From a virus (taxonomy: Duplodnaviria > Heunggongvirae > Uroviricota > Caudoviricetes): a DNA stretch of 7,568 nt. The position numbers and the translations under genes are program-made. The notes beneath the pieces are model-generated. The model did no database searches. It was not told where the DNA came from and was given only the letters and a program-made list of their open reading frames with translations. Positions 1 through 7,568 of this stretch are shown here, piece after piece. How positions within the stretch are numbered: the first letter of the stretch is position 1; every line of letters starts with the position of its first letter. The stretch is taken from IMG/VR virus record IMGVR_UViG_2671181118_000002; one strand, written 5' to 3'.

Positions 1-207
1 CTATGTCCTTGACGTCATAGCCGACTGGCCGATAAACCGGGTCGGCGAACTGCTCCCCTGGCGCGTAGCACTGCCGACTGAATAACACATCCCCGTCAAT
101 ACGGTTCTTGCTGCACGCTTACCGCCATTTCGAACGGCCTCCTGATGTTCTGAGGGTGCAGAAATCCCTCCGGTTAAGGATTAAATTTTTAACAGTGCTA
201 AATTTAA

Positions 208-564
208 TTATTCAGTTCTTGATTTTGCCGCCCTGCGTATCCGCGCTTTCGCGTTACGCTCAATCTGAATTAGCTTTTCTATATTTCTCCGCCTTTCCCG
301 TTCCTCCTGGCGCAAGAGCCTTACATCATCTGCCAGTCTGGTTTCTCTTTTCGCCACAGAGAGCATCCAGTCAAATGGCTCCACAACTGCACCGCAGATT
401 TTACAGCGGACCTGACGCTCTTTTTCGTCAACCCGGACAGAGGCGTGATGACAATATGGTCTTTCCGATGGCTCATAAAGAAAATTAACCTGATTACGTG
501 GGTCATCCTCTTTTACCGGAAATAAAACAATATTACTTAACTCATCTTCTGGTTTTATTTCCAT
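208..564 (-). CDS. Hypothetical prophage protein with a C-H-H...C-x-x-C zinc-ribbon-like motif and a basic, coiled-coil-like C-terminus; last gene of the leftward operon
   Basis: Six-frame ORF 208..621. ATG at 562-564 is preceded by AAAGGAGAGGAGC on the minus strand. An alternative GTG start at 619-621 directly abuts the TGA of the upstream gene. Protein contains PYCHHASV...RCKICG and an R/E-rich C-terminus. Confidence 0.6.
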   Translation of the reverse strand: MEIKPEDELSNIVLFPVKEDDPRNQVNFLYEPSERPYCHHASVRVDEKERQVRCKICGAVVEPFDWMLSVAKRETRLADDVRLLRQEERERRRNIEKLIQIERNAKARIRRAAKSRTE

Positions 565-621
565 GCTCCTCTCCTTTGATGCGAATGCCAGCGGCAATTG
601 AAGCCTGATAGCTAATTTCAC

Positions 622-1047
622 TCACAGCACCACCTCCTGAAAATTCCCCTGATAAAACGCCAGCACGCGCTGCATAACTTCGCTCTTCCGGCACTCGCTA
701 CAGATTATGTTCTGACGCCTGTCATAACGACGTATTTCTCCGTCTGGTAACGACCAGATAAGGTCCGGATCAACCACAGGTGTTTTTTTCTTCAGCTTTG
801 CCCTTGAGAGTTTTTTGCGGGCGTTTTGCCAGTCCTTACGAGCCTGTTCAGACGGGAATAACCCGTAACCAGAGTTGTATACATCACCACTGGCAACCAG
901 CTCTCTGGCGAGAACGCTCATCAGATATCTTGTCGCACCTGTCTTGGCTTCCAGTTGCCGTAACGTCTCGCGCCCACTCCGGCGTACTAGCTCAACAACC
1001 TGCCCTTTAATTTTTTCTCGCTCTTCTTGTGTAAAAACTTTTGCCAC
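622..1047 (-). CDS. Hypothetical prophage protein (141 aa), possibly winged-helix-like; function unknown
   Basis: Six-frame ORF. GTG start at 1045-1047 with AGGAGG 5 nt upstream (minus strand CAGGAGGGCTTGTG). Its stop is immediately adjacent to the GTG start option of the next gene, consistent with translational coupling. Confidence 0.65.
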   Translation of the reverse strand: MAKVFTQEEREKIKGQVVELVRRSGRETLRQLEAKTGATRYLMSVLARELVASGDVYNSGYGLFPSEQARKDWQNARKKLSRAKLKKKTPVVDPDLIWSLPDGEIRRYDRRQNIICSECRKSEVMQRVLAFYQGNFQEVVL

Positions 1048-1087
1048 AAGCCCTCCTGAAAATTACCTCATGACCTGAAATAAACAC

Positions 1088-2173
1088 TTACCCCCTGAAG
1101 CCTGGCGGAATTTCGGTATCCGGTTCAGAAACATGATTCACACAACGCTGGTTGTTCGTGCCGCTTACCGGGAGCAACCAGGGGTTTTCAAAATTCCGGT
1201 CCGGTCCAAAAAACGTCGTCGCTCGCTGAACAAATTCCGTTCCCGTTTTCCCGGTAGTCGCCAGGTATCTTGCGTAACGCCTCACGCCATCCAGCATGGC
1301 CTCTGGTGGCACCCCCTCGCGTAATCTGGCCTTCCAGGCACTGAAAGCGGATTTCTTCGGGTTTGCTCCGGCACGCAACGGGTATTCCCGCCAGACCTGT
1401 TCGAACACATCCGGATAATCCACTCGTCCCACAGGCTGCCCGGTGTTTTCCGGGACTACCTGATCGGCTTCCCGCTGAATGGCGGAATCGGCTTCAGGCT
1501 GCTGCAGTTGGTGTGATTGTTCCGGCCTTGCGGTCATCGCCTGCTGCACAGCGCCCGAATCGGCTTCCGGTGTCGTGCCTGCTGGCTGACCAGGATTGAC
1601 GTTCTGAACATCCCCTGCCTGGTTCGTGGCGATTTTTTCGCCATGAAGCATAGTATTTTTATCCTGCTCCTGTTCTTTCTCCTGTTCCTGTTCTTGGCTT
1701 AGAAGCCCCTTTAAAGCCTCTTCGAAGCCCCTTGCTGAATTCCGGCGATTATTCCGCCTCACATCCAGATGGAAATCCGTTTTATATCTGTCGTAAAAGG
1801 CTGACAGAAAGGCGTTTTCAGGTAATGATGCATACTCATTCCTGACACCTGCACAACGGTTATCTCCAGGCTTCAACGTTTCCCCAACCTGCCAGGCTGC
1901 CATTTCATGGACCCAGACCATCTCGGCATCATGGTCATAGCTACAAAAACCAGCTTCAACAGCCCTTTTAAGCCCCTTCGAAGCCCCTTCCGGACCAAGC
2001 CCGGTTTCATGAGCAAGGTACAAAACTGGCAGGTAATACAAACCCAACATATTTGCGTGAGGGGATGTCATCAGGTAAAAAGCAACAACTTGCGCTTCTG
2101 CACCCGCCTTTCTAAGTTCTCTCCCCGTTTCTCCCAGCCAGAATCGCGGGGAAACTTTTGCATAATCACGCAT
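1088..2173 (-). CDS. Putative phage replication-initiation protein (lambda O-like organisation: N-terminal domain, E/Q-rich low-complexity linker, C-terminal domain)
   Basis: Six-frame ORF 1088..2194. Preferred start is ATG at 2171-2173 preceded by GAGGTG; the ORF-track start at 2194 is a TTG. Sits after the cro-like and cII-like genes in the early operon. Contains a QEQEQEKEQEQ linker and iteron-like DNA repeats in the coding sequence. Family assignment is from memory of phage replication proteins and was not verified. Confidence 0.6.
   Translation of the reverse strand: MRDYAKVSPRFWLGETGRELRKAGAEAQVVAFYLMTSPHANMLGLYYLPVLYLAHETGLGPEGASKGLKRAVEAGFCSYDHDAEMVWVHEMAAWQVGETLKPGDNRCAGVRNEYASLPENAFLSAFYDRYKTDFHLDVRRNNRRNSARGFEEALKGLLSQEQEQEKEQEQDKNTMLHGEKIATNQAGDVQNVNPGQPAGTTPEADSGAVQQAMTARPEQSHQLQQPEADSAIQREADQVVPENTGQPVGRVDYPDVFEQVWREYPLRAGANPKKSAFSAWKARLREGVPPEAMLDGVRRYARYLATTGKTGTEFVQRATTFFGPDRNFENPWLLPVSGTNNQRCVNHVSEPDTEIPPGFRG
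1702..1734. repeat. Iteron-like cluster A: three ~11-bp direct repeats (GAAGCCCCTT / AAAGCCTCTT / GAAGCCCCTT) inside the replication gene
   Basis: Read directly: 1702-1711 gaagcccctt, 1713-1722 aaagcctctt, 1724-1733 gaagcccctt. The 11-bp period is not a multiple of 3, so the copies lie in different codon phases. Confidence 0.5.
1961..1990. repeat. Iteron-like cluster B: three tandem ~10-bp copies of AGCCCCTT-type repeat inside the replication gene
   Basis: Read directly: agccctttt (1961-1969), aagcccctt (1970-1978), gaagcccctt (1980-1989). Same motif and orientation as cluster A, about 260 bp away. Confidence 0.5.
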
Positions 2174-2198
2174 GTTCACCTCGTCTGGAGCCAAACCT

Positions 2199-2244
2199 TC
2201 CTCTGGTTATAATCTGTGATTCACTAATCAACAGAACCAGAGGA
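2199..2244 (+). promoter_or_regulatory. Candidate promoter/operator for the 131-aa gene: 10-bp perfect inverted repeat TCCTCTGGTT...AACCAGAGGA overlapping a TATAAT -10 hexamer and the downstream RBS
   Basis: Arms at 2199-2208 and 2235-2244 are exact reverse complements with a 26-bp spacer. TATAAT at 2208-2213. The right arm contains the AGGAGG Shine-Dalgarno of the ORF starting at 2253. No convincing -35 was found. Confidence 0.4.
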
Positions 2245-2252
2245 GGTTCGAA

Positions 2253-2648
2253 ATGGATTTTGCAACTATCACAAGTAGCGTTGTGTTGAGTGCGTGTGTT
2301 GCTGGCGTGGTTTCGCTGGTTAATGGTGCCTGGCAACGCAAATCGGAACGAACCATTGAAGCGCAACGCCGGGCTGCTGAAGCCAGAGCAAAAATAAGAG
2401 AAATGGCTCTCACCCTCGCATTGAAAGAATGGGAGCTCCACCAAACCATATCGAAGGCAAAGGGGTATGGTGTCAGCGGCCCAGAAGTTTACGTCTTTCG
2501 ATACTTTCGTATGCTCAACCTGATGGAGGAAGACAAATTCACGATTGAAAATCTCAGACTGATCCAGTACGACTCCATGTGTGCTGTTGCAGCAATTCAG
2601 GCAGAGATCGAGCGATATCGGGAGAAAAACGGCCTCCCGATGCCATAA
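2253..2648 (+). CDS. Membrane-anchored protein of unknown function (N-terminal hydrophobic helix, then a charged helical domain); encoded antisense to the surrounding early operon
   Basis: Six-frame ORF. ATG at 2253 with AGAGGAGG 6-7 nt upstream. Residues ~5-26 (ITSSVVLSACVAGVVSLVNGAW) are hydrophobic and followed by QRKSER. Not recognised as any family I know. Confidence 0.65.
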   Translation: MDFATITSSVVLSACVAGVVSLVNGAWQRKSERTIEAQRRAAEARAKIREMALTLALKEWELHQTISKAKGYGVSGPEVYVFRYFRMLNLMEEDKFTIENLRLIQYDSMCAVAAIQAEIERYREKNGLPMP

Positions 2649-2652
2649 ACAA

Positions 2653-2874
2653 TCAGCGTTTTTCATCTTTCCAAATCCTCATATCAGGCTTGCGCCCAAT
2701 GAACCGACGAAGACAATTTAAAGTCCATCGGGTGAAGTAATCCCTGAAACCAAAGAGATACCAGGTGAACAGATTCACGATAAAATGTCCGGCCAGAGCC
2801 CCACCAATACCACAGGCAAGAACAGTAAAAAAATCAGGTAGATTCACAGCCCCCTCCGTCATTGTTAACGCCAT
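2653..2874 (-). CDS. Small membrane protein (64-73 aa) with a long hydrophobic segment and a basic C-terminal tail; function unknown
   Basis: Six-frame ORF. Possible starts: ATG at 2872-2874 (8 nt after the upstream stop, weak SD) or GTG at 2845-2847 preceded by GGAGG with a 5-nt spacer. Hydrophobic stretch FFTVLACGIGGALAGHFIVNLFTWYLFGF. Its stop lies 4 nt from the stop of the convergent 2253..2648 gene. Confidence 0.55.
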   Translation of the reverse strand: MALTMTEGAVNLPDFFTVLACGIGGALAGHFIVNLFTWYLFGFRDYFTRWTLNCLRRFIGRKPDMRIWKDEKR

Positions 2875-2882
2875 CCGTGCTT

Positions 2883-3308
2883 TTAGTGCATCACCACGGC
2901 ATTTCCTGCAGGGCCACCACGGTTCATCTGATTGAAACCGGCAATCGCCACTGCGACAAAATCATCAGCGTCTCTCACCAGTCGTTCCCGCGTCTCCACC
3001 AGCTCCCGAAAATAGGCTGAACTGTGGCTGCGCATTCGGGCCACCAGCAAAGGTGGCATTGCCTTTTCGATCGCTGGTAACAACGCCTGAATTTTTTCAA
3101 CAGCATCAGGGGTGTCTTTCTCTACCCAGCGGAAAATTTTCTGTGTATTGCGAGCCAGGGCTTCCGGATGGCTGTCGTCATACAGTTCAGGAAACGTTAT
3201 ACCCAACTCAAAATAAGCCTGGGTTATTCCAGCTGCTGGAACTTTTTCGCCATCAGGACGCGCCCAGGCATTCATCGCCATGCGGATGTGTTCATGCTTG
3301 ATTTTCAT
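2883..3308 (-). CDS. YdaT-like protein (prophage CII-analog family)
   Basis: Six-frame ORF. ATG at 3306-3308 preceded by AGGAG. Overlaps the end of the upstream cro-like gene by 17 nt. N-terminus MKIKHEHI and the position straight after a YdaS/DicC-like gene match the ydaS-ydaT arrangement of Rac-type prophages (recalled, not searched). Confidence 0.65.
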   Translation of the reverse strand: MKIKHEHIRMAMNAWARPDGEKVPAAGITQAYFELGITFPELYDDSHPEALARNTQKIFRWVEKDTPDAVEKIQALLPAIEKAMPPLLVARMRSHSSAYFRELVETRERLVRDADDFVAVAIAGFNQMNRGGPAGNAVVMH

Positions 3309-3573
3309 GAATCAAGCTCCTAGAAAGTGGTTGTGTTAACGTTTTGGTATCTTCCAGCTCGGGCCAAATATTCATCCAATCAAAAGGCCTTAGTTGCTGA
3401 CGTGTAACTTCACCATTACTGGCTCGCTCAATAAGGACACATAACGATGCCCCTAACACTTGACCTTTACTCAATGCCTTTCTTAGATAACCGATGCTGG
3501 TACCACACTCGCATGCAAACATACGCTGTTCATCTGACGAAAGAGAATTGAGAAATATTCTTAATTCTTCCAT
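3292..3573 (-). CDS. Cro-like HTH regulator of the YdaS/DicC family
   Basis: Six-frame ORF. ATG at 3571-3573 with AAGGAG 6 nt upstream. Divergent from the repressor gene. Contains an HTH-like segment (GTSIGYLRKALSKGQ) and the C-terminal motif GEVTRQQLRPFDWMNIWPEL, which I recall as typical of YdaS/DicC-type proteins. Confidence 0.75.
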   Translation of the reverse strand: MEELRIFLNSLSSDEQRMFACECGTSIGYLRKALSKGQVLGASLCVLIERASNGEVTRQQLRPFDWMNIWPELEDTKTLTQPLSRSLIHENQA

Positions 3574-3598
3574 AGCTACTCCTTAGTAAACACAGCAA

Positions 3599-3680
3599 AG
3601 AATACCCACAGGTAAACAAAAGTCAATACCCACAGGTTGTTTACCTTGCAGTAATCGCATCTATTATTTACCTATGGACA
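3599..3680. promoter_or_regulatory. Divergent promoter/operator region between the cro-like and repressor genes, with repeated TACC-N4-GGTA-type operator motifs
   Basis: Direct repeat AATACCCACAGGT at 3601-3613 and 3625-3637. 10-bp inverted repeat AGGTAAACAA (3611-3620) / TTGTTTACCT (3637-3646). Candidate leftward promoter on the minus strand: TTGACT (3621-3626), ~16-bp spacer, TATTCT (3599-3604). Candidate rightward promoter: TTTACC (3640-3645), 16-bp spacer, TATTAT (3662-3667), ending 6 nt before the repressor ATG, which suggests a leaderless mRNA. Confidence 0.5.
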
Positions 3681-4093
3681 AATATGAATTTAGACGACAG
3701 CAACTCATCAAAATTCGTGATGAGAAATGCGATGGTAAAGCGGTTAACGTGGCCAGAAAGATCGGGCGCGAGCCTTCTTATGTATCAAGAATGTTGTACC
3801 CAGAGGGGAAAAAGGGAAAAAAACGGATCGCTGATGATATGGTGGAGATTATCGAAGAGTCCTTTGGGTTACCCCGGGGATGGATGGATGGTATCGTTTC
3901 ATCATCAACGAACACAGCCTCCAGTTATGAAACAAGGGTTCTAACGCCACGACAACGTATTTTTTTAGATCTCTTAGACGAACTGCCAGAAAGTGAAGCG
4001 GATAACTTATTAAAAACTCTTGAAGAGAAAAAACAGTATTACAATATGATCTACGAAGAAATCCGTAAAAAGAAAGCACAAAACGCATCATAG
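3674..4093 (+). CDS. Prophage repressor (CI/DicA-like); the C-terminal region resembles DicA, the N-terminal DNA-binding region does not
   Basis: Six-frame ORF 139 aa, divergent from the cro-like gene. HTH-like segment AVNVARKIGREPSYVSRML. C-terminal LTPRQRIFLDLLDELPESEADNLLKTLEE resembles the DicA C-terminal pattern as I recall it. No Shine-Dalgarno upstream, consistent with a leaderless start. Confidence 0.7.
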   Translation: MDKYEFRRQQLIKIRDEKCDGKAVNVARKIGREPSYVSRMLYPEGKKGKKRIADDMVEIIEESFGLPRGWMDGIVSSSTNTASSYETRVLTPRQRIFLDLLDELPESEADNLLKTLEEKKQYYNMIYEEIRKKKAQNAS

Positions 4094-4135
4094 CTCACCA
4101 AACAACTAGTCACCAGTTAAGACACCGCAAAAAGT

Positions 4136-4176
4136 TACCCATGGGTATTTACTTTTTAAATACCTATGGGTATCCT
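4136..4176 (+). promoter_or_regulatory. Operator/promoter region upstream of the dicB-type operon: a perfect 12-bp palindrome and a near-copy of the same motif
   Basis: TACCCATGGGTA at 4136-4147 is its own reverse complement. TACCTATGGGTA at 4161-4172, 25 bp away. Same TACC-N4-GGTA motif as in the 3599-3680 region. Candidate -35 TTTACT (4148-4153) and -10 TATCCT (4171-4176). Confidence 0.45.
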
Positions 4177-4358
4177 TCTTTTCATACCAACCCACCCCGC
4201 CCCACAGAATGCAGGGCAATACTTCGAGTTACCAGGCAGTGGTCAGGGGTTAAGTAGCCAGCCCGAGGCGTAAGAACATGACGGCAGGGTTCAACTTTAA
4301 TAACTATGCAGCAGGTTTTTGTTCCGCTACCCCGGCGTTAAGGGGAAATGAGGTCAGC

Positions 4359-4514
4359 ATGGATACTATCGATCTTGGCAACAACGAATCTCTGGTGTAC
4401 GGCGTATTTCCAAACCAGGACGGCACGTTCACCGCAATGACGTATACCAAAAGCAAAACGTTTAAAACCGAAAATGGTGCCCGTCGCTGGCTGGAAAGAA
4501 ACTCAGGTGAGTGA
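4359..4514 (+). CDS. ydfA: YdfA-like small protein (51 aa), first gene of the dicB-type operon
   Basis: Within six-frame ORF 4278..4514. ATG at 4359-4361 preceded by GAGGT gives a 51-aa product (MDTIDLGNNESLVYGVFPNQDG...) matching the size and position of Qin ydfA. An upstream ATG at 4278 would give 78 aa. Confidence 0.65.
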   Translation: MDTIDLGNNESLVYGVFPNQDGTFTAMTYTKSKTFKTENGARRWLERNSGE

Positions 4515-4515
4515 T

Positions 4516-4644
4516 ATGGATTTCGACACAATCATGGAAAAGGCTTACGAAGAATACTTCGAAGGCCTTGCCGAAGGCGAAGAAGCTCTCAGCTTCAGTG
4601 AGTTTAAACAGGCGCTTTCCAGTTCGGCAAAATCTAACGGCTGA
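4516..4644 (+). CDS. ydfB: YdfB-like small protein (42 aa)
   Basis: Not in the ORF track (below its size cutoff); translated by hand. ATG at 4516-4518, 1 nt after the ydfA-like TGA, with AGGTGA upstream. Product MDFDTIMEKAYEEYFEGLAEGEEALSFSEFKQALSSSAKSNG; TGA at 4642-4644. Confidence 0.65.
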   Translation: MDFDTIMEKAYEEYFEGLAEGEEALSFSEFKQALSSSAKSNG

Positions 4645-4673
4645 TAAGCGAAACAGCACCGCGAGGAATCAGT

Positions 4674-4892
4674 ATGCAGAAACGAGAACCCGTCATCATC
4701 GCGCCAGACTATACCGATGATGAACTTTATGAGTGGATGCGCCAGAAAATTAATGCAGCGCAGGATCTGAAATGGGCTAATGAAGCCAGGGCTAAGCAGG
4801 CTGAAAATCTGTCCGCTCTGGAGCAGGATATCACCAGGCTGGAAAAAGCAGCGGCATTAAGCATTGCCAGAATGATTACATACCCGCGTTAA
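4674..4892 (+). CDS. ydfC: YdfC-like small protein (72 aa)
   Basis: Six-frame ORF. ATG at 4674 with GAGGAA and a 5-nt spacer. Size and position between ydfB-like and DicF match the Qin dicB operon. Confidence 0.65.
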   Translation: MQKREPVIIAPDYTDDELYEWMRQKINAAQDLKWANEARAKQAENLSALEQDITRLEKAAALSIARMITYPR

Positions 4893-5232
4893 TAGCTAAC
4901 CAACGAAGCTAAGGTTGGTAATTAAGGAGTTCTCCACGGGTGAGGTGGAGTGCGTGCGCCGGACACGGGTGAGCATCCGGCACTGACAGTTTACTGAAAG
5001 GATATTTCCATGAAAAGTCAGACCATAACGCGAAAGCGCACGGCGAGGTAGCTGGTTCATAGATAACCTGTCGTTAAATTTTCGTCGACCGTGCGCTTCC
5101 GGTTGTGGCACTCCGCGAAATGGCGCGGCGGTAAGTATGGCGGGGTTATTCCTTCCCCGTTGAGGACATCGGGTTGTCAGGTTGACCATACGCTTAAGTG
5201 ACAACCCCGCTGCAACGCCCTCTGTTATCAAT

Positions 5233-5285
5233 TTTCTGGTGACGTTTGGCGGTATCAGTTTTACTCCGTGGCTGCTCTGCCGCCC
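5233..5285 (+). ncRNA. dicF: DicF small regulatory RNA
   Basis: TTTCTGGTGACGTTTGGCGGTATCAGTTTTACTCCGTGGCTGCTCTGCCGCCC followed by TTTTT matches the DicF sequence as I recall it, possibly with one substitution. Lies between ydfC-like and dicB, as in the Qin prophage. Confidence 0.85.
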
Positions 5286-5290
5286 TTTTT
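5249..5290 (+). terminator. Intrinsic terminator-like 3' hairpin of DicF with T-run
   Basis: GGCGG (5249-5253) pairs with CCGCC (5280-5284) around an imperfect inner stem; TTTTT at 5286-5290. Confidence 0.5.
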
Positions 5291-5295
5291 AAAGT

Positions 5296-5442
5296 GAATT
5301 TTGTGATGCGGTGAATGCGGCTCAGCGCACGCGGAACAGTTAAAACCAAAAACAGTGTTATGGGTGGATTCTCTGTATCCGGCGTTAATTGTTAACTGGT
5401 TAACGTCACCTGGAGGCACCAGGCACCGCATCACAAAATTCA
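5296..5442 (+). repeat. 18-bp perfect long-range inverted repeat between the DicF 3' end and the dicB RBS; candidate RNase III processing stem
   Basis: GAATTTTGTGATGCGGTG at 5296-5313 and its exact reverse complement CACCGCATCACAAAATTC at 5425-5442. Confidence 0.5.
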
Positions 5443-5459
5443 TTGTTGAGGACGCGATA

Positions 5460-5648
5460 ATGGAAACGTTATTACCAAACGTTAATACGTCTGAAGGTTG
5501 TTTTGAAATTGGTGTCACTATCAGTAACCCTGTATTTACTGAAGATGCCATTAACAAGAGAAAACACGAACGGGAGTTATTAAATAAAATATGCATTCTT
5601 TCAATGCTGGCCCGTTTACGTCCGATACAAAAAGGATGCTGGCAATGA
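5460..5648 (+). CDS. dicB: DicB cell-division inhibitor (62 aa)
   Basis: Within six-frame ORF 5355..5648. ATG at 5460-5462 preceded by GAGGA gives METLLPNVNTSEGCFEIGVTISNPVFTEDAINKRKHERELLNKICILSMLARLRPIQKGCWQ, recognised as DicB. Directly downstream of DicF. Confidence 0.85.
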   Translation: METLLPNVNTSEGCFEIGVTISNPVFTEDAINKRKHERELLNKICILSMLARLRPIQKGCWQ

Positions 5649-5836
5649 ATACAGCATTTGCACTTGTTCTGACAGTTTTTCTTGTTTCCGGAGAGCCAGT
5701 TGATATTGCAGTCAGTGTTCACAGGACAATGCAGGAGTGTATGACTGCAGCAACCGAACAGAAAATTCCCGGTAACTGTTACCCGGTCGATAAAGTTATT
5801 CACCAGGATAATATCGAAATCCCGGCAGGTCTTTAA
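5645..5836 (+). CDS. ydfD: YdfD-like small membrane/lysis protein (63 aa)
   Basis: Within six-frame ORF 5591..5836. ATG at 5645-5647 overlaps the dicB TGA (ATGA). Product MNTAFALVLTVFLVSGEPVDIAVSVHRTMQECMTAATEQKIPGNCYPVDKVIHQDNIEIPAGL. Confidence 0.8.
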   Translation: MNTAFALVLTVFLVSGEPVDIAVSVHRTMQECMTAATEQKIPGNCYPVDKVIHQDNIEIPAGL

Positions 5837-5929
5837 AACAGTTCCGTAATAAATATCCGGTTTCATTCTTATATGCCAGCAATGGCAGGGATTTGTTCAT
5901 CCTTAAATCTGTCATGAGGTTAAAACAAA

Positions 5930-6868
5930 ATGAGTAAAGTCTTTATTTGCGCCGCCATTCCTGACGAACTGGCAACAAGGGAAGAAGGCGCTGTGGCTGT
6001 AGCCACAGCTATTGAAGCTGGCGACGAACGCCGTGCTCGAGCAAAATTTCACTGGCAATTCCTGGAACATTATCCGGCTGCTCAGGACTGCGCTTATAAA
6101 TTTATTATCTGCGAGGATAAACCTGGCATACCCCGCCCTGCCCTCGATTCATGGGATGCTGAATATATGCAGGAAAACCGCTGGGATGAGGATTCTGCTT
6201 CTTTTGTCCCGGTTGAGACTGAATCCGATCTGATGAACGTCACTTTTGACAAGCTGGCCCCTGAAGTACAGAACGCTCTCATGGTTAAGTTCGACACATG
6301 TGAAAACATCACCGTTGATATGGTTATTAGCGCACAGGAATTGTTGCAGGAAGACATGGCAACATTCAACGGACATATCGTTGAAGCGTTGATGAAAATG
6401 CCAGAAGTTAACGCCATGTATCCGGAGCTTAAGCTGCATGCCATCGGGTGGGTTAAGCATAAATGTAAGCCTGGTGCCAAATGGCCCGAAATTCAGGCAG
6501 AGATGCGCATCTGGAAAAAACGTCGCGAAGGTGAACGCAAGGAAACCGGAAAATACACGTCTGTTGTTGATCTCGCCCGCGCCAGAAGGTCATTGCTGCC
6601 ATTCATCGCGAATACAAGCAGACATGGAAAACACTGGATGACGAACTGGCCTACGCTCTCTGGCCTGGTGATGTGGATGCCGGAAACATTGACGGCAGCA
6701 TCCATCGCTGGGCAAAAAATGAAGTTATCGACAACGACCGCGAAGACTGGAAGCGTATCTCGGCATCAATGCGCAAACAGCCTGATGCCCTTCGCTACGA
6801 CCGCCAGACTATTTTTGGCCTTGTCCGTGAACGTCCGATCGACATTCACAAAGACCCTGTGGCACTGA
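5930..6868 (+). CDS. ydfE: YdfE-like prophage protein; only the first ~215 codons look like genuine coding sequence, after which the frame appears shifted (possible pseudogene or fusion)
   Basis: Six-frame ORF. ATG at 5930 with GAGG upstream. Translation is protein-like up to ...VVDLARAR (~6585); the remainder is W/M/H/T-rich and unnatural, while the -1 frame becomes open and protein-like from 6571. Confidence 0.55.
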   Translation: MSKVFICAAIPDELATREEGAVAVATAIEAGDERRARAKFHWQFLEHYPAAQDCAYKFIICEDKPGIPRPALDSWDAEYMQENRWDEDSASFVPVETESDLMNVTFDKLAPEVQNALMVKFDTCENITVDMVISAQELLQEDMATFNGHIVEALMKMPEVNAMYPELKLHAIGWVKHKCKPGAKWPEIQAEMRIWKKRREGERKETGKYTSVVDLARARRSLLPFIANTSRHGKHWMTNWPTLSGLVMWMPETLTAASIAGQKMKLSTTTAKTGSVSRHQCANSLMPFATTARLFLALSVNVRSTFTKTLWH

Positions 6869-7568
6869 ACAAATACATTACTGAATACCTGACTACAAAG
6901 GGCGTGTTTGAAGATGAAGGAAGAAATCAGAGCGCAACTGATACTCTCTCGTCGCCAGTACCAGAAACTGATGCAGTGGAAACGGCAATTCCGGACAACG
7001 AAAAAACCGAATGCAAAGTGGAAGTCGAACCATCTGTAGAGCGTGAGGGGCCGTTCTACTTCCTCTTCACCGACAAGGATAGCGAAAAATACGGTCGCGC
7101 AAACAAACTTTCTGGTCTGGAAAAAGCACTAGCCCTGGGAGCTACGGAAATCACAAAAGAGGAATACTTCGCACGTAAAAACGGCACGTACTCAGGTTCA
7201 CAACAAAATACTGGTGCATCTGACACGACCGCACAACCAGAGCCGGTAAAAGTTACCGCTGACGAAGTAAACAAAATTATGCAGGCAGCCAATATCAGCC
7301 AGCCTGACGCCGATAAGTTGCTTGCTGCATCACGTGGTGAATTTGTTGAAGGGATTAGTGACCCGAATGATCCGAAATGGGTTAAGGGGATCCAGACCCG
7401 CGATTCTGTGAACCAGAACCAGCATGAATCGGAACGGAACTACCAAAAAGCGGAACAAAACAGCACAAATGCGTTACAAAACGAGCCAGAAACGAAACAG
7501 CCTGAACCAGTGGCGCAACAGGAAGTGGAAAAAGTCTGCACCGCCTGCGGTCAGACCGGCGGCGGCAA
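6571..7568 (+). CDS. Long acidic ORF (at least 332 codons, 3' end beyond the window); either the frameshifted continuation of the ydfE-like gene or the N-terminal part of a larger early-region protein
   Basis: Frame with codons starting at 6571, 6574 and so on has no stop through 7568, shows E. coli-like codon use, and has no ATG with a Shine-Dalgarno near its 5' end (first ATG at 6769). Checked by hand codon by codon. Confidence 0.5.

What the first reader, a model, noticed from the sequence alone, without database searches (positions are those of the whole stretch)
1640..1995. Iteron-like direct repeats and an AT-rich linker inside the replication gene: candidate embedded origin
Two clusters of three ~10-11-bp direct repeats with core AAGCCCCTT (1702-1734 and 1961-1990) lie inside the replication-initiator-like ORF. 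The copies are spaced about one helical turn apart and fall in different codon phases, which argues for a DNA-level function rather than a peptide repeat. Cluster A adjoins an AT-rich stretch (1640-1700) that also encodes the QEQEQEKEQEQ interdomain linker. In phage lambda the origin lies within the O gene as iterons followed by an AT-rich region, and this layout is analogous.
Basis: partly seen in the sequence, partly recalled or inferred. Interest (0 to 1): 0.5.

Follow-up and report, generated by a model that had tools for sequence, protein, structure and literature searches.

The report
Replication origin hidden inside prophage initiator gene
The short repeats inside this E. coli prophage replication gene are real DNA-level signals, most likely the phage's replication origin, and the same 9-base signal recurs in thousands of related phage genes across many bacterial phyla.

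Summary
The repeats are real and non-random. On the gene (minus) strand, AAGGGGCTT occurs five times at exact 11-bp spacing: two copies at 1970-1989 and three at 1703-1733. A (CAGGAR)n hexamer tract follows at 1661-1696. All lie inside a 361-aa prophage replication initiator (1088-2173, minus strand).

Comparative evidence shows selection on the DNA, not the peptide:
- Synonymous positions inside the 9-mer are frozen while the 2-bp spacer varies.
- The linker-proximal cluster occurs in either orientation and in any reading frame among homologues.
- The hexamer tract is read in another frame in some intact homologues.
- In three phage records read nearly or fully end to end, 10 of 11 exact copies lie in this gene.
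- A sister E. coli allele shares the C-terminal half at about 98% identity. It has an unrelated N-domain, its own GTCAC(G) repeats and its own hexamer tract in the same layout.

The N-domain is predicted to be a winged helix.

Best reading: an iteron-plus-unwinding-tract origin embedded at the domain junction of the initiator gene, as in lambda ori and SPP1 oriL. No binding or replication assay exists. The "AT-rich" label is weak: the stretch is 43% GC and mainly purine-rich. I class it as a new member of a known kind. The unexpected part is that the 9-mer is conserved across phyla.

The parts
1088..2173 (-). Replication initiator gene (361 aa from ATG 2173; the ORF is open back to TTG 2194). 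It contains all the elements listed below.
   Evidence: ORF list. PHROG phrog_1701 'DnaD-like helicase loader' E=1e-144 and phrog_3729 'replication initiation protein'. No Pfam family. RefSeq names identical copies 'DNA-binding protein'. Homologues start at MRDYA.
1754..2173 (-). Coding region for the N-terminal domain (aa 1-140), predicted winged helix-turn-helix.
1970..1989 (-). Cluster B: two exact AAGGGGCTT copies 11 bp apart (1981-1989 and 1970-1978). They encode E62-L68 (EGASKGL), the start of the predicted third helix (the recognition-helix position) of the wHTH.
   Evidence: Codon test on 58 unique homologous sequences: GAA 58/58; GGG 57/57 and 58/58 (background 27%); GCT 56/58 (24%); AAG 58/58 (33%); CTT 46/58 (18%). 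The Ser codon that carries the 2-bp spacer is free: TCG 27, TCT 17, TCA 12.
1960..1968 (-). Degenerate third copy of cluster B (gene strand AAAGGGCTG; two mismatches, 10-bp offset).
   Evidence: Read from the sequence. Not found at one mismatch or fewer. Weak evidence.
1703..1733 (-). Cluster A: three copies 11 bp apart (1725-1733 exact, 1714-1722 AAGAGGCTT, 1703-1711 exact). They encode aa 148-157 (RGFEEALKGL), where the predicted disordered linker begins.
   Evidence: pLDDT drops after aa 140. In homologues this cluster has 2-4 copies (up to about 10 in L189). It appears in forward orientation in two different frames, or inverted (peptides EGASKGL, RGFExALKGL, EAPSKPL/SPLQAPSKPL).
1692..1700 (-). 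Junction element AAGCCAAGA at the next 11-bp position. AAGCCAR is present in nearly all homologues whatever the orientation of cluster A.
   Evidence: in 72 unique cluster-A sequences the DNA after the last copy is almost always nnAAGCCARGARCAGGAR..
1661..1696 (-). Purine-rich hexamer-repeat tract (CAAGAA CAGGAA CAGGAG AAAGAA CAGGAG CAGGAT) encoding QEQEQEKEQEQD. Candidate DNA-unwinding or single-strand-binding element.
   Evidence: TRF period 6 at 1662-1693 and period 18 at 1658-1695. Copy number varies from 3 to 9 among close relatives. The same DNA is read in the +2 frame (KPRAGAGARTG, KPGTGTGTG) in intact 253-aa homologues L337, L339 and L340. About 10-20 of 171 family representatives use that frame. 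Duplex stability is only about 1.5 SD below the mean.
1655..1660 (-). Mosaic joint. 3' of this point (gene sense) the gene is about 98% identical to a sister E. coli allele (L001). 5' of it the two alleles are unrelated.
   Evidence: Pairwise DNA alignment. L001 carries its own GTCAC(G) repeats and its own hexamer tract.
1163..1441 (-). C-terminal domain (about aa 245-337), shared with many lambdoid 'replication protein O-like' genes that have other N-domains.
   Evidence: tblastn against phages: mEp460, ST64B, cdtI and Stx phages match only aa 173-361. phrog_270, phrog_3729 and phrog_26426.
1091..1162 (-). C-terminal 24-aa tail (GTNNQRCVNHVSEPDTEIPPGFRG), similar to the C-terminal tail of the host primosomal protein DnaT.
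   Evidence: phmmer against PDB: DnaT chains 6aep, 2ru8 and 9zbt match only this tail. NCBIfam DnaT positions 156-179.

Best explanation
The region about 1661-1989 is the cis-acting replication origin of this lambdoid prophage, written into the coding sequence of its own initiator gene.

Shown here:
- Two arrays of a 9-bp site (AAGGGGCTT, 11-bp phasing, so on one face of the helix) lie about 250 bp apart. One sits in the codons for the third helix of the N-terminal winged-helix domain. The other sits at the start of the disordered interdomain linker.
- The second array is followed directly by a conserved AAGCCAR junction and a purine-rich (CAGGAR)n hexamer tract.
- All three elements are conserved as DNA, independent of frame, strand or peptide.
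- They are inherited as one module with the N-terminal domain.

Inferred:
- The initiator, probably through its N-terminal domain, binds the phased 9-mers cooperatively.
- It bends or wraps the 250-bp segment.
- The adjacent hexamer tract opens under negative supercoiling, helped by transcription through the gene.
- The C-terminal domain and its DnaT-like tail recruit the host DnaB-DnaC helicase complex to the opened strand. This prophage has no loader gene next to rep.

The layout matches lambda ori in gene O and SPP1 oriL in gene 38.
For: 1. Non-random phased repeats: three 11-bp-spaced pairs against 0.003 in shuffles; TRF arrays.
2. DNA-level selection in cluster B: synonymous positions inside the motif are nearly invariant in 58 unique sequences, while the spacer position is free.
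3. Cluster A keeps the 9-mer while it is inverted in PhiR5_2, POCJ13 and Acinetobacter phage A785.1, in the same frame as cluster B in a Klebsiella phage and LMessi, and in a third frame in the window. Among 171 family representatives chosen by protein similarity, 115 carry the two-copy signature at cluster B and 91 at cluster A (66 inverted, 25 forward). Shuffled proteins give zero.
4. Motif counts in three phage records (two complete, the Klebsiella one read to 50,000 of 51,967 bp): exact copies in rep are 2 of 2 (LMessi), 4 of 4 (Klebsiella phage) and 4 of 5 (A785.1). The fifth copy in A785.1 lies 38 bp upstream of rep.
5. The hexamer tract is conserved across reading frames in intact genes.
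6. Natural swap: window rep and L001 rep share the 3' half at about 98% identity. They differ in N-domain, repeat sequence (GTCAC(G): four copies at nt 129-160 and five at nt 389-430, 10-11 bp apart) and hexamer tract, yet keep the same architecture. A third class (ACGATACGT, 11-bp phasing, followed by a hexamer tract) occurs in Bacillus phage Gamma, phiCD505 and Geobacillus E2.
7. The N-domain is confidently predicted as a winged helix.
8. Published precedents with the same layout: the lambda origin (iterons plus AT-rich tract) lies in the middle of gene O (PMC7466680). SPP1 oriL, made of AB boxes bound by G38P plus an adjacent DUE, is embedded in gene 38 and is sufficient for replication (PMC5737612). 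By my own reading, SPP1's repeats and its NNNDNNENNDN-coding tract sit at the same domain junction.
Against: No experiment addresses binding, unwinding or replication for any family member, and none was found in the literature.

The supposed unwinding tract is not AT-rich (43% GC) and is only about 1.5 SD less stable than average. The least stable 40-mer in the gene lies between the clusters, at 1758-1797.

Which protein reads the 9-mer is unresolved:
- A Bacillus prophage N-domain (L120) that is 67% identical to that of Geobacillus virus E2 carries AAGGGGCTT, whereas E2 carries a different repeat.
- Some family members have lost the EGASKGL helix sequence yet keep cluster A.
- The 9-mer also occurs in a second N-domain family with no significant profile similarity.

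No true plasmid was found that uses this gene as its replicon.

The prophage may be partly decayed: its exonuclease gene is frameshifted.
Confidence: 0.7

Rival explanations
1. The repeats are operator or roadblock sites for autoregulation only. The initiator, or another phage regulator, binds inside the gene to throttle its own transcription, and replication starts elsewhere.
For: The case for DNA-level protein-binding sites fits an operator equally well. Acinetobacter phage A785.1 has an extra pair of sites 38 bp upstream of the rep start codon, a typical operator position.
Against: Operators are rarely placed 180-480 nt inside a coding region in two arrays. The invariant adjacency to a frame-independent hexamer tract has no role in this model. 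The placement at the domain junction matches the experimentally defined origins of lambda and SPP1. The two functions could coexist.
Confidence: 0.1
2. The conserved DNA is a recombination joint. Short conserved sequences at the N-domain/C-domain boundary persist because they promote, or result from, homologous exchange of modules among mosaic phages. They are not protein-binding sites.
For: The same N-domain is joined to many different C-domains and downstream partner genes. The window/L001 joint lies immediately 3' of the hexamer tract.
Against: Cluster B is not at a module boundary yet is just as conserved at synonymous sites. The 9-mers are too short for homologous recombination. Conservation holds between N-domains only 55-65% identical, from Alpha-, Beta- and Gammaproteobacteria. 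That divergence implies selection rather than recent shared ancestry, though synonymous saturation was not measured here. Strict 11-bp phasing and orientation flips are unexplained by this model. The observed joint lies outside the repeats.
Confidence: 0.07
3. A conserved host factor, or another phage protein such as the helicase or its loader, reads the 9-mer rather than the initiator's winged helix. The site could then serve a different process, such as helicase loading, nucleoid association or packaging.
For: The identical 9-mer is found with at least two N-domain families that show no significant profile similarity (hhalign probability 0.4-30%). It occurs in genomes from many phyla. Closely related N-domains (L120 and Geobacillus E2) carry different repeats.
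Against: I know of no bacterial DNA-binding protein conserved across these phyla with this specificity; the DnaA box is unrelated (my own knowledge). Downstream partner genes vary: DnaC-like, DnaB-like, primase-helicase, or none. Packaging sites normally sit by the terminase genes. In the window/L001 swap the repeats change with the N-domain while the host and the C-domain stay the same.
Confidence: 0.1
4. The repeats are a by-product of coding: a duplicated peptide motif or chance.
For: Cluster B encodes a well-conserved peptide (EGASKGL) in a structured helix. The raw count of five matches is reached in 10 of 200 shuffles.
Against: Rare codons are fixed at synonymous sites while the spacer is free. 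Cluster A encodes unrelated peptides in three frames and two orientations. The phased arrangement is essentially never produced by shuffling. Of those hits, 112 of 120 viral and 85 of 120 genomic ones lie in or beside these N-domain ORFs.
Confidence: 0.02

Closest known systems
Phage lambda ori within gene O (lambdoid O/iteron system)
   Same: The origin lies inside the initiator gene at the junction between the N-terminal DNA-binding part and the C-terminal partner-binding part. It consists of direct repeats followed, in the direction of transcription, by an easily distorted tract (PMC7466680). Repeats co-vary with the N-terminal half while the C-terminal half is exchangeable (window versus L001). 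The genomic setting is lambdoid: cI/cro/cII-like genes lie upstream.
   Different: The protein is not a member of the O family (no Pfam Phage_rep_O hit). The sites are 9 bp at 11-bp phasing, not 19-bp sites each with internal dyad symmetry (my recollection of lambda). There are two arrays about 250 bp apart instead of one block of four. The distal tract is a 43%-GC purine-rich hexamer repeat, not a clearly AT-rich region. No P-like or DnaC-like loader gene follows rep in this prophage; instead the protein has a DnaT-like tail.
Bacillus phage SPP1 oriL within gene 38 (replisome organizer G38P)
   Same: The initiator is a non-AAA+ 'replisome organizer' with an N-terminal DNA-binding domain, a low-complexity linker and a C-terminal domain. 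The origin is embedded in its own gene and consists of repeats bound by the protein plus an adjacent DUE. A 356-bp fragment is necessary and sufficient in vitro (PMC5737612). By my reading, SPP1's repeats and the AAYAAT/GATAAC hexamer-like tract encoding NNNDNNENNDN sit at the same position as cluster A and the (CAGGAR)n tract here.
   Different: The window protein matched no Pfam family at all, so none of the SPP1-type models either. SPP1 has no AAGGGGCTT anywhere in its genome. The SPP1 tract is truly AT-rich. SPP1 encodes its own loader and helicase.
Iteron plasmids (Rep_3/RepA-type initiators such as pPS10, F, R6K, RK2)
   Same: Phased direct repeats are bound by a winged-helix initiator next to a repeat-containing unwinding element. 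From my own knowledge, Rep proteins of this class also bind one strand of the DUE repeats. That is a possible model for the hexamer tract.
Bacterial oriC basal unwinding system (DnaA boxes plus DnaA-trios)
   Same: Double-strand recognition sites abut a short-period repeat tract (period 3 in oriC; period 6, or two triplets, here) where strands open and the initiator extends onto single-stranded DNA. This is an analogy drawn from my own knowledge.
   Different: There is no AAA+ initiator and no DnaA boxes. The resemblance is untested. A tract of hydrophilic codons is purine-rich and NAN-rich anyway, so the similarity could be incidental.

Membership tests
Iteron-type theta origin embedded in a phage initiator gene (lambda ori / SPP1 oriL kind) | Two or more direct repeats phased about one helical turn apart, inside the initiator gene | tested here: met
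   Five copies at exact 11-bp spacing in two arrays within 1088-2173. Shuffles give 0.003 phased pairs against 3 observed.
Iteron-type theta origin embedded in a phage initiator gene (lambda ori / SPP1 oriL kind) | Repeats are under selection as DNA, not as peptide | tested here: met
   Codon freezing with a free spacer. Orientation and frame changes with the 9-mer retained.
Iteron-type theta origin embedded in a phage initiator gene (lambda ori / SPP1 oriL kind) | Adjacent AT-rich DNA-unwinding element | tested here: inconclusive
   An adjacent tract exists and is conserved as DNA across reading frames. It is 43% GC and only about 1.5 SD less stable than the window mean.
Iteron-type theta origin embedded in a phage initiator gene (lambda ori / SPP1 oriL kind) | Repeats co-vary with the initiator's DNA-binding domain and sit at the domain junction | tested here: met
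   Window versus L001 swap. A third repeat class occurs in Firmicute phages. One apparent exception is L120 versus Geobacillus E2.
Iteron-type theta origin embedded in a phage initiator gene (lambda ori / SPP1 oriL kind) | The cognate initiator binds the repeats | not testable with these tools
   Only the winged-helix prediction and genetic linkage are available.
Iteron-type theta origin embedded in a phage initiator gene (lambda ori / SPP1 oriL kind) | The fragment supports initiator-dependent autonomous replication | not testable with these tools
   No natural mini-replicon was found; the 'plasmid' hits are chromosome pieces or megareplicons.
Lambda O protein family (Pfam Phage_rep_O) | Sequence match to the family model | tested here: not met
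   No Pfam family at E<=0.01 for the 368-aa ORF. Some databases label relatives 'replication protein O' only by position.
SPP1 G38P-type replisome organizer (Pfam Phage_rep_org_N, or the 'pfam09524' family to which PMC5737612 assigns G38P) | Sequence match to the N- or C-terminal family models | tested here: not met
   No Pfam hit. One distant homologue (P0061) has a precomputed PF09524 hit. The N-domain profile finds no PDB relative by sequence.
DnaD-like helicase-loader / replisome-organizer proteins (Pfam DnaB_2 C-domain) | DnaB_2 (DnaD-like) domain in the C-terminal half | tested here: inconclusive
   Pfam finds none in the window protein. PHROG phrog_1701, annotated 'DnaD-like helicase loader', matches at 1e-144. 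A Bacillus-type relative with the same 9-mer (L120) does have DnaB_2.
Plasmid Rep_3/RepA iteron initiators | Two tandem winged-helix domains and 17-22-bp iterons outside the gene | tested here: not met

The most novel reading that the evidence does not exclude
The AAGGGGCTT array (11-bp phase) plus the purine-rich hexamer tract may be a portable origin cassette spread across bacterial phyla. At least two initiator N-domain families with no detectable sequence homology would share it.

Its reader may not be, or not only be, the variable winged helix. The hexamer tract could act like DnaA-trios: a periodic single-strand landing pad on which the initiator's C-terminal (DnaT- or DnaD-like) domain polymerises to open the duplex and hand it to the helicase.

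If so, the same DNA would carry three overlapping codes: a double-strand site, a single-strand repeat, and protein sequence in any of several frames.
Probability: 0.2. Interest if true: 0.8.

Novelty: new member of a known kind. Interest (0 to 1): 0.55.

Why it matters
Origins are annotated in very few prophages. This one belongs to a large initiator family with no Pfam model: 4162 cluster representatives at 50% identity match the N-domain.

The family has a simple sequence signature: phased 9-mers, then AAGCCAR, then a hexamer tract. That signature could locate candidate origins in many prophages from Proteobacteria, Bacillota, Bacteroidota and other phyla.

It also shows clearly how a cis-acting DNA element constrains a coding sequence:
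- rare codons are fixed at synonymous sites;
- the peptide is free to change with frame and orientation;
- the 'linker' sequence is dictated by DNA.

If the 9-mer is indeed read by very divergent initiators, it raises a testable question about how binding specificity is conserved. The site could also serve as a handle for building or blocking phage replicons.

Tried and rejected
- Literature string searches for the 9-mer, the 20-mer and the peptide signatures returned only unrelated primer or sequence matches, or nothing. Keyword searches found no description of this family's origin. The paper on non-lambdoid Stx-phage replication regions does not discuss origins or repeats.
- SPP1 was checked for the same 9-mer. 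It has none, so the similarity is in layout, not sequence.
- Plasmids were searched for a natural mini-replicon using this initiator. The 32-kb Klebsiella 'plasmid' is a linear chromosome fragment carrying a prophage, and the other hits are megareplicons or chromosomes.
- I tried to test repeat/N-domain covariation for the L001-type allele in IMG/VR. All 80 returned loci were identical, so the result was uninformative.
- A G-quadruplex reading of the G4 runs was considered and dropped. Most arrays have only two copies, and half are in the C-rich orientation relative to the gene.
- An mRNA-level reading (internal Shine-Dalgarno-like AAGGGG) was dropped because the orientation flips.
- A packaging-site reading was dropped because the element is in the replication module.
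- Not every exact 20-mer hit is related. A Shewanella locus is a 12-copy 11-bp minisatellite upstream of hsdR, and 35 of 120 genomic hits had no recognisable N-domain nearby.
- Single-linkage clustering without low-complexity masking falsely merged families through their linkers. It was redone with masking and with hhalign.
Full report
**Context**

The window is part of a Qin/Rac-like lambdoid prophage of Escherichia coli. Megablast finds about 96% identical prophage segments covering 82% of the window in 23 complete genomes. Annotated neighbours there include dicB, ydfA-D, a DicA-like repressor, YdaS- and YdaT-family genes, a 'phage replisome organizer', a DUF977 gene and a 3'-5' exonuclease. 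Rfam places DicF at 5234-5285.

The finding lies in the minus-strand ORF 1088-2194. Homologues start at MRDYA, which sets the start at the ATG at 2173 and gives 361 aa. Pfam and NCBIfam have no model for the protein. PHROGs match it to 'DnaD-like helicase loader' and 'replication initiation protein' families, while its N-terminal half matches only PHROGs of unknown function. The exact allele is rare, present in 15 of 5426 complete E. coli genomes, where it is annotated 'DNA-binding protein' or hypothetical.

**The observation**

On the gene strand the 9-mer AAGGGGCTT occurs at these window positions:
- 1981-1989 and 1970-1978, both exact (cluster B);
- 1725-1733 (exact), 1714-1722 (AAGAGGCTT) and 1703-1711 (exact) (cluster A).

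These are the only matches with up to one mismatch in the window. Spacing within each cluster is exactly 11 bp, and TRF reports both as period-11 arrays. The proposed third copy of cluster B is poor: two mismatches and a 10-bp offset.

A count of five matches is not rare by itself (10 of 200 shuffles). Three same-strand pairs at exactly 11 bp is: the mean was 0.003 in 300 dinucleotide-preserving shuffles.

The two clusters are 256 nt apart and so lie in different frames. They encode EGASKGL (aa 62-68) and RGFEEALKGL (aa 148-157).

The 'AT-rich' stretch is the weak part of the observation. GC is 0.42-0.47 against 0.48 for the window. Its 40-bp stability is about 1.5 SD above the mean, and a slightly less stable segment lies between the clusters at 1758-1797. 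The stretch does have strong purine asymmetry (39 of 49 purines on the coding strand) and a period-6/18 tandem structure, (CAGGAR)n, at 1661-1696.

**Is the conservation at the DNA level?**

Four independent tests say yes.

1. Orientation and frame. Five phage homologues that share the N-terminal domain all keep two 9-mers at the cluster-B position and two or three just before the QEQEQE linker. The linker-proximal cluster is inverted in PhiR5_2, POCJ13 and Acinetobacter phage A785.1 (peptides EAPSEPL and SPLQAPSKPL). It is in the same frame as cluster B in a Klebsiella phage and in LMessi (EGASKG). It is in a third frame in the window. Each frame and orientation leaves a recognisable peptide trace, so I scored 171 family representatives of at least 240 aa, chosen purely by protein similarity. 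Of these, 115 carry a two-copy trace at cluster B and 91 at cluster A (66 inverted, 25 forward). Shuffled proteins gave none.

2. Codons. In 58 unique nucleotide sequences retrieved by protein similarity, cluster B uses GAA 58/58, GGG 57/57 and 58/58, GCT 56/58, AAG 58/58 and CTT 46/58. In the rest of the same domain the usage is 67%, 27%, 24%, 33% and 18% respectively. The serine codon whose last two bases form the 2-bp spacer varies freely: TCG 27, TCT 17, TCA 12. The sequences are related, so these are not 58 independent events. The free spacer shows there has been enough divergence to lose unconstrained positions.

3. Motif counts across phage records. Two records were read end to end; the Klebsiella record was read to 50,000 of 51,967 bp. 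Exact 9-mers lie in rep in 2 of 2 cases (LMessi, 37 kb), 4 of 4 (Klebsiella phage, 50 kb read) and 4 of 5 (A785.1, 39 kb). In A785.1 the fifth copy, together with a one-mismatch partner 11 bp away, sits 38 bp upstream of the rep start.

4. The linker tract. In 72 unique cluster-A sequences the DNA after the last 9-mer is almost always nnAAGCCARGARCAGGARCAGGAR, with 3 to 9 hexamers. In three intact 253-aa homologues (L337, L339, L340; a DnaB-type helicase gene is called beside L337 and close downstream in L340) the same DNA is read in the +2 frame. It then gives KPRAGAGARTG or KPGTGTGTG instead of KPLRSQEQEQ. Roughly 10-20 of the 171 representatives use that frame and a few use the +1 frame. 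The 'linker' is therefore dictated by DNA, and the protein tolerates whichever low-complexity peptide results.

**A natural swap experiment**

The closest E. coli prophages by flanking sequence carry a sister rep allele (L001). From just after the hexamer tract (window about 1658) to the stop codon, L001 is about 98% identical to the window gene. Its 5' half is unrelated.

That 5' half encodes a different N-domain and has its own repeats. GTCAC(G) occurs four times at nt 129-160 and five times at nt 389-430, spaced 10-11 bp. Nine of the ten GTCACG in the 12.8-kb locus are in this gene. The second array abuts a different hexamer tract, GATAAAGATACA..., encoding DKDTDKDTD.

So the architecture is conserved while the sequences change together with the N-domain. 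The architecture is one array in the N-domain codons, a second array about 230-250 bp downstream, then a hexamer tract.

More distant N-domain relatives in Bacillus phage Gamma, Clostridioides phage phiCD505 and Geobacillus virus E2 show a third class. ACGATACGT or CGATACGGTAT occurs at 11-bp spacing, again immediately before an (EEEK)n, (NNNK)n or (EK)n-coding tract. In Listeria phage LP-030-3 only a single 11-bp-spaced 7-mer pair (TATCTAT) was seen before its (EK)n tract. This is the pattern known for lambdoid O genes, where iterons co-vary with the N-terminal half.

**The protein**

AlphaFold2 with a 54-sequence alignment gives a confident model of aa 10-140 (pLDDT above 92). It has a canonical winged-helix topology, and confidence collapses after aa 140.

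- Cluster B encodes the beginning of helix 60-73, the helix that occupies the recognition position.
- Cluster A encodes the first residues of the disordered linker. This explains why cluster A can change frame and orientation freely.

The C-terminal half is shared with many lambdoid 'O-like' genes that have other N-domains. The last 24 residues match the C-terminal tail of host DnaT. Unlike PhiR5_2, POCJ13 and the Klebsiella phage, this prophage has no DnaC-like gene after rep. I therefore infer, without showing, that the tail helps recruit the host helicase-loading machinery. DnaT's own recruiting mechanism is still unsettled (PMC13377028).

**How widely the 9-mer is used**

For the 596-Gb genome collection, equal base frequencies predict about 17 matches in total. 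HMMs of the N-domains place 112 of 120 viral hits and 85 of 120 genomic hits inside or next to such an ORF.

Genomic hits come from these groups:
- Gamma-, Beta- and Alphaproteobacteria;
- Bacillota (Clostridium, the B. cereus group, Salinicoccus);
- Bacteroidota, Ignavibacteria, Verrucomicrobiota, Planctomycetota and Synergistota;
- Myxococcota, Desulfobacterota, Bdellovibrionota and a Parcubacteria MAG.

Two N-domain superfamilies are involved. Family A includes the window, Bacillus-type L120 and others, with hhalign probability 97% among them. Family B consists of sequences from hosts such as Bacteroidales, Ignavibacteria and Verrucomicrobia, with 98-99% among themselves. Between A and B the probability is only 0.4-39%.

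In family B the 9-mers again flank the N-domain, and the second array abuts a DKDKDK, MDMDKD or GNGIGNG-coding hexamer tract.

Some hits are unrelated. One Shewanella locus is a 12-copy 11-bp minisatellite upstream of hsdR.

**Mechanism and its weak points**

The most economical reading is an origin of the lambda/SPP1 kind. Phased double-strand sites for the initiator lie next to a tract where the duplex opens, all embedded at the domain junction of the initiator gene.

Both precedents are experimentally established:
- The lambda origin, iterons plus an AT-rich tract, lies in the middle of gene O (PMC7466680).
- SPP1 oriL, AB boxes bound by G38P plus an adjacent DUE, is embedded in gene 38. 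A 356-bp fragment is necessary and sufficient in vitro (PMC5737612).

What remains inferred is who binds the 9-mer, where the DNA opens, and whether the fragment replicates. Three observations caution against simply assigning recognition to the helix encoded by cluster B:
- L120 and Geobacillus E2 have 67% identical N-domains but different repeats.
- Some family members have replaced EGASKGL (for example by GAARAAL) yet keep cluster A.
- Family B uses the same 9-mer.

The 9-mer is a near-palindrome: AAG-GGG-CTT against AAG-CCC-CTT. Only the central triplet defines its orientation, which may make inversions tolerable for a symmetric binder. That is speculation.

An autoregulatory role is not excluded and may coexist with origin function. 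A pure recombination-joint or coding explanation does not fit the codon, phasing and cluster-B data.

**Verdict**

This is a known kind of element in an undescribed initiator family. The unexpected features are:
- the very short, strictly 11-bp-phased sites;
- the bipartite layout, with one array inside the codons of the DNA-binding helix;
- the frame-independent hexamer tract;
- conservation of one 9-mer across phyla and across apparently unrelated N-domains.

Noticed in passing
window 1091-1162 (minus strand; aa 338-361 of the initiator): The last 24 residues (GTNNQRCVNHVSEPDTEIPPGFRG) closely match the C-terminal tail of the host primosomal protein DnaT (PDB 6aep, 2ru8, 9zbt; NCBIfam DnaT 156-179). 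This prophage has no DnaC-like loader gene after rep, so the tail may mimic DnaT to reach the host helicase-loading machinery.
   Followed up: partly
L001 3964-5034 (minus strand), the sister rep allele in E. coli strain 23CRST014: It has the same C-terminal half (about 98% identity) but an unrelated N-domain. It carries its own phased repeats, GTCAC(G): four copies at gene nt 129-160 and five at nt 389-430, 10-11 bp apart. A GATAAAGATACA hexamer tract follows. This allele is very common: more than 560 IMG/VR matches.
   Followed up: yes
L331 (Bacillus phage Gamma), L334 (phiCD505), L332 (Geobacillus virus E2), L333 (Listeria LP-030-3): Replisome-organizer genes with a related N-domain lack AAGGGGCTT. 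In Gamma, phiCD505 and E2 they carry ACGATACGT or CGATACGGTAT repeats at 11-12-bp spacing directly before their (EEEK)n, (NNNK)n or (EK)n-coding tracts. These are probably a third iteron class. In LP-030-3 only one 11-bp-spaced 7-mer pair (TATCTAT) was seen.
   Followed up: partly
window 6588 (within 5930-7568, plus strand): The RecE-like 3'-5' exonuclease gene has a single 43-bp deletion relative to the intact 823-aa gene in L001. The deletion shifts the frame after about 220 codons, giving a likely pseudogene, so the prophage may be partly decayed.
   Followed up: yes
window 2199-2874: Between rep and the YdaT-like gene lies an insertion absent from the closest prophages. It holds a 131-aa ORF (2253-2648, plus strand; PHROG of unknown function) and a 73-aa ORF (2653-2874, minus strand). 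A perfect 10-bp inverted repeat (2199-2208 and 2235-2244) has its second arm over the AGGAGG ribosome-binding site of the 131-aa ORF.
   Followed up: no
window 5234-5285 (plus strand) and 5460-5836: DicF antisense sRNA (Rfam, 75 bits) lies upstream of dicB and ydfD homologues. This immunity and division-inhibition module is typical of Qin-type prophages.
   Followed up: partly
L209 32805-32824 (Acinetobacter phage A785.1): A third pair of 9-mers (one exact, one with one mismatch, 11 bp apart) lies 38 bp upstream of the rep start codon, outside the coding region. It may be an operator or an extra origin element. The window has no equivalent.
   Followed up: no
L245 1679-1808 (Shewanella holmiensis): A perfect 12-copy tandem array of AAAGGGGCTTC sits in the intergenic region upstream of a type I restriction hsdR gene, with no rep gene nearby. 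It has the same 9-mer and period but appears to be an unrelated minisatellite, possibly phase-variable.
   Followed up: partly
L189 (IMG/VR contig, high GC): A family member carries about ten 9-mers in the inverted orientation before the linker, most of them in an 11-bp-phased run. Its (CAGGAR)n DNA is read as KPGTGTGTGARTGSG. This is an extreme expansion of cluster A.
   Followed up: no

Follow-up and report, generated by a model that had tools for sequence, protein, structure and literature searches.

PD-λ-6 and its surroundings at the cII-like/replication junction of a Rac/Qin-like lambdoid prophage

HK97 gp15, P22 SieA and T4 Imm are inner-membrane proteins that block the entry of DNA, and P22 and λ escape their own SieB system by means of the antisense sas RNA and the small protein Esc, which gives a precedent for self-protection. 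The gene studied here, PD-λ-6, would like SieB be a lysogen-expressed lambdoid membrane protein stopping other lambdoid phages after adsorption. However, it has no sequence or profile similarity to SieB, which is larger, polytopic and encoded in the pL arm, and Esc is an in-frame product of sieB whereas the putative partner gene of PD-λ-6 is convergent. With HK97 gp15 and other single-TM exclusion morons it has in common that it is a small, predicted single-pass inner-membrane moron placed opposite to the lytic genes, and one copy lies in a head-gene operon, but no homology to HK97 gp15 was found and the bulk of PD-λ-6 is predicted to be cytoplasmic. The λ pO/oop unit at the cII-O junction presumably corresponds in position to the element upstream of the gene, for in both cases an antisense promoter located where the replication gene begins is directed into the 3'-terminal part of the gene that occupies the cII position; the difference is that here the candidate promoter would drive protein-coding cargo rather than a 77-nt RNA, and no Rfam match was obtained.

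Hotspots of defence genes in P2 and P4 prophages (Rousset et al. 2022, PMC9122126; Vassallo et al. 2022) resemble our locus in their fixed position, conserved flanks and swappable cargo that includes a validated defence gene. They belong to another phage family and another position, whereas here the cargo is found at the cII-like/replication junction and the cargo genes share the very same promoter, Shine-Dalgarno (SD) sequence and ATG. PD-λ-6 itself (PADLOC PDLC04020) was described as a single 'hypothetical' gene of Escherichia coli UMB6655 that was selected with λvir and shown to protect against it (Vassallo et al. 2022, Nat Microbiol, PMC9519451). According to that article, the gene was validated against λvir under its native promoter on a low-copy vector with adsorption unaffected, the clone carried 257 bp of native DNA upstream and 258 bp downstream, a sub-library read peak pointed at one gene, and the HHpred table gives only TM-type matches, at residues 6-40. 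The article treats one gene, and its accessible part makes no mention of a convergent small ORF, a hairpin or a shared cargo site; in the literature searched, we found no published mechanism for PD-λ-6. The core finding, an anti-lambda defence gene, is already known, the gene being catalogued and validated; what is new here is the cassette, the hairpin and the small putative partner gene, which were previously undescribed.

The plus-strand gene and its protein

The window, namely the whole stretch of 7,568 nt that was analysed, comes from a Rac/Qin-like lambdoid prophage, in which the gene is antisense to the pR-type early operon. The gene is the ORF at 2253-2648 on the plus strand (131 aa, ATG start, from the ORF list), for which RefSeq carries an identical CDS, WP_000344866.1. 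The insertion site is flanked on the left by a DnaD/O-like replication-initiation gene (1088-2173, minus strand; phrog_1701, E = 1e-144; the RefSeq start is equivalent to 2173) and on the right by a YdaT-like gene in the cII position (2883-3308, minus strand; Pfam YdaT_toxin, E = 7e-10; phrog_163, CII-like activator). Between these two the ORF is the sole plus-strand gene, so that its coordinates and the uniqueness claimed for it in a preliminary description of this DNA hold for this interval. Strong purifying selection acts on it, with a dN/dS of 0.03-0.05 against the Citrobacter and Trabulsiella copies at a dS of 1.4-1.9, and it is a real gene; an antisense ORF at 2166-2666 on the minus strand was dropped as a coding candidate, the selection being on the plus frame.

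The protein matches the PADLOC PD-Lambda-6 profile over residues 1-131 on positions 1-131 of 131 (295.6 bits, E = 9.2e-90), a model also matched by all 21 of 21 aligned relatives, and it matches phrog_36733, a family of unknown function, with E = 1.4e-91. The gene length of 396 nt equals that of the reference RRK48647.1 (426209-426605, E. coli UMB6655). Because of the profile match and the gene length, the ORF is almost certainly, as far as sequence comparison can tell, PD-λ-6, which is known from E. coli prophages as a single-gene defence against phages. The likeness extends to the N-terminal TM segment, the want of an informative domain and the origin in an E. coli prophage, and the TM-type matches of the window protein fall at the same residues as in the HHpred table of PMC9519451. 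The earlier suggestion of a lysogen-expressed defence or exclusion moron gains support from this full-length match and from the patchy, mobile distribution described below. As a side observation, the exact protein of the window is common, being indexed in 1979 blocks of the collection.

Regarding the topology, a TM helix is predicted at about residues 5-26 (best 19-residue window 5-23, Kyte-Doolittle 2.02), and the AF2 model is all-helical, with helices at 3-70, 77-92 and 98-125 and a pLDDT of 86; hydropathy and model together confirm the single N-terminal TM helix and helical remainder proposed earlier. There is no K or R on the N-terminal side of the TM helix and there are 8 K/R in residues 27-50, hence by the positive-inside rule about 4 residues are predicted to be periplasmic and the conserved bulk cytoplasmic, that is, a helical domain of about 105 residues would face the cytoplasm. 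The 131-aa protein and the 64-aa product of the neighbouring small gene each have a single hydrophobic segment, and the TM helices of both bear conserved small-residue motifs.

The preliminary description, which had not recognised the protein, proposed profile and structure searches. The former assigned the protein to the validated defence family PD-λ-6, while the latter gave no functional homologue: Foldseek with the AF2 model returned nothing from the PDB (best E = 1.8) and from BFVD only an uncharacterised Ralstonia phage protein. Neither a PDB sequence-profile search nor tblastn against 50,697 phage genomes yielded a match for PD-λ-6, and among PADLOC models the only other match was a chance-level one to HEC-07. 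No functional family was found for the 131-aa protein or the 64/73-aa protein in Pfam, NCBIfam or PHROG, and the known superinfection-exclusion and abortive families (SieB, Rex, Imm, Cor and others) gave no Pfam, NCBIfam or functional PHROG match. Two other assignments were considered and rejected. The secondary literature labels the protein a bacterial lipoprotein, and LSAC at residues 12-15 is lipobox-like, but the n-region 'MD' has no K or R, the hydrophobicity runs past the Cys, and this Cys is unconserved in the family. A holin was suggested by a weak Phage_holin_2_4 match (E = 0.0012) in one family member, but the match is confined to the TM segment, there is one TM helix, and the gene lies in the early region with no adjoining endolysin.

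The element upstream of PD-λ-6

A conserved element at 2186-2252, comprising a promoter-like -10, a composite hairpin and an SD sequence, moves together with the gene among the aligned copies. Its sequence can still be aligned between the copies from E. coli, Citrobacter, Trabulsiella and E. albertii despite saturation of the synonymous sites of the gene, and similarity to other contexts ends left of about 2186. All three signals named in the preliminary description, namely a strong SD, a TATAAT hexamer and a 10-bp perfect inverted repeat, are present at the positions given there. The candidate -10 box TATAAT occupies 2208-2213 on the plus strand, and all ten aligned sequences share its A at position 2 and its T at position 6 (alignment columns 27 and 31). 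The -35 is weak (CTGGAG or TGGAGC) and a consensus scan finds no full sigma-70 promoter; we infer promoter activity of the 2208-2213 site solely from the published clone with its native upstream DNA. The SD sequence GGAGG at 2242-2246 on the plus strand, 6 nt before the ATG and within the 3' hairpin arm, is kept in all occupied sites and in 1 of 2 empty sites, the other empty site (FORC43) having AGGGG.

The arms of the inverted repeat, 2199-2208 (TCCTCTGGTT) and 2235-2244 (AACCAGAGGA), lie 26 nt apart, and the 10-bp palindrome alone is marginal, such a repeat occurring in 98 of 2000 dinucleotide shuffles of 2100-2950. It is the core of a larger, composite stem-loop of 25 bp at 2191-2251, assigned to the minus strand, in which the outer stem has 16 bp and one bulge, the inner stem has 9 bp, and a 5-nt internal loop holds most of the -10 (2208-2212). 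On the minus strand the fold reaches a minimum free energy of -30.4 kcal/mol (z = -5.6), compared with -27.3 (z = -4.8) on the plus strand; the Trabulsiella copy gives -30.7 (z = -4.9) and -19.0 (z = -0.9), in the same order. In the hairpin alignment the share of paired cells is 90.6% for the minus and 83.9% for the plus strand, against 25-53% in slid controls, and 6-7 pairs are changed on both sides among nine distinct sequences. The hairpin pairs better on the minus strand, and since it thus fits the strand opposite to PD-λ-6, the palindrome is probably no simple operator of this gene. What stands of the earlier reading of a palindrome spanning the -10 and the ribosome binding site is therefore its presence, while a simple operator function for it probably does not. 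No U-tract accompanies the hairpin on either strand, and no Rfam family was matched at the gathering threshold or at relaxed E-values.

The convergent small gene and the mobile cassette

Downstream of PD-λ-6 lies a 64-aa membrane-protein gene at 2653-2847 on the minus strand, which starts at GTG 2847 (73 aa if at ATG 2874) and corresponds to the 64-aa RefSeq protein WP_135247427.1. Its stop is 4 nt from the stop of PD-λ-6, and it is co-directional with the prophage early operon. Its SD sequence, GGAGGGGG at 2850-2857 on the minus strand, is 2 nt upstream of the GTG, and its GGAGG core 5 nt upstream; the Citrobacter and Trabulsiella copies begin at the aligned position, and the dN/dS of the small gene is 0.10-0.27. 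The product contains a single TM helix, which carries a GIGGALAG motif, and a C-terminal tail of basic character, and it has no match in Pfam, PHROG or PADLOC. On the plus strand no terminator follows 2648, and the fold at the junction has z about 0 and is unconserved, so that mutual antisense transcription of the two convergent genes is expected.

The small gene adjoins PD-λ-6 in every locus examined and is absent from the sites with alternative cargo and from the empty sites. Its sole trace in 50,697 phage records is a remnant lacking the start, carried by two Stx1 phages; searching for homologues of the Citrobacter small protein gave a single match, and of ten loci that are otherwise identical, only some have the small ORF annotated. 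Frameshifts interrupt the small ORF of E. albertii in L014-L017 (checked by translation) and in L032; PD-λ-6 is intact in L014-L017, but in L032 it is spread over two frames. At a PD-λ-6 homologue of 45% identity, too, a convergent hydrophobic ORF reaches over the 3' end of the gene; single-protein scans of viral and metagenome contigs, made to see whether distant homologues likewise have a convergent small TM gene, found nothing.

Gene, upstream element and small gene very probably form a mobile cassette of about 665 bp, at 2186-2850. The closest phages lack PD-λ-6, their replication gene lying directly against the ydaT-like gene, and only 17 of 5426 complete E. coli genomes have it; the cassette occurs in at least four unrelated prophage positions, and all of its copies conserve both the upstream element and the small ORF. 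It lies between ydaT and the replication gene in the window and in two other loci (L003, L004), between P22_Cro and the early genes in Citrobacter (L011), between the capsid E and FI genes of the late operon in Trabulsiella (L018), and in a decayed prophage at icd in E. albertii (L014). The gene had been proposed as a moron, for which its absence from close relatives, its rarity and its unrelated positions speak, but with no terminator it is not a textbook moron.

The upstream element by itself is much more frequent, occurring in 574 of the 5426 E. coli genomes. In about 570 E. coli genomes the shared promoter, hairpin and ATG are followed by other cargo genes or by no cargo, the cargo behind the shared ATG being the ECs1072 family or an 83-aa ORF, and in empty prophages (L008, L010) an element of 65-90 bp fills the whole gap between ydaT and the replication gene. 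This shared-promoter pattern points to a cargo hotspot. None of the other cargo genes has a PADLOC match. The ECs1072 family is present in most O157:H7 genomes, and ECs1072 is among the genes with significantly changed expression in uninduced O157 Sakai cultures, which speaks for lysogen expression behind this promoter.

Proposed mechanism and alternative explanations

The explanation that we prefer for the locus as a whole, covering identity, anatomy and mechanism, is on balance a fairly probable one, and its mechanistic steps are drawn from protein topology, sequence conservation and the arrangement of the genes. The early operon would be repressed in the lysogen, where PD-λ-6 would be made from its own weak promoter; such expression from its own promoter is likely. 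The protein would insert in the inner membrane N-out/C-in, with the helical domain at the cytoplasmic face, and would stop λ-like phages after adsorption. There, the cytoplasmic domain may sense or bind a conserved partner, and the TM helix may self-associate via an S9-S13-A17-S21-G25 face. Upon induction, transcription of the early operon would run antisense through PD-λ-6 and also express the 64-aa protein, which may neutralise or partner PD-λ-6 and so spare the prophage from itself, though we regard such a role as antidote or partner as rather unlikely. Antisense orientation is in fact common for lysogenic-conversion genes and is no proof of self-protection.

Where the phage would be stopped is the point on which the first alternative differs. 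For the action of PD-λ-6 we tentatively favour a post-entry, membrane-acting mode, though with less than even confidence, and hold a periplasmic block of injection to be less likely. Superinfection exclusion at DNA entry would mean that an inner-membrane PD-λ-6 blocks translocation of the λ genome (e.g. through the ManYZ-dependent route or the tape-measure protein), in which case self-protection is unneeded and the small ORF is a passenger. Its expression antisense to the lytic genes as a small single-TM prophage protein would suit such a role, as would the selection with λvir and the unaffected adsorption in the published assay, and the copy in a late structural operon is by analogy reminiscent of HK97 gp15. 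However, only about 4 residues are predicted in the periplasm and the conserved bulk in the cytoplasm, a dN/dS as low as 0.03-0.05 would suit an intrinsic activity or a conserved host partner more than a phage ligand that evolves fast, and why the small convergent ORF is so strictly inherited with the gene would go without explanation; we consider an entry block doubtful. Another alternative shifts the effector to the neighbour: defence would take both genes or the small gene alone, the 64-aa protein being the effector or an obligatory co-effector and PD-λ-6 a regulator, sensor or antitoxin-like partner. The clone of the article contains the entire 64-aa ORF, and therefore its protective effect may not be that of the 131-aa ORF alone; the small ORF, often missed in automatic annotation, accompanies PD-λ-6 in every copy and almost never occurs without it, has a strong SD of its own and is under purifying selection, and the hydrophobic convergent ORF at the 45%-identical homologue points the same way. 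Yet the clone includes only about 59 bp upstream of the small ORF with no recognisable promoter, the E. albertii copies L014-L017 keep PD-λ-6 intact with a frameshifted small ORF (which is frameshifted in L032 as well), and the sub-library read peak of the article is that of a single gene, all of which make this alternative improbable.

Concerning the upstream element, the hairpin and promoter might belong to the phage, whether as the native regulatory region between the cII-like and replication genes, as an antisense promoter of the oop kind or as a site of mRNA processing; PD-λ-6 would then be one of several cargo genes recombined in behind it, and the palindrome would have no regulatory role on it. 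We regard this as a real possibility, although somewhat short of an even one. The element alone fills the gap in the two empty prophages and precedes unrelated genes in about 570 genomes, the hairpin pairs better on the minus strand, and its position matches, by analogy, that of λ pO/oop. On the other hand, it travels with PD-λ-6 to the Cro-proximal site in Citrobacter and to the capsid-FI site in Trabulsiella, and since these positions are unrelated it behaves as a part of the cassette; phage ownership and the cassette are mutually compatible.

Going further, PD-λ-6 might be read as a convergent two-gene cassette, with the lysogen-expressed 131-aa protein as effector or sensor and the 64-aa protein, read only with the lytic operon, as an antidote or activating partner through TM-TM pairing between the small-residue helices of both. 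The minus-strand, RNase III-like hairpin and antisense transcription would insulate the downstream phage genes, and the promoter-hairpin-ATG module would serve Rac-like prophages in general as a plug-in site for lysogen-expressed cargo, located at their cII-like/replication junction. This extended scheme is in our view unlikely to hold in its entirety. If it is true, a convergent self-antidote in the lytic operon would neatly explain how prophages escape their own defence. The hairpin might have its role in the control of PD-λ-6 or in the protection of the phage operon, and the other cargo genes may possibly be defence genes too.

A validated anti-λ gene inside a Rac/Qin-like early region

The PADLOC profile PD-Lambda-6 covers the 131-aa product of the ORF at 2253-2648 (+) from first residue to last (295.6 bits, E = 9.2e-90) and, as judged by sequence comparison, the ORF is PD-λ-6, a validated anti-λ gene. 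It also matches PHROG 36733, a family of unknown function, and its RefSeq entry (WP_000344866.1) reads "hypothetical protein". PD-λ-6 came from a λvir selection on a fosmid library from 71 E. coli strains, and the tables of that paper give it as one "hypothetical" gene of strain UMB6655 (RRK48647.1) at 426209-426605 (Vassallo et al. 2022, PMC9519451); at 396 nt, that gene and the present ORF are equal in length. According to the same source, the cloned fragment (425952-426863) includes native upstream DNA, all systems of the paper reduce plating of the selecting phage without affecting adsorption, and the HHpred table for PD-λ-6 lists weak TM-type matches only, at residues 6-40 (PMC9519451). 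The preliminary description had proposed a lysogen-expressed defence moron, which was right, given the full-length match to a gene selected with λvir; the core of that finding is already known, the gene being catalogued and validated as PD-λ-6. Later papers label it "lipoprotein-related", a reading we reject: its lipobox-like LSAC has no basic n-region, and the Cys is not conserved across the family.

The window spans the immunity and early region of an E. coli prophage of the lambdoid, Rac/Qin-like type; phages Tritos, Evi and mEp460-like phages are the nearest relatives and match part of it at about 94% identity. Read from right to left, the minus strand encodes a Cro/YdaS-like protein (3292-3573), a YdaT-like protein whose gene occupies the cII position (2883-3308), a small membrane protein (ORF 2653-2874), a DnaD/O-like replication protein (1088-2173) and, beyond the latter, a DUF977 protein (622-1047) and a 137-aa zinc-ribbon protein with a weak TFIIB-type match (208-621). 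The gene map bears out that ORF 2253-2648 is the sole plus-strand gene within this leftward operon. The repressor gene (3674-4093) is on the plus strand, as are DUF1391, ydfC, DicF, dicB and recE to its right. The DicF antisense sRNA at 5234-5285 (+) is full length (Rfam RF00039, 75 bits) and is followed by dicB (end 5648) and a DUF1482/ydfD-like ORF (end 5836), an order which makes the pL arm Qin-like. The recE-like exonuclease VIII gene at 5930-7568 (+) occupies two reading frames with a break at about 6589-6712 when set against the intact gene of strain HY220605, and has probably become a pseudogene here through a frameshift.

With a dN/dS of 0.03-0.05 against the Citrobacter and Trabulsiella copies, at saturated synonymous sites, the ORF is certainly coding by this measure. 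The predicted N-terminal TM helix is there as a single hydrophobic segment (best 19-residue window 5-23, Kyte-Doolittle 2.02), with no K/R before it and eight in the 24 residues after it, so that under the positive-inside rule the remainder of about 105 residues is predicted to be cytoplasmic. That this remainder is helical agrees with an AlphaFold2 model (pLDDT 86) of three helices at residues 3-70, 77-92 and 98-125. Upstream, the described elements are all present, namely the TATAAT hexamer (2208-2213), a strong SD (GGAGG, 2242-2246, 6 nt ahead of the ATG) and the 10-bp perfect inverted repeat (2199-2208 / 2235-2244). The proposed own promoter is a candidate: the hexamer is in place, but a promoter scan calls no sigma-70 promoter there because the -35 is poor. 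A search for a terminator after PD-λ-6 found none.

A rare and mobile two-gene cassette

In every copy of PD-λ-6 the shared homology spans from about 2186 to about 2850 and ends at both limits, and the right part of this cassette is the convergent minus-strand ORF, whose stop codon is 4 nt from that of PD-λ-6. From the RefSeq call and the start of the Citrobacter copy, its start is probably the GTG at 2847, preceded by the ribosome-binding site GGAGGGGG and giving 64 aa (2653-2847). The encoded protein is of the single-TM kind, its helix having an invariant ACGIGG-L-GHF core (in the window GIGGALAG), and ends in a basic tail; the gene is under purifying selection (dN/dS 0.10-0.27). Often overlooked by gene callers, it lies beside PD-λ-6 in all of the roughly 30 loci examined, where it is frameshifted only in a decayed E. 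albertii element; sites with other cargo lack it, and the published PD-λ-6 clone (258 bp downstream) includes the whole of it.

Across all phage records, two Stx1 phages are the only ones with a trace of the small ORF, a remnant without a start. In Escherichia phage SH2026Stx1 (3016-3189 of the locus extracted; same in AU6Stx1) the remnant has 84% amino-acid identity to the 64-aa ORF and lies in the nin region, directly downstream of a hypothetical gene of 590 aa on the plus strand that is unrelated, an arrangement which suggests replacement of the cargo by recombination inside the cassette. A homologue with 45% identity to PD-λ-6, on a short contig (L030, 695-1226), neighbours a gene, with GGGACAT repeats, that resembles one for a terminase small subunit. 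The 3' end of the homologue is overlapped by a convergent ORF whose product is hydrophobic and has a basic tail, and downstream of the homologue there is a perfect palindrome of 12 bp (CTGCGATCTGTC / GACAGATCGCAG).

The region 2150-2900 is present in 17 of 5426 complete E. coli genomes, no PD-λ-6 homologue was found among 50,697 phage records, and only 27 relatives at E ≤ 1e-3 were found among 1.84 billion representative proteins; these are mostly about 100-150 aa, and the 20 that were aligned have a single TM segment each and a length of 109-152 aa. The closest phages have the replication gene directly next to the ydaT-like gene. Elsewhere PD-λ-6 is accompanied by a different repressor, cro and replication module (strain M15), adjoins P22_Cro (Citrobacter telavivensis), lies within the late operon between the major capsid gene and FI (Trabulsiella guamensis), or is carried by a decayed prophage beside icd (E. 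albertii); wherever the context is intact, it runs antisense to the neighbouring lytic genes.

The upstream hairpin and its alternative cargo

By itself the 10-bp inverted repeat is barely beyond chance, appearing in 4.9% of shuffles, and a composite stem-loop of 25 bp (2191-2251) has it as its core. Here a 5-nt internal loop, which contains most of the -10 box (2208-2212), separates a singly bulged outer stem of 16 bp from an inner stem of 9 bp. On either strand the whole folds much more stably than shuffled sequence, the minus strand being consistently the better fold: -30.4 versus -27.3 kcal/mol in the window, and -30.7 (z = -4.9) versus -19.0 (z = -0.9) in Trabulsiella. Across nine distinct sequences pairing is kept in 90.6% (minus strand) and 83.9% (plus strand) of cells, against 25-53% in slid controls, and six to seven pairs have both sides changed, a compensatory signal. 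Neither strand has a U-tract, and a comparison with Rfam gave no match. If TATAAT is a promoter, the plus-strand mRNA would start inside the loop and the stem could not form in it; the stem-loop therefore more likely belongs to the lytic-operon transcript or to plus-strand read-through RNA, and in the latter it would bury the SD of PD-λ-6. The leading idea, which is speculative, is a putative RNase III-type processing or stabiliser site.

The 65-90 bp with hairpin, -10 and SD are present in 574 of 5426 E. coli genomes, and the genes behind them differ between prophages, a pattern that points to a cargo hotspot. A 151-aa gene of the ECs1072 family begins at the same ATG in most O157:H7 genomes and in phage pPE4 (L007 2593-3048; L005 4075-4530, both behind the same promoter, hairpin and SD), and an ETEC strain has an 83-aa ORF at this ATG with a convergent 98-aa ORF (L009 2575-2826 and 2827-3123). 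A PADLOC search of these alternative cargo genes gave no match at a meaningful score, that of the 98-aa ORF to HEC-05 (E = 0.0027, 14.6 bits) being at chance level. ECs1072 is among the genes reported with significant expression change in uninduced O157 Sakai cultures, which lends weak support to promoter activity in lysogens, and the alternative cargo genes are candidate lysogen-expressed factors. At two empty sites (L008 2501-2582; L010 2501-2581) the element is the entire gap between ydaT and the replication gene and no gene follows, with ATA in place of ATG and the ydaT stop about 10 nt further on; they could be oop-like antisense promoters or scars of cargo loss. A promoter that lies antisense where the replication gene begins and is aimed into the gene in the cII position presumably resembles λ pO/oop in its placement. 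The pPE4 record, PP818812.1, was deposited as "Actinobacillus phage vB_Apl-pPE4"; its early region is arranged like that of E. coli Rac-like prophages (ydaT, DicA-like repressor, Kil, exonuclease VIII) and its 77-bp promoter/hairpin element is 87% identical to the window, so its stated host may merit a second look.

A tentative mode of action

PD-λ-6 is predicted to be membrane-anchored with its bulk in the cytoplasm, its sequence is under extreme constraint, and the two convergent genes, which have no terminator, are inherited together. The lysogen would produce the protein from the gene's own weak promoter, and the protein would act on the cytoplasmic side of the inner membrane once the phage has adsorbed. 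We tentatively prefer such a post-entry, membrane-acting mode, itself no better than a plausible guess, to a block of injection, which seems rather unlikely: almost none of PD-λ-6 faces the periplasm, its strong purifying selection suggests a conserved partner or intrinsic activity, and its TM helix has a continuous small-residue face (S9-S13-A17-S21-G25), as is typical of self-associating helices. On induction, early transcription would silence PD-λ-6 by antisense collision and also express the 64-aa protein, which could conceivably, if doubtfully, act as an antidote to PD-λ-6 or as its partner. P22, with its SieB/Esc/sas system, offers a precedent for self-protection of this kind.

The earlier finding is real and was correctly interpreted. 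The remaining interest lies in the mechanism of PD-λ-6, together with its cassette partner, the hairpin and the cargo site, which are, as far as the searched literature shows, undescribed.

What the first reader, a model, noticed from the sequence alone, without database searches (positions are those of the whole stretch)
2649..2880. Small basic-tailed membrane protein gene convergent with the antisense gene, stops 4 nt apart
The 64-73-aa ORF (2653-2874, minus) follows the cII-like gene and encodes a ~28-residue hydrophobic segment plus an Arg/Lys-rich tail, a composition shared by small membrane-active phage proteins (Kil-like host-killing, holin-like or type I toxin-like). Its stop codon is only 4 nt from the stop of the convergent 131-aa gene, with no room for a terminator. 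The two transcripts must therefore overlap at their 3' ends, which could give mutual antisense or transcriptional-interference control. A toxin/antagonist pairing is one possible reading, but it is speculation.
Basis: partly seen in the sequence, partly recalled or inferred. Interest (0 to 1): 0.5.

Follow-up and report, generated by a model that had tools for sequence, protein, structure and literature searches.

The report
Small membrane gene abutting PD-λ-6 defence
The small ORF is a real, conserved gene for a 64-residue membrane protein, and it always travels tail-to-tail with PD-λ-6, a known anti-phage defence gene carried by prophages; it is probably that gene's overlooked lytic-phase partner, not a free-standing toxin.

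Summary
An ORF on the minus strand ends at 2653, 4 nt from the stop of the convergent 131-aa gene (2253-2648). It encodes one ~29-residue hydrophobic helix plus a +6 Arg/Lys tail. Comparative data put its start at GTG 2847 (64 aa), not ATG 2874. It is coding: dN/dS is 0.06-0.31 in frame only, with a third-position excess (p=2e-5).

The "antisense gene" is PD-Lambda-6 (PADLOC E=9e-90), published as a single-gene anti-lambda defence. The two genes form a ~660-bp cassette (about 2186-2847) that includes PD-λ-6's own promoter. I found it in at least six phage contexts: after ydaT, after cro (two different backbones), after a Rha-family gene, after a capsid gene, and in an E. albertii remnant. The small gene is always sense to the lytic operon and PD-λ-6 antisense.

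Where other cargo replaces PD-λ-6 (251 E. coli genomes), the small ORF is frameshifted in at least 93%. In the decayed E. albertii prophage, PD-λ-6 is intact and the small ORF is broken.

Best reading: a defence gene with its own promoter, presumably expressed in the lysogen, plus a membrane partner expressed from the lytic operon. The partner is probably a self-immunity factor or modulator, and convergent transcription would oppose the two. Membership of Kil, holin or type I toxin families is not supported. The fragment that validated PD-λ-6 (gene ±257 nt) would have contained this ORF.

The parts
2653..2847 (-). Small membrane-protein gene, conserved 64-aa form (GTG start at 2847, TGA stop at 2653-2655). 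Predicted N-out/C-in single-pass protein: TM at residues 6-34 with the invariant motif TVLACGxGGALxGHFxVNxFTW, then an amphipathic basic tail.
2848..2874 (-). Lineage-specific 5' extension (ATG 2874, ATG 2862) that gives the 73-aa and 69-aa readings. It contains the Shine-Dalgarno GGAGG (2853-2857) that serves GTG 2847. It is not conserved outside the ydaT context.
2827..2833 (-). T7 homopolymer (A7 on the + strand) in codons 5-8. It is T6 in nearly all copies that lack PD-λ-6, which frameshifts the ORF after codon 7.
2649..2652 (.). 4-nt gap (ACAA) between the two convergent stop codons. The gap is 4 nt in most cassette copies, 6 nt in E. albertii and 11 nt in Trabulsiella.
2253..2648 (+). 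PD-Lambda-6 anti-phage defence gene (131 aa). An N-terminal TM helix continues into a long helix (residues 3-70), followed by two helices that complete a three-helix cytoplasmic domain.
   Evidence: PMC9519451 Tables S1/S2
2185..2252 (+). Conserved promoter and leader of PD-λ-6. The -35 is CTGGAG at 2185-2190 (TTGGTG in other copies), followed by a 17-nt spacer and a -10 TATAAT at 2208-2213 (GATATT in others). The Shine-Dalgarno GAGGAGG is at 2240-2246. Cassette homology ends at about 2186.
   Evidence: sequence and conservation only; the promoter has not been tested
2883..3308 (-). ydaT, the cII functional analogue. It lies immediately upstream of the small gene in the early-right operon.
   Evidence: PMC8630535, PMC9986795
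1088..2194 (-). Replication initiator / DnaD-like helicase-loader gene (PGAP start ATG 2173). The next sense gene of the early-right operon, reached only by transcribing antisense across PD-λ-6, unless it has an unmapped promoter of its own.

Best explanation
The small ORF and the convergent 131-aa gene are the two halves of one mobile prophage cassette.

PD-λ-6 has its own conserved promoter and points against the phage's lytic operon. It is the defence gene, presumably expressed in the lysogen (inferred from its own promoter and orientation, and from the published result that the cloned fragment protects from its native promoter).

The 64-aa gene has no conserved promoter of its own and is always sense to the surrounding lytic operon. 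Here it is the gene after ydaT in the pR-type operon. It is therefore made only when the prophage goes lytic (inferred).

The stops are 4 nt apart, and the replication genes lie beyond PD-λ-6. Lytic transcription must therefore run antisense through PD-λ-6, and PD-λ-6 transcripts must end inside the antisense of the small gene or of ydaT. The two programmes would then oppose each other by polymerase collision or RNA duplex formation (inferred from the layout).

Both products are predicted N-out/C-in single-pass membrane proteins with small-xxx-small helix faces. I propose that the small protein acts on PD-λ-6 at the membrane during the phage's own lytic growth, as a self-immunity factor or modulator, rather than as an autonomous toxin (hypothesis).
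For: 1. Both genes are real and under purifying selection.

2. The 131-aa gene is PD-Lambda-6 (E=9e-90 over the full 131-position model). It was validated against lambda-vir from a cloned fragment under its native promoter (PMC9519451).

3. The pair moves as a unit. Conserved DNA runs from the small gene's start codon to the -35 of PD-λ-6. The pair occurs in these settings:
- after ydaT (window);
- after P22-type cro;
- after cro in Salmonella, with two different immunity regions;
- after a Rha-family gene (weak Phage_pRha match);
- after a major-capsid gene in Trabulsiella.
In all of them the small gene is sense to the phage operon and PD-λ-6 is antisense.

4. All 17 complete E. coli genomes with PD-λ-6 carry the small ORF at 90% identity or more over its full length. 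In the sampled close-relative loci outside E. albertii, the ORF is open in all but one metagenomic contig.

5. The pattern of decay fits dependence on PD-λ-6 and on a lytic cycle.
- In the 251 genomes where a 590-aa phrog_9230 gene replaces PD-λ-6, at least 233 carry the T6 frameshift allele. The same allele is in 34 of 35 such IMG/VR contigs, while 6 of 6 PD-λ-6-linked copies keep T7.
- In a degraded E. albertii prophage at icd, PD-λ-6 is intact and the small ORF is frameshifted.

6. The two proteins have the same predicted topology, and both TM helices carry small-xxx-small motifs.

7. A 45%-identical PD-λ-6 homologue (L017) has a convergent partial ORF with a TM segment and a basic tail that overlaps its 3' end by 15 nt.

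8. Precedents exist for prophage defence with cognate self-immunity: BstA/aba (PMC8585504) and TerI/anti-TerI (10.1101/2025.02.27.640495).
Against: - There is no direct evidence that the two proteins interact, or that PD-λ-6 harms its own phage.
- More distant PD-λ-6 relatives lack this partner. L038 abuts a non-membrane 89-aa gene, L045 overlaps a 257-aa gene, and L048-L050 sit in co-directional operons.
- The decay evidence amounts to about two independent events. The solo copies are 98-100% identical to one another, so the 233 genomes largely inherit a single frameshift.
- With only 4 nt between the genes, recombination can hardly separate them, so co-mobility could be mere linkage.
- The small ORF also sits next to a second, unrelated convergent cargo gene. 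That could mean it simply flanks an insertion hotspot.
- No transcript ends or promoter activities were measured.
Confidence: 0.45

Rival explanations
1. Independent accessory gene. The small protein is an early-lytic membrane protein with its own host-directed role, such as viroporin-like or Kil-like growth inhibition, or superinfection exclusion. It merely marks the upstream edge of a site where antisense morons insert (PD-λ-6 in one lineage, phrog_9230 in another). Its tight linkage to PD-λ-6 is then historical.
For: - The same ORF lies next to two unrelated convergent cargo genes.
- The E. albertii copy combines the nin-type upstream flank with PD-λ-6, which looks like cargo swapping at one site.
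- Distant PD-λ-6 relatives lack the ORF.
- Conserved polar residues inside the TM (H21, N25, T28) would fit an oligomeric pore.
Against: - If it had an autonomous useful function, it should stay intact without PD-λ-6. Yet at least 233 of 251 genomes and 34 of 35 viral contigs with the solo copy carry a frameshift after codon 7.
- The pair was moved as a unit even into a late structural operon.
Confidence: 0.3
2. PD-λ-6 is really a two-gene defence system, and the small membrane protein is a required component (sensor or effector partner).
For: - The region cloned to validate PD-λ-6 was the gene plus 257/258 nt on each side (PMC9519451 Table S2). In this locus that fragment (1996-2906) contains the complete small ORF and its Shine-Dalgarno sequence.
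- The ORF accompanies PD-λ-6 in every close-relative locus examined, and PD-λ-6 never occurs without it.
Against: - In that fragment the small ORF would lack the pR promoter, and no conserved promoter precedes it.
- E. albertii keeps an intact PD-λ-6 beside a frameshifted small ORF on many contigs.
- The convergent orientation, with the small gene tied to lytic operons, is the opposite of what co-expressed partners need.
Confidence: 0.1
3. One reading: a type I-like toxin module. The small hydrophobic peptide is a membrane toxin, kept silent by the 3'-overlapping antisense transcript of the 131-aa gene or by its protein product.
For: The size, the single TM helix and the basic tail resemble type I toxins. 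Convergent 3' overlap is expected from the 4-nt gap.
Against: - No match to Hok/Gef, Ldr, TisB, Ibs, ShoB or any other Pfam, NCBIfam or PADLOC family.
- No conserved promoter or 5' UTR of its own.
- No small-RNA family was detected at this locus.
- The supposed antagonist has an independent, experimentally shown function as a defence gene.
- The antagonist persists after the 'toxin' is lost.
Confidence: 0.07
4. Not a gene. The conservation reflects the 3' UTR or terminator of PD-λ-6, or simply recent common ancestry.
For: PGAP leaves the ORF unannotated in many genomes.
Against: - dN/dS is 0.06-0.31 only in this frame, with synonymous sites saturated between some lineages.
- There is a third-position excess.
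- The start codon and Shine-Dalgarno sequence are conserved in six divergent versions.
- The RNA fold of the junction is no better than shuffled sequence.
Confidence: 0.03

Closest known systems
PD-λ-6 (PD-Lambda-6) anti-phage defence system, Vassallo et al. 2022 (PMC9519451)
   Same: The convergent 131-aa gene matches the PADLOC PD-Lambda-6 model end to end (E=9e-90). It is prophage-borne and has an N-terminal membrane anchor.
   Different: The system is published and catalogued as a single gene. Here it is always accompanied by a conserved convergent 64-aa membrane-protein gene. That gene is often unannotated, and it would have been inside the validated clone (gene ±257 nt). The mechanism of PD-λ-6 is still unknown.
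Prophage defence with cognate self-immunity: BstA/aba (PMC8585504) and TerI/anti-TerI1,2 of Listeria phages (bioRxiv 10.1101/2025.02.27.640495)
   Same: A defence gene carried by a temperate phage, with an adjacent element that would let the phage's own lytic cycle escape it. In TERi the immunity factors are proteins.
   Different: Self-immunity is only inferred here. The aba element of BstA is a DNA element inside bstA, not a protein. Neither of those systems has the tail-to-tail arrangement with a 4-nt gap, or two membrane proteins.
Lambda oop / cII antisense arrangement (own knowledge of lambda biology)
   Same: A promoter sits just upstream of the replication gene and fires back towards the cII-type gene, giving RNA antisense to the 3' part of the early-right operon.
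   Different: In lambda the product is a 77-nt non-coding RNA with its own terminator. Here the antisense transcript is an mRNA for a defence protein, and no Rfam family or terminator was found.
Type I toxin-antitoxin loci (hok/sok, ldr/rdl, tisB/istR)
   Same: A small single-TM peptide with a charged tail, and the potential for control by an overlapping antisense RNA.
   Different: No family match, no own promoter or 5' UTR, no dedicated sRNA. Expression depends on a phage operon. The ORF decays when its neighbour is replaced.
Lysogen-expressed morons inside lambdoid operons (lambda rexAB, sieB; own knowledge)
   Same: An accessory gene with its own promoter, embedded in a phage regulatory region, that protects the lysogen.
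   Different: Those genes are not paired with a convergent gene encoded in the lytic operon. This cassette interrupts the path from pR to the replication genes.

Membership tests
PD-Lambda-6 defence (applies to the convergent 131-aa gene) | Full-length match to the PADLOC PD-Lambda-6 profile | tested here: met
   PDLC04020, E=9.2e-90, residues 1-131 on profile positions 1-131
PD-Lambda-6 defence (applies to the convergent 131-aa gene) | Protects E. coli against lambda-vir when cloned with its native promoter | not testable with these tools
   Reported for the UMB6655 allele (PMC9519451). This allele was not tested.
PD-Lambda-6 defence (applies to the convergent 131-aa gene) | Single-gene system | tested here: inconclusive
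   A conserved 64-aa gene abuts it in every close relative and lies within the published cloned interval if the context is the same. Against a requirement for it, E. albertii keeps PD-λ-6 without it.
Type I toxin (Hok/Gef, Ldr, TisB, Ibs, ShoB, Zor, DinQ) | Sequence membership of a known toxin family | tested here: not met
   No Pfam, NCBIfam or PADLOC hit even at E up to 10
Type I toxin (Hok/Gef, Ldr, TisB, Ibs, ShoB, Zor, DinQ) | Own promoter and 5' UTR, plus a dedicated antisense sRNA | tested here: not met
   Conserved DNA starts at the start codon. There is no promoter-like site upstream and no Rfam hit at the locus.
Type I toxin (Hok/Gef, Ldr, TisB, Ibs, ShoB, Zor, DinQ) | Small single-TM peptide that is toxic when expressed | not testable with these tools
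   The single TM helix is confirmed. Toxicity is unknown.
Holin | Encoded in a lysis cassette next to an endolysin or spanin | tested here: not met
   It lies between ydaT and the replication genes. Elsewhere it follows cro, a Rha-family gene, ninE or a capsid gene.
Holin | Match to a holin family | tested here: not met
   No Pfam or PHROG hit
Kil-type host-killing proteins (lambda Kil, Rac KilR, DicB) | Sequence similarity and a pL-side location | tested here: not met
   No family hit. The gene is on the pR side. The window's own dicB lies at about 5460-5648 on the other arm.
Prophage defence with cognate self-immunity (BstA/aba, TERi) | A defence gene and its immunity element are genetically linked and mobilised together | tested here: met
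   The cassette is conserved as a unit in at least six contexts
Prophage defence with cognate self-immunity (BstA/aba, TERi) | The immunity factor is expressed during the prophage's own lytic cycle | tested here: inconclusive
   It is always sense to a lytic operon and lacks its own conserved promoter. No expression data are available.
Prophage defence with cognate self-immunity (BstA/aba, TERi) | The immunity factor neutralises the defence protein | not testable with these tools
   Only indirect evidence: the small ORF decays where PD-λ-6 or the lytic cycle is absent.

The most novel reading that the evidence does not exclude
PD-λ-6 is not a single-gene system. It is the lysogen-expressed half of a convergent two-gene membrane module. 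The overlooked 64-aa protein is made only when a lytic operon fires, and it is a cognate anti-PD-λ-6 self-immunity factor. Head-on transcription across a 4-nt junction acts as the switch between 'defend the lysogen' and 'let my own phage grow'. The same small protein could then serve as a portable anti-defence gene against PD-λ-6.
Probability: 0.3. Interest if true: 0.65.

Novelty: new member of a known kind. Interest (0 to 1): 0.45.

Why it matters
PD-λ-6 is catalogued in defence-system databases as a one-gene system of unknown mechanism. This analysis shows that it always travels with a conserved, frequently unannotated small membrane-protein gene, and that this gene was very probably inside the fragment used to validate the system.

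That gives a concrete handle on how PD-λ-6 works and how the carrying phage tolerates it, and the idea is cheap to test. If the small protein is a self-immunity factor, it would add a protein-based example in lambdoid phages to the few known cases of defence with cognate self-immunity. It would also show how a convergent gene layout can make defence and lytic growth mutually exclusive.

If the small protein is not such a factor, the locus is an ordinary moron next to an ordinary small phage gene.

Tried and rejected
- **Family searches for the 64-aa protein.** Pfam, PHROGs, PADLOC, NCBIfam and a PDB sequence-profile search all found nothing.
- **Fold search with the PD-λ-6 model.** Neither PDB nor BFVD gave a significant hit (no match at E ≤ 0.001); the best viral match, E = 0.024, is an uncharacterised Ralstonia phage protein. 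The small protein's model is a single helix, so I did not fold-search it.
- **Intrinsic terminator or conserved RNA structure at the junction.** None was found, and the folding z-scores are about 0. Rfam finds only DicF elsewhere in the window.
- **YdaT control of the PD-λ-6 promoter.** The only YdaT operator in the window is at the ydaS/ydaT junction.
- **A universal small TM partner across the wider PD-λ-6 family.** Rejected: distant members have other neighbours.
- **"Several different cargo genes follow the solo small ORF."** This was my early reading, and I withdrew it. They are all one phrog_9230 gene, either intact or split.
- **Solo copies as evidence for an independently functional gene.** Rejected once the T6 frameshift was found.
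- **Direct check of the UMB6655 contig.** It could not be retrieved, so the claim that the published clone contains the ORF is an inference. It rests on the invariant context of this exact allele.
- **Structure prediction of the complex.** Not possible with the tools and caps available.

Full report
**Setting.** The window is the regulatory arm of a Rac-like lambdoid prophage of E. coli, and the early-right operon runs on the minus strand. Its parts are:
- a repressor-like gene at 3674-4093 (+);
- a ydaS/cro-like gene at 3292-3573 (-);
- ydaT at 2883-3308 (-), Pfam PF06254, E=7e-10;
- the small ORF;
- a convergent 131-aa gene at 2253-2648 (+);
- a DnaD-like replication initiator at 1088-2194 (-) and a DUF977 gene.

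Nearly identical DNA (97-98%) over the whole cassette region occurs in 17 of 5426 complete E. coli genomes.

**The observation.** The ORF, its hydrophobic segment, its basic tail and the 4-nt gap between the convergent stops (2649-2652) are all as described. ORFs of this size are common by chance: the window has 83 of at least 30 aa. The test is therefore evolutionary.
- Across five diverged copies, Nei-Gojobori dN/dS is 0.06-0.31 in the ORF's frame and about 0.5-3 in the other two forward frames.
- Variable sites fall 23/14/48 on codon positions 1/2/3 (p=1.8e-5).
- Against the most diverged copy (Trabulsiella, 57% amino-acid identity), pS is 0.74 and pN is 0.24.

It is a real gene.

**The start codon.** DNA homology between copies begins exactly at window 2847. 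Every version has ATG or GTG there, preceded by a Shine-Dalgarno sequence. The ATGs at 2874 and 2862 exist only in the ydaT-linked lineage. The conserved product is 64 aa, and PGAP annotates that form in some genomes and nothing in others.

**The small protein.** AlphaFold gives one long helix (residues 3-50) and a short C-terminal helix. By hydrophobicity and the positive-inside rule it is a single-pass N-out/C-in membrane protein. The TM is unusually conserved at the residue level (TVLACGxGGALxGHFxVNxFTW), with polar His, Asn and Thr and several small-xxx-small motifs.

**What the neighbour is.** The 131-aa protein matches the PADLOC model PD-Lambda-6 over its full length (E=9e-90) and phrog_36733. 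PD-λ-6 was recovered in the functional selection of Vassallo et al. 2022. It protected E. coli K-12 against lambda-vir when cloned with its native promoter, and it was described as a single hypothetical gene (PMC9519451).
- It is under strong purifying selection (dN/dS 0.02-0.06).
- The model (pLDDT 84.6) shows an N-terminal TM helix that runs into a long helix (residues 3-70), plus two further helices forming a three-helix cytoplasmic domain.
- Fold searches give nothing informative.
- Its wider family is small: 28 cluster representatives at E<1e-3 among 1.84 billion proteins.

**A two-gene cassette.** Conserved DNA runs from the small gene's start codon (2847) to about 2186. That stretch includes a conserved promoter-like element (TTGGTG-N17-GATATT; in the window CTGGAG-N17-TATAAT at 2185-2213) and a strong Shine-Dalgarno sequence for PD-λ-6. 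The block sits in different surroundings:
- after ydaT (window);
- after a P22-type cro next to an S24 repressor;
- after cro in Salmonella prophages, with two different immunity regions and a primase-helicase replication module;
- after a Rha-family gene (weak Phage_pRha match), ahead of KilA-N or Lar genes;
- in Trabulsiella, inside a structural operon just after the major-capsid gene.

In every case the small gene is sense to the phage's lytic operon and PD-λ-6 is antisense. The stops are 4 to 11 nt apart. Synonymous divergence of the two genes is similar within each pair of loci, so they have travelled together for a long time.

**Copies without PD-λ-6.** The small-ORF DNA occurs in 268 complete E. 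coli genomes. Seventeen of these carry it with PD-λ-6. The other 251 carry an about 85%-identical copy after ninE in Stx-type prophages. There it faces a single convergent cargo family about 175 nt away: a 590-aa phrog_9230 protein, intact or split. My early impression of several different cargo genes was wrong.

These solo copies are mostly dead. A T7 run in codons 5-8 is T6 in at least 233 of the 251 genomes and in 34 of 35 IMG/VR contigs, which places a stop after codon 17. All six PD-λ-6-linked IMG/VR copies keep T7.

The converse case is E. albertii. In a decayed prophage remnant at icd, PD-λ-6 is intact on many contigs while the small ORF is frameshifted.

So the small ORF is kept where both PD-λ-6 and a plausibly active phage are present, and it decays where either is missing. 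One caveat matters: the solo copies are 98-100% identical to one another. This is therefore about two independent decay events, not hundreds.

**Mechanism.** Directly visible in the sequence:
- the layout of the genes;
- the absence of a terminator at the junction;
- the absence of a conserved promoter for the small gene;
- the presence of a conserved promoter-like element for PD-λ-6.

Inferred:
- PD-λ-6 is expressed in the lysogen.
- The small gene is expressed only from the lytic operon.
- Because lytic transcription must cross PD-λ-6 in antisense to reach the replication genes, the two programmes collide. This resembles the geometry of lambda's oop promoter relative to cII and O (own knowledge).

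Hypothesis: the small protein acts on PD-λ-6 in the membrane so that the phage's own lytic growth escapes a defence aimed at lambdoid phages. Self-immunity of this kind is known for BstA/aba (PMC8585504) and TerI/anti-TerI (10.1101/2025.02.27.640495).

Against this hypothesis:
- Distant PD-λ-6 relatives have other neighbours. One 45%-identical homologue does show a convergent partial ORF with a TM segment and a basic tail, overlapping its 3' end by 15 nt.
- A 4-nt gap would keep the genes linked regardless of function.
- Nothing shows that the proteins interact.

I put the coupled, self-immunity-type reading at 0.45 and an independent accessory function at 0.30. A required defence component gets 0.10, a type I-like toxin module 0.07, and "not a gene" 0.03.

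**A practical point.** Table S2 of Vassallo et al. gives the PD-λ-6 ORF as 426209-426605 and the cloned region as 425952-426863 of RRUL01000001, which is the gene plus 257/258 nt on each side. Mapped onto this locus, that interval is 1996-2906. It contains the whole small ORF and its Shine-Dalgarno sequence but not pR.

The exact PD-λ-6 allele of this window is indexed in 1,979 collection blocks, and in all ten places sampled it has this same ydaT context. It is therefore very likely, though not verified for UMB6655 itself, that the validated "single-gene" clone carried this second ORF.

**Comparison with the proposed families.** No membership test for Kil, holin or type I toxin families was met. 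There was no sequence match, and the gene sits in the wrong genomic context for each. It also has no promoter or sRNA of its own.

**Verdict.** The toxin-style interpretation is not supported. The locus is the known defence gene PD-λ-6 together with a conserved small membrane-protein gene that is inconsistently annotated in databases and absent from the published description of PD-λ-6, and that is probably functionally tied to it. Interest is moderate: the defence gene is known, but the conserved partner and the convergent layout give a specific, easily tested idea about self-immunity and about whether PD-λ-6 is really a one-gene system.

Noticed in passing
window 3298-3315: A perfect YdaT operator, TTGATTTTCATGAATCAA (consensus TTGATTN6AATCAA from PMC9986795), spans the ydaS stop and ydaT start. 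This is where the YdaT-activated PRE-like promoter was described for CP-933P (PMC8630535). It is the only match in the window at up to 2 mismatches.
   Followed up: partly
window 5234-5836: DicF sRNA at 5234-5285 (+) (Rfam RF00039, 75 bits). It is followed by a dicB-like ORF ending at 5648 and a DUF1482/YdfD-like small membrane ORF at 5591-5836, giving a Qin/Rac-type division-inhibition module on the pL side.
   Followed up: partly
window 5930-7568: The RecE-like exonuclease ORF stops at 6868 after 312 codons, and the reading continues in another frame. This is a probable frameshifted pseudogene relative to the about 820-aa homologue annotated in NZ_CM132922.
   Followed up: partly
L051:1550-3322 (also L006-L008, L015, L016): A 590-aa phrog_9230 protein lies convergent to the solo small ORF after ninE in Stx-type prophages (251 complete E. 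coli genomes carry the solo small-ORF copy, and every sampled solo locus has this gene). It has an S/T/N-rich N-terminus and several hydrophobic segments, with no Pfam, PADLOC or PDB match. It is an uncharacterised antisense moron.
   Followed up: partly
L006:5013-5019 versus L015 (window equivalent 2827-2833): A T7/T6 homopolymer polymorphism decides whether the solo small ORF is open. Two of the three T7 (open) loci whose cargo gene could be read (L006, L007) have a split phrog_9230 gene, while the T6 loci examined have it intact. The sample is too small to interpret.
   Followed up: no
P0014 (103 aa, Logan contig): A deletion variant fuses PD-λ-6 codon ~73 to the antisense of the ydaT 5' region. 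It removes the 3' half of PD-λ-6, the small ORF and most of ydaT.
   Followed up: no
L030:3001-4899 (Trabulsiella guamensis): The whole small-ORF/PD-λ-6 cassette sits in a late structural operon, directly downstream of a lambda-E-like major capsid gene rather than in the early region. The small protein is only 57% identical to the window's, while PD-λ-6 is 88% identical.
   Followed up: partly
L038:2465-3209; L045:2405-3633: Distant PD-λ-6-family genes also abut a convergent phage gene very tightly (a 4-nt gap in L038, a 4-nt overlap in L045), but the partners are unrelated to each other. Tail-to-tail abutment may be a general habit of this defence family.
   Followed up: partly

Follow-up and report, generated by a model that had tools for sequence, protein, structure and literature searches.

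Short repressors of lambdoid prophages

Immunity regions close to the one described here are found in three prophages of Escherichia coli. In CP-933P of E. coli O157:H7 (PMC8630535, PMC9986795), the genes are arranged in the order short repressor, intergenic region of ~100 bp, ydaS, ydaT and replication genes. The PaaR2/YdaS repeats of that system are GTTTAGTAA palindromes, and the PaaR2 transcript was found to be leaderless by 5'-RACE and N-terminal sequencing (PMC8630535). YdaT has a box of its own, TTGATT-N6-AATCAA (PMC9986795). The repressor of Rac, RacR (PMC9638921, PMC11879457), has the operator (T/A)TAGGC-n3-GCCTA(T/A); only one of its three mapped transcription starts, that of the PracR3 promoter, is leaderless, and this promoter is the strongest and is essential for promoter strength (PMC9638921). 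In the DicA/DicC/dicBp region of Qin (PMC10448788), a ydfA-like/DicF/DicB operon lies behind a repressor-controlled promoter, and DicA is relieved by the antirepressor Rem (PMC10448788, PMC9638921, PMC11879457). The repressors of Qin and Rac are short (135-158 residues) and devoid of peptidase domains. Similarly, Rep of the SPC32H Rep/Ant pair (5d50) and the Gifsy repressors (PMC3121763) are short proteins made of an HTH N-domain and a helical C-domain; they are non-cleavable and inactivated by antirepressors.

The stretch of DNA analysed here, 7,568 nucleotides long and called the window hereafter, represents the immunity region of an E. coli prophage of the lambdoid, Rac/Qin-like type. Two divergent ORFs, for a repressor of 139 residues (3674-4093, + strand) and a Cro-like protein of 93 residues (3292-3573, - strand), are present as described in an earlier reading of the DNA made without database searches (the sequence-only reading). 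They are separated by a regulatory region of 100 bp, and in silico we found palindromic operators over the divergent promoters as well as a second, PL-type cluster. From its architecture, the region between positions 3599 and 3680 is very probably the right operator (OR) in the immunity switch of this lambdoid prophage. The gene order is that of CP-933P, which also has a PL-like promoter with similar operators, and the window includes the YdaT box as well. In contrast with CP-933P, there is no paaA2-parE2 after the repressor gene, and the operators have another sequence.

A prophage with this module is present in 822 of 5,426 complete E. coli genomes (~15%), and the strains carrying it include O55:H7, O145:H28 and O103. 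Megablast searches against phage genomes matched only the flanks of the immunity module, which indicates that it is a swapped cassette; its right boundary lies near position 4185. Phage Tritos has the same flanks as the window but different operators (GTACT...AGTAC). The module is predicted to govern the arm of the DicF sRNA (5234-5285) in the window, and also DicB and RecET in the related O55:H7 prophage.

A mosaic repressor and its neighbours

The repressor is composed of an HTH domain (residues 1-75), a disordered linker (residues 76-87) and a DicA-like helical C-terminus. Over residues 1-86, it is 65% identical to cI of phage mEp043, and its DNA-binding domain is 70-82% identical to those of many proteins. 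Both mEp043 cI and the 'MDKYE' LexA-family (S24) repressors share this domain (65-82% identity) and an identical recognition helix, PSYVSRML in the window, which corresponds to the (E/D)xSYVSRMLY pattern of the family. However, the homologues of 218-242 residues with the same DNA-binding domain carry an S24 domain (PF00717) and are thus presumably SOS-cleavable, whereas the protein of the window has the DicA-like helical domain instead.

A Pfam search with the repressor gave no match, neither to HTH_3 nor to PF00717, and the S24 domain with an autocleavage site that defines self-cleaving repressors was not found. In contrast with the similarity in size, the N-terminal domain is therefore unrelated to those of DicA and RacR at the Pfam level. 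A sequence search of the PDB yielded only spurious matches to Z-alpha domains (E ~0.08). The AF2 model (pLDDT 81) shows the HTH domain, the linker and a long C-terminal helix, the C-terminus being made of two helices. Its best fold match in the PDB is 5d50, Rep of Salmonella phage SPC32H, a weak match (E 7e-4, TM 0.47, 16-21% identity). The NCBIfam DicA model (NF007257) aligns only with residues 86-136, i.e. the 51 C-terminal residues (E 2.8e-5), and the score of 23.9 bits, against a curated cut-off of 101 bits, does not amount to full-length homology with DicA. Since this match is confined to the C-terminus and the N-terminal domain belongs to another family, we regard the repressor as a mosaic of an mEp043-cI-type DNA-binding domain and a DicA-like helical C-terminus rather than as a DicA orthologue. 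Its size, the absence of a peptidase domain and the ydaS/dicC-like and ydaT-like partners place it among the short DicA/RacR/PaaR2-type repressors (about 135-160 residues).

The Cro-like gene is preceded by a Shine-Dalgarno (SD) sequence, AAGGAG (3584-3579), 5 nt before its ATG. Its product belongs to the YdaS family, although the YdaS_toxin match is below the Pfam cut-off, and it is 73% identical to mEp043 Cro. It matches PHROG 35 and the 8c7k/8co2 chains deposited in the PDB as 'Cro' (E 1e-10), which we take to be CP-933P YdaS. The next gene codes for a YdaT/CII-like protein with a YdaT_toxin match, and a perfect YdaT box is found at 3298-3315. Cro and the CII equivalent are thus of the YdaS and YdaT types here, unlike those of lambda.

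Probable operator sites between the divergent genes

The operator of this module is a palindrome, TACC-N4-GGTA, with a full form close to TTTACC-N4-GGTAAA. The two direct copies of AATACCCACAGGT noticed in the sequence-only reading are located exactly where it placed them, at 3601-3613 and 3625-3637, with 100% identity and a spacing of 24. When the 100-bp intergenic region was shuffled 20,000 times, a direct repeat of at least 13 nt arose in only 4 cases. Each copy includes a TACC-N4-GGT(A/T) element, as that reading had also proposed, namely TACCCACAGGTA at 3603-3614 and TACCCACAGGTT at 3627-3638. Over the whole window, TACCNNNNGGTA with at most one mismatch occurs 7 times as compared with 1.43 expected, a number reached in none of 200 shuffles.

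We surveyed 44 loci coding for a homologous domain (38-100% identity) in many orders of Proteobacteria; as these loci share ancestry, the counts given below are not independent. Sites with at most one mismatch have a density of 27 per kb between -100 and -12 relative to the repressor ATG versus 0.56 per kb elsewhere, i.e. a 48-fold difference. They cluster at -71 to -75, -47 to -50 and -32 to -35 (about -73, -48 and -33) within flanks that cannot be aligned, and the sites of the window are found at -71, -47 and -32.

The first of these sites, OR1 (3603-3614), has perfect half-sites in an extended aaTACC-N4-GGTAAa context. It sits in the spacer of the leftward PR-like promoter, with two bases in common with its -10 hexamer, and has a counterpart at -71 to -75 in 39 of the 44 loci. 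The right half of OR2 (3627-3638) is degenerate, as it is across the homologous loci (consensus tCAATACCyryrGGtt-ATT). OR2 adjoins the PR -35 hexamer on one side, and its centre is at about -42 (-41.5) from the repressor ATG and proposed PRM start, where class II activators bind. The two-copy set first reported is real but incomplete, as it overlooked a third site, OR3 (TACCTTGCAGTA, 3642-3653), which has one mismatch, overlaps the PRM -35 hexamer and has a counterpart at -32 to -35 in 36 of the 44 loci. Position 3650 is a G in most E. coli copies, giving a perfect TACCTTGCGGTA at OR3; the window has the less frequent allele, A3650, and thus a weaker site. OR1 and OR2 are 24 bp apart, and OR2 and OR3 are 15 bp apart, centre to centre. 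The identities of the flanking genes and the recurrence of this motif, at matching offsets, in about 40 diverse loci with the same domain argue for these sites being operators at divergent immunity promoters, as first suggested.

The sequence-only reading also missed two perfect sites at 4136-4147 and 4161-4172 and a weak fourth candidate in the intergenic region. The latter, TACCTATGGACA (3669-3680), has two mismatches and overlaps the proposed start site and the ATG. It has no counterpart in the homologous loci and is peculiar to the window; we list it as a weak, unproven candidate operator. A 10-bp inverted repeat reported in the same region does exist (AGGTAAACAA/TTGTTTACCT), but its left arm is at 3610-3619 rather than 3611-3620. 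We rejected it as an element of its own, be it a hairpin or a separate site: it corresponds to the right half of OR1 plus flank facing the left half of OR3 plus flank.

The general design is that of lambda, with a divergent repressor/cro pair, three palindromic OR sites, 24 bp between OR1 and OR2, and OR2 at about -42 of PRM. It differs in the length of the operators (17 bp in lambda versus 12-16 bp here), in the OR2-OR3 distance (23 bp versus 15 bp), in the location of OR1 in the promoter spacer and in a repressor without S24 autocleavage domain.

Divergent promoters and a predicted leaderless repressor mRNA

A PR-like promoter for the cro-like/YdaT-like operon is predicted at 3626-3599 (- strand), with a -35 hexamer TTGACT (3626-3621), a 16-nt spacer and a -10 hexamer TATTCT (3604-3599); transcription would start near 3592. 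Across the homologous loci, a TTGA after OR2 and a TA...T that starts in the GGTA of OR1 are kept. On the other strand, a PRM-like promoter for the repressor gene is predicted at 3640-3667 (+ strand), with TTTACC (3640-3645) inside OR3 as the -35 hexamer, a 16-nt spacer and TATTAT (3662-3667) as the -10 hexamer. A promoter scan returned exactly these two divergent sites; since 2.0 are expected by chance in this region, the promoter calls rest on positional conservation. The agreement with the consensus is modest, at 9 of 12 positions for PR, 9 of 12 for PRM and 8 of 12 for the PL-like promoter described below.

That the TATTAT hexamer ends 6 nt before the repressor ATG (3674), and that this ATG has no SD sequence, had both been noted from the sequence; indeed, none of GGAG, GAGG, AGGA and AAGG occurs within 18 nt upstream. 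The conserved N-terminus, MDKYE, fixes the start codon. The distance between the end of the best -10-like hexamer and the ATG is 6-7 nt in 29 of 35 loci, again without SD (binomial 2e-15 versus a uniform expectation). This placement of the -10 hexamer, together with the absence of SD, most likely sets the +1 of PRM at A3674, the A of the AUG. Thus, the comparative data support the suggestion of a repressor mRNA that is probably leaderless, as that of lambda cI, in which the -10 hexamer is likewise placed for a start at the AUG. It would be a conserved third case beside the leaderless repressors demonstrated experimentally in YdaS/YdaT-type prophages, namely PaaR2 and RacR, which are its equivalents in position.

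Alternatively, the repressor mRNA might come mainly from upstream promoters, either a YdaT-activated, PRE-like promoter or PracR1/PracR2-like ones, with TATTAT not functioning as a -10 hexamer. The RacR precedent, with its two leadered starts out of three, the 9/12 match of PRM and the chance-level scan count are compatible with this possibility, and the sequence TTGATT, 17 nt, TAGAAA at 3298-3326 might represent a PRE-like arrangement. However, the -10-like hexamer is found in front of the MDKYE start in diverged loci in which the surrounding bases are otherwise unconserved, and the known systems point the same way, the leaderless promoter of RacR being the strongest (PMC9638921) and the PaaR2 mRNA being proven leaderless (PMC8630535). 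In addition, upstream promoters may coexist with a leaderless PRM transcript without contradiction. We thus consider a mainly leadered mRNA unlikely, with roughly one chance in eight.

A probable second operator pair downstream of the repressor gene

Two further perfect sites, OL2 (TACCCATGGGTA, 4136-4147) and OL1 (TACCTATGGGTA, 4161-4172), are 25 bp apart, at +462 and +487 from the repressor ATG. The distance between OR and OL is 533 bp. OL2 lies directly upstream of the -35 hexamer of a PL-like promoter (4148-4176, + strand; -35 TTTACT at 4148-4153, 17-nt spacer, -10 TATCCT at 4171-4176), and OL1 is located in its spacer, with two bases in common with the -10 hexamer. This promoter, which falls below the threshold of the promoter scanner, points towards the DUF1391/ydfA-like gene, DicF and what follows, and would be the positional equivalent of dicBp (PMC10448788).

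Such pairs, with 25-26 bp between the two sites, are found 3' of the repressor gene in 21 homologous loci in addition to the window, and also in the loci L126, L128 and L129; they account for most of the sites found outside of the intergenic regions in our survey. The -35 and -10 hexamers have a fixed register relative to the pair across loci. The register in the window agrees with those of the 21 other loci and of the annotated putative PL of mEp043, a spot that the annotators of that phage marked independently. PR and PL thus appear to have one common design. As in lambda, the promoter of the early-left arm, PL, and the OL sites over it are found past the repressor gene; however, there are three OL sites in lambda versus two here.

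The same segment can also be read as the intrinsic terminator of the repressor gene. Positions 4136-4181 (+ strand) form a hairpin with a U-rich tail that was called as terminator-like by the scan (16-pair stem and T-rich tail), with a predicted dG of -24.1 kcal/mol and a z of -4.57. However, such a hairpin forms from any two copies of a palindrome, and many of the 21 other loci with the pair and its fixed-register hexamers have no T-run, and some have the pair more than 1 kb past the repressor stop codon. Moreover, polymorphism spares the half-sites at 4136-4172 as it does those of OR. Since the pair recurs with its promoter register in other loci, we rejected 4136-4172 as a terminator only, a sole function that we regard as improbable, at about one chance in twelve. 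The hairpin may in addition end the repressor transcript; a dual role of 4136-4181 as operator and terminator is plausible.

Recognition of the sites and operator specificity

About 40 loci combine the same N-terminal domain with these sites, from Enterobacterales to Neisseria, Burkholderia and Xanthomonas. Like mEp043 cI and its relatives, the repressor of the window is associated with the OR geometry of about -73/-48/-33, a PL pair 25-26 bp apart and a YdaS-family Cro. The same OR and OL accompany short, DicA-like repressors from Yersinia, from Serratia and from a metagenome.

Another possibility is that the repressor does not recognise the sites, and that they serve the Cro-like YdaS-family protein or the YdaT/CII-like protein alone. 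A Cro-like gene is divergently placed in 36 of the 44 loci, so that co-occurrence alone cannot separate the Cro-like protein from the repressor, and footprints of PaaR2 as well as of YdaS cover one and the same intergenic region in CP-933P (PMC8630535). Several observations nevertheless make this very improbable. In the four Klebsiella loci without a Cro-like gene, the -73 site is present in 4/4 and the -33 site in 3/4 (it is missing from L006), and all four have at least one downstream site: the pair with at most one mismatch in two of them, a pair whose second site needs two mismatches in one, and a single site in the last. The motif also follows the recognition helix of the repressor. Loci with SYV(S/T/L/I)RM(L/I/A)(Y/W) have at least two upstream sites, with the sole exception of L006 (one site), whereas in loci with an altered helix, we found no site (L025, L041, L045) or one (L036, L039). 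Finally, the sites are also present at OL, beside the repressor gene and far from cro, and YdaT has its own box (PMC9986795). Shared use of the sites by the repressor and the Cro-like protein is expected with recognition by the repressor, which we favour.

The E. coli population provides another type of information. Among 80 contigs, the half-sites vary at only 1 of 24 positions, by a change that restores the consensus, as compared with 9 of 12 positions of the N4 cores (Fisher P 2e-5). These invariant half-sites, the shuffle tests and the conservation of positions across phyla leave next to no room for chance repeats or functionless remnant duplications in a decayed cryptic prophage, even though this is a Rac-like prophage with a repressor gene that is frameshifted in many of its database copies, the ORF of the window being intact.

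The sequence-only reading had suggested a distinct immunity specificity. The motif is indeed unlike those of RacR, PaaR2/YdaS and YdaT, but it is not unique to this prophage, as it is common to mEp043 and to a wide proteobacterial family. A full-text literature search with the motif, concrete site sequences, mEp043 and RefSeq protein accessions retrieved neither a description of this operator nor experimental work on the operators of mEp043. Thus, the switch is of an ordinary, lambda-like type with an operator sequence for which we found no description. Our data would assign a recognition sequence to a large family of repressor DNA-binding domains devoid of a Pfam model.

Proposed mode of action

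We propose that dimers of the repressor bind TACC-N4-GGTA through their HTH domains, the centres of the half-sites being one helical turn apart, as suggested by the comparative data. The steps that follow are modelled on lambda, DicA, PaaR2, RacR and the Gifsy/SPC32H repressors. OR1 and OR2 bracket the PR -35 hexamer and cover the spacer and the -10 hexamer, so that their occupancy would shut off the cro-like/YdaT-like/replication operon. As OR2 is placed relative to the repressor start as is OR2 of lambda relative to PRM, a repressor bound there may activate PRM. OR3, over the PRM -35 hexamer, would serve for negative autoregulation or as the preferred site of the Cro-like protein; with 15 bp between OR2 and OR3 as compared with 23 bp in lambda, both may or may not be occupied simultaneously or cooperatively as they are there. 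The Cro-like protein probably competes for the same operators and represses PRM through them. At the other end, occupancy of the two OL sites over the PL-like promoter would silence the ydfA-like/DicF/DicB/recET arm.

The lack of an S24 domain and the DicA-like C-terminus suggest that induction probably involves an antirepressor, or flipping of the switch, rather than RecA cleavage; no antirepressor gene was identified within the window. The design as a whole is that of textbook lambda and will not surprise specialists. The map of five sites and three promoters predicted here nevertheless applies to a module found in ~15% of complete E. coli genomes.

More tentatively, with perhaps one chance in four of being correct, a single cassette made of the MDKYE domain, TACC-N4-GGTA and a YdaS-type Cro might have kept its specificity and geometry from Enterobacterales to Neisseria, Burkholderiales and Xanthomonadales, with interchangeable C-terminal 'induction' domains, the non-cleavable form acting as an SOS-proof immunity factor. 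Besides S24 self-cleaving and DicA-like helical domains, these would include others of 150-300 residues. If so, the non-cleavable repressor of this widespread Rac-like prophage would act in trans on SOS-inducible phages that share its operator specificity, such as mEp043, and repress them, so that superinfection by mEp043-like phages would be blocked or co-resident prophages locked. In that case, affinity or sub-specificity would be tuned through the unusually variable N4 cores.

Predicted operator sites around the repressor gene

The window belongs to an Escherichia coli prophage of the lambdoid, Rac/Qin-like kind. It codes on the minus strand for a replication protein (1088-2194), a YdaT/CII-like protein (2883-3308) and a 93-aa YdaS/Cro-like protein (3292-3573), and on the plus strand for a 139-aa repressor (3674-4093), a DUF1391/ydfA-like protein (4278-4514) and the DicF sRNA (5234-5285; Rfam RF00039, 75 bits). 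This gene content places the repeats described in the sequence-only reading between the cro-like and repressor genes, as that reading had it, and the ORF positions confirm a gap of 100 bp. Many complete genomes contain copies of the 1,051 bp around the operator region with at least 99.7% identity, and at least 80% of the region is covered in 822 of 5,426 complete genomes. In O55:H7 RM12579, it lies within a prophage adjoining ttcA, with intR, xisR, recET and dicB.

The two direct copies of AATACCCACAGGT are present at 3601-3613 and 3625-3637, and both include the TACC-N4-GGT(A/T) element that had been noted; when the intergenic region was shuffled 20,000 times, a direct repeat at least that long arose in 4 cases. 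The claimed 10-bp inverted repeat also exists, with its right arm at 3637-3646, but its left arm is at 3610-3619, one base to the left of the position first proposed. It corresponds to the right half of site O1 with its flank (GGTAAAcaa) and the left half of site O3 (ttgTTTACC). A search of the window for TACCNNNNGGTA with at most one mismatch yielded seven matches versus 1.43 expected, a number that none of 200 shuffles reached. Two clusters take in five of them. The first comprises O1 (3603-3614), O2 (3627-3638) and O3 (3642-3653), each with at most one mismatch and located at -71, -47 and -32 from the repressor ATG. The second, just 3' of the repressor stop codon, consists of two perfect sites, OL2 (4136-4147) and OL1 (4161-4172). 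Two of these five sites had been seen from the sequence alone, and the other three had been missed.

Conservation of the motif

The loci compared, which all encode the N-terminal domain of the repressor, came from phages mEp043 and CharmingMan, 41 species-level genomes and four short-class loci. Domain identity is 38-82% among the 41 genomes, which range from Enterobacterales and Aeromonas to Burkholderiales, Neisseria, Nitrosomonadales and Xanthomonadales. Sites with one mismatch or none that precede the conserved MDKYE start are almost confined to positions -71 to -75, -47 to -50 and -32 to -35, and the sequence around them is otherwise unalignable between loci. Site density is 27 per kb between -100 and -12 versus 0.56 per kb over the other 144 kb, statistics that overstate independence since the loci share ancestry. 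Most other matches form a pair, 25-26 bp apart, that follows the repressor gene in the window and in 21 homologous loci; the pair is also found in three short-class loci, about 1.3-2.3 kb past the repressor start, behind inserted genes. The consensus sequences are tTTACCyryrGGTAAa for O1, tCAATACCyryrGGtt followed by ATT for O2, aTTTACC-N4-GGTAa for O3 and tTTACCyryrGGTATTgAc for OL2. With flanks included, the half-site centres are about 10 bp apart, a spacing that suits an HTH dimer.

In a population sample of 80 IMG/VR contigs with an identical domain and 17 intergenic haplotypes, variation affects 1 of 24 half-site positions, 9 of 12 positions of the OR N4 cores and 8 of 64 other intergenic positions (half-sites versus cores, Fisher P 2e-5). 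The sole variable half-site position is 3650, where the window has the minority A (TACCTTGCAGTA); G in about three quarters of these contigs creates a perfect TACC-N4-GGTA third site. Since most copies have G3650, this comparison confirms at the sequence level that O3 is a real site, with a window allele that is probably slightly weakened. The polymorphic cores are at 3607-3610, 3631-3634, 4140-4143 and 4165, with changes that are sometimes block-wise (e.g. CACA to TTTG). Allelic recombination or an adjustment of affinity may account for this variation.

Association with the repressor domain

Three lines of comparison, namely covariation with the recognition helix, independence from Cro and the population data, tie TACC-N4-GGTA to the repressor domain. 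Every locus with the recognition helix SYV(S/T/L/I)RM(L/I/A)(Y/W) has at least two upstream sites, except L006, which has one. None are found with the altered helices SYVNRIF (L025), ASISHML (L041) and ATISHLL (L045), and L036 and L039 have one each. The distant Advenella homologues L041 and L045, devoid of the motif, harbour a longer-spaced inverted repeat upstream (ATACCGC...GCGGTAT and ATACCGT...ACGGTGT, respectively), which suggests that half-site spacing has changed.

Matches of the 93-aa Cro-like protein include the PDB chains 8c7k and 8co2, both named 'Cro' (E 1e-10), and PHROG 35. Because 36 of 44 loci code for a divergent Cro-like homologue (36-73% identity), Cro, operators and DNA-binding domain most likely travel as one cassette, with exchange of the repressor C-terminal domain; repressor lengths range from 119 to 300 aa across loci. 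The divergent Cro-like gene is absent from four Klebsiella loci with S24-type homologues (L006, L009, L010 and L012). All four keep the site at -73, and three keep that at -33 (L006 does not). The downstream pair is present within one mismatch in two of them, a third has a single downstream site, and the fourth has the pair only when two mismatches are tolerated for its second site. The middle operator is replaced by ttgctatatttt in these loci, which may code for solitary or domesticated repressors.

A mosaic repressor

The 139-aa repressor has no Pfam match and no sequence relative in the PDB. Its residues 1-86 share 65% identity with the cI protein of coliphage mEp043 and 70-82% with hundreds of 'LexA family' proteins of 218-242 aa that have an S24 peptidase domain (PF00717), and residues 86-136 match the DicA C-terminus (NCBIfam NF007257; E 2.8e-5, a match well short of the cut-off for that family). 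The AlphaFold2 model (pLDDT 81) comprises an HTH domain (helices 3-18, 23-30, 34-41 and 54-63), a disordered linker (76-87) and C-terminal helices (92-103 and 106-138). Taken together, these data identify the protein as a mosaic of an mEp043-type DNA-binding domain and a DicA-type, predicted non-cleavable C-terminal domain. The model's top PDB fold match, 5d50, the antirepressor-controlled Rep of a Salmonella temperate phage (E 7e-4, TM 0.47), is a lead and no proof. Short repressors of the same build are found in Yersinia, Serratia, Salmonella and one metagenome.

The window's copy is intact. Frameshifted versions are numerous among E. coli database proteins (P0005, P0007-P0018, P0022 and P0029), several of which begin at the out-of-frame ATG 3684 (ORF 3684-3944) and re-enter the frame near the A-runs GGGAAAAAGGGAAAAAAACGG (3806-3826). 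This points to frequent inactivation at these homopolymers, or to sequencing error.

Promoter-like sites and a probably leaderless repressor transcript

A promoter scan of 3250-4350 yielded exactly two promoter-like sites, a leftward PR-like one (minus strand; -35 TTGACT 3626-3621, 16 nt, -10 TATTCT 3604-3599) and a rightward PRM-like one (plus strand; -35 TTTACC 3640-3645, 16 nt, -10 TATTAT 3662-3667). As this count equals chance expectation, their support rests on register with the operators. On the leftward strand, O2 is followed at once by the -35 and then by O1, and the -10 begins at the TA of GGTA. The window and 21 other loci also show, 3' of the repressor gene, the order OL2, -35 (TTGAC, TAGACA or TTTAC), OL1 and a -10 beginning in GGTA, as does the spot annotated as putative PL in mEp043. 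The window's PL-like promoter (plus strand; -35 TTTACT 4148-4153, 17 nt, -10 TATCCT 4171-4176) has 8 of 12 matching positions and is a weaker one than those of active phages. Because it faces the ydfA-like gene and DicF, it is the positional equivalent of dicBp, which is repressed by DicA and relieved by the antirepressor Rem (PMC10448788). As the DicF gene is downstream of this promoter, the immunity switch probably controls a cell-division inhibitor. At 4136-4181, the two OL palindromes and their spacer form a strong 16-pair RNA hairpin followed by a U-rich tract UCCUUCUUUU (dG -24.1 kcal/mol, z -4.57), which may double as terminator of the repressor transcript, in a combined operator/terminator.

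The features behind the suggestion of a leaderless repressor mRNA are present: TATTAT ends six bases before ATG 3674, and no Shine-Dalgarno-like tetramer precedes this ATG. In contrast, the cro-like gene has a strong Shine-Dalgarno sequence, AAGGAG (3584-3579), five nt from its ATG. Among 35 loci having both O1 and O3, 29 have their best -10-like hexamer (of those within 3-12 nt of the ATG) at a distance of 6 or 7 nt from the start codon, versus a uniform expectation of 7 (binomial 2e-15, with independence overstated since the loci are related). No properly spaced Shine-Dalgarno sequence was seen in the 35 loci; the few similar tetramers that were flagged are within the -10 or immediately 5' of it. 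Often the hexamer reads TAGAAT with a G after it, creating an in-frame ATG three codons upstream, hence the frequent MxxMDKYE annotated starts. Gene callers chose such early starts in L003 (2487-2503) and many database repressors, probably a systematic annotation error that stems from the leaderless arrangement. Given A3674 as +1, the centre of O2 falls at -41.5, and O3 (-32 to -21) overlaps the -35; in lambda, the centre of OR2 is about -42 relative to PRM. For PaaR2 of CP-933P, 5'-RACE, N-terminal sequencing and mass spectrometry have demonstrated a leaderless repressor transcript (PMC8630535), and one has also been shown for the strongest racR promoter (PMC9638921).

Proposed switch and the operator compared with published ones

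These comparisons support five conserved palindromic sites over three promoter-like elements, an operator motif associated with the repressor's recognition helix and the '-10 then ATG' geometry. The region is a lambda-type switch in design, and its gene content places it among the YdaS/YdaT-type immunity regions of Rac, CP-933P and Qin. The repressor would bind cooperatively at O1-O2 and OL1-OL2 to shut PR and PL, and might activate PRM from O2 and repress its own synthesis from O3, with transcription of its gene beginning at the AUG. O2-O3 spacing, 15 bp in the window, differs from that in lambda. The Cro-like protein would compete for the same sites, and control would be exerted by an antirepressor rather than by RecA cleavage. 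OL-OR looping over 533 bp is conceivable should the C-terminal domain assemble into higher oligomers, which has been reported of PaaR2 (PMC8630535).

The distinct immunity specificity first proposed is borne out in that the operator differs from the published RacR, PaaR2/YdaS and YdaT ones, but it is common to mEp043 and a broad proteobacterial family. We could not find a description of TACC-N4-GGTA in a literature search largely confined to open-access journals; the operator sequence is not unique to this prophage. If it is true that the repressor is non-cleavable, as predicted, it could make its host immune, in an SOS-proof way, to S24-type phages that share these operators, a consequence that we consider rather unlikely.

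A perfect YdaT box, TTGATTTTCATGAATCAA, at 3298-3315 matches the published TTGATT-N6-AATCAA consensus (PMC9986795), and its spacer contains the ATG of the YdaT-like gene (minus strand), an arrangement also reported in Rac and CP-933P. On the plus strand, TTGATT, 17 nt and TAGAAA (3298-3326) might, speculatively, serve as a CII/PRE-like establishment promoter directed towards the repressor gene. Mosaic boundaries of the cassette are visible at about 4185-4300 and about 3250-3300. Its flanks are common to phage Tritos and several vB_Eco phages (93-99% identity); between them, Tritos codes for another repressor of 139 aa, with 39.5% identity across residues 21-139, and has different, GTACT-N3-AGTAC-like operators.

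Follow-up and report, generated by a model that had tools for sequence, protein, structure and literature searches.

The gene at positions 3674–4093 of the analyzed DNA very probably encodes a CI-type repressor that maintains a lambdoid prophage resembling Qin and Tritos and that acts by the mechanism proposed below. We analyzed the whole stretch of 7,568 nucleotides (hereafter the window), which comes from a lambdoid prophage that is very widespread in E. coli. The predicted protein is a two-module chimera, in which a DNA-binding head of the mEp043 CI type is joined through a linker to a C-terminal tail related to that of DicA. Judged from its sequence, it most likely functions as a CI analogue that cannot be cleaved. 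The gene and its parts are as follows:

3674–4093, plus strand, stop codon included: repressor gene, 139 aa, ATG start, putative maintenance repressor in the CI/DicA position
3674–3898, plus strand: N-terminal DNA-binding head, aa 1–75, a four-helix HTH of the cI/Cro fold and mEp043-cI type
3899–3934, plus strand: linker, aa 76–87, disordered, joining head and tail
3935–4090, plus strand: DicA-type tail, aa 88–139, consisting of a short helix, an LPESE turn, and a long helix

The open reading frame is present as the initial annotation had described it, and its translation of 139 aa begins with MDKYEF. It matched PHROG 5736 (‘transcriptional regulator’) over its full length, with residues 1–139 aligned to profile positions 1–133 (E 4.4e-70). 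Of 5426 complete E. coli genomes, 822 contained at least 80% of a 1.1-kb query around the gene. In a megablast with the entire window, no complete E. coli genome matched more than 82% of it. RefSeq labels the E. coli gene product ‘hypothetical protein’, and O157-, O145-, and O103-type strains are among the genomes that carry it under this label. The following neighbors were identified:

2883–3308, minus strand: YdaT family, CII-like activator (Pfam PF06254; phrog_163, ‘CII-like transcriptional activator’, E 3e-44)
3292–3573, minus strand: Cro analogue, 93 aa, YdaS-like HTH, mEp043-Cro type (weak Pfam YdaS match; phrog_35)
4359–4514, plus strand: ydfA homologue (DUF1391), first gene of the dicB operon (Pfam PF07151, E 5.5e-28)
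5234–5285, plus strand: DicF sRNA (Rfam RF00039, 75 bits)
5460–5648, plus strand: dicB, 62 aa, within the ORF 5355–5648, with 96% DNA identity to the Qin dicB region

The repressor gene occupies the slot of dicA in Qin, with the cro-like and ydaT genes divergent on one side and ydfA-ydfB-ydfC-dicF-dicB-ydfD on the other. YdaT is the CII analogue in CP-933P (PMC8630535), and the window Cro analogue is 73% identical to the Cro of mEp043. DNA homology to Qin extended from window position 4321 to 6653 at 96% identity; the immunity region up to 4320 had no DNA homology to Qin. Phage Tritos, which is laid out alike overall, matched the flanks at 92–94% identity (2894–3320 and 4190–7568) and the tail-coding segment 3977–4092 at 76%, leaving 3321–3976 (cro, OR, and head) and 4093–4189 (OL) unmatched. 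The window also contains a recE-like exonuclease that seems to be frameshifted, so this copy of the prophage may be defective.

The initial annotation had noticed a resemblance to DicA in the C-terminal part of the protein and none in the N-terminal HTH region. With the DicA and RacR references extracted from NC_000913, BLASTP gave one significant alignment between the repressor and K-12 DicA, which paired query residues 89–134 with DicA 84–129 and contained 15 identities in 46 positions (33%; E = 1e-7 for a single comparison). Three independent profile methods agreed on this boundary. NF007257, the DicA model of NCBIfam, matched residues 86–136 only (model positions 81–131, E 2.8e-5), DicA matched PHROG 5736 only over DicA 83–130 (E 5.3e-9), and hhalign of the family alignment against DicA aligned only 90–138 with 85–133 (E 9.4e-6). 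BLASTP, NF007257, PHROG 5736, and hhalign all failed to align the N-terminal half with DicA. Both halves of the earlier observation were therefore borne out, in that the similarity lies within aa ~85–136 and is neither uniform nor uniformly lacking along the length of the protein. The score against NF007257 (23.9 bits) fell below the 101-bit cut-off, and the protein does not belong to that family over its full length. The relationship is distant, at 33% identity, implying that the repressor is not a recent DicA derivative. The initial annotation had also named RacR (family NF049929) for comparison. We rejected this relationship, since BLASTP gave no alignment better than E 2.3; RacR also lacked a match to the tail profile and is irrelevant here.

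An identity of 33% over only 46 residues, in a region rich in E, K, and L and predicted as one long helix, might be taken for a chance or compositional match between charged helical C-termini that share no module. We regard this explanation as effectively refuted and as having next to no probability, given that the four methods agreed on the boundaries (E 2.8e-5 to 5.3e-9) and that Tritos CI carries a 72%-identical tail (76% in coding DNA) behind an unrelated head. The distribution of the tail argues against it as well. An exhaustive search of 1.84 billion representative proteins with the tail profile returned 196 clusters at E <= 1e-3, of which 51 reached E <= 1e-10. The carriers were almost always HTH proteins of 120–180 aa with the tail at the extreme C-terminus, and the motif LxxxxxxLLxLFxxLPESE was conserved; the repressor also contains the helical-tail pattern of the DicA family (LxxxELELLxLFxxLPESE). 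The similarity to DicA is genuine, above chance, and C-terminal only.

Among the listed matches analyzed, 120 of 141 included a complete head (median length 138.5 aa), and in nearly all of these 120 proteins the tail match ended a few residues from the C-terminus. A Pfam scan of the same 120 proteins plus the window protein found an HTH_3 head in 78 of the 121, with YdaS-like, Phage_CI_repr, or other HTH heads in fewer of those remaining. Head clustering placed 30 of the 120 listed proteins in the Pfam-invisible head type of the window repressor. Tail homologues were found in Escherichia, Salmonella, Serratia, Yersinia, and phage Tritos. Gifsy-2 GtgR reached 20.7 bits against the first half of the tail profile, through its first helix and the LP(E) motif. 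No Pfam family covers the tail (E <= 10), and a profile search of PDB sequences found no solved structure or relative; as the tail nevertheless occurs in ~200 protein clusters, it merits definition as a domain. Pfam searches with the whole protein and with each half were likewise without a match at E <= 10, HTH_3 going undetected in the head. PDB sequence searches with the repressor and with the tail profile returned only chance-level matches (ADAR Z-alpha and limonene epoxide hydrolase).

The head has a different ancestry. In a search of 5.8 billion proteins, the first ~75 residues were 70–85% identical to the N-termini of LexA-family Peptidase_S24 repressors of 221–242 aa, with values of 76% for mEp043 cI and 85% for the Salmonella S24 repressor P0047 (72–75 residues). 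The repressor contains the MDKYE...GLPRGWMDG N-terminal domain of S24 cI repressors, and mEp043 cI has an identical predicted recognition helix, REPSYVSRMLY. The cI of mEp043 is 228 aa long, and Pfam confirmed Peptidase_S24 in it, in P0047, and in P0041. Compared half by half, the head matched neither DicA nor Tritos CI. DicA itself has already been described as a chimera whose head is P22 C2-like (59% identity) and whose C-terminus is unrelated (PMC3441716); our comparison of its head with the N-terminal domain of P22 C2 (E 8e-20) confirms a C2-like HTH_3.

The tail of the repressor was closest to that of Tritos CI (72% protein identity, 76% DNA identity) and only 31–42% identical to the tails of Serratia, Yersinia, and metagenome-derived proteins with which the repressor shares 72–81% of its head. 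It had no significant similarity to S24 proteins. The best relative of the head thus has another C-terminus and the best relative of the tail another head, which is direct evidence for recombination between the modules. These comparisons support the assignment of the repressor as a two-module mosaic of head and DicA-type tail.

Structure prediction was in agreement. The AF2 model of the monomer had a mean pLDDT of 85.8, with head helices at residues 3–18, 23–30, 34–40, and 54–63 (pLDDT above 90) and tail helices at 92–103 and 106–138 (about 90). Domain-boundary prediction, a check suggested with the initial annotation, placed the joint in the disordered linker (residues 76–87, pLDDT below 50); head homology stops near aa 74–75 and tail homology begins near aa 88–90. 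Foldseek matched the head to those of C.Esp1396I, HigA, and lambda cI (rmsd 2.2–3.5 A over 66–73 columns). The top match overall was 5d50 (E 8e-4), the SPC32H repressor in complex with its antirepressor, for which the global superposition was poor (rmsd 17 A, 175 columns).

Since the nearest relatives of the head are S24 repressors of 221–242 aa, the gene could be read as a decayed S24-type cI, truncated or frameshifted, in which the C-terminal part is non-functional read-through. Frameshifted or mis-called alleles do occur in databases (P0012–P0018), and many such prophages are cryptic. Even so, the probability of this reading is almost negligible, because the tail is conserved, is confidently folded in the model, has homologues across four genera and in Tritos, and lacks similarity to any S24 sequence. 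The features required for RecA-dependent cleavage are absent from the repressor, as Pfam gave no Peptidase_S24 match and the translation contains no AG or CG dipeptide. Without an S24 domain and an Ala-Gly site, the repressor should not be open to direct inactivation by RecA. The initial annotation had also proposed separate phylogenies of the two halves. For the head, this was followed up in a poorly resolved NJ tree (75 residues, no support values), where the tail-bearing proteins were scattered among S24 types, a hint of several independent swaps.

We then identified candidate operators for this head. The palindrome TACC-N4-GGTA, with at most one mismatch, occurs at 7 sites in the window versus 1.43 expected, a number reached in 0 of 200 shuffles. 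Five of the seven fall into two groups, one between the divergent genes (3603, 3627, and 3642) and the other upstream of ydfA (4136 and 4161). The predicted operators and promoters are listed below:

3599–3626, minus strand: predicted PR-like promoter of the cro-like/ydaT operon, TTGACT, 16 nt, TATTCT
3603–3614: predicted OR1-like operator TACCCACAGGTA, overlapping the -10/spacer of the PR-like promoter above
3627–3638: predicted OR2-like operator TACCCACAGGTT, between both -35 elements
3640–3667, plus strand: PRM-like promoter predicted from its hexamers, TTTACC, 16 nt, TATTAT
3642–3653: predicted OR3-like operator TACCTTGCAGTA, with one mismatch, overlapping the -35/spacer of the PRM-like promoter
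4136–4147: predicted OL-type operator TACCCATGGGTA, upstream of the dicB operon, aligning with the mEp043 OL pair
4148–4153 and 4171–4176: putative dicBp analogue, a weak promoter-like element (TTTACT / TATCCT, 8/12 consensus, by eye, below the scan threshold)
4161–4172: predicted OL-type operator TACCTATGGGTA, 25 bp past the 4136 site, overlapping the weak promoter-like element

The immunity region of mEp043 has equal sites, spacing, and register at OR and OL; its site TACCTGTAGGTA is in register with the OR1-like TACCCACAGGTA. The OR3-like site, imperfect in the window, is perfect in L001, another locus that carries the repressor. All seven fetched loci that encode the head contained exactly four perfect sites (two OR and two OL), of which one pair precedes the ATG at fixed positions and the other lies farther downstream with a spacing of 25 bp. 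Four of these loci have the DicA-type tail (L001, L004, and the Yersinia-type contigs L008 and L009) and three have an S24 domain (mEp043 and the Salmonella-type L010 and L011). No perfect TACC-N4-GGTA site was present in Qin, Rac, Tritos, or Gifsy-2. That the head loci share the four sites whatever their C-terminus indicates that head, Cro, and operators travel together, independently of the C-terminal module. Qin has a comparable architecture with another palindrome, which by eye is GTTAG-N6-CTAAC-like, and its layout agrees with the DicA operators described at dicCp and dicBp (PMC10448788). An intrinsic-terminator-like match at 4136–4172 was rejected, as it corresponds to the paired palindromes of the OL-type operators.

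The co-variation of the operators with the head, and not with the tail, bears on a further reading, in which the tail contributes a second DNA-binding element, in the form of a winged-helix fragment akin to RovA/SlyA, instead of a module for oligomerization or antirepressor docking. This idea derives from a reported 29% identity between DicA 80–135 and RovA/SlyA 25–81 (Yun et al. 2012, PMC3441716), a homology that we could not reproduce by profile methods. Neither the tail nor DicA had a MarR/SlyA Pfam match at E <= 10, no MarR-family protein appeared in the profile search of PDB sequences, and the AF2 model shows two helices only, with neither wing nor beta hairpin. We consider a winged-helix tail highly improbable.

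According to the initial annotation, a domain swap had altered the immunity specificity and preserved the control logic of the dicB operon. The essence of this proposal stood, as the protein has two modules, the operators differ from those of DicA, and the slot upstream of the dicB operon is kept. It needed sharpening, since the head was not swapped alone and is accompanied by Cro and both operator sets. The origin of the repressor is classical modular exchange among lambdoid phages, that is, ordinary module shuffling.

Drawing on the sequence features above, we propose the following mechanism. The head would bind, as a dimer, to the 12-bp palindromes TACC-N4-GGTA. Occupation of the three sites between the repressor and cro-like genes, which resemble lambda OR1/OR2/OR3, would repress PR, and the repressor may activate PRM and then repress its own synthesis. 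The two sites 25 bp apart over the ydfA-dicF-dicB promoter, the equivalent of PL/dicBp, would hold the dicB operon repressed. The lambda-like hexamers and the layout of the sites thus point to a CI analogue that represses the cro/ydaT and dicB operons and probably regulates itself. The ATG at 3674 lies 7 nt past the -10 of the PRM-like promoter without a Shine-Dalgarno sequence, from which a leaderless repressor mRNA is predicted; mEp043 cI has equal geometry. Leaderless mRNAs have been shown experimentally for paaR2 of CP-933P and for lambda cI (PMC8630535). The tail would stand in for the S24 domain that serves autocleavage and dimerization in the closest head relatives, and its putative function is oligomerization. 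Derepression may proceed via an antirepressor, as with Rem for DicA and GftA for Gifsy, or through loss of the Cro/CI-type bistable switch.

The layout of the operators also speaks to the role of the protein in its host. DicA of the cryptic prophage Qin serves as a silencer of the toxic dicB/dicF genes (PMC10448788), and a repressor in a window copy that may be defective, with its seemingly frameshifted recE-like exonuclease, could likewise be mainly a host-domesticated (or antitoxin-like) silencer instead of a phage immunity repressor. This is unlikely in our judgment. The cI of the cultured temperate phage mEp043 uses a matching head and operators, the tail also occurs in the CI of Tritos, which is a complete deposited genome, and the operators at OR and OL are arranged in the standard immunity layout. 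The two roles are, moreover, mutually compatible.

How such a repressor might be removed is suggested by its relatives. The antirepressor Rem lifts repression by DicA, which is a short, non-cleavable CI analogue (PMC10448788). The Gifsy repressors are uncleaved and are inactivated by LexA-controlled antirepressors, and Lemire et al. placed DicA in the Gifsy repressor group (PMC3121763). By analogy, the window repressor is probably controlled by an antirepressor. We found no Rem homologue (tblastn) and no LexA box in the window or in L001 and L004, both of which carry the repressor. The Rem slot of L001, L004, and Tritos is occupied by a protein of 90–92 aa (phrog_1212) unrelated to Rem.

A more speculative extension, which we hold to be possible though rather doubtful, is that the tail is a portable ‘induction-mode’ cassette. 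Exchanging the S24 domain for the tail would then turn an SOS-autocleavable repressor of given operator specificity, with that specificity unaltered, into one that has to be removed by a trans-acting antirepressor recognizing the tail and not the head. If so, one antirepressor could co-induce elements with different immunities that share a tail subtype, such as the window element and Tritos, and mEp043-type phages would be homo-immune with the window element but answer to other inducing signals. On grounds of linkage, the phrog_1212 protein in the Rem slot would then be a candidate for the matching antirepressor. The occurrence of one head, with its operators, on two C-terminal modules (S24 or the DicA-type tail) constitutes a natural experiment on the role of the tail.

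The more immediate outcome is that a ‘hypothetical protein’ of hundreds of E. coli genomes can be named as a prophage repressor with predicted operators and an mEp043-like immunity type. Current views stand, as mosaicism in lambdoid phages is well established, and so are short repressors under antirepressor control; the repressor would not surprise specialists. Useful by-products of the analysis are the annotation, the operator motif and immunity type predicted with it, and a delimitation of the unannotated DicA-type tail. The window repressor most likely joins a known class of short non-cleavable lambdoid repressors, and it compares with the closest known systems as follows.

DicA of Qin shares with it the slot, the size (135 vs 139 aa), the lack of S24, a homologous tail (33%), and two palindromic operator sets at equivalent positions. 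The two differ in the head, which is P22 C2-like HTH_3 in DicA and of the mEp043-cI type in the window, unalignable and without a Pfam match. They differ also in the operators (GTTAG-N6-CTAAC-like, by eye, vs TACC-N4-GGTA), in the Cro partner, since DicC is unrelated to the window Cro analogue, and in Rem, the proven antirepressor of DicA, which is absent from L001 and L004.

The cI of mEp043 and other S24 repressors (P0031, P0036, P0047, and P0064 among them) have the same type of head at 76–85% identity, and mEp043 further agrees in Cro (73%), in the number, spacing, and register of the operators, and in the distance from the ATG to the -10. Unlike the window repressor with its 52-aa DicA-type tail, these proteins are 221–242 aa long and end in Peptidase_S24; with this domain replaced, direct RecA-dependent induction should be lost. 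Tritos CI (TRITO_33, 139 aa) agrees in the tail (72%), in length, and in the ydaT and dicB-operon flanks. It differs in an unrelated HTH_3 head (Pfam E 1.8e-9), an unrelated Cro, and the lack of TACC-N4-GGTA sites. The complete deposited Tritos genome has an intact set of phage tail genes.

The Gifsy repressors GfoR/GtgR are similarly short (138 aa) and uncleaved, and GtgR has the first tail helix and LP(E), whereas their head differs and the distal tail diverges. SPC32H Rep (5d50/5d4z) and PaaR2 of CP-933P, the latter leaderless and paired with YdaS/YdaT (PMC8630535), have no detected sequence similarity to the window repressor. They resemble it at the level of architecture, as non-S24 CI analogues that combine an HTH head with a helical C-terminal oligomerization region.

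On either side of the immunity cassette lies a short stretch that closely matches Rac prophage DNA. The match in window 3285-3314, at the ydaS/ydaT junction, reaches 97% identity over 30 bp; the one in window 4183-4346, which in Rac lies downstream of racR, reaches 87% over 164 bp. These stretches resemble the conserved boundary sequences at which lambdoid modules recombine. The promoter/terminator scan scored window 4136-4172 as an intrinsic-terminator-like hairpin. The hairpin is made up of the two OL-type operator palindromes, which form an inverted pair, and therefore the terminator call is probably spurious. The DicF sRNA lies within the operon under the predicted control of the repressor.

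Window 5234-5285, + strand: DicF sRNA (Rfam RF00039, 75 bits)
Window 5460-5648: dicB

The database proteins P0012-P0018 (135-136 aa) start in an overlapping ORF (window 3684-3944, + strand) and then continue in the repressor frame. This switch indicates that in some E. coli assemblies the repressor allele is frameshifted or mis-called.

A recE-like gene was also identified in the window.

Window 5930-6868, + strand: 312-aa ORF matching phrog_2082 (recE-like, 823-aa exonuclease family)

The match is confined to positions 1-220 of 823 and is then out of frame, which looks like a frameshift near window 6590 in this copy. The apparent disruption of the exonuclease gene suggests that the prophage is partly decayed.

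Both sides of window 1664-2893 match phage Tritos or L001, a prophage locus with this repressor, at about 92-95% DNA identity, whereas the segment itself has no DNA match in either. Lying between the replication gene and ydaT, it may be an inserted moron.

Window 2253-2648, + strand: 131-aa ORF, full-length match to phrog_36733 (E 1e-91)
Window 2653-2874, - strand: 73-aa hydrophobic ORF, no family

In K-12 Qin, the position between the DUF968 gene and hokD is occupied by the antirepressor Rem. In prophages with the window/Tritos-type repressor tail, this slot is filled by a conserved 90-92-aa protein, phrog_1212, which is unrelated to Rem.

L001:5445-5723, - strand: phrog_1212 protein, Rem slot
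L004:17063-17335, - strand (second prophage locus with this repressor): phrog_1212 protein, Rem slot
L005:7886-8164, - strand (Tritos): phrog_1212 protein, Rem slot
L005:8271-9416, - strand (Tritos): ImmA/IrrE-type metallopeptidase that also has an XRE HTH domain, gene close to the Rem slot

The Tritos and L001 proteins are 91% identical, and the phrog_1212 protein is a candidate for the matching antirepressor of repressors with this tail. ImmA/IrrE-type proteases cut non-S24 repressors in other elements; by analogy, the Tritos metallopeptidase could provide an alternative derepression route for the tail-type repressors.

Follow-up and report, generated by a model that had tools for sequence, protein, structure and literature searches.

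Predicted early-left operators of an mEp043-related immunity type at the ydfABC-dicF-dicB operon of a Qin/Rac-like Escherichia coli prophage

Gene layout and predicted control elements of the prophage

The window analyzed here is the whole stretch of 7,568 nucleotides, and its features are collected in Table 1. The gene for a 139-aa repressor is followed on the same strand by ydfA, ydfB, ydfC, the DicF small RNA, and dicB, with ydfD and a RecE-like exonuclease gene to the right of dicB. A cro-like gene of the YdaS family and a ydaT-like gene are read in the opposite direction, and to the left of the latter lie a DnaD-like replication gene and a DUF977 gene. This layout is that of a lambdoid immunity region, in which the repressor gene is read toward the early-left operon as lambda cI is read toward PL. 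The gene order ydfABC-dicF-dicB, with a predicted promoter directly past the repressor gene, is that of the Qin-type operon. At 6587 the RecE-like gene has a 43-bp deletion when compared with its intact counterpart in a 99.6%-identical prophage (L128), and its open reading frame ends at 6868; the deletion shifts the frame, and the exonuclease gene is therefore a pseudogene and the prophage in the window is decayed. The stretch from the ydaT-like gene to the replication gene contains two small open reading frames, one at 2253–2648 on the plus strand (131 aa, PHROG 36733 of unknown function, with an N-terminal hydrophobic segment) and one at 2653–2874 on the minus strand (73 aa, hydrophobic). 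No genes are annotated at the equivalent position in the related prophages L001, L002, L003, and L128, and the pair looks like a moron insertion.

Table 1. Genes and predicted regulatory features of the window
Feature	Coordinates	Strand	Remarks
YdaT-family (CII-analogue) gene	2883–3308	-	PMC11879457 for role
Cro-like gene, YdaS family	3292–3573	-	73% identical to mEp043 Cro
PR-equivalent promoter (predicted)	3599–3626	-	TTGACT, 16 bp, TATTCT; into cro-like gene
OR1-equivalent (predicted)	3603–3614		TACCCACAGGTA; over spacer and -10 of cro-ward promoter
OR2-equivalent (predicted)	3627–3638		TACCCACAGGTT; between -35s of cro-ward and repressor promoters
PRM-equivalent promoter (predicted)	3640–3667	+	TTTACC, 16 bp, TATTAT; -35 overlapped by 3642 site
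OR3-equivalent (predicted)	3642–3653		TACCTTGCAGTA; over -35 and spacer of repressor promoter
Repressor gene, 139 aa	3674–4093	+	XRE-like HTH, mEp043 CI type (1–75); disordered linker; DicA-like helical C-terminal domain (89–134)
16-bp hairpin: two sites and palindromic spacer, then TCCTTCTTTT	4136–4172	+	Terminator scan; possible repressor-transcript terminator
Promoter-distal operator OL2 (predicted)	4136–4147		TACCCATGGGTA; perfect 12-bp palindrome; abuts -35 hexamer
-35 of early-left (dicBp/PL-equivalent) promoter (predicted)	4148–4153	+	TTTACT; register of relatives' TTGACA/TAGACA
Promoter-proximal operator OL1 by lambda convention (predicted)	4161–4172		TACCTATGGGTA; overlaps spacer and first two -10 bases
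-10 of early-left promoter (predicted)	4171–4176	+	TATCCT; 17 bp after -35; register of mEp043 TATATT
Transcription start (predicted) and mosaic junction	4183–4184	+	CATACCAACCC...; from 6–7 nt distance to -10
ydfA (DUF1391)	4359–4514	+	First gene of the putatively controlled operon
ydfB	4516–4644	+
ydfC	4674–4892	+
DicF sRNA	5234–5285	+	Rfam RF00039, 75 bits
dicB	5460–5648	+	Pfam DicB, E 1.7e-37

Past the repressor gene the window reads AAAAAGT, TACCCATGGGTA, TTTACTTTTTAAA, TACCTATGGGTA, and TCCTTCTTTTCATACC in that order. The first dyad starts 43 bp past the repressor stop codon (4091–4093), the second follows at 25 bp start to start with its symmetry broken at one central position, and 187 bp separate it from the annotated ydfA start. 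The original prediction, which had described a perfect palindrome and a second site 25 bp away between the repressor gene and a ydfA-like gene, proved exact on re-check in sequences, coordinates, spacing, and placement. With up to one mismatch to TACC-N4-GGTA allowed, the window contains seven matches against 1.43 expected, a count reached in 0 of 200 shuffles, and five of the seven (3603, 3627, 3642, 4136, and 4161) occur in the non-coding DNA on either side of the repressor gene. The downstream pair thus shares its consensus with the three sites of the divergent region, as in the OL-PL type of early-left control. The original prediction had proposed a motif search of the full prophage; in 41 kb of L128, a stretch covering most of that prophage and its flanks, only four exact matches occur (0.25 expected, 0 of 100 shuffles), all of them flanking the repressor gene. 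The TACC and GGTA half-sites are invariant across 81 loci of the same immunity type, with variation at the four central bases. A literature search for the TACC-N4-GGTA motif returned no paper.

Overlapping the downstream pair is a predicted sigma-70 promoter that is directed toward the early-left operon, with the repressor gene behind it; it was called from its register homology with the family loci described below. The TTTACT hexamer follows directly 3' of the GGTA of the first site and matches the consensus in four of six positions, and the -10 element reads TATCCT, TATTCT, TATGCT, or TATACT among the 81 same-type loci, varying only at position 4, which is the least constrained. A generic promoter scan did not report the two hexamers because they are weak, matching the consensus in 8 of 12 positions. 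The conserved 175-nt leader between the predicted start and ydfA (4183–4358) folds no better than shuffled sequences (z = +1.4) and has no Rfam match; because of this z value the idea of a put/nut-like structured leader was dropped. An Rfam E-value scan of 4090–4400 gave miRNA-hairpin hits on the palindrome only, and these are spurious. The leader is near-identical in the aligned LexA- and RacR-type prophages and shorter in K-12 Qin, and it contains an in-frame upstream ATG at 4278 that would lengthen ydfA by 27 codons.

In the divergent region between the repressor and cro-like genes the three sites lie at -71, -47, and -32 from the repressor ATG, and the center of the OR2-equivalent is 41.5 bp before this codon. 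The PR-equivalent promoter sits between and over the sites at 3627 and 3603. The -10 of the PRM-equivalent promoter ends 6 nt before the ATG, which suggests a leaderless repressor mRNA, as for lambda cI. The original prediction had extended the shared motif over 3599–3680, and this holds for the sites at 3603, 3627, and 3642 but not for a fourth, TACCTATGGACA at 3668–3679, which has two mismatches and overlaps the ATG and codons 1–2, a conserved stretch. A site with up to one mismatch is absent from the equivalent position in all wider-family loci, and TACCTATGGACA is probably not an operator. Within the immunity type of the window its sequence is invariant.

The repressor and the family of loci sharing its DNA-binding domain

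The 139-aa repressor gave no Pfam hit and no significant sequence hit in the PDB. In a protein search, residues 1–75 are 50–82% identical to the N-termini of many LexA/S24-family CI repressors of 221–242 aa from Salmonella, Klebsiella, Edwardsiella, Pantoea, Yersinia, and other genera. The N-terminus shares 65% identity over 86 residues with CI of phage mEp043 (76% over residues 1–72 by tblastn), and the segment REPSYVSRMLYPEGK is identical in the two proteins, which places the DNA-binding domain in the mEp043 type. The AlphaFold model (pLDDT 85) shows four N-terminal helices, with the HTH at residues 23–40, and a disordered linker that leads to a helical hairpin at the C-terminus (92–138). 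The S24 (LexA-like) autocleavage domain is absent, as indicated by the lack of a Pfam hit, by the helical hairpin of the model, and by an alignment in which the S24 part is replaced. In a pairwise comparison, residues 89–134 are 33% identical to residues 84–129 of DicA (E 1e-7). Assignment of the repressor as a DicA orthologue was rejected, since only this C-terminal segment aligns, the NCBIfam DicA model gives a partial hit of 23.9 bits against a cut-off of 101, and the DNA-binding domain belongs to another family. With an mEp043-CI-type DNA-binding domain joined to a DicA-type C-terminal domain, the repressor is, judged by its sequence, a domain chimera. The lack of an S24 domain together with the DicA-like C-terminus indicates that derepression is probably SOS-independent, through an antirepressor or a bistable flip, as for DicA. 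A tblastn search of the window and of the 41 kb of L128 found no homologue of the DicA antirepressor Rem.

The motif was followed in 44 loci: the window, two phages, and 41 loci encoding the domain that were found by scanning a single genome of each species. The 41 loci range from Enterobacterales to Aeromonas, Neisseria, Burkholderiales, Ferrovum, and Xanthomonas. We refer to the family as the mEp043-type CI immunity group, a name coined in this analysis; no published name was found, and the mEp043 papers that a literature search brought up deal with other topics. The 44 loci contain 128 exact sites in 265 kb compared with about 4 expected, a count that 0 of 100 shuffles reached. In the divergent region, 39 of the loci have a site near -72, 28 have one near -47, and 34 have one near -32. 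A downstream pair spaced 25–26 bp apart is present in 32 of the 44, at 43 to 2169 bp past the repressor gene; shuffling yielded no such pair from any locus. The family consensus is wTACC-YRYR-GGTAw. All 32 pairs share one register, in which a -35-like hexamer (mostly TTGACA or TAGACA) comes directly after the first-site GGTA and a -10-like hexamer (TATATT, TAATAT, TATGCT, and others) starts on the TA of the second-site GGTA after a spacer of 17–18 bp. In mEp043 itself, the cI-cro interval contains three motif sites, at -72, -47, and -32 relative to the cI start codon, and two more lie 25 bp apart ahead of the N gene; the sequence just 3' of this pair is presumably a lambda-like PL leader with nutL. 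The window has the same geometry, with a 1-bp difference at the outermost site.

The motif follows the DNA-binding domain of the repressor: six loci without a Cro homologue (L010, L012, and L014–L016 from Klebsiella and L038 from Orbus) all keep the motif, and the three most divergent repressors are without it. Five of the six also keep the downstream pair, the remaining one (L014) having a single downstream site. The same six loci are without the middle site of the divergent region as well as without a YdaS-type Cro, which implies that the switch partner has been exchanged.

Several further features were noted in the family. The three-site geometry of the divergent region is fixed to the base across Gamma- and Betaproteobacteria (L004–L046), where the middle site is centered near -42, as at lambda PRM, and a -10-like hexamer lies 6–7 nt before the ATG, implying that a leaderless repressor mRNA is conserved. 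A long-spaced dyad, TTACCTG-N10-CAGGTAA (TACC-N14-GGTA), is found past the repressor stop codon, at 3552–3575 in L004 and also in L017, L019, and L023. In mEp043 and several loci of the S24 type this dyad precedes the OL pair by about 20–45 bp, and it may be a third OL site with different half-site spacing; the window does not contain it. The most divergent homologues, from Advenella (L043 and L047, 35–38% identity), have no TACC-N4-GGTA and instead carry, about 40–65 bp before the repressor ATG, dyads ATACCGC...GCGGTAT and ATACCGT...ACGGTGT, which would fit a shifted specificity.

Immunity boundary, proposed mechanism, and alternative readings

By megablast, the whole 1.2-kb cassette is present in 822 of 5426 complete E. 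coli genomes (about 15%), and its flanks alone match in thousands of others. The right-hand flank match starts at query position 934–936, corresponding to window positions 4183–4185. Aligned with LexA- and RacR-type prophages, the window is unrelated up to the base before CATACCAACCC (CATACC, 4183) and near-identical after it; K-12 Qin, of the DicA type, realigns with the window only nearer ydfA. Each of these types carries its own dyads in both intergenic regions, GTAAC-N5-GTTAC in the LexA type, TTAGGC...GCCTAA around TTGACA-17-TATAGT in the RacR type, and TGTTAG...CTAACA around TTGACC-17-TAATCT in the DicA type. Homology with the other types thus begins just past the second site, and each type carries its own dyads at that place, as expected of immunity-specific operators. 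The position of the junction, 6–7 nt past the -10 and at the predicted +1, marks the promoter and operators as the immunity module and the transcribed region as the shared operon.

The two palindromes are very probably the early-left operators of a lambdoid, Qin/Rac-like E. coli prophage, OL2 at 4136–4147 and OL1 at 4161–4172, which would keep ydfABC-dicF-dicB off. The immunity type is related to that of phage mEp043, with an OL/PL arrangement like that of lambda and operators that are not known to have been described before. Dimers of the 139-aa repressor would bind each 12–14-bp dyad of the wTACC-YRYR-GGTAw consensus. Because the first site abuts the -35 and the second covers the spacer and the start of the -10, bound repressor would exclude RNA polymerase from the promoter, and the ydfA-ydfB-ydfC-DicF-dicB transcript, with its likely start at about 4183, would not be made. 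At 3603, 3627, and 3642 the same repressor would shut off the cro-like/ydaT operon and, like lambda CI at OR, regulate the leaderless promoter of its own gene. The 25-bp spacing suggests cooperativity between the sites of the pair, and the Cro-like protein may bind the same sites. The original prediction had held that one repressor controls both its own divergent promoter and the promoter of the DicF/DicB operon, following the logic of DicA and dicB with different operators. The comparative evidence favors each part: the motif lies on both flanks and tracks the DNA-binding domain over 44 loci, the pair brackets the predicted promoter in the register of mEp043 and 30 other loci, and the operon and the place of the predicted promoter are those of Qin, with TACC-N4-GGTA instead of TGTTAG...CTAACA.

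The 37-bp element could also, or instead, be an intrinsic terminator of the repressor transcript that blocks read-through into the toxic dicB operon, a reading we consider possible but on the unlikely side. A terminator scan calls a hairpin of 16 pairs with a 5-nt loop followed by the U-rich tail TCCTTCTTTT, and the RNA fold is stable (-24.1 kcal/mol, z = -5.3, with another estimate of -21.4 kcal/mol for the pair), so that part of the conservation could serve RNA structure. In S24-type relatives, whose OL pairs fold weakly (-6 to -17 kcal/mol), a separate GC-rich terminator follows the repressor stop codon ahead of the pair, whereas in the window type the 43 nt past the stop codon contain no other terminator, which makes a second role in terminating the repressor mRNA plausible. 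Most changes within the type preserve pairing through G-U, and in L088 the two centers, CACG and CGTG, are mutual reverse complements. However, two palindromic operator copies pair automatically, and covariation among 18 distinct variants is not above control (98.6% of cells paired compared with 98.2% after shuffling, with 78–100 of 500 shuffles doing as well). The U-tract has interruptions, with CCTTCCTTTC or GCTCCCTTTC in some variants, and the stem is rich in A and U. As the sole explanation, termination fails on the motif at OR, the family-wide promoter register, and the link between motif and DNA-binding domain. A broader scenario, somewhat more doubtful still, is that the S24-type terminator was lost and the OL pair with its now-palindromic spacer came to double as the repressor-mRNA terminator, acting as operator in DNA and as terminator in RNA so that dicB is blocked twice, with the chimeric repressor moving a formerly SOS-inducible immunity to DicA-style, SOS-independent control.

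Two further alternatives accept the dyads as operators but assign them another reader or a smaller set of transcripts. Cro and CI share operators in lambda-type switches, and the Cro-like protein, which is 73% identical to mEp043 Cro, co-occurs with the repressor and the motif in 34 of 43 loci, so that for most loci comparison alone cannot tell which protein reads the sites. That the functional reader here is the Cro-like protein and not the 139-aa repressor is nevertheless very improbable given the Cro-less Klebsiella and Orbus loci, which combine the CI-type domain with the motif, and given that a CI reader fits both the symmetry of the dyads and the recognition segment, identical to that of mEp043 CI, in the repressor domain. 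It is also improbable, if a little less so, that dicF and dicB are expressed mainly from another promoter farther downstream, leaving the sites in control of ydfA-proximal transcription only. The predicted promoter at 4148–4176 is indeed weak by consensus, and dicB lies 1.3 kb away with the DicF terminator in between; but the promoter scan found no other plus-strand promoter-like site within 4100–5700, and in K-12 Qin the polycistronic ydfA-to-dicF transcript starts at dicBp, with no other promoter found (PMC10448788). Chance occurrence in AT-rich intergenic DNA has nothing in its favor beyond the shortness of the motif, with its 8 specified bases. It carries next to no probability and is already refuted by the shuffles, none of which reached the counts in the window (0 of 200), in the 41 kb of L128 (0 of 100), or in the 44 loci (0 of 100), and by site positions that are fixed across more than 30 genera.

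Significance and comparison with known systems

Products of dicF/dicB-type operons stop cell division and alter phage sensitivity, and the immunity cassette described here stands beside such an operon in the approximately 15% of complete E. coli genomes noted above. The operator code wTACC-YRYR-GGTAw and the predicted promoter provide a handle for reporter fusions, and the code could predict homo-immunity with mEp043-like phages. It can also serve to annotate a CI DNA-binding domain that is widespread but covered by neither Pfam nor the PDB. In concept the locus adds nothing beyond the lambda/Qin paradigm; what the analysis yields besides is the operator code, as read from predicted sites, and the chimeric nature of the repressor.

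As at lambda OL1/OL2-PL, the repressor gene is transcribed toward the early-left promoter. With lambda and mEp043 the window shares two dyads about 24–25 bp apart, one by the -35 and one over the spacer and -10, as well as three further dyads between the repressor gene and cro. The likeness to mEp043 extends to the motif itself, to the spacings (25 and 15 bp at OR, 25 bp at OL), to the promoter register, and to the CI DNA-binding domain and Cro. In contrast to the window repressor with its DicA-like C-terminus, mEp043 CI has 228 aa, and full-length family relatives carry the S24 autocleavage domain (Pfam PF00717). Ahead of OL, mEp043 has a terminator of its own and one additional open reading frame, whereas OL follows the stop codon at 43 bp in the window. 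PL of mEp043 drives N; the predicted promoter of the window would drive ydfA-dicB, and the window contains no N gene.

The best structural match of the repressor model, heading a list of XRE-type repressors, is Rep of the Salmonella phage SPC32H (PDB 5d50/5d4z). The match is weak (E 1.7e-3, TM 0.46, sequence identity 16% for the top row and 23% for the next), and the likeness lies in a short XRE-type repressor without an S24 domain; Rep is inactivated by an antirepressor. The RacR-YdaS-YdaT region of Rac and CP-933P agrees with the window in gene order and roles, combining a short repressor with a divergent YdaS-type Cro and with YdaT; in Rac-type prophages the latter two proteins are treated as analogues of Cro and CII (PMC11879457). 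Where a RacR-type prophage has a ydfA-dicB operon, dyads TTAGGCATAGCCTA surround the promoter at the homologous position. The window repressor differs in having no significant similarity to RacR, and its operator motif is a different one.

The closest parallel in the controlled operon is Qin, where experiments established that dicBp is PL-like and repressed 22-fold by DicA, with operators in both intergenic regions (PMC10448788). Both prophages have the operon ydfA-ydfB-ydfC-dicF-dicB and a promoter directly after a short, non-S24 repressor gene, and in both a pair of dyads flanks the -35 and extends over the spacer and -10, those of K-12 reading TGTTAGCTATAGCATACA and TGTTAGTCATGGCTAATC around TTGACC-17-TAATCT. 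The C-terminal domains of the two repressors are homologous. The differences lie in the DNA-binding domain of the window repressor, which is unrelated to that of DicA, in operators that are not of the DicA type, in a YdaS-like Cro partner where Qin has DicC, and in a leader about 100 nt longer than that of K-12.

Follow-up and report, generated by a model that had tools for sequence, protein, structure and literature searches.

The inverted repeat between dicF and dicB as the closing helix of a putative portable STnc100-like RNA module and probable target of RNase III

The window (i.e., the whole 7,568-nucleotide stretch of DNA analyzed here, from IMG/VR record IMGVR_UViG_2671181118_000002) corresponds to the early-left operon of a lambdoid prophage, with the order ydfA-ydfB-ydfC-dicF-dicB-ydfD-exonuclease, and is 99.6% identical to a prophage of Escherichia coli O80:H26 EC-107. 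[quoted passage not shown] The features of this region, including the helices (P1 to P5) that are discussed below, are listed in Table 1.

TABLE 1 Features of the dicF-dicB region (positions in the window)
Feature	Positions	Strand	Basis or remark
DicF sRNA (annotated, 53 nt)	5233-5285	+	K-12 dicF (1649382-1649434) maps gaplessly
DicF, Rfam RF00039 match	5234-5285	+	75 bits
DicF terminator	5268-5283, 5286-5290	+	Terminator-like site, then five-T run
AAAG linker, terminator T-run to 5' arm	5291-5294	+	
P1 (closing helix), 5' arm	5295-5313	+	Repeat search, covariation
P2 hairpin, UGCG-GCUCAG-CGCA	5316-5329	+	78-copy alignment
P3	5333-5380	+	Basal GGA/UCC (5333-5335 with 5378-5380) around hypervariable insert (~5340-5375)
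P4 hairpin, GGCGUUAA / UUAACGUC, conserved loop UUGUUAACUGG	5381-5407	+	Covariation, RNAalifold
P5 hairpin, CCUGG-AGGCA-CCAGG	5409-5423	+	Stacks directly on the 3' arm
P1, 3' arm	5424-5442	+	Repeat search, covariation
dicB Shine-Dalgarno (SD), GAGGA	5448-5452	+	5 nt past the helix
dicB (62 aa; toxic cell-division inhibitor)	5460-5648	+	ORF frame; RefSeq annotation of the 99.6%- and 96%-identical loci

A repeat search of the window revealed a perfect inverted repeat of 19 nt, TGAATTTTGTGATGCGGTG (5295 to 5313) and CACCGCATCACAAAATTCA (5424 to 5442), with 110 nt between the arms; it is the sole perfect inverted repeat of at least 12 nt in the window. Among 300 dinucleotide-preserving shuffles of the window (loop, ≤400 nt), the longest perfect inverted repeat had a mean length of 10.7 nt and a maximum of 16 nt, and none of the 300 reached the observed 19 nt. 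A preliminary description of this DNA had reported a repeat of 18 nt. Its 5' arm (5296 to 5313) stands as described, while the exact reverse complement of that arm lies at 5424 to 5441, a shift of one nucleotide from the 5425 to 5442 given for the 3' arm. Since T5295 and A5442 form a 19th pair, 5442 is nevertheless the true 3' end of the repeat. The description was accurate in placing the 5' arm just past the T-run of DicF (it begins 4 nt [AAAG] after 5286 to 5290) and in letting the 3' arm stop 18 nt upstream of the dicB start codon (ATG, 5460).

The duplex of the two 19-nt arms has a calculated free energy of -30.0 kcal/mol. Partition function calculations gave pair probabilities of 0.99 to 1.0 for 19 of the 19 stem pairs in three read-through RNA contexts (i.e., RNAs that begin with DicF, with the T-run, or with the 190-nt precursor). 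The minimum free energy (MFE) structure of positions 5230 to 5470, the folding by which the preliminary description proposed to check the stem, includes this long-range pairing (z = -4.4). The inverted repeat is thereby confirmed as real and nonrandom, and it forms in read-through RNA. The corresponding stem of K-12 contains two adjacent G·U pairs (-25.2 kcal/mol). Three other roles for the spacer were considered and rejected. The 3' arm is not an intrinsic terminator: it is followed by UUGUUGAGGA with no U-run, and a scan for terminators found the DicF terminator (5268 to 5283) only. No plus-strand sigma-70-like site that could serve as a dicB promoter was found inside the spacer, in agreement with Ragunathan 2023. 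A tRNA-like reading of the four-way junction was likewise discarded, ARAGORN having detected neither a tRNA nor a tmRNA gene in the window.

The sequence between the arms had been read as a loop in the preliminary description. Comparison of homologous copies indicates instead that several conserved helices fill this sequence, which together with the stem makes up a predicted RNA of ~148 nt assigned to the STnc100 family, with the stem as its closing helix (P1). Besides P1, this RNA contains two blocks of conserved sequence, three to four internal hairpins (P2 to P5), and a single hypervariable insert. We aligned 78 distinct copies using MAFFT without structural input (alignment A1) and scored on this alignment the structure taken from the window (P1, 19 bp; P2, 4 bp; P3, 3 bp; P4, 8 bp; P5, 5 bp). 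Standard pairs occupied 94.2% of the cells, versus 31.6 to 39.8% when the 3' partners were slid by 1 to 3 columns. Nineteen pairs were changed on both sides (7 to 12 in the slid controls), and double changes were present in 156 cells (16 to 51 in the slid controls). The covariation score was 0.214, compared with 0.024 to 0.056 for the slid pairings, and any of the observed values was reached in 0 of 500 shuffles, a count that is not a probability because the copies are related to each other. G·U cells outnumbered A·C cells by approximately three to one (156 versus 52), and this excess argues for a constraint on the plus-strand RNA.

Changes on both sides were found in 12 of the 19 pairs of P1. 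For example, the arms read UGAAUUUUGUGAUGCGGUG / CACCGCAUCACAAAAUUCA in this window, GCGAAUUUUGUGGUGUGGUG / CACCGCACCA-ACAAAAUUCGC in the type that precedes a 94-aa ORF, AACAGGCUUUGCAAUGCGGUG / CGCCGCAUUGCAAAGCCUGUU in an IMG/VR contig (L114), and AACGAAUUUUGUAGUGCGGUG / CACCGCACCACAAAGUUCGUU in Citrobacter braakii. The arms are thus conserved among the homologs with compensatory changes, and the conservation on which the preliminary description had staked its reading was borne out. From the alignment alone, RNAalifold recovered the inner 9 bp of P1 together with P3, P4, and P5. The basal pairs of P3 were changed on both sides in two of three cases (e.g., A-U to C-G in 23 sequences), and the insert that they enclose differs in length and sequence among the copies. 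An ORF of 97 aa (GTG at 5355) that overlaps the module was rejected as a coding sequence because the insert lengths across the copies are not multiples of three (19/17/42 by length modulo 3). P4 was paired in 97.5% of the cells, with changes on both sides in 4 of its 8 pairs, and P5 was paired in 100%, with U-A replaced by G-C in 16 sequences. Because the pattern used for the homolog search prescribed some bases of P5 and the innermost five of the 3' arm, the invariance at these positions is partly an effect of the collection. P2 was 99% paired with zero double changes, its variation being limited to the loop, and we consider it weakly supported because it lacks covariation. Separately, the MFE structure of 5230 to 5470 presents P2 in an alternative register.

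The interior of the module is better conserved than its arms. The unpaired blocks GGUGAAU and CAGUUAAAA and the P4 loop (UUGUUAACUGG) are invariant among E. coli, Klebsiella, Citrobacter, and P1-like copies. The conservation of these blocks and the survival of the module in P1-like phages, which have a short helix and no DicF, suggest that the core has a function beyond that of the loop of an RNase III hairpin.

In a permissive scan, positions 5297 to 5437 matched the Rfam family STnc100 (RF02076) with a score of 37.4 bits (E = 1e-6), which is under the gathering score of 47. The 8-bp closing helix of the STnc100 model was aligned to the inner part of the stem, and hairpins of the P4 and P5 types were also placed, while the equivalent of P2 was mismatched. 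Twelve relatives scored 30.5 to 43.8 bits against the same model. Copies from Pantoea and Erwinia, which carry the same 26-nt pattern of the 3' block and align in A1, passed the gathering score (59 to 95 bits), and thus a continuous series connects accepted STnc100 members with the element in the window. As far as such resemblance can indicate, the module is probably a divergent, sub-threshold branch of the STnc100/PasD family. Stx-, Fels-, and Gifsy-type prophages carry canonical STnc100 and its relative PasD in their late operons, and PasD is a Northern-verified, Hfq-dependent sRNA (PMC8550237). Both they and the module are prophage- or plasmid-borne in Enterobacterales, and both have a GGUG.../...CACC closing helix with internal hairpins as well as the blocks GGUGAAU and UCACCnGGAGGCACCnGGCACC; the P5 hairpin is likewise part of the Rfam STnc100 consensus. 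There are also clear differences: P2 is CCCCC/GGGG in STnc100 and UGCG/CGCA in the window; the closing helix has 8 pairs in the STnc100 consensus and 17 to 29 in the window clade; and the window clade occupies early-left operons, where it comes just before toxic ORFs, whereas canonical STnc100 is a late-operon element (found 3' of stx2 and close to Q/lysis genes).

The module is widespread. BLAST detected the dicF-dicB spacer in 4,642 of 5,426 complete E. coli genomes (at least one copy; median, 2 places per genome), and a pattern search detected the 3' conserved block in at least 120 IMG/VR contigs and 12 species representatives, the species with this pattern belonging to Escherichia, Shigella, Klebsiella, Citrobacter, Pantoea, and Erwinia and to two MAGs. 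According to the record annotations of the downstream genes, the module precedes dicB in Qin-type prophages, kilR/Kil in Rac-type prophages, an Stx phage, and others, and tciA/terB in the ban operon of P7 and D6; it is also carried by a Klebsiella phage. It is invariably sense-oriented and ends ~18 to 20 nt before the next start codon, and a TTTTTAAAG junction is common to the copies of the dicB, kil, 94-aa-ORF, and isrK/C4 types. In phages without dicB, the homology to the window detected by BLAST stops at ~5444, at the end of the 3' arm, and P1-like phages (P7 and D6) and P1-like plasmids match the interior (5307 to 5430) only. In lambdoid early-left operons, the module usually comes right after the terminator of a DicF/KilS-type sRNA. 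In the Rac prophage of K-12, for instance, the place that DicF takes in Qin is filled by the recently named sRNA KilS (1418502 to 1418405), with the same terminator, AAAG, and 5' arm. The helix of this kilS-kilR spacer contains an A bulge close to where the RNase III cut is predicted.

The length of the closing helix varies with this context. Counting pairs outward from GGUG/CACC and allowing single irregularities, we obtained 27 to 28 pairs for the dicB copies, a median of 28 for the kil copies, 29 for the copies before the 94-aa ORF, 21 to 22 for those before the isrK/C4 module, 14 to 17 for the Klebsiella-type copies, 8 to 9 for the P1-like tciA copies, and 7 to 11 for STnc100 of Pantoea and Erwinia. 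Because the length tracks the context, we regard the two-turn helix as derived, having arisen in the lambdoid early-left cassette, in which the module follows an sRNA terminator. Such context-linked lengthening suggests that RNase III cleavage itself may be under selection.

The perfection of the 19-bp arms, the coincidence of mosaic homology breakpoints with the arm ends, the occurrence of the segment in many gene contexts, and two GTTAAC sites in the interior might also be expected of a feature that acts at the DNA level (i.e., the ends of a miniature mobile element, the boundary of a recombination module, or a protein-binding palindrome). We regard this explanation as extremely improbable, since the substitutions preserve pairing in the plus-strand RNA (G·U, 156; A·C, 52) and the internal helices covary; the second GTTAAC site is lost where compensatory changes keep P4. 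The copies always point in the direction of transcription and immediately precede an ORF. The arm ends are flanked by AAAG and TTGT, respectively, with no target-site duplication, and there were no copies at unrelated chromosomal sites, all of the matches being in phage, prophage, or plasmid operons.

As an RNA helix, the stem is well suited to RNase III, as the preliminary description had supposed: it spans approximately two helical turns, with 19 perfect pairs and up to 28 when the extension into the U-tail is included. The passages on DicF in three secondary sources (Balasubramanian 2016, PMC5069750; Ponath 2022, PMC9438474; Chen/Morita/Gottesman 2019, PMC6582626), which cite Faubladier 1990, state that RNase III acts on the read-through dicBF transcript to produce an alternative 3' end and a 72-nt form of DicF. 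This 3' end maps to 5304 when counted from the annotated 5' end of DicF (5233) and to 5305 when counted from the Rfam start; its place at single-nucleotide level depends on the 5' end from which the secondary sources counted. By coordinate arithmetic, 5304/5305 (K-12 1649453) corresponds to nt 10 to 11 of the 19-nt 5' arm. The claim that RNase III targets the stem is therefore supported by secondary sources and arithmetic, in that a published rnc-dependent end falls inside the 5' arm. It is also essentially already published, in that the downstream site of Faubladier 1990, as those sources describe it, is at the same locus and, by the same arithmetic, is the same site. Their accounts of that site give the length of the product only; the helix, the partner arm at the dicB ribosome-binding site, the conservation, and the larger fold do not appear in them.

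A further data set is consistent with cleavage in this region. Table S1 of Gordon 2017, which compared the RNA-seq coverage of an rnc deletion strain with that of the wild type, lists K-12 position 1649470 ("dicF-dicB"; wild-type reads, 0/0; delta-rnc reads, 26; "Known: Yes"). This position equals 5321 in the window, which is within the loop, 8 nt past the inner end of the 5' arm. Because the approach has low positional resolution and the list has a long noisy tail (this entry has 26 reads only), we take the peak as weak corroboration. The kilR-sieB site in the same table (1418510) was rejected as evidence of a cut in the Rac copy; it precedes the KilS 5' end by 8 nt and is >100 nt away from the Rac module. 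The single-nucleotide RNase III map of Altuvia 2018 merely cites DicF in its main text.

Of the two RNase III sites in the operon, the better documented, which the preliminary description missed, lies upstream of DicF in a different hairpin. Ragunathan 2023 used primer extension to show that RNase III cleavage at this site makes the 5' end of a 190-nt species. The site corresponds to a long irregular hairpin at 5023 to 5108; counting 190 nt back from the T-run leads into the 3' arm of this hairpin. Like the stem, it is a long helix that flanks DicF in the same transcript and is recognized by the same enzyme, and the two together bracket DicF. It differs from the stem in being irregular, in lying ~130 nt upstream of DicF and outside the STnc100-like module, and in having been reconfirmed experimentally by primer extension, unlike the downstream site. 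Ragunathan and Vanderpool 2023, the latest experimental paper, discusses the upstream site only, and the downstream one is absent from that paper. A plasmid-borne dicF without the downstream site is fully functional (PMC6582626), indicating that the site is dispensable for DicF activity.

[quoted passage not shown] The elements from which this proposal is built (i.e., the helix, its covariation, the strand, the family resemblance, the modularity, and the coincidence with a published RNase III end) come from the present analysis or the literature. P1 of the lambdoid copies would have been lengthened to about two turns (17 to 22 pairs, and up to 28 to 29 with the U-tail extension). When RNA polymerase passes the DicF terminator, the module would fold, and RNase III would cut P1 near its middle. 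A cut in the 5' arm after ~5304/5305 would generate the published 72-nt DicF, and the 2-nt 3' overhang geometry of RNase III places the predicted partner cut in the 3' arm at ~5433/5434-5435. Both cuts together would release a core of ~129 nt, whose possible fates are taken up below. The partner cut would leave a dicB-ydfD mRNA with a 5'-monophosphate leader of ~25 to 26 nt, and dicB expression may be affected as a consequence. In the accessible literature, we found no report of cleavage of the 3' arm, of an excised core RNA, or of an effect on DicB. Calculations for a mid-helix cut showed that the core stays closed by the 9 inner bp (-16.6 kcal/mol) and that only a weak outer half-duplex (-9.5 kcal/mol) is left to hold the tail of the 72-nt DicF to the dicB leader.

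Long helices of this kind are familiar from the early transcripts of phage lambda, in which RNase III sites include the stem of the N leader and the sib site of int retroregulation. Effects on N translation and on int mRNA decay have been demonstrated for them. The likeness to the dicB stem lies in a long helix in an early phage transcript that is cut by the RNase III of the host with consequences for the adjacent mRNA; the lambda sites differ in having no sequence or structural homology to the dicB stem, and the effect on dicB is here only proposed.

The stem might alternatively serve mainly to close a functional RNA core, either a trans-acting Hfq-associated sRNA like STnc100/PasD or a binding platform acting in cis, with the RNase III cut being a means of excision or an incidental event rather than a way to produce DicF or to regulate dicB. 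This alternative, which we consider possible but on balance unlikely, would account for the higher conservation of the interior and its invariant unpaired blocks and for the P1-like phages that keep the interior with a closing helix of 8 to 9 bp and no DicF. It is countered by the lengthening of the helix to about two turns specifically where an sRNA terminator precedes the module and a toxic gene follows it, which suggests selection on the cleavage itself. The canonical relatives are Northern-verified, Hfq-dependent sRNAs (PasD, PMC8550237), but a discrete RNA of ~129 nt is unreported from the dicF-dicB or kilS-kilR spacer, and RIL-seq of K-12 called KilS and not the adjacent module. Similarly, the core would stay closed by the inner 9 bp after cleavage (-16.6 kcal/mol), yet the module is without a terminator of its own. 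The independence of DicF activity from the downstream site, as observed with plasmid-borne dicF (PMC6582626), is also compatible with a core that has its own function.

Cleavage by RNase III downstream of DicF has been on record since 1990, and the preliminary reading of the stem alone adds little to it. What is new in the proposed STnc100/PasD-type module is that the stem would be the lengthened closing helix of an STnc100-family cassette common to the dicB, kil/kilR, and tciA leaders, a link that we did not find in the literature searched. It connects, in a testable manner, the Rfam family STnc100 and RNase III processing with the regulation of toxic genes in prophages. Further division inhibitors and toxic genes of phages (kil/kilR and tciA) also have this cassette in front of them. 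The downstream site also merits renewed attention in work on dicBF regulation, in which Ragunathan 2023 is silent on it. More speculatively, and at a level of confidence that leaves it rather doubtful, the module might serve temperate phages as a widespread, portable insulator/processing cassette that is inserted between the terminator of an sRNA and a toxic gene. RNase III would then trim the read-through sRNA, excise a stable functional core of ~129 nt (one that depends on Hfq or binds a protein), and give the toxin mRNA a new 5' end, by which the stability or translation of this mRNA would be altered. On this reading, the STnc100/PasD sRNAs and the dicB, kil, and tciA leaders would form one RNA class with a shared biochemical activity.

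A more direct effect on dicB translation can be imagined if an extended helix hid the SD of dicB in the unprocessed RNA and the RNase III cut freed it. The T-run and AAAG (5286 to 5294) can pair in the model with 5443 to 5452, which includes GAGGA, and this extension changes the calculated energy from -30.0 to -34.7 kcal/mol. Complementarity is present at the same place in kil-type copies with a different sequence (UUUGUAAAAA), and the end of the module is invariably just upstream of an SD. The extension is, however, G·U-rich, with pair probabilities of 0.15 to 0.5 beyond the first two pairs (0.88 to 0.98), and in the kil-type copies it pairs with an A-rich stretch upstream of the SD and not with the SD. 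We judge such a translational gate to be improbable and rate translational coupling low, because the extension pairs are weak and the SD is equally inaccessible before and after the cut. The preliminary description had suggested that the stem could couple dicB translation to processing, and folding gave no such unmasking of the SD: the mean unpaired probability of GAGGA in the partition function calculations was 0.14 to 0.19 before the modeled cut and 0.20 after it.

The window contains a long irregular hairpin upstream of DicF (MFE, -37.4 kcal/mol; z = -3.95). A 190-nt count in the 5' direction from the DicF T-run ends at ~5100, within the 3' arm of this hairpin. The 5' end of a 190-nt DicF precursor is made at an upstream RNase III site (Ragunathan 2023), and this hairpin is probably the site that generates it. 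In the Rac prophage of K-12 (L015), the DicF position is taken by the sRNA KilS. After the T-run of the KilS terminator come AAAG, the 5' arm as in the window, the STnc100-like module, and finally kilR. The Rac-type hairpins matched the Rfam DicF model at 34 to 41 bits, all below threshold. An rnc-dependent site was reported at K-12 position 1418510, which precedes the 5' end of KilS by 8 nt (Gordon 2017).

Features of the window and copies of the module in retrieved sequences (L numbers)
Feature	Sequence	Coordinates	Strand	Detail
Long irregular hairpin	Window	5023-5108		Inverted repeat 5031-5043 / 5089-5101
97-aa ORF	Window	5355-5648		Start GTG 5355, in frame with dicB
KilS/Rac module region	L015, K-12 NC_000913.3	1418251-1418502	Minus	
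Module with isrK and C4 downstream	L137	3005-3424		
Module with isrK and C4 downstream	L144	6729-6917		
Module with isrK and C4 downstream	L148	5208-5396		
Module with isrK and C4 downstream	L014	1001-1314		
Four tandem STnc100 copies	L140, Pantoea sp. App145 plasmid pAPP145_2	894-2010	Minus	
Broken long helix	L120	889-1046		
Broken long helix	L003	1582-1742		

The terminator U-tail plus AAAG (5286-5294) shows complementarity, rich in G·U pairs, to the segment directly 3' of the 3' arm (5443-5452), which includes the dicB SD (GAGGA). Because the kil-type copies (i.e., those followed by kil) carry UUUGUAAAAA at the equivalent position, complementarity to the U-tail is retained there via A-U pairs. 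The pair probabilities for these two segments in the window are modest (0.15 to 0.5). The 97-aa ORF begins within the RNA module and is presumably the longer ORF to which a title from 1988 ("translation from an in-phase internal start") refers. The variation in insert length among the module copies argues that the upstream part of this ORF is not coding.

In four retrieved sequences (L137, L144, L148, and L014, the last of which keeps just the 3' third of the module), matches to isrK and C4 antisense RNA were observed within ~70 nt 3' of the module, in a region that forms an immI/ant-like module. Thus, RNA genes are also preceded by the module, not toxic ORFs alone. All four tandem copies on the Pantoea plasmid scored above the Rfam gathering score (65 to 69 bits) and span ~1.1 kb.

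The long helix is broken in two copies. L120 combines a 5' arm of the window type (dicB/kil) with a 3' arm of the 94-aa-ORF type, which leaves 7 contiguous pairs, and judging from these arms its module looks like a recombinant. A G-to-A change in L003 (Shigella phage 75/02 Stx) leaves 10 contiguous pairs. This is consistent with recombination inside the module.

Two records labeled with nonenterobacterial hosts, MT713136.1 (Aeromonas phage AP1; 249906-250152) and PP818812.1 (Actinobacillus phage vB_Apl-pPE4; L008), contain E. coli-type dicF/kil regions (98% and 88% identity, respectively), and their host labels or assemblies look doubtful.

Follow-up and report, generated by a model that had tools for sequence, protein, structure and literature searches.

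Probable inactivation of the early-left exonuclease gene of a lambdoid prophage by a 43-nt deletion

The DNA analysed here, a stretch of 7,568 nt referred to as the window, ends in two long open reading frames that lie in different phases, and the question is whether these represent two genes, one gene joined by recoding or one gene that has been broken. The upstream ORF (5930..6868, + strand) starts with ATG, ends with TGA and encodes 312 aa, with a GAGG located 10 nt upstream of the start codon. Three-frame translation identifies a second frame, with codon starts at 6571, 6574 and so on, in which the last stop codon ends at 6570 and which is stop-free from there to the last base of the window (7568), so that it shares about 300 nt (6571-6868) with the upstream ORF. 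An earlier note, made from the sequence alone, had reported both this -1 frame, open from 6571 onwards, and a protein-like frame from 5930 that turns compositionally odd at 6571-6590; both descriptions are borne out. It offered a 1-nt indel pseudogene, a sequencing error or one large early-region gene as explanations, and a RecE-like exonuclease as the possible identity.

Positions 5930-7568 were compared by megablast with 5,426 complete Escherichia coli genomes, and matches were found in 4,778 of these. The 30 matches listed cover the whole query at 98-99% identity, and always fall into two pieces, with 1682 nt of subject aligned to 1639 nt of query. The gene is frequently multicopy (median 2 copies per genome, up to 10), and the intact copies inspected each consist of one 2472-nt CDS (823 aa) annotated as 'exonuclease' or '3'-5' exonuclease'. 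The downstream part of the window gene shares 98-99% DNA identity with the corresponding part of this single annotated CDS among the matches listed from complete genomes. Since thousands of genomes contain the counterpart of the downstream frame within one annotated CDS, the frame change is no chance pattern. None of the homologs in the loci retrieved is annotated as two genes; the two separate genes that the earlier note had named as evidence against its reading were therefore not seen, and its suggestion of one large early-region gene holds.

Alignment with intact homologs, which had been proposed as the means of locating the indel, places the frame break at 6586|6587, within the interval 6571-6590 given in the earlier note. 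Global alignment with the loci of strain D1 and ETEC H10407 (L001/L002) shows a single 43-nt gap at this junction (6586..6587, + strand) and no other indel. Relative to the allele of strain E2855 (AP018796) the deletion is exact, and the missing bases are CCAATCAACAGCACACTGAAAATTCAACAGGAAAAATCAGCCC, encoding approximately 14 residues (TNQQHTENSTGKIS) plus one extra base; across the junction the window reads GCGCCAGAAGGTCATT. Because 43 equals 42+1, the frame shifts by -1. The lesion is thus a frameshifting indel in a pseudogene, as the earlier note had considered, although of 43 nt rather than 1 nt, and a clean loss of this size makes a base-calling error much less likely than that note allowed.

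Codons 1-219 (5930..6586, + strand) are native, correspond to a YdfE-type N-terminal domain, and are collinear with the first 657 nt of the 2472-nt CDS in L001 and L002; the encoded residues share 97% identity with positions 1-219 of P0121, an 823-aa representative. Codons 220-312 (6587..6868, + strand) form an out-of-frame tail of 93 missense codons closed by the TGA at 6866-6868. Native codons pick up again at 6589 in the other frame, and the segment 6589..7568 (+ strand), collinear with L001/L002 7201-8182, contains ancestral codons 235-560 out of phase with the start, corresponding to a RecE-like acidic middle region. The window copy runs off at ancestral codon 560, before the exonuclease domain (ancestral residues 642-813), so that the 3' third of the gene lies beyond the window. 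When the 43 nt are re-inserted, the sequence reads through 560 codons with zero stops, which makes the deletion the sole lesion that the window contains. Relative to the two alleles used for comparison, the repaired frame shows 8-19 synonymous and 9 non-synonymous codon differences. The position of the deletion, the single-ORF ancestral state and the domain content of the intact homologs are all directly visible in these comparisons.

Direct inspection of seven alleles (four complete genomes and three metagenome contigs) showed the 43 nt in each, and all eight other alleles aligned across the site contain the segment. The K-12 Qin alignment spans 43 more bases than the window, so Qin also carries the segment. 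A search for a deletion mechanism through microhomology, repeats or a hairpin gave no pointer to any: the junction shows 0 nt of microhomology, and neither a direct repeat nor a hairpin bridges the endpoints (DNA fold z-score of 0.39).

We therefore favour, with a probability of roughly 0.8, the reading that a private 43-nt deletion at 6586|6587 broke the large early-left exonuclease gene of a lambdoid (Qin/Rac-like) prophage. Translation from the ATG at 5930 would yield the 219-residue N-terminal domain followed by 93 missense residues, terminating at 6866-6868, while the RecE-like middle and the putative C-terminal DEDD 3'-5' exonuclease domain would no longer be translated from the native start. 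With the downstream domains cut off in this manner, the gene is a pseudogene or, at most, the source of an N-terminal fragment. Set against the features of a YdfE-type exonuclease, the window gene possesses the N-terminal domain (residues 1-219, on the basis of the identity to P0121 and the collinear DNA) as well as the RecE-like acidic middle region (NF007259, E 4e-54), and lacks the single uninterrupted frame as a consequence of the deletion, making it a disrupted member of the family (pseudogene).

A 48-mer spanning the junction occurs in none of the 5,426 complete E. coli genomes, and the junction is likewise absent from the GTDB species representatives, IMG/VR and the JGI metagenomes. An exact-protein look-up of the 312-aa product returned no record. 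With neither junction nor product found elsewhere in the collections scanned, the allele is private. An allele-specific 39-mer identified five metagenome contigs, four of which extend past the site; both flanks could be placed in three of those four, and each of the three contains the 43 nt. The fifth contig, L011, is the one closest to the window and stops short of the junction.

The uniqueness of the allele would also fit a sequencing or assembly artefact, in which the real genome carries the 2472-nt gene intact and assembly or consensus calling dropped the 43 nt. The copy number of the gene (median 2, up to 10 per genome) would tangle assembly graphs, and the contig nearest to the window in sequence, L011 (QZLZ01002405.1), ends 2 nt before the junction, its final part belonging to another allele. 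However, base-calling errors do not typically remove 43 nt cleanly from sequence free of repeats and homopolymers, and a graph misjoin requires a shared k-mer, whereas the flanks share none (0 nt at the junction). The polymorphic site AGA[G/A][T/C]C, moreover, accounts for a graph branch in L011 without any deletion. We consider an artefact improbable, although it is the most serious competitor, and the 43-nt loss is probably a genuine mutation.

Positions 1-6466 of L011 correspond to window positions 119-6584 at 99.88% identity. Over its last ~120 nt the contig carries a different, K-12-like allele, with three mismatches around window positions 6470-6485, and its end coincides with the polymorphic site. 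Branching of the assembly graph between paralogous prophage copies is the most likely cause of this end, which is uninformative with respect to the deletion, although such branching probably explains the coincidence of contig end and junction only in part.

That the mutation is genuine, that it is recent and that exonuclease function has been lost are each inferred from sequence comparison; taken together, the deletion is most likely private, recent and inactivating.

The N-terminal domain is the part that remains in frame. Residues 1-219 have no match in the local Pfam library or in PADLOC; homologs in a large protein collection carry precomputed PF27430 and PF27432 matches, which the local Pfam library did not reproduce. 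A HMMER search of 1.84 billion representatives places the domain at the N-terminus of proteins of 600-980 aa, down to ~22% identity. In a Pfam scan of 23 such proteins, PF16473 forms the C-terminal end of the E. coli representative and the PDDEXK-like PF12684 that of one further protein, and the majority match no Pfam family. The aligned proteins P0121-P0199 (alignment A2) are large proteins headed by the YdfE-type domain with differing C-terminal parts, and the alignment consensus of distant members contains a KKSLTDA...ALS.LG motif. An AlphaFold2 model of the 219 residues has a mean pLDDT of 86.6, which declines to ~60 in the final 20 positions (200-219), the part in which the deletion lies. 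Foldseek against viral models returned nothing at E <= 0.001, and the fold searches gave no convincing structural relative and no strong match to a solved structure. In the literature on ydfE and on Rv2179c in phages we found no function and no experimental work for this protein family.

The domain might be an autonomous module with its own function, the retention of which would be selected while the exonuclease is discarded, as opposed to decay at random. Such a view would draw on the repeated retention of the domain, by the 43-nt deletion after residue 219, by the IS2E insertion after ~255 codons in K-12 and by public frameshift alleles of 324-326 aa, as well as on distant relatives that fuse it to different nucleases (PF16473 or PF12684). 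We regard this as quite unlikely. Slightly less probable still is a split but functional gene, with an N-terminal fragment that works by itself and/or internal initiation that supplies the downstream part together with the exonuclease domain. The 219 residues are modelled with confidence and the break falls where that confidence drops; the downstream frame is open and contains an in-frame GTG (6673) and ATG (6769). RecE retains activity when truncated at its N-terminus, and a prophage exonuclease can thus do without a large N-terminal region. However, neither GTG 6673 nor ATG 6769, the first candidate starts in this frame, is preceded by a convincing Shine-Dalgarno sequence, in agreement with the earlier note, which had seen no nearby start with one. 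Nor is any homolog annotated as two genes, and in full-length members of the family the N-terminal domain stays joined to a long C-terminal portion. As the allele has been seen once only, it gives no sign of selection for the split form.

The 324-326 aa alleles end with the same out-of-frame tail as the window product. In the intact gene the +1 frame runs for 171 codons without a stop, and different frameshift alleles consequently share one TGA. This stretch was considered as an overlapping +1-frame gene and rejected as a chance feature, being broken in the more divergent L007 allele. Among the public alleles, P0005, P0007, P0014 and P0016 change frame near an A7 run (window 6513-6519); P0007 also shifts near an A6 run (6713-6718), with apparently three frame shifts. 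These homopolymer-run alleles give products of 303-326 aa and look like sequencing errors or slippage mutations, unlike the 43-nt deletion of the window.

A programmed -1 ribosomal frameshift or other recoding, which anywhere within the ~300-nt overlap would join the two frames into a continuous product, can be excluded: no in-phase X_XXY_YYZ slippery heptamer occurs between 6560 and 6868 (the earlier note had found none at the junction), the two-frame arrangement is not conserved and occurs in no homolog examined, all of which carry the 43 nt and read in a single frame where uninterrupted, and the long +1 frame left open in intact copies is itself not conserved, being broken in L007.

The upstream context is the same as in the related loci. 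The DicF sRNA (5234-5285, + strand; Rfam RF00039, 75 bits against a gathering score of 48), dicB (5460-5648, +) and ydfD (5645-5836, +), the latter two from the ORF list, form the upstream context in the same leftward early operon as the exonuclease gene. In the uninterrupted homologs retrieved, the CDS lies between dicB-ydfD and xis-int, and the order dicB-ydfD-exonuclease is annotated in six of six related loci retrieved. The upstream half of the order dicF-dicB-ydfD, exonuclease, xis-int is present in the window, which ends before the xis-int part. The Qin-type division-inhibition operon (DicF-dicB-ydfD) located directly upstream of the broken gene is apparently intact.

Elsewhere in the window, a 131-aa ORF (2253-2648, +) gives a full-length PADLOC match to PD-Lambda-6 (E 9e-90, 1-131/131) and no Pfam match; PD-Lambda-6 is a candidate single-gene anti-phage defence protein. 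The ORF lies on the opposite strand, between a replisome-organizer gene and a ydaT-like gene. A ~1.2-kb segment around it (about 1663-2900) is missing from the best whole-window relatives and occurs at >=99% identity in only 15 of the 5,426 complete genomes. The first ~128 nt of the window match neither L011 nor the best E. coli genomes, all of which start at about 119-120, and this region of ~120-128 nt looks like a mosaic boundary between prophage modules.

Judged from its sequence matches, the intact protein is a mosaic of a YdfE-type N-terminal domain, a RecE-like middle and a C-terminal DEDD-type 3'-5' exonuclease. The last of these corresponds to PF16473 (Rv2179c-like, DEDD) at residues 642-813 of the intact homolog, beyond the window. 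In a BLASTP comparison, residues 262-625 of the intact homolog align with K-12 RecE 278-591 at 40% identity (E 3e-63), with near identity over the Cys-rich CxxCG...CPDCG stretch and no significant alignment past RecE residue 591. The translation of window 6571-7567 matches positions 271-537 of NF007259 (RecE / exodeoxyribonuclease VIII; E 4e-54) with 183.9 bits, while the intact homolog scores 285.4 bits over model positions 271-602 only; both values are far below the whole-protein equivalog cut-off of 1269 bits, and neither protein qualifies as RecE by this model. The C-terminus of the intact homolog is PF16473/RNase_T-like and not the PD-(D/E)XK 5'-3' nuclease that characterises RecE. A PDB search with the intact homolog returned only 8kel and 8ken, both named 'Exodeoxyribonuclease', with 8kel the best, and no RecE structure was matched. 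In the four related loci shown through to xis, no recT follows the exonuclease gene and xis and int come directly after it, whereas in the Rac prophage recE is followed by recT. As the RecE catalytic domain is unmatched and the NF007259 match is confined to 271-602, the gene is RecE-related in the middle only. The RecE-like exonuclease considered possible by the earlier note thus survives for the acidic middle region and fails, in the intact homologs and related loci, for the catalytic domain and for a neighbouring recT.

The window gene is an ordinary pseudogene in a decaying lambdoid prophage. Its correct annotation is a single frameshifted pseudogene of a common prophage exonuclease, in place of 'ydfE' with a separate orphan ORF of acidic composition. 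Provided that the deletion is real, it marks a particular lineage, and the exonuclease of the early-left region has been lost, or is being lost, from this prophage, as happened to Qin in K-12. The significance of the broken copy beyond annotation is small; more interesting is the intact family, an unusual mosaic that is very common in E. coli.

Three known systems frame this conclusion. The intact 823-aa exonuclease (WP_000048605.1 of ETEC H10407; WP_073514550.1 of strain D1) shares 98-99% DNA identity with the window gene over all 1639 nt and has the same flanking genes, but is an uninterrupted ORF that includes PF16473, while the window copy is frameshifted and ends before this domain. RecE of Rac is likewise encoded by a large early-left prophage exonuclease gene, and the middle regions are homologous, yet its N-terminal domain is unrelated to the YdfE type and its nuclease is a PD-(D/E)XK 5'-3' enzyme as opposed to the DEDD 3'-5' type of the intact homologs. 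The third system is ydfE (b1577) of the K-12 Qin cryptic prophage, which is the same gene in the same neighbourhood (dicF-dicB-ydfD-ydfE), Qin being ~96% identical in DNA to window 4321-6653; the term 'ydfE-like' used in the earlier note was apt, as K-12 ydfE is the IS2E-truncated 5' remnant of this gene. It too is non-functional, keeps only the N-terminal domain and is annotated as a pseudogene. In strain E2855 (L003, NZ_AP018796.1, 2431-6215) the exonuclease gene is split by an IS1203 insertion, and disruption of this gene thus recurs independently (IS1203 in E2855, IS2E in K-12); together with the several public frameshift alleles, these cases show that its decay is common. The lesions of the window gene and K-12 ydfE are distinct: K-12 retains the 43 nt and is truncated by IS2E after ~255 native codons with the remainder gone, whereas the window gene has lost 43 nt after codon 219 and still has its downstream coding sequence.
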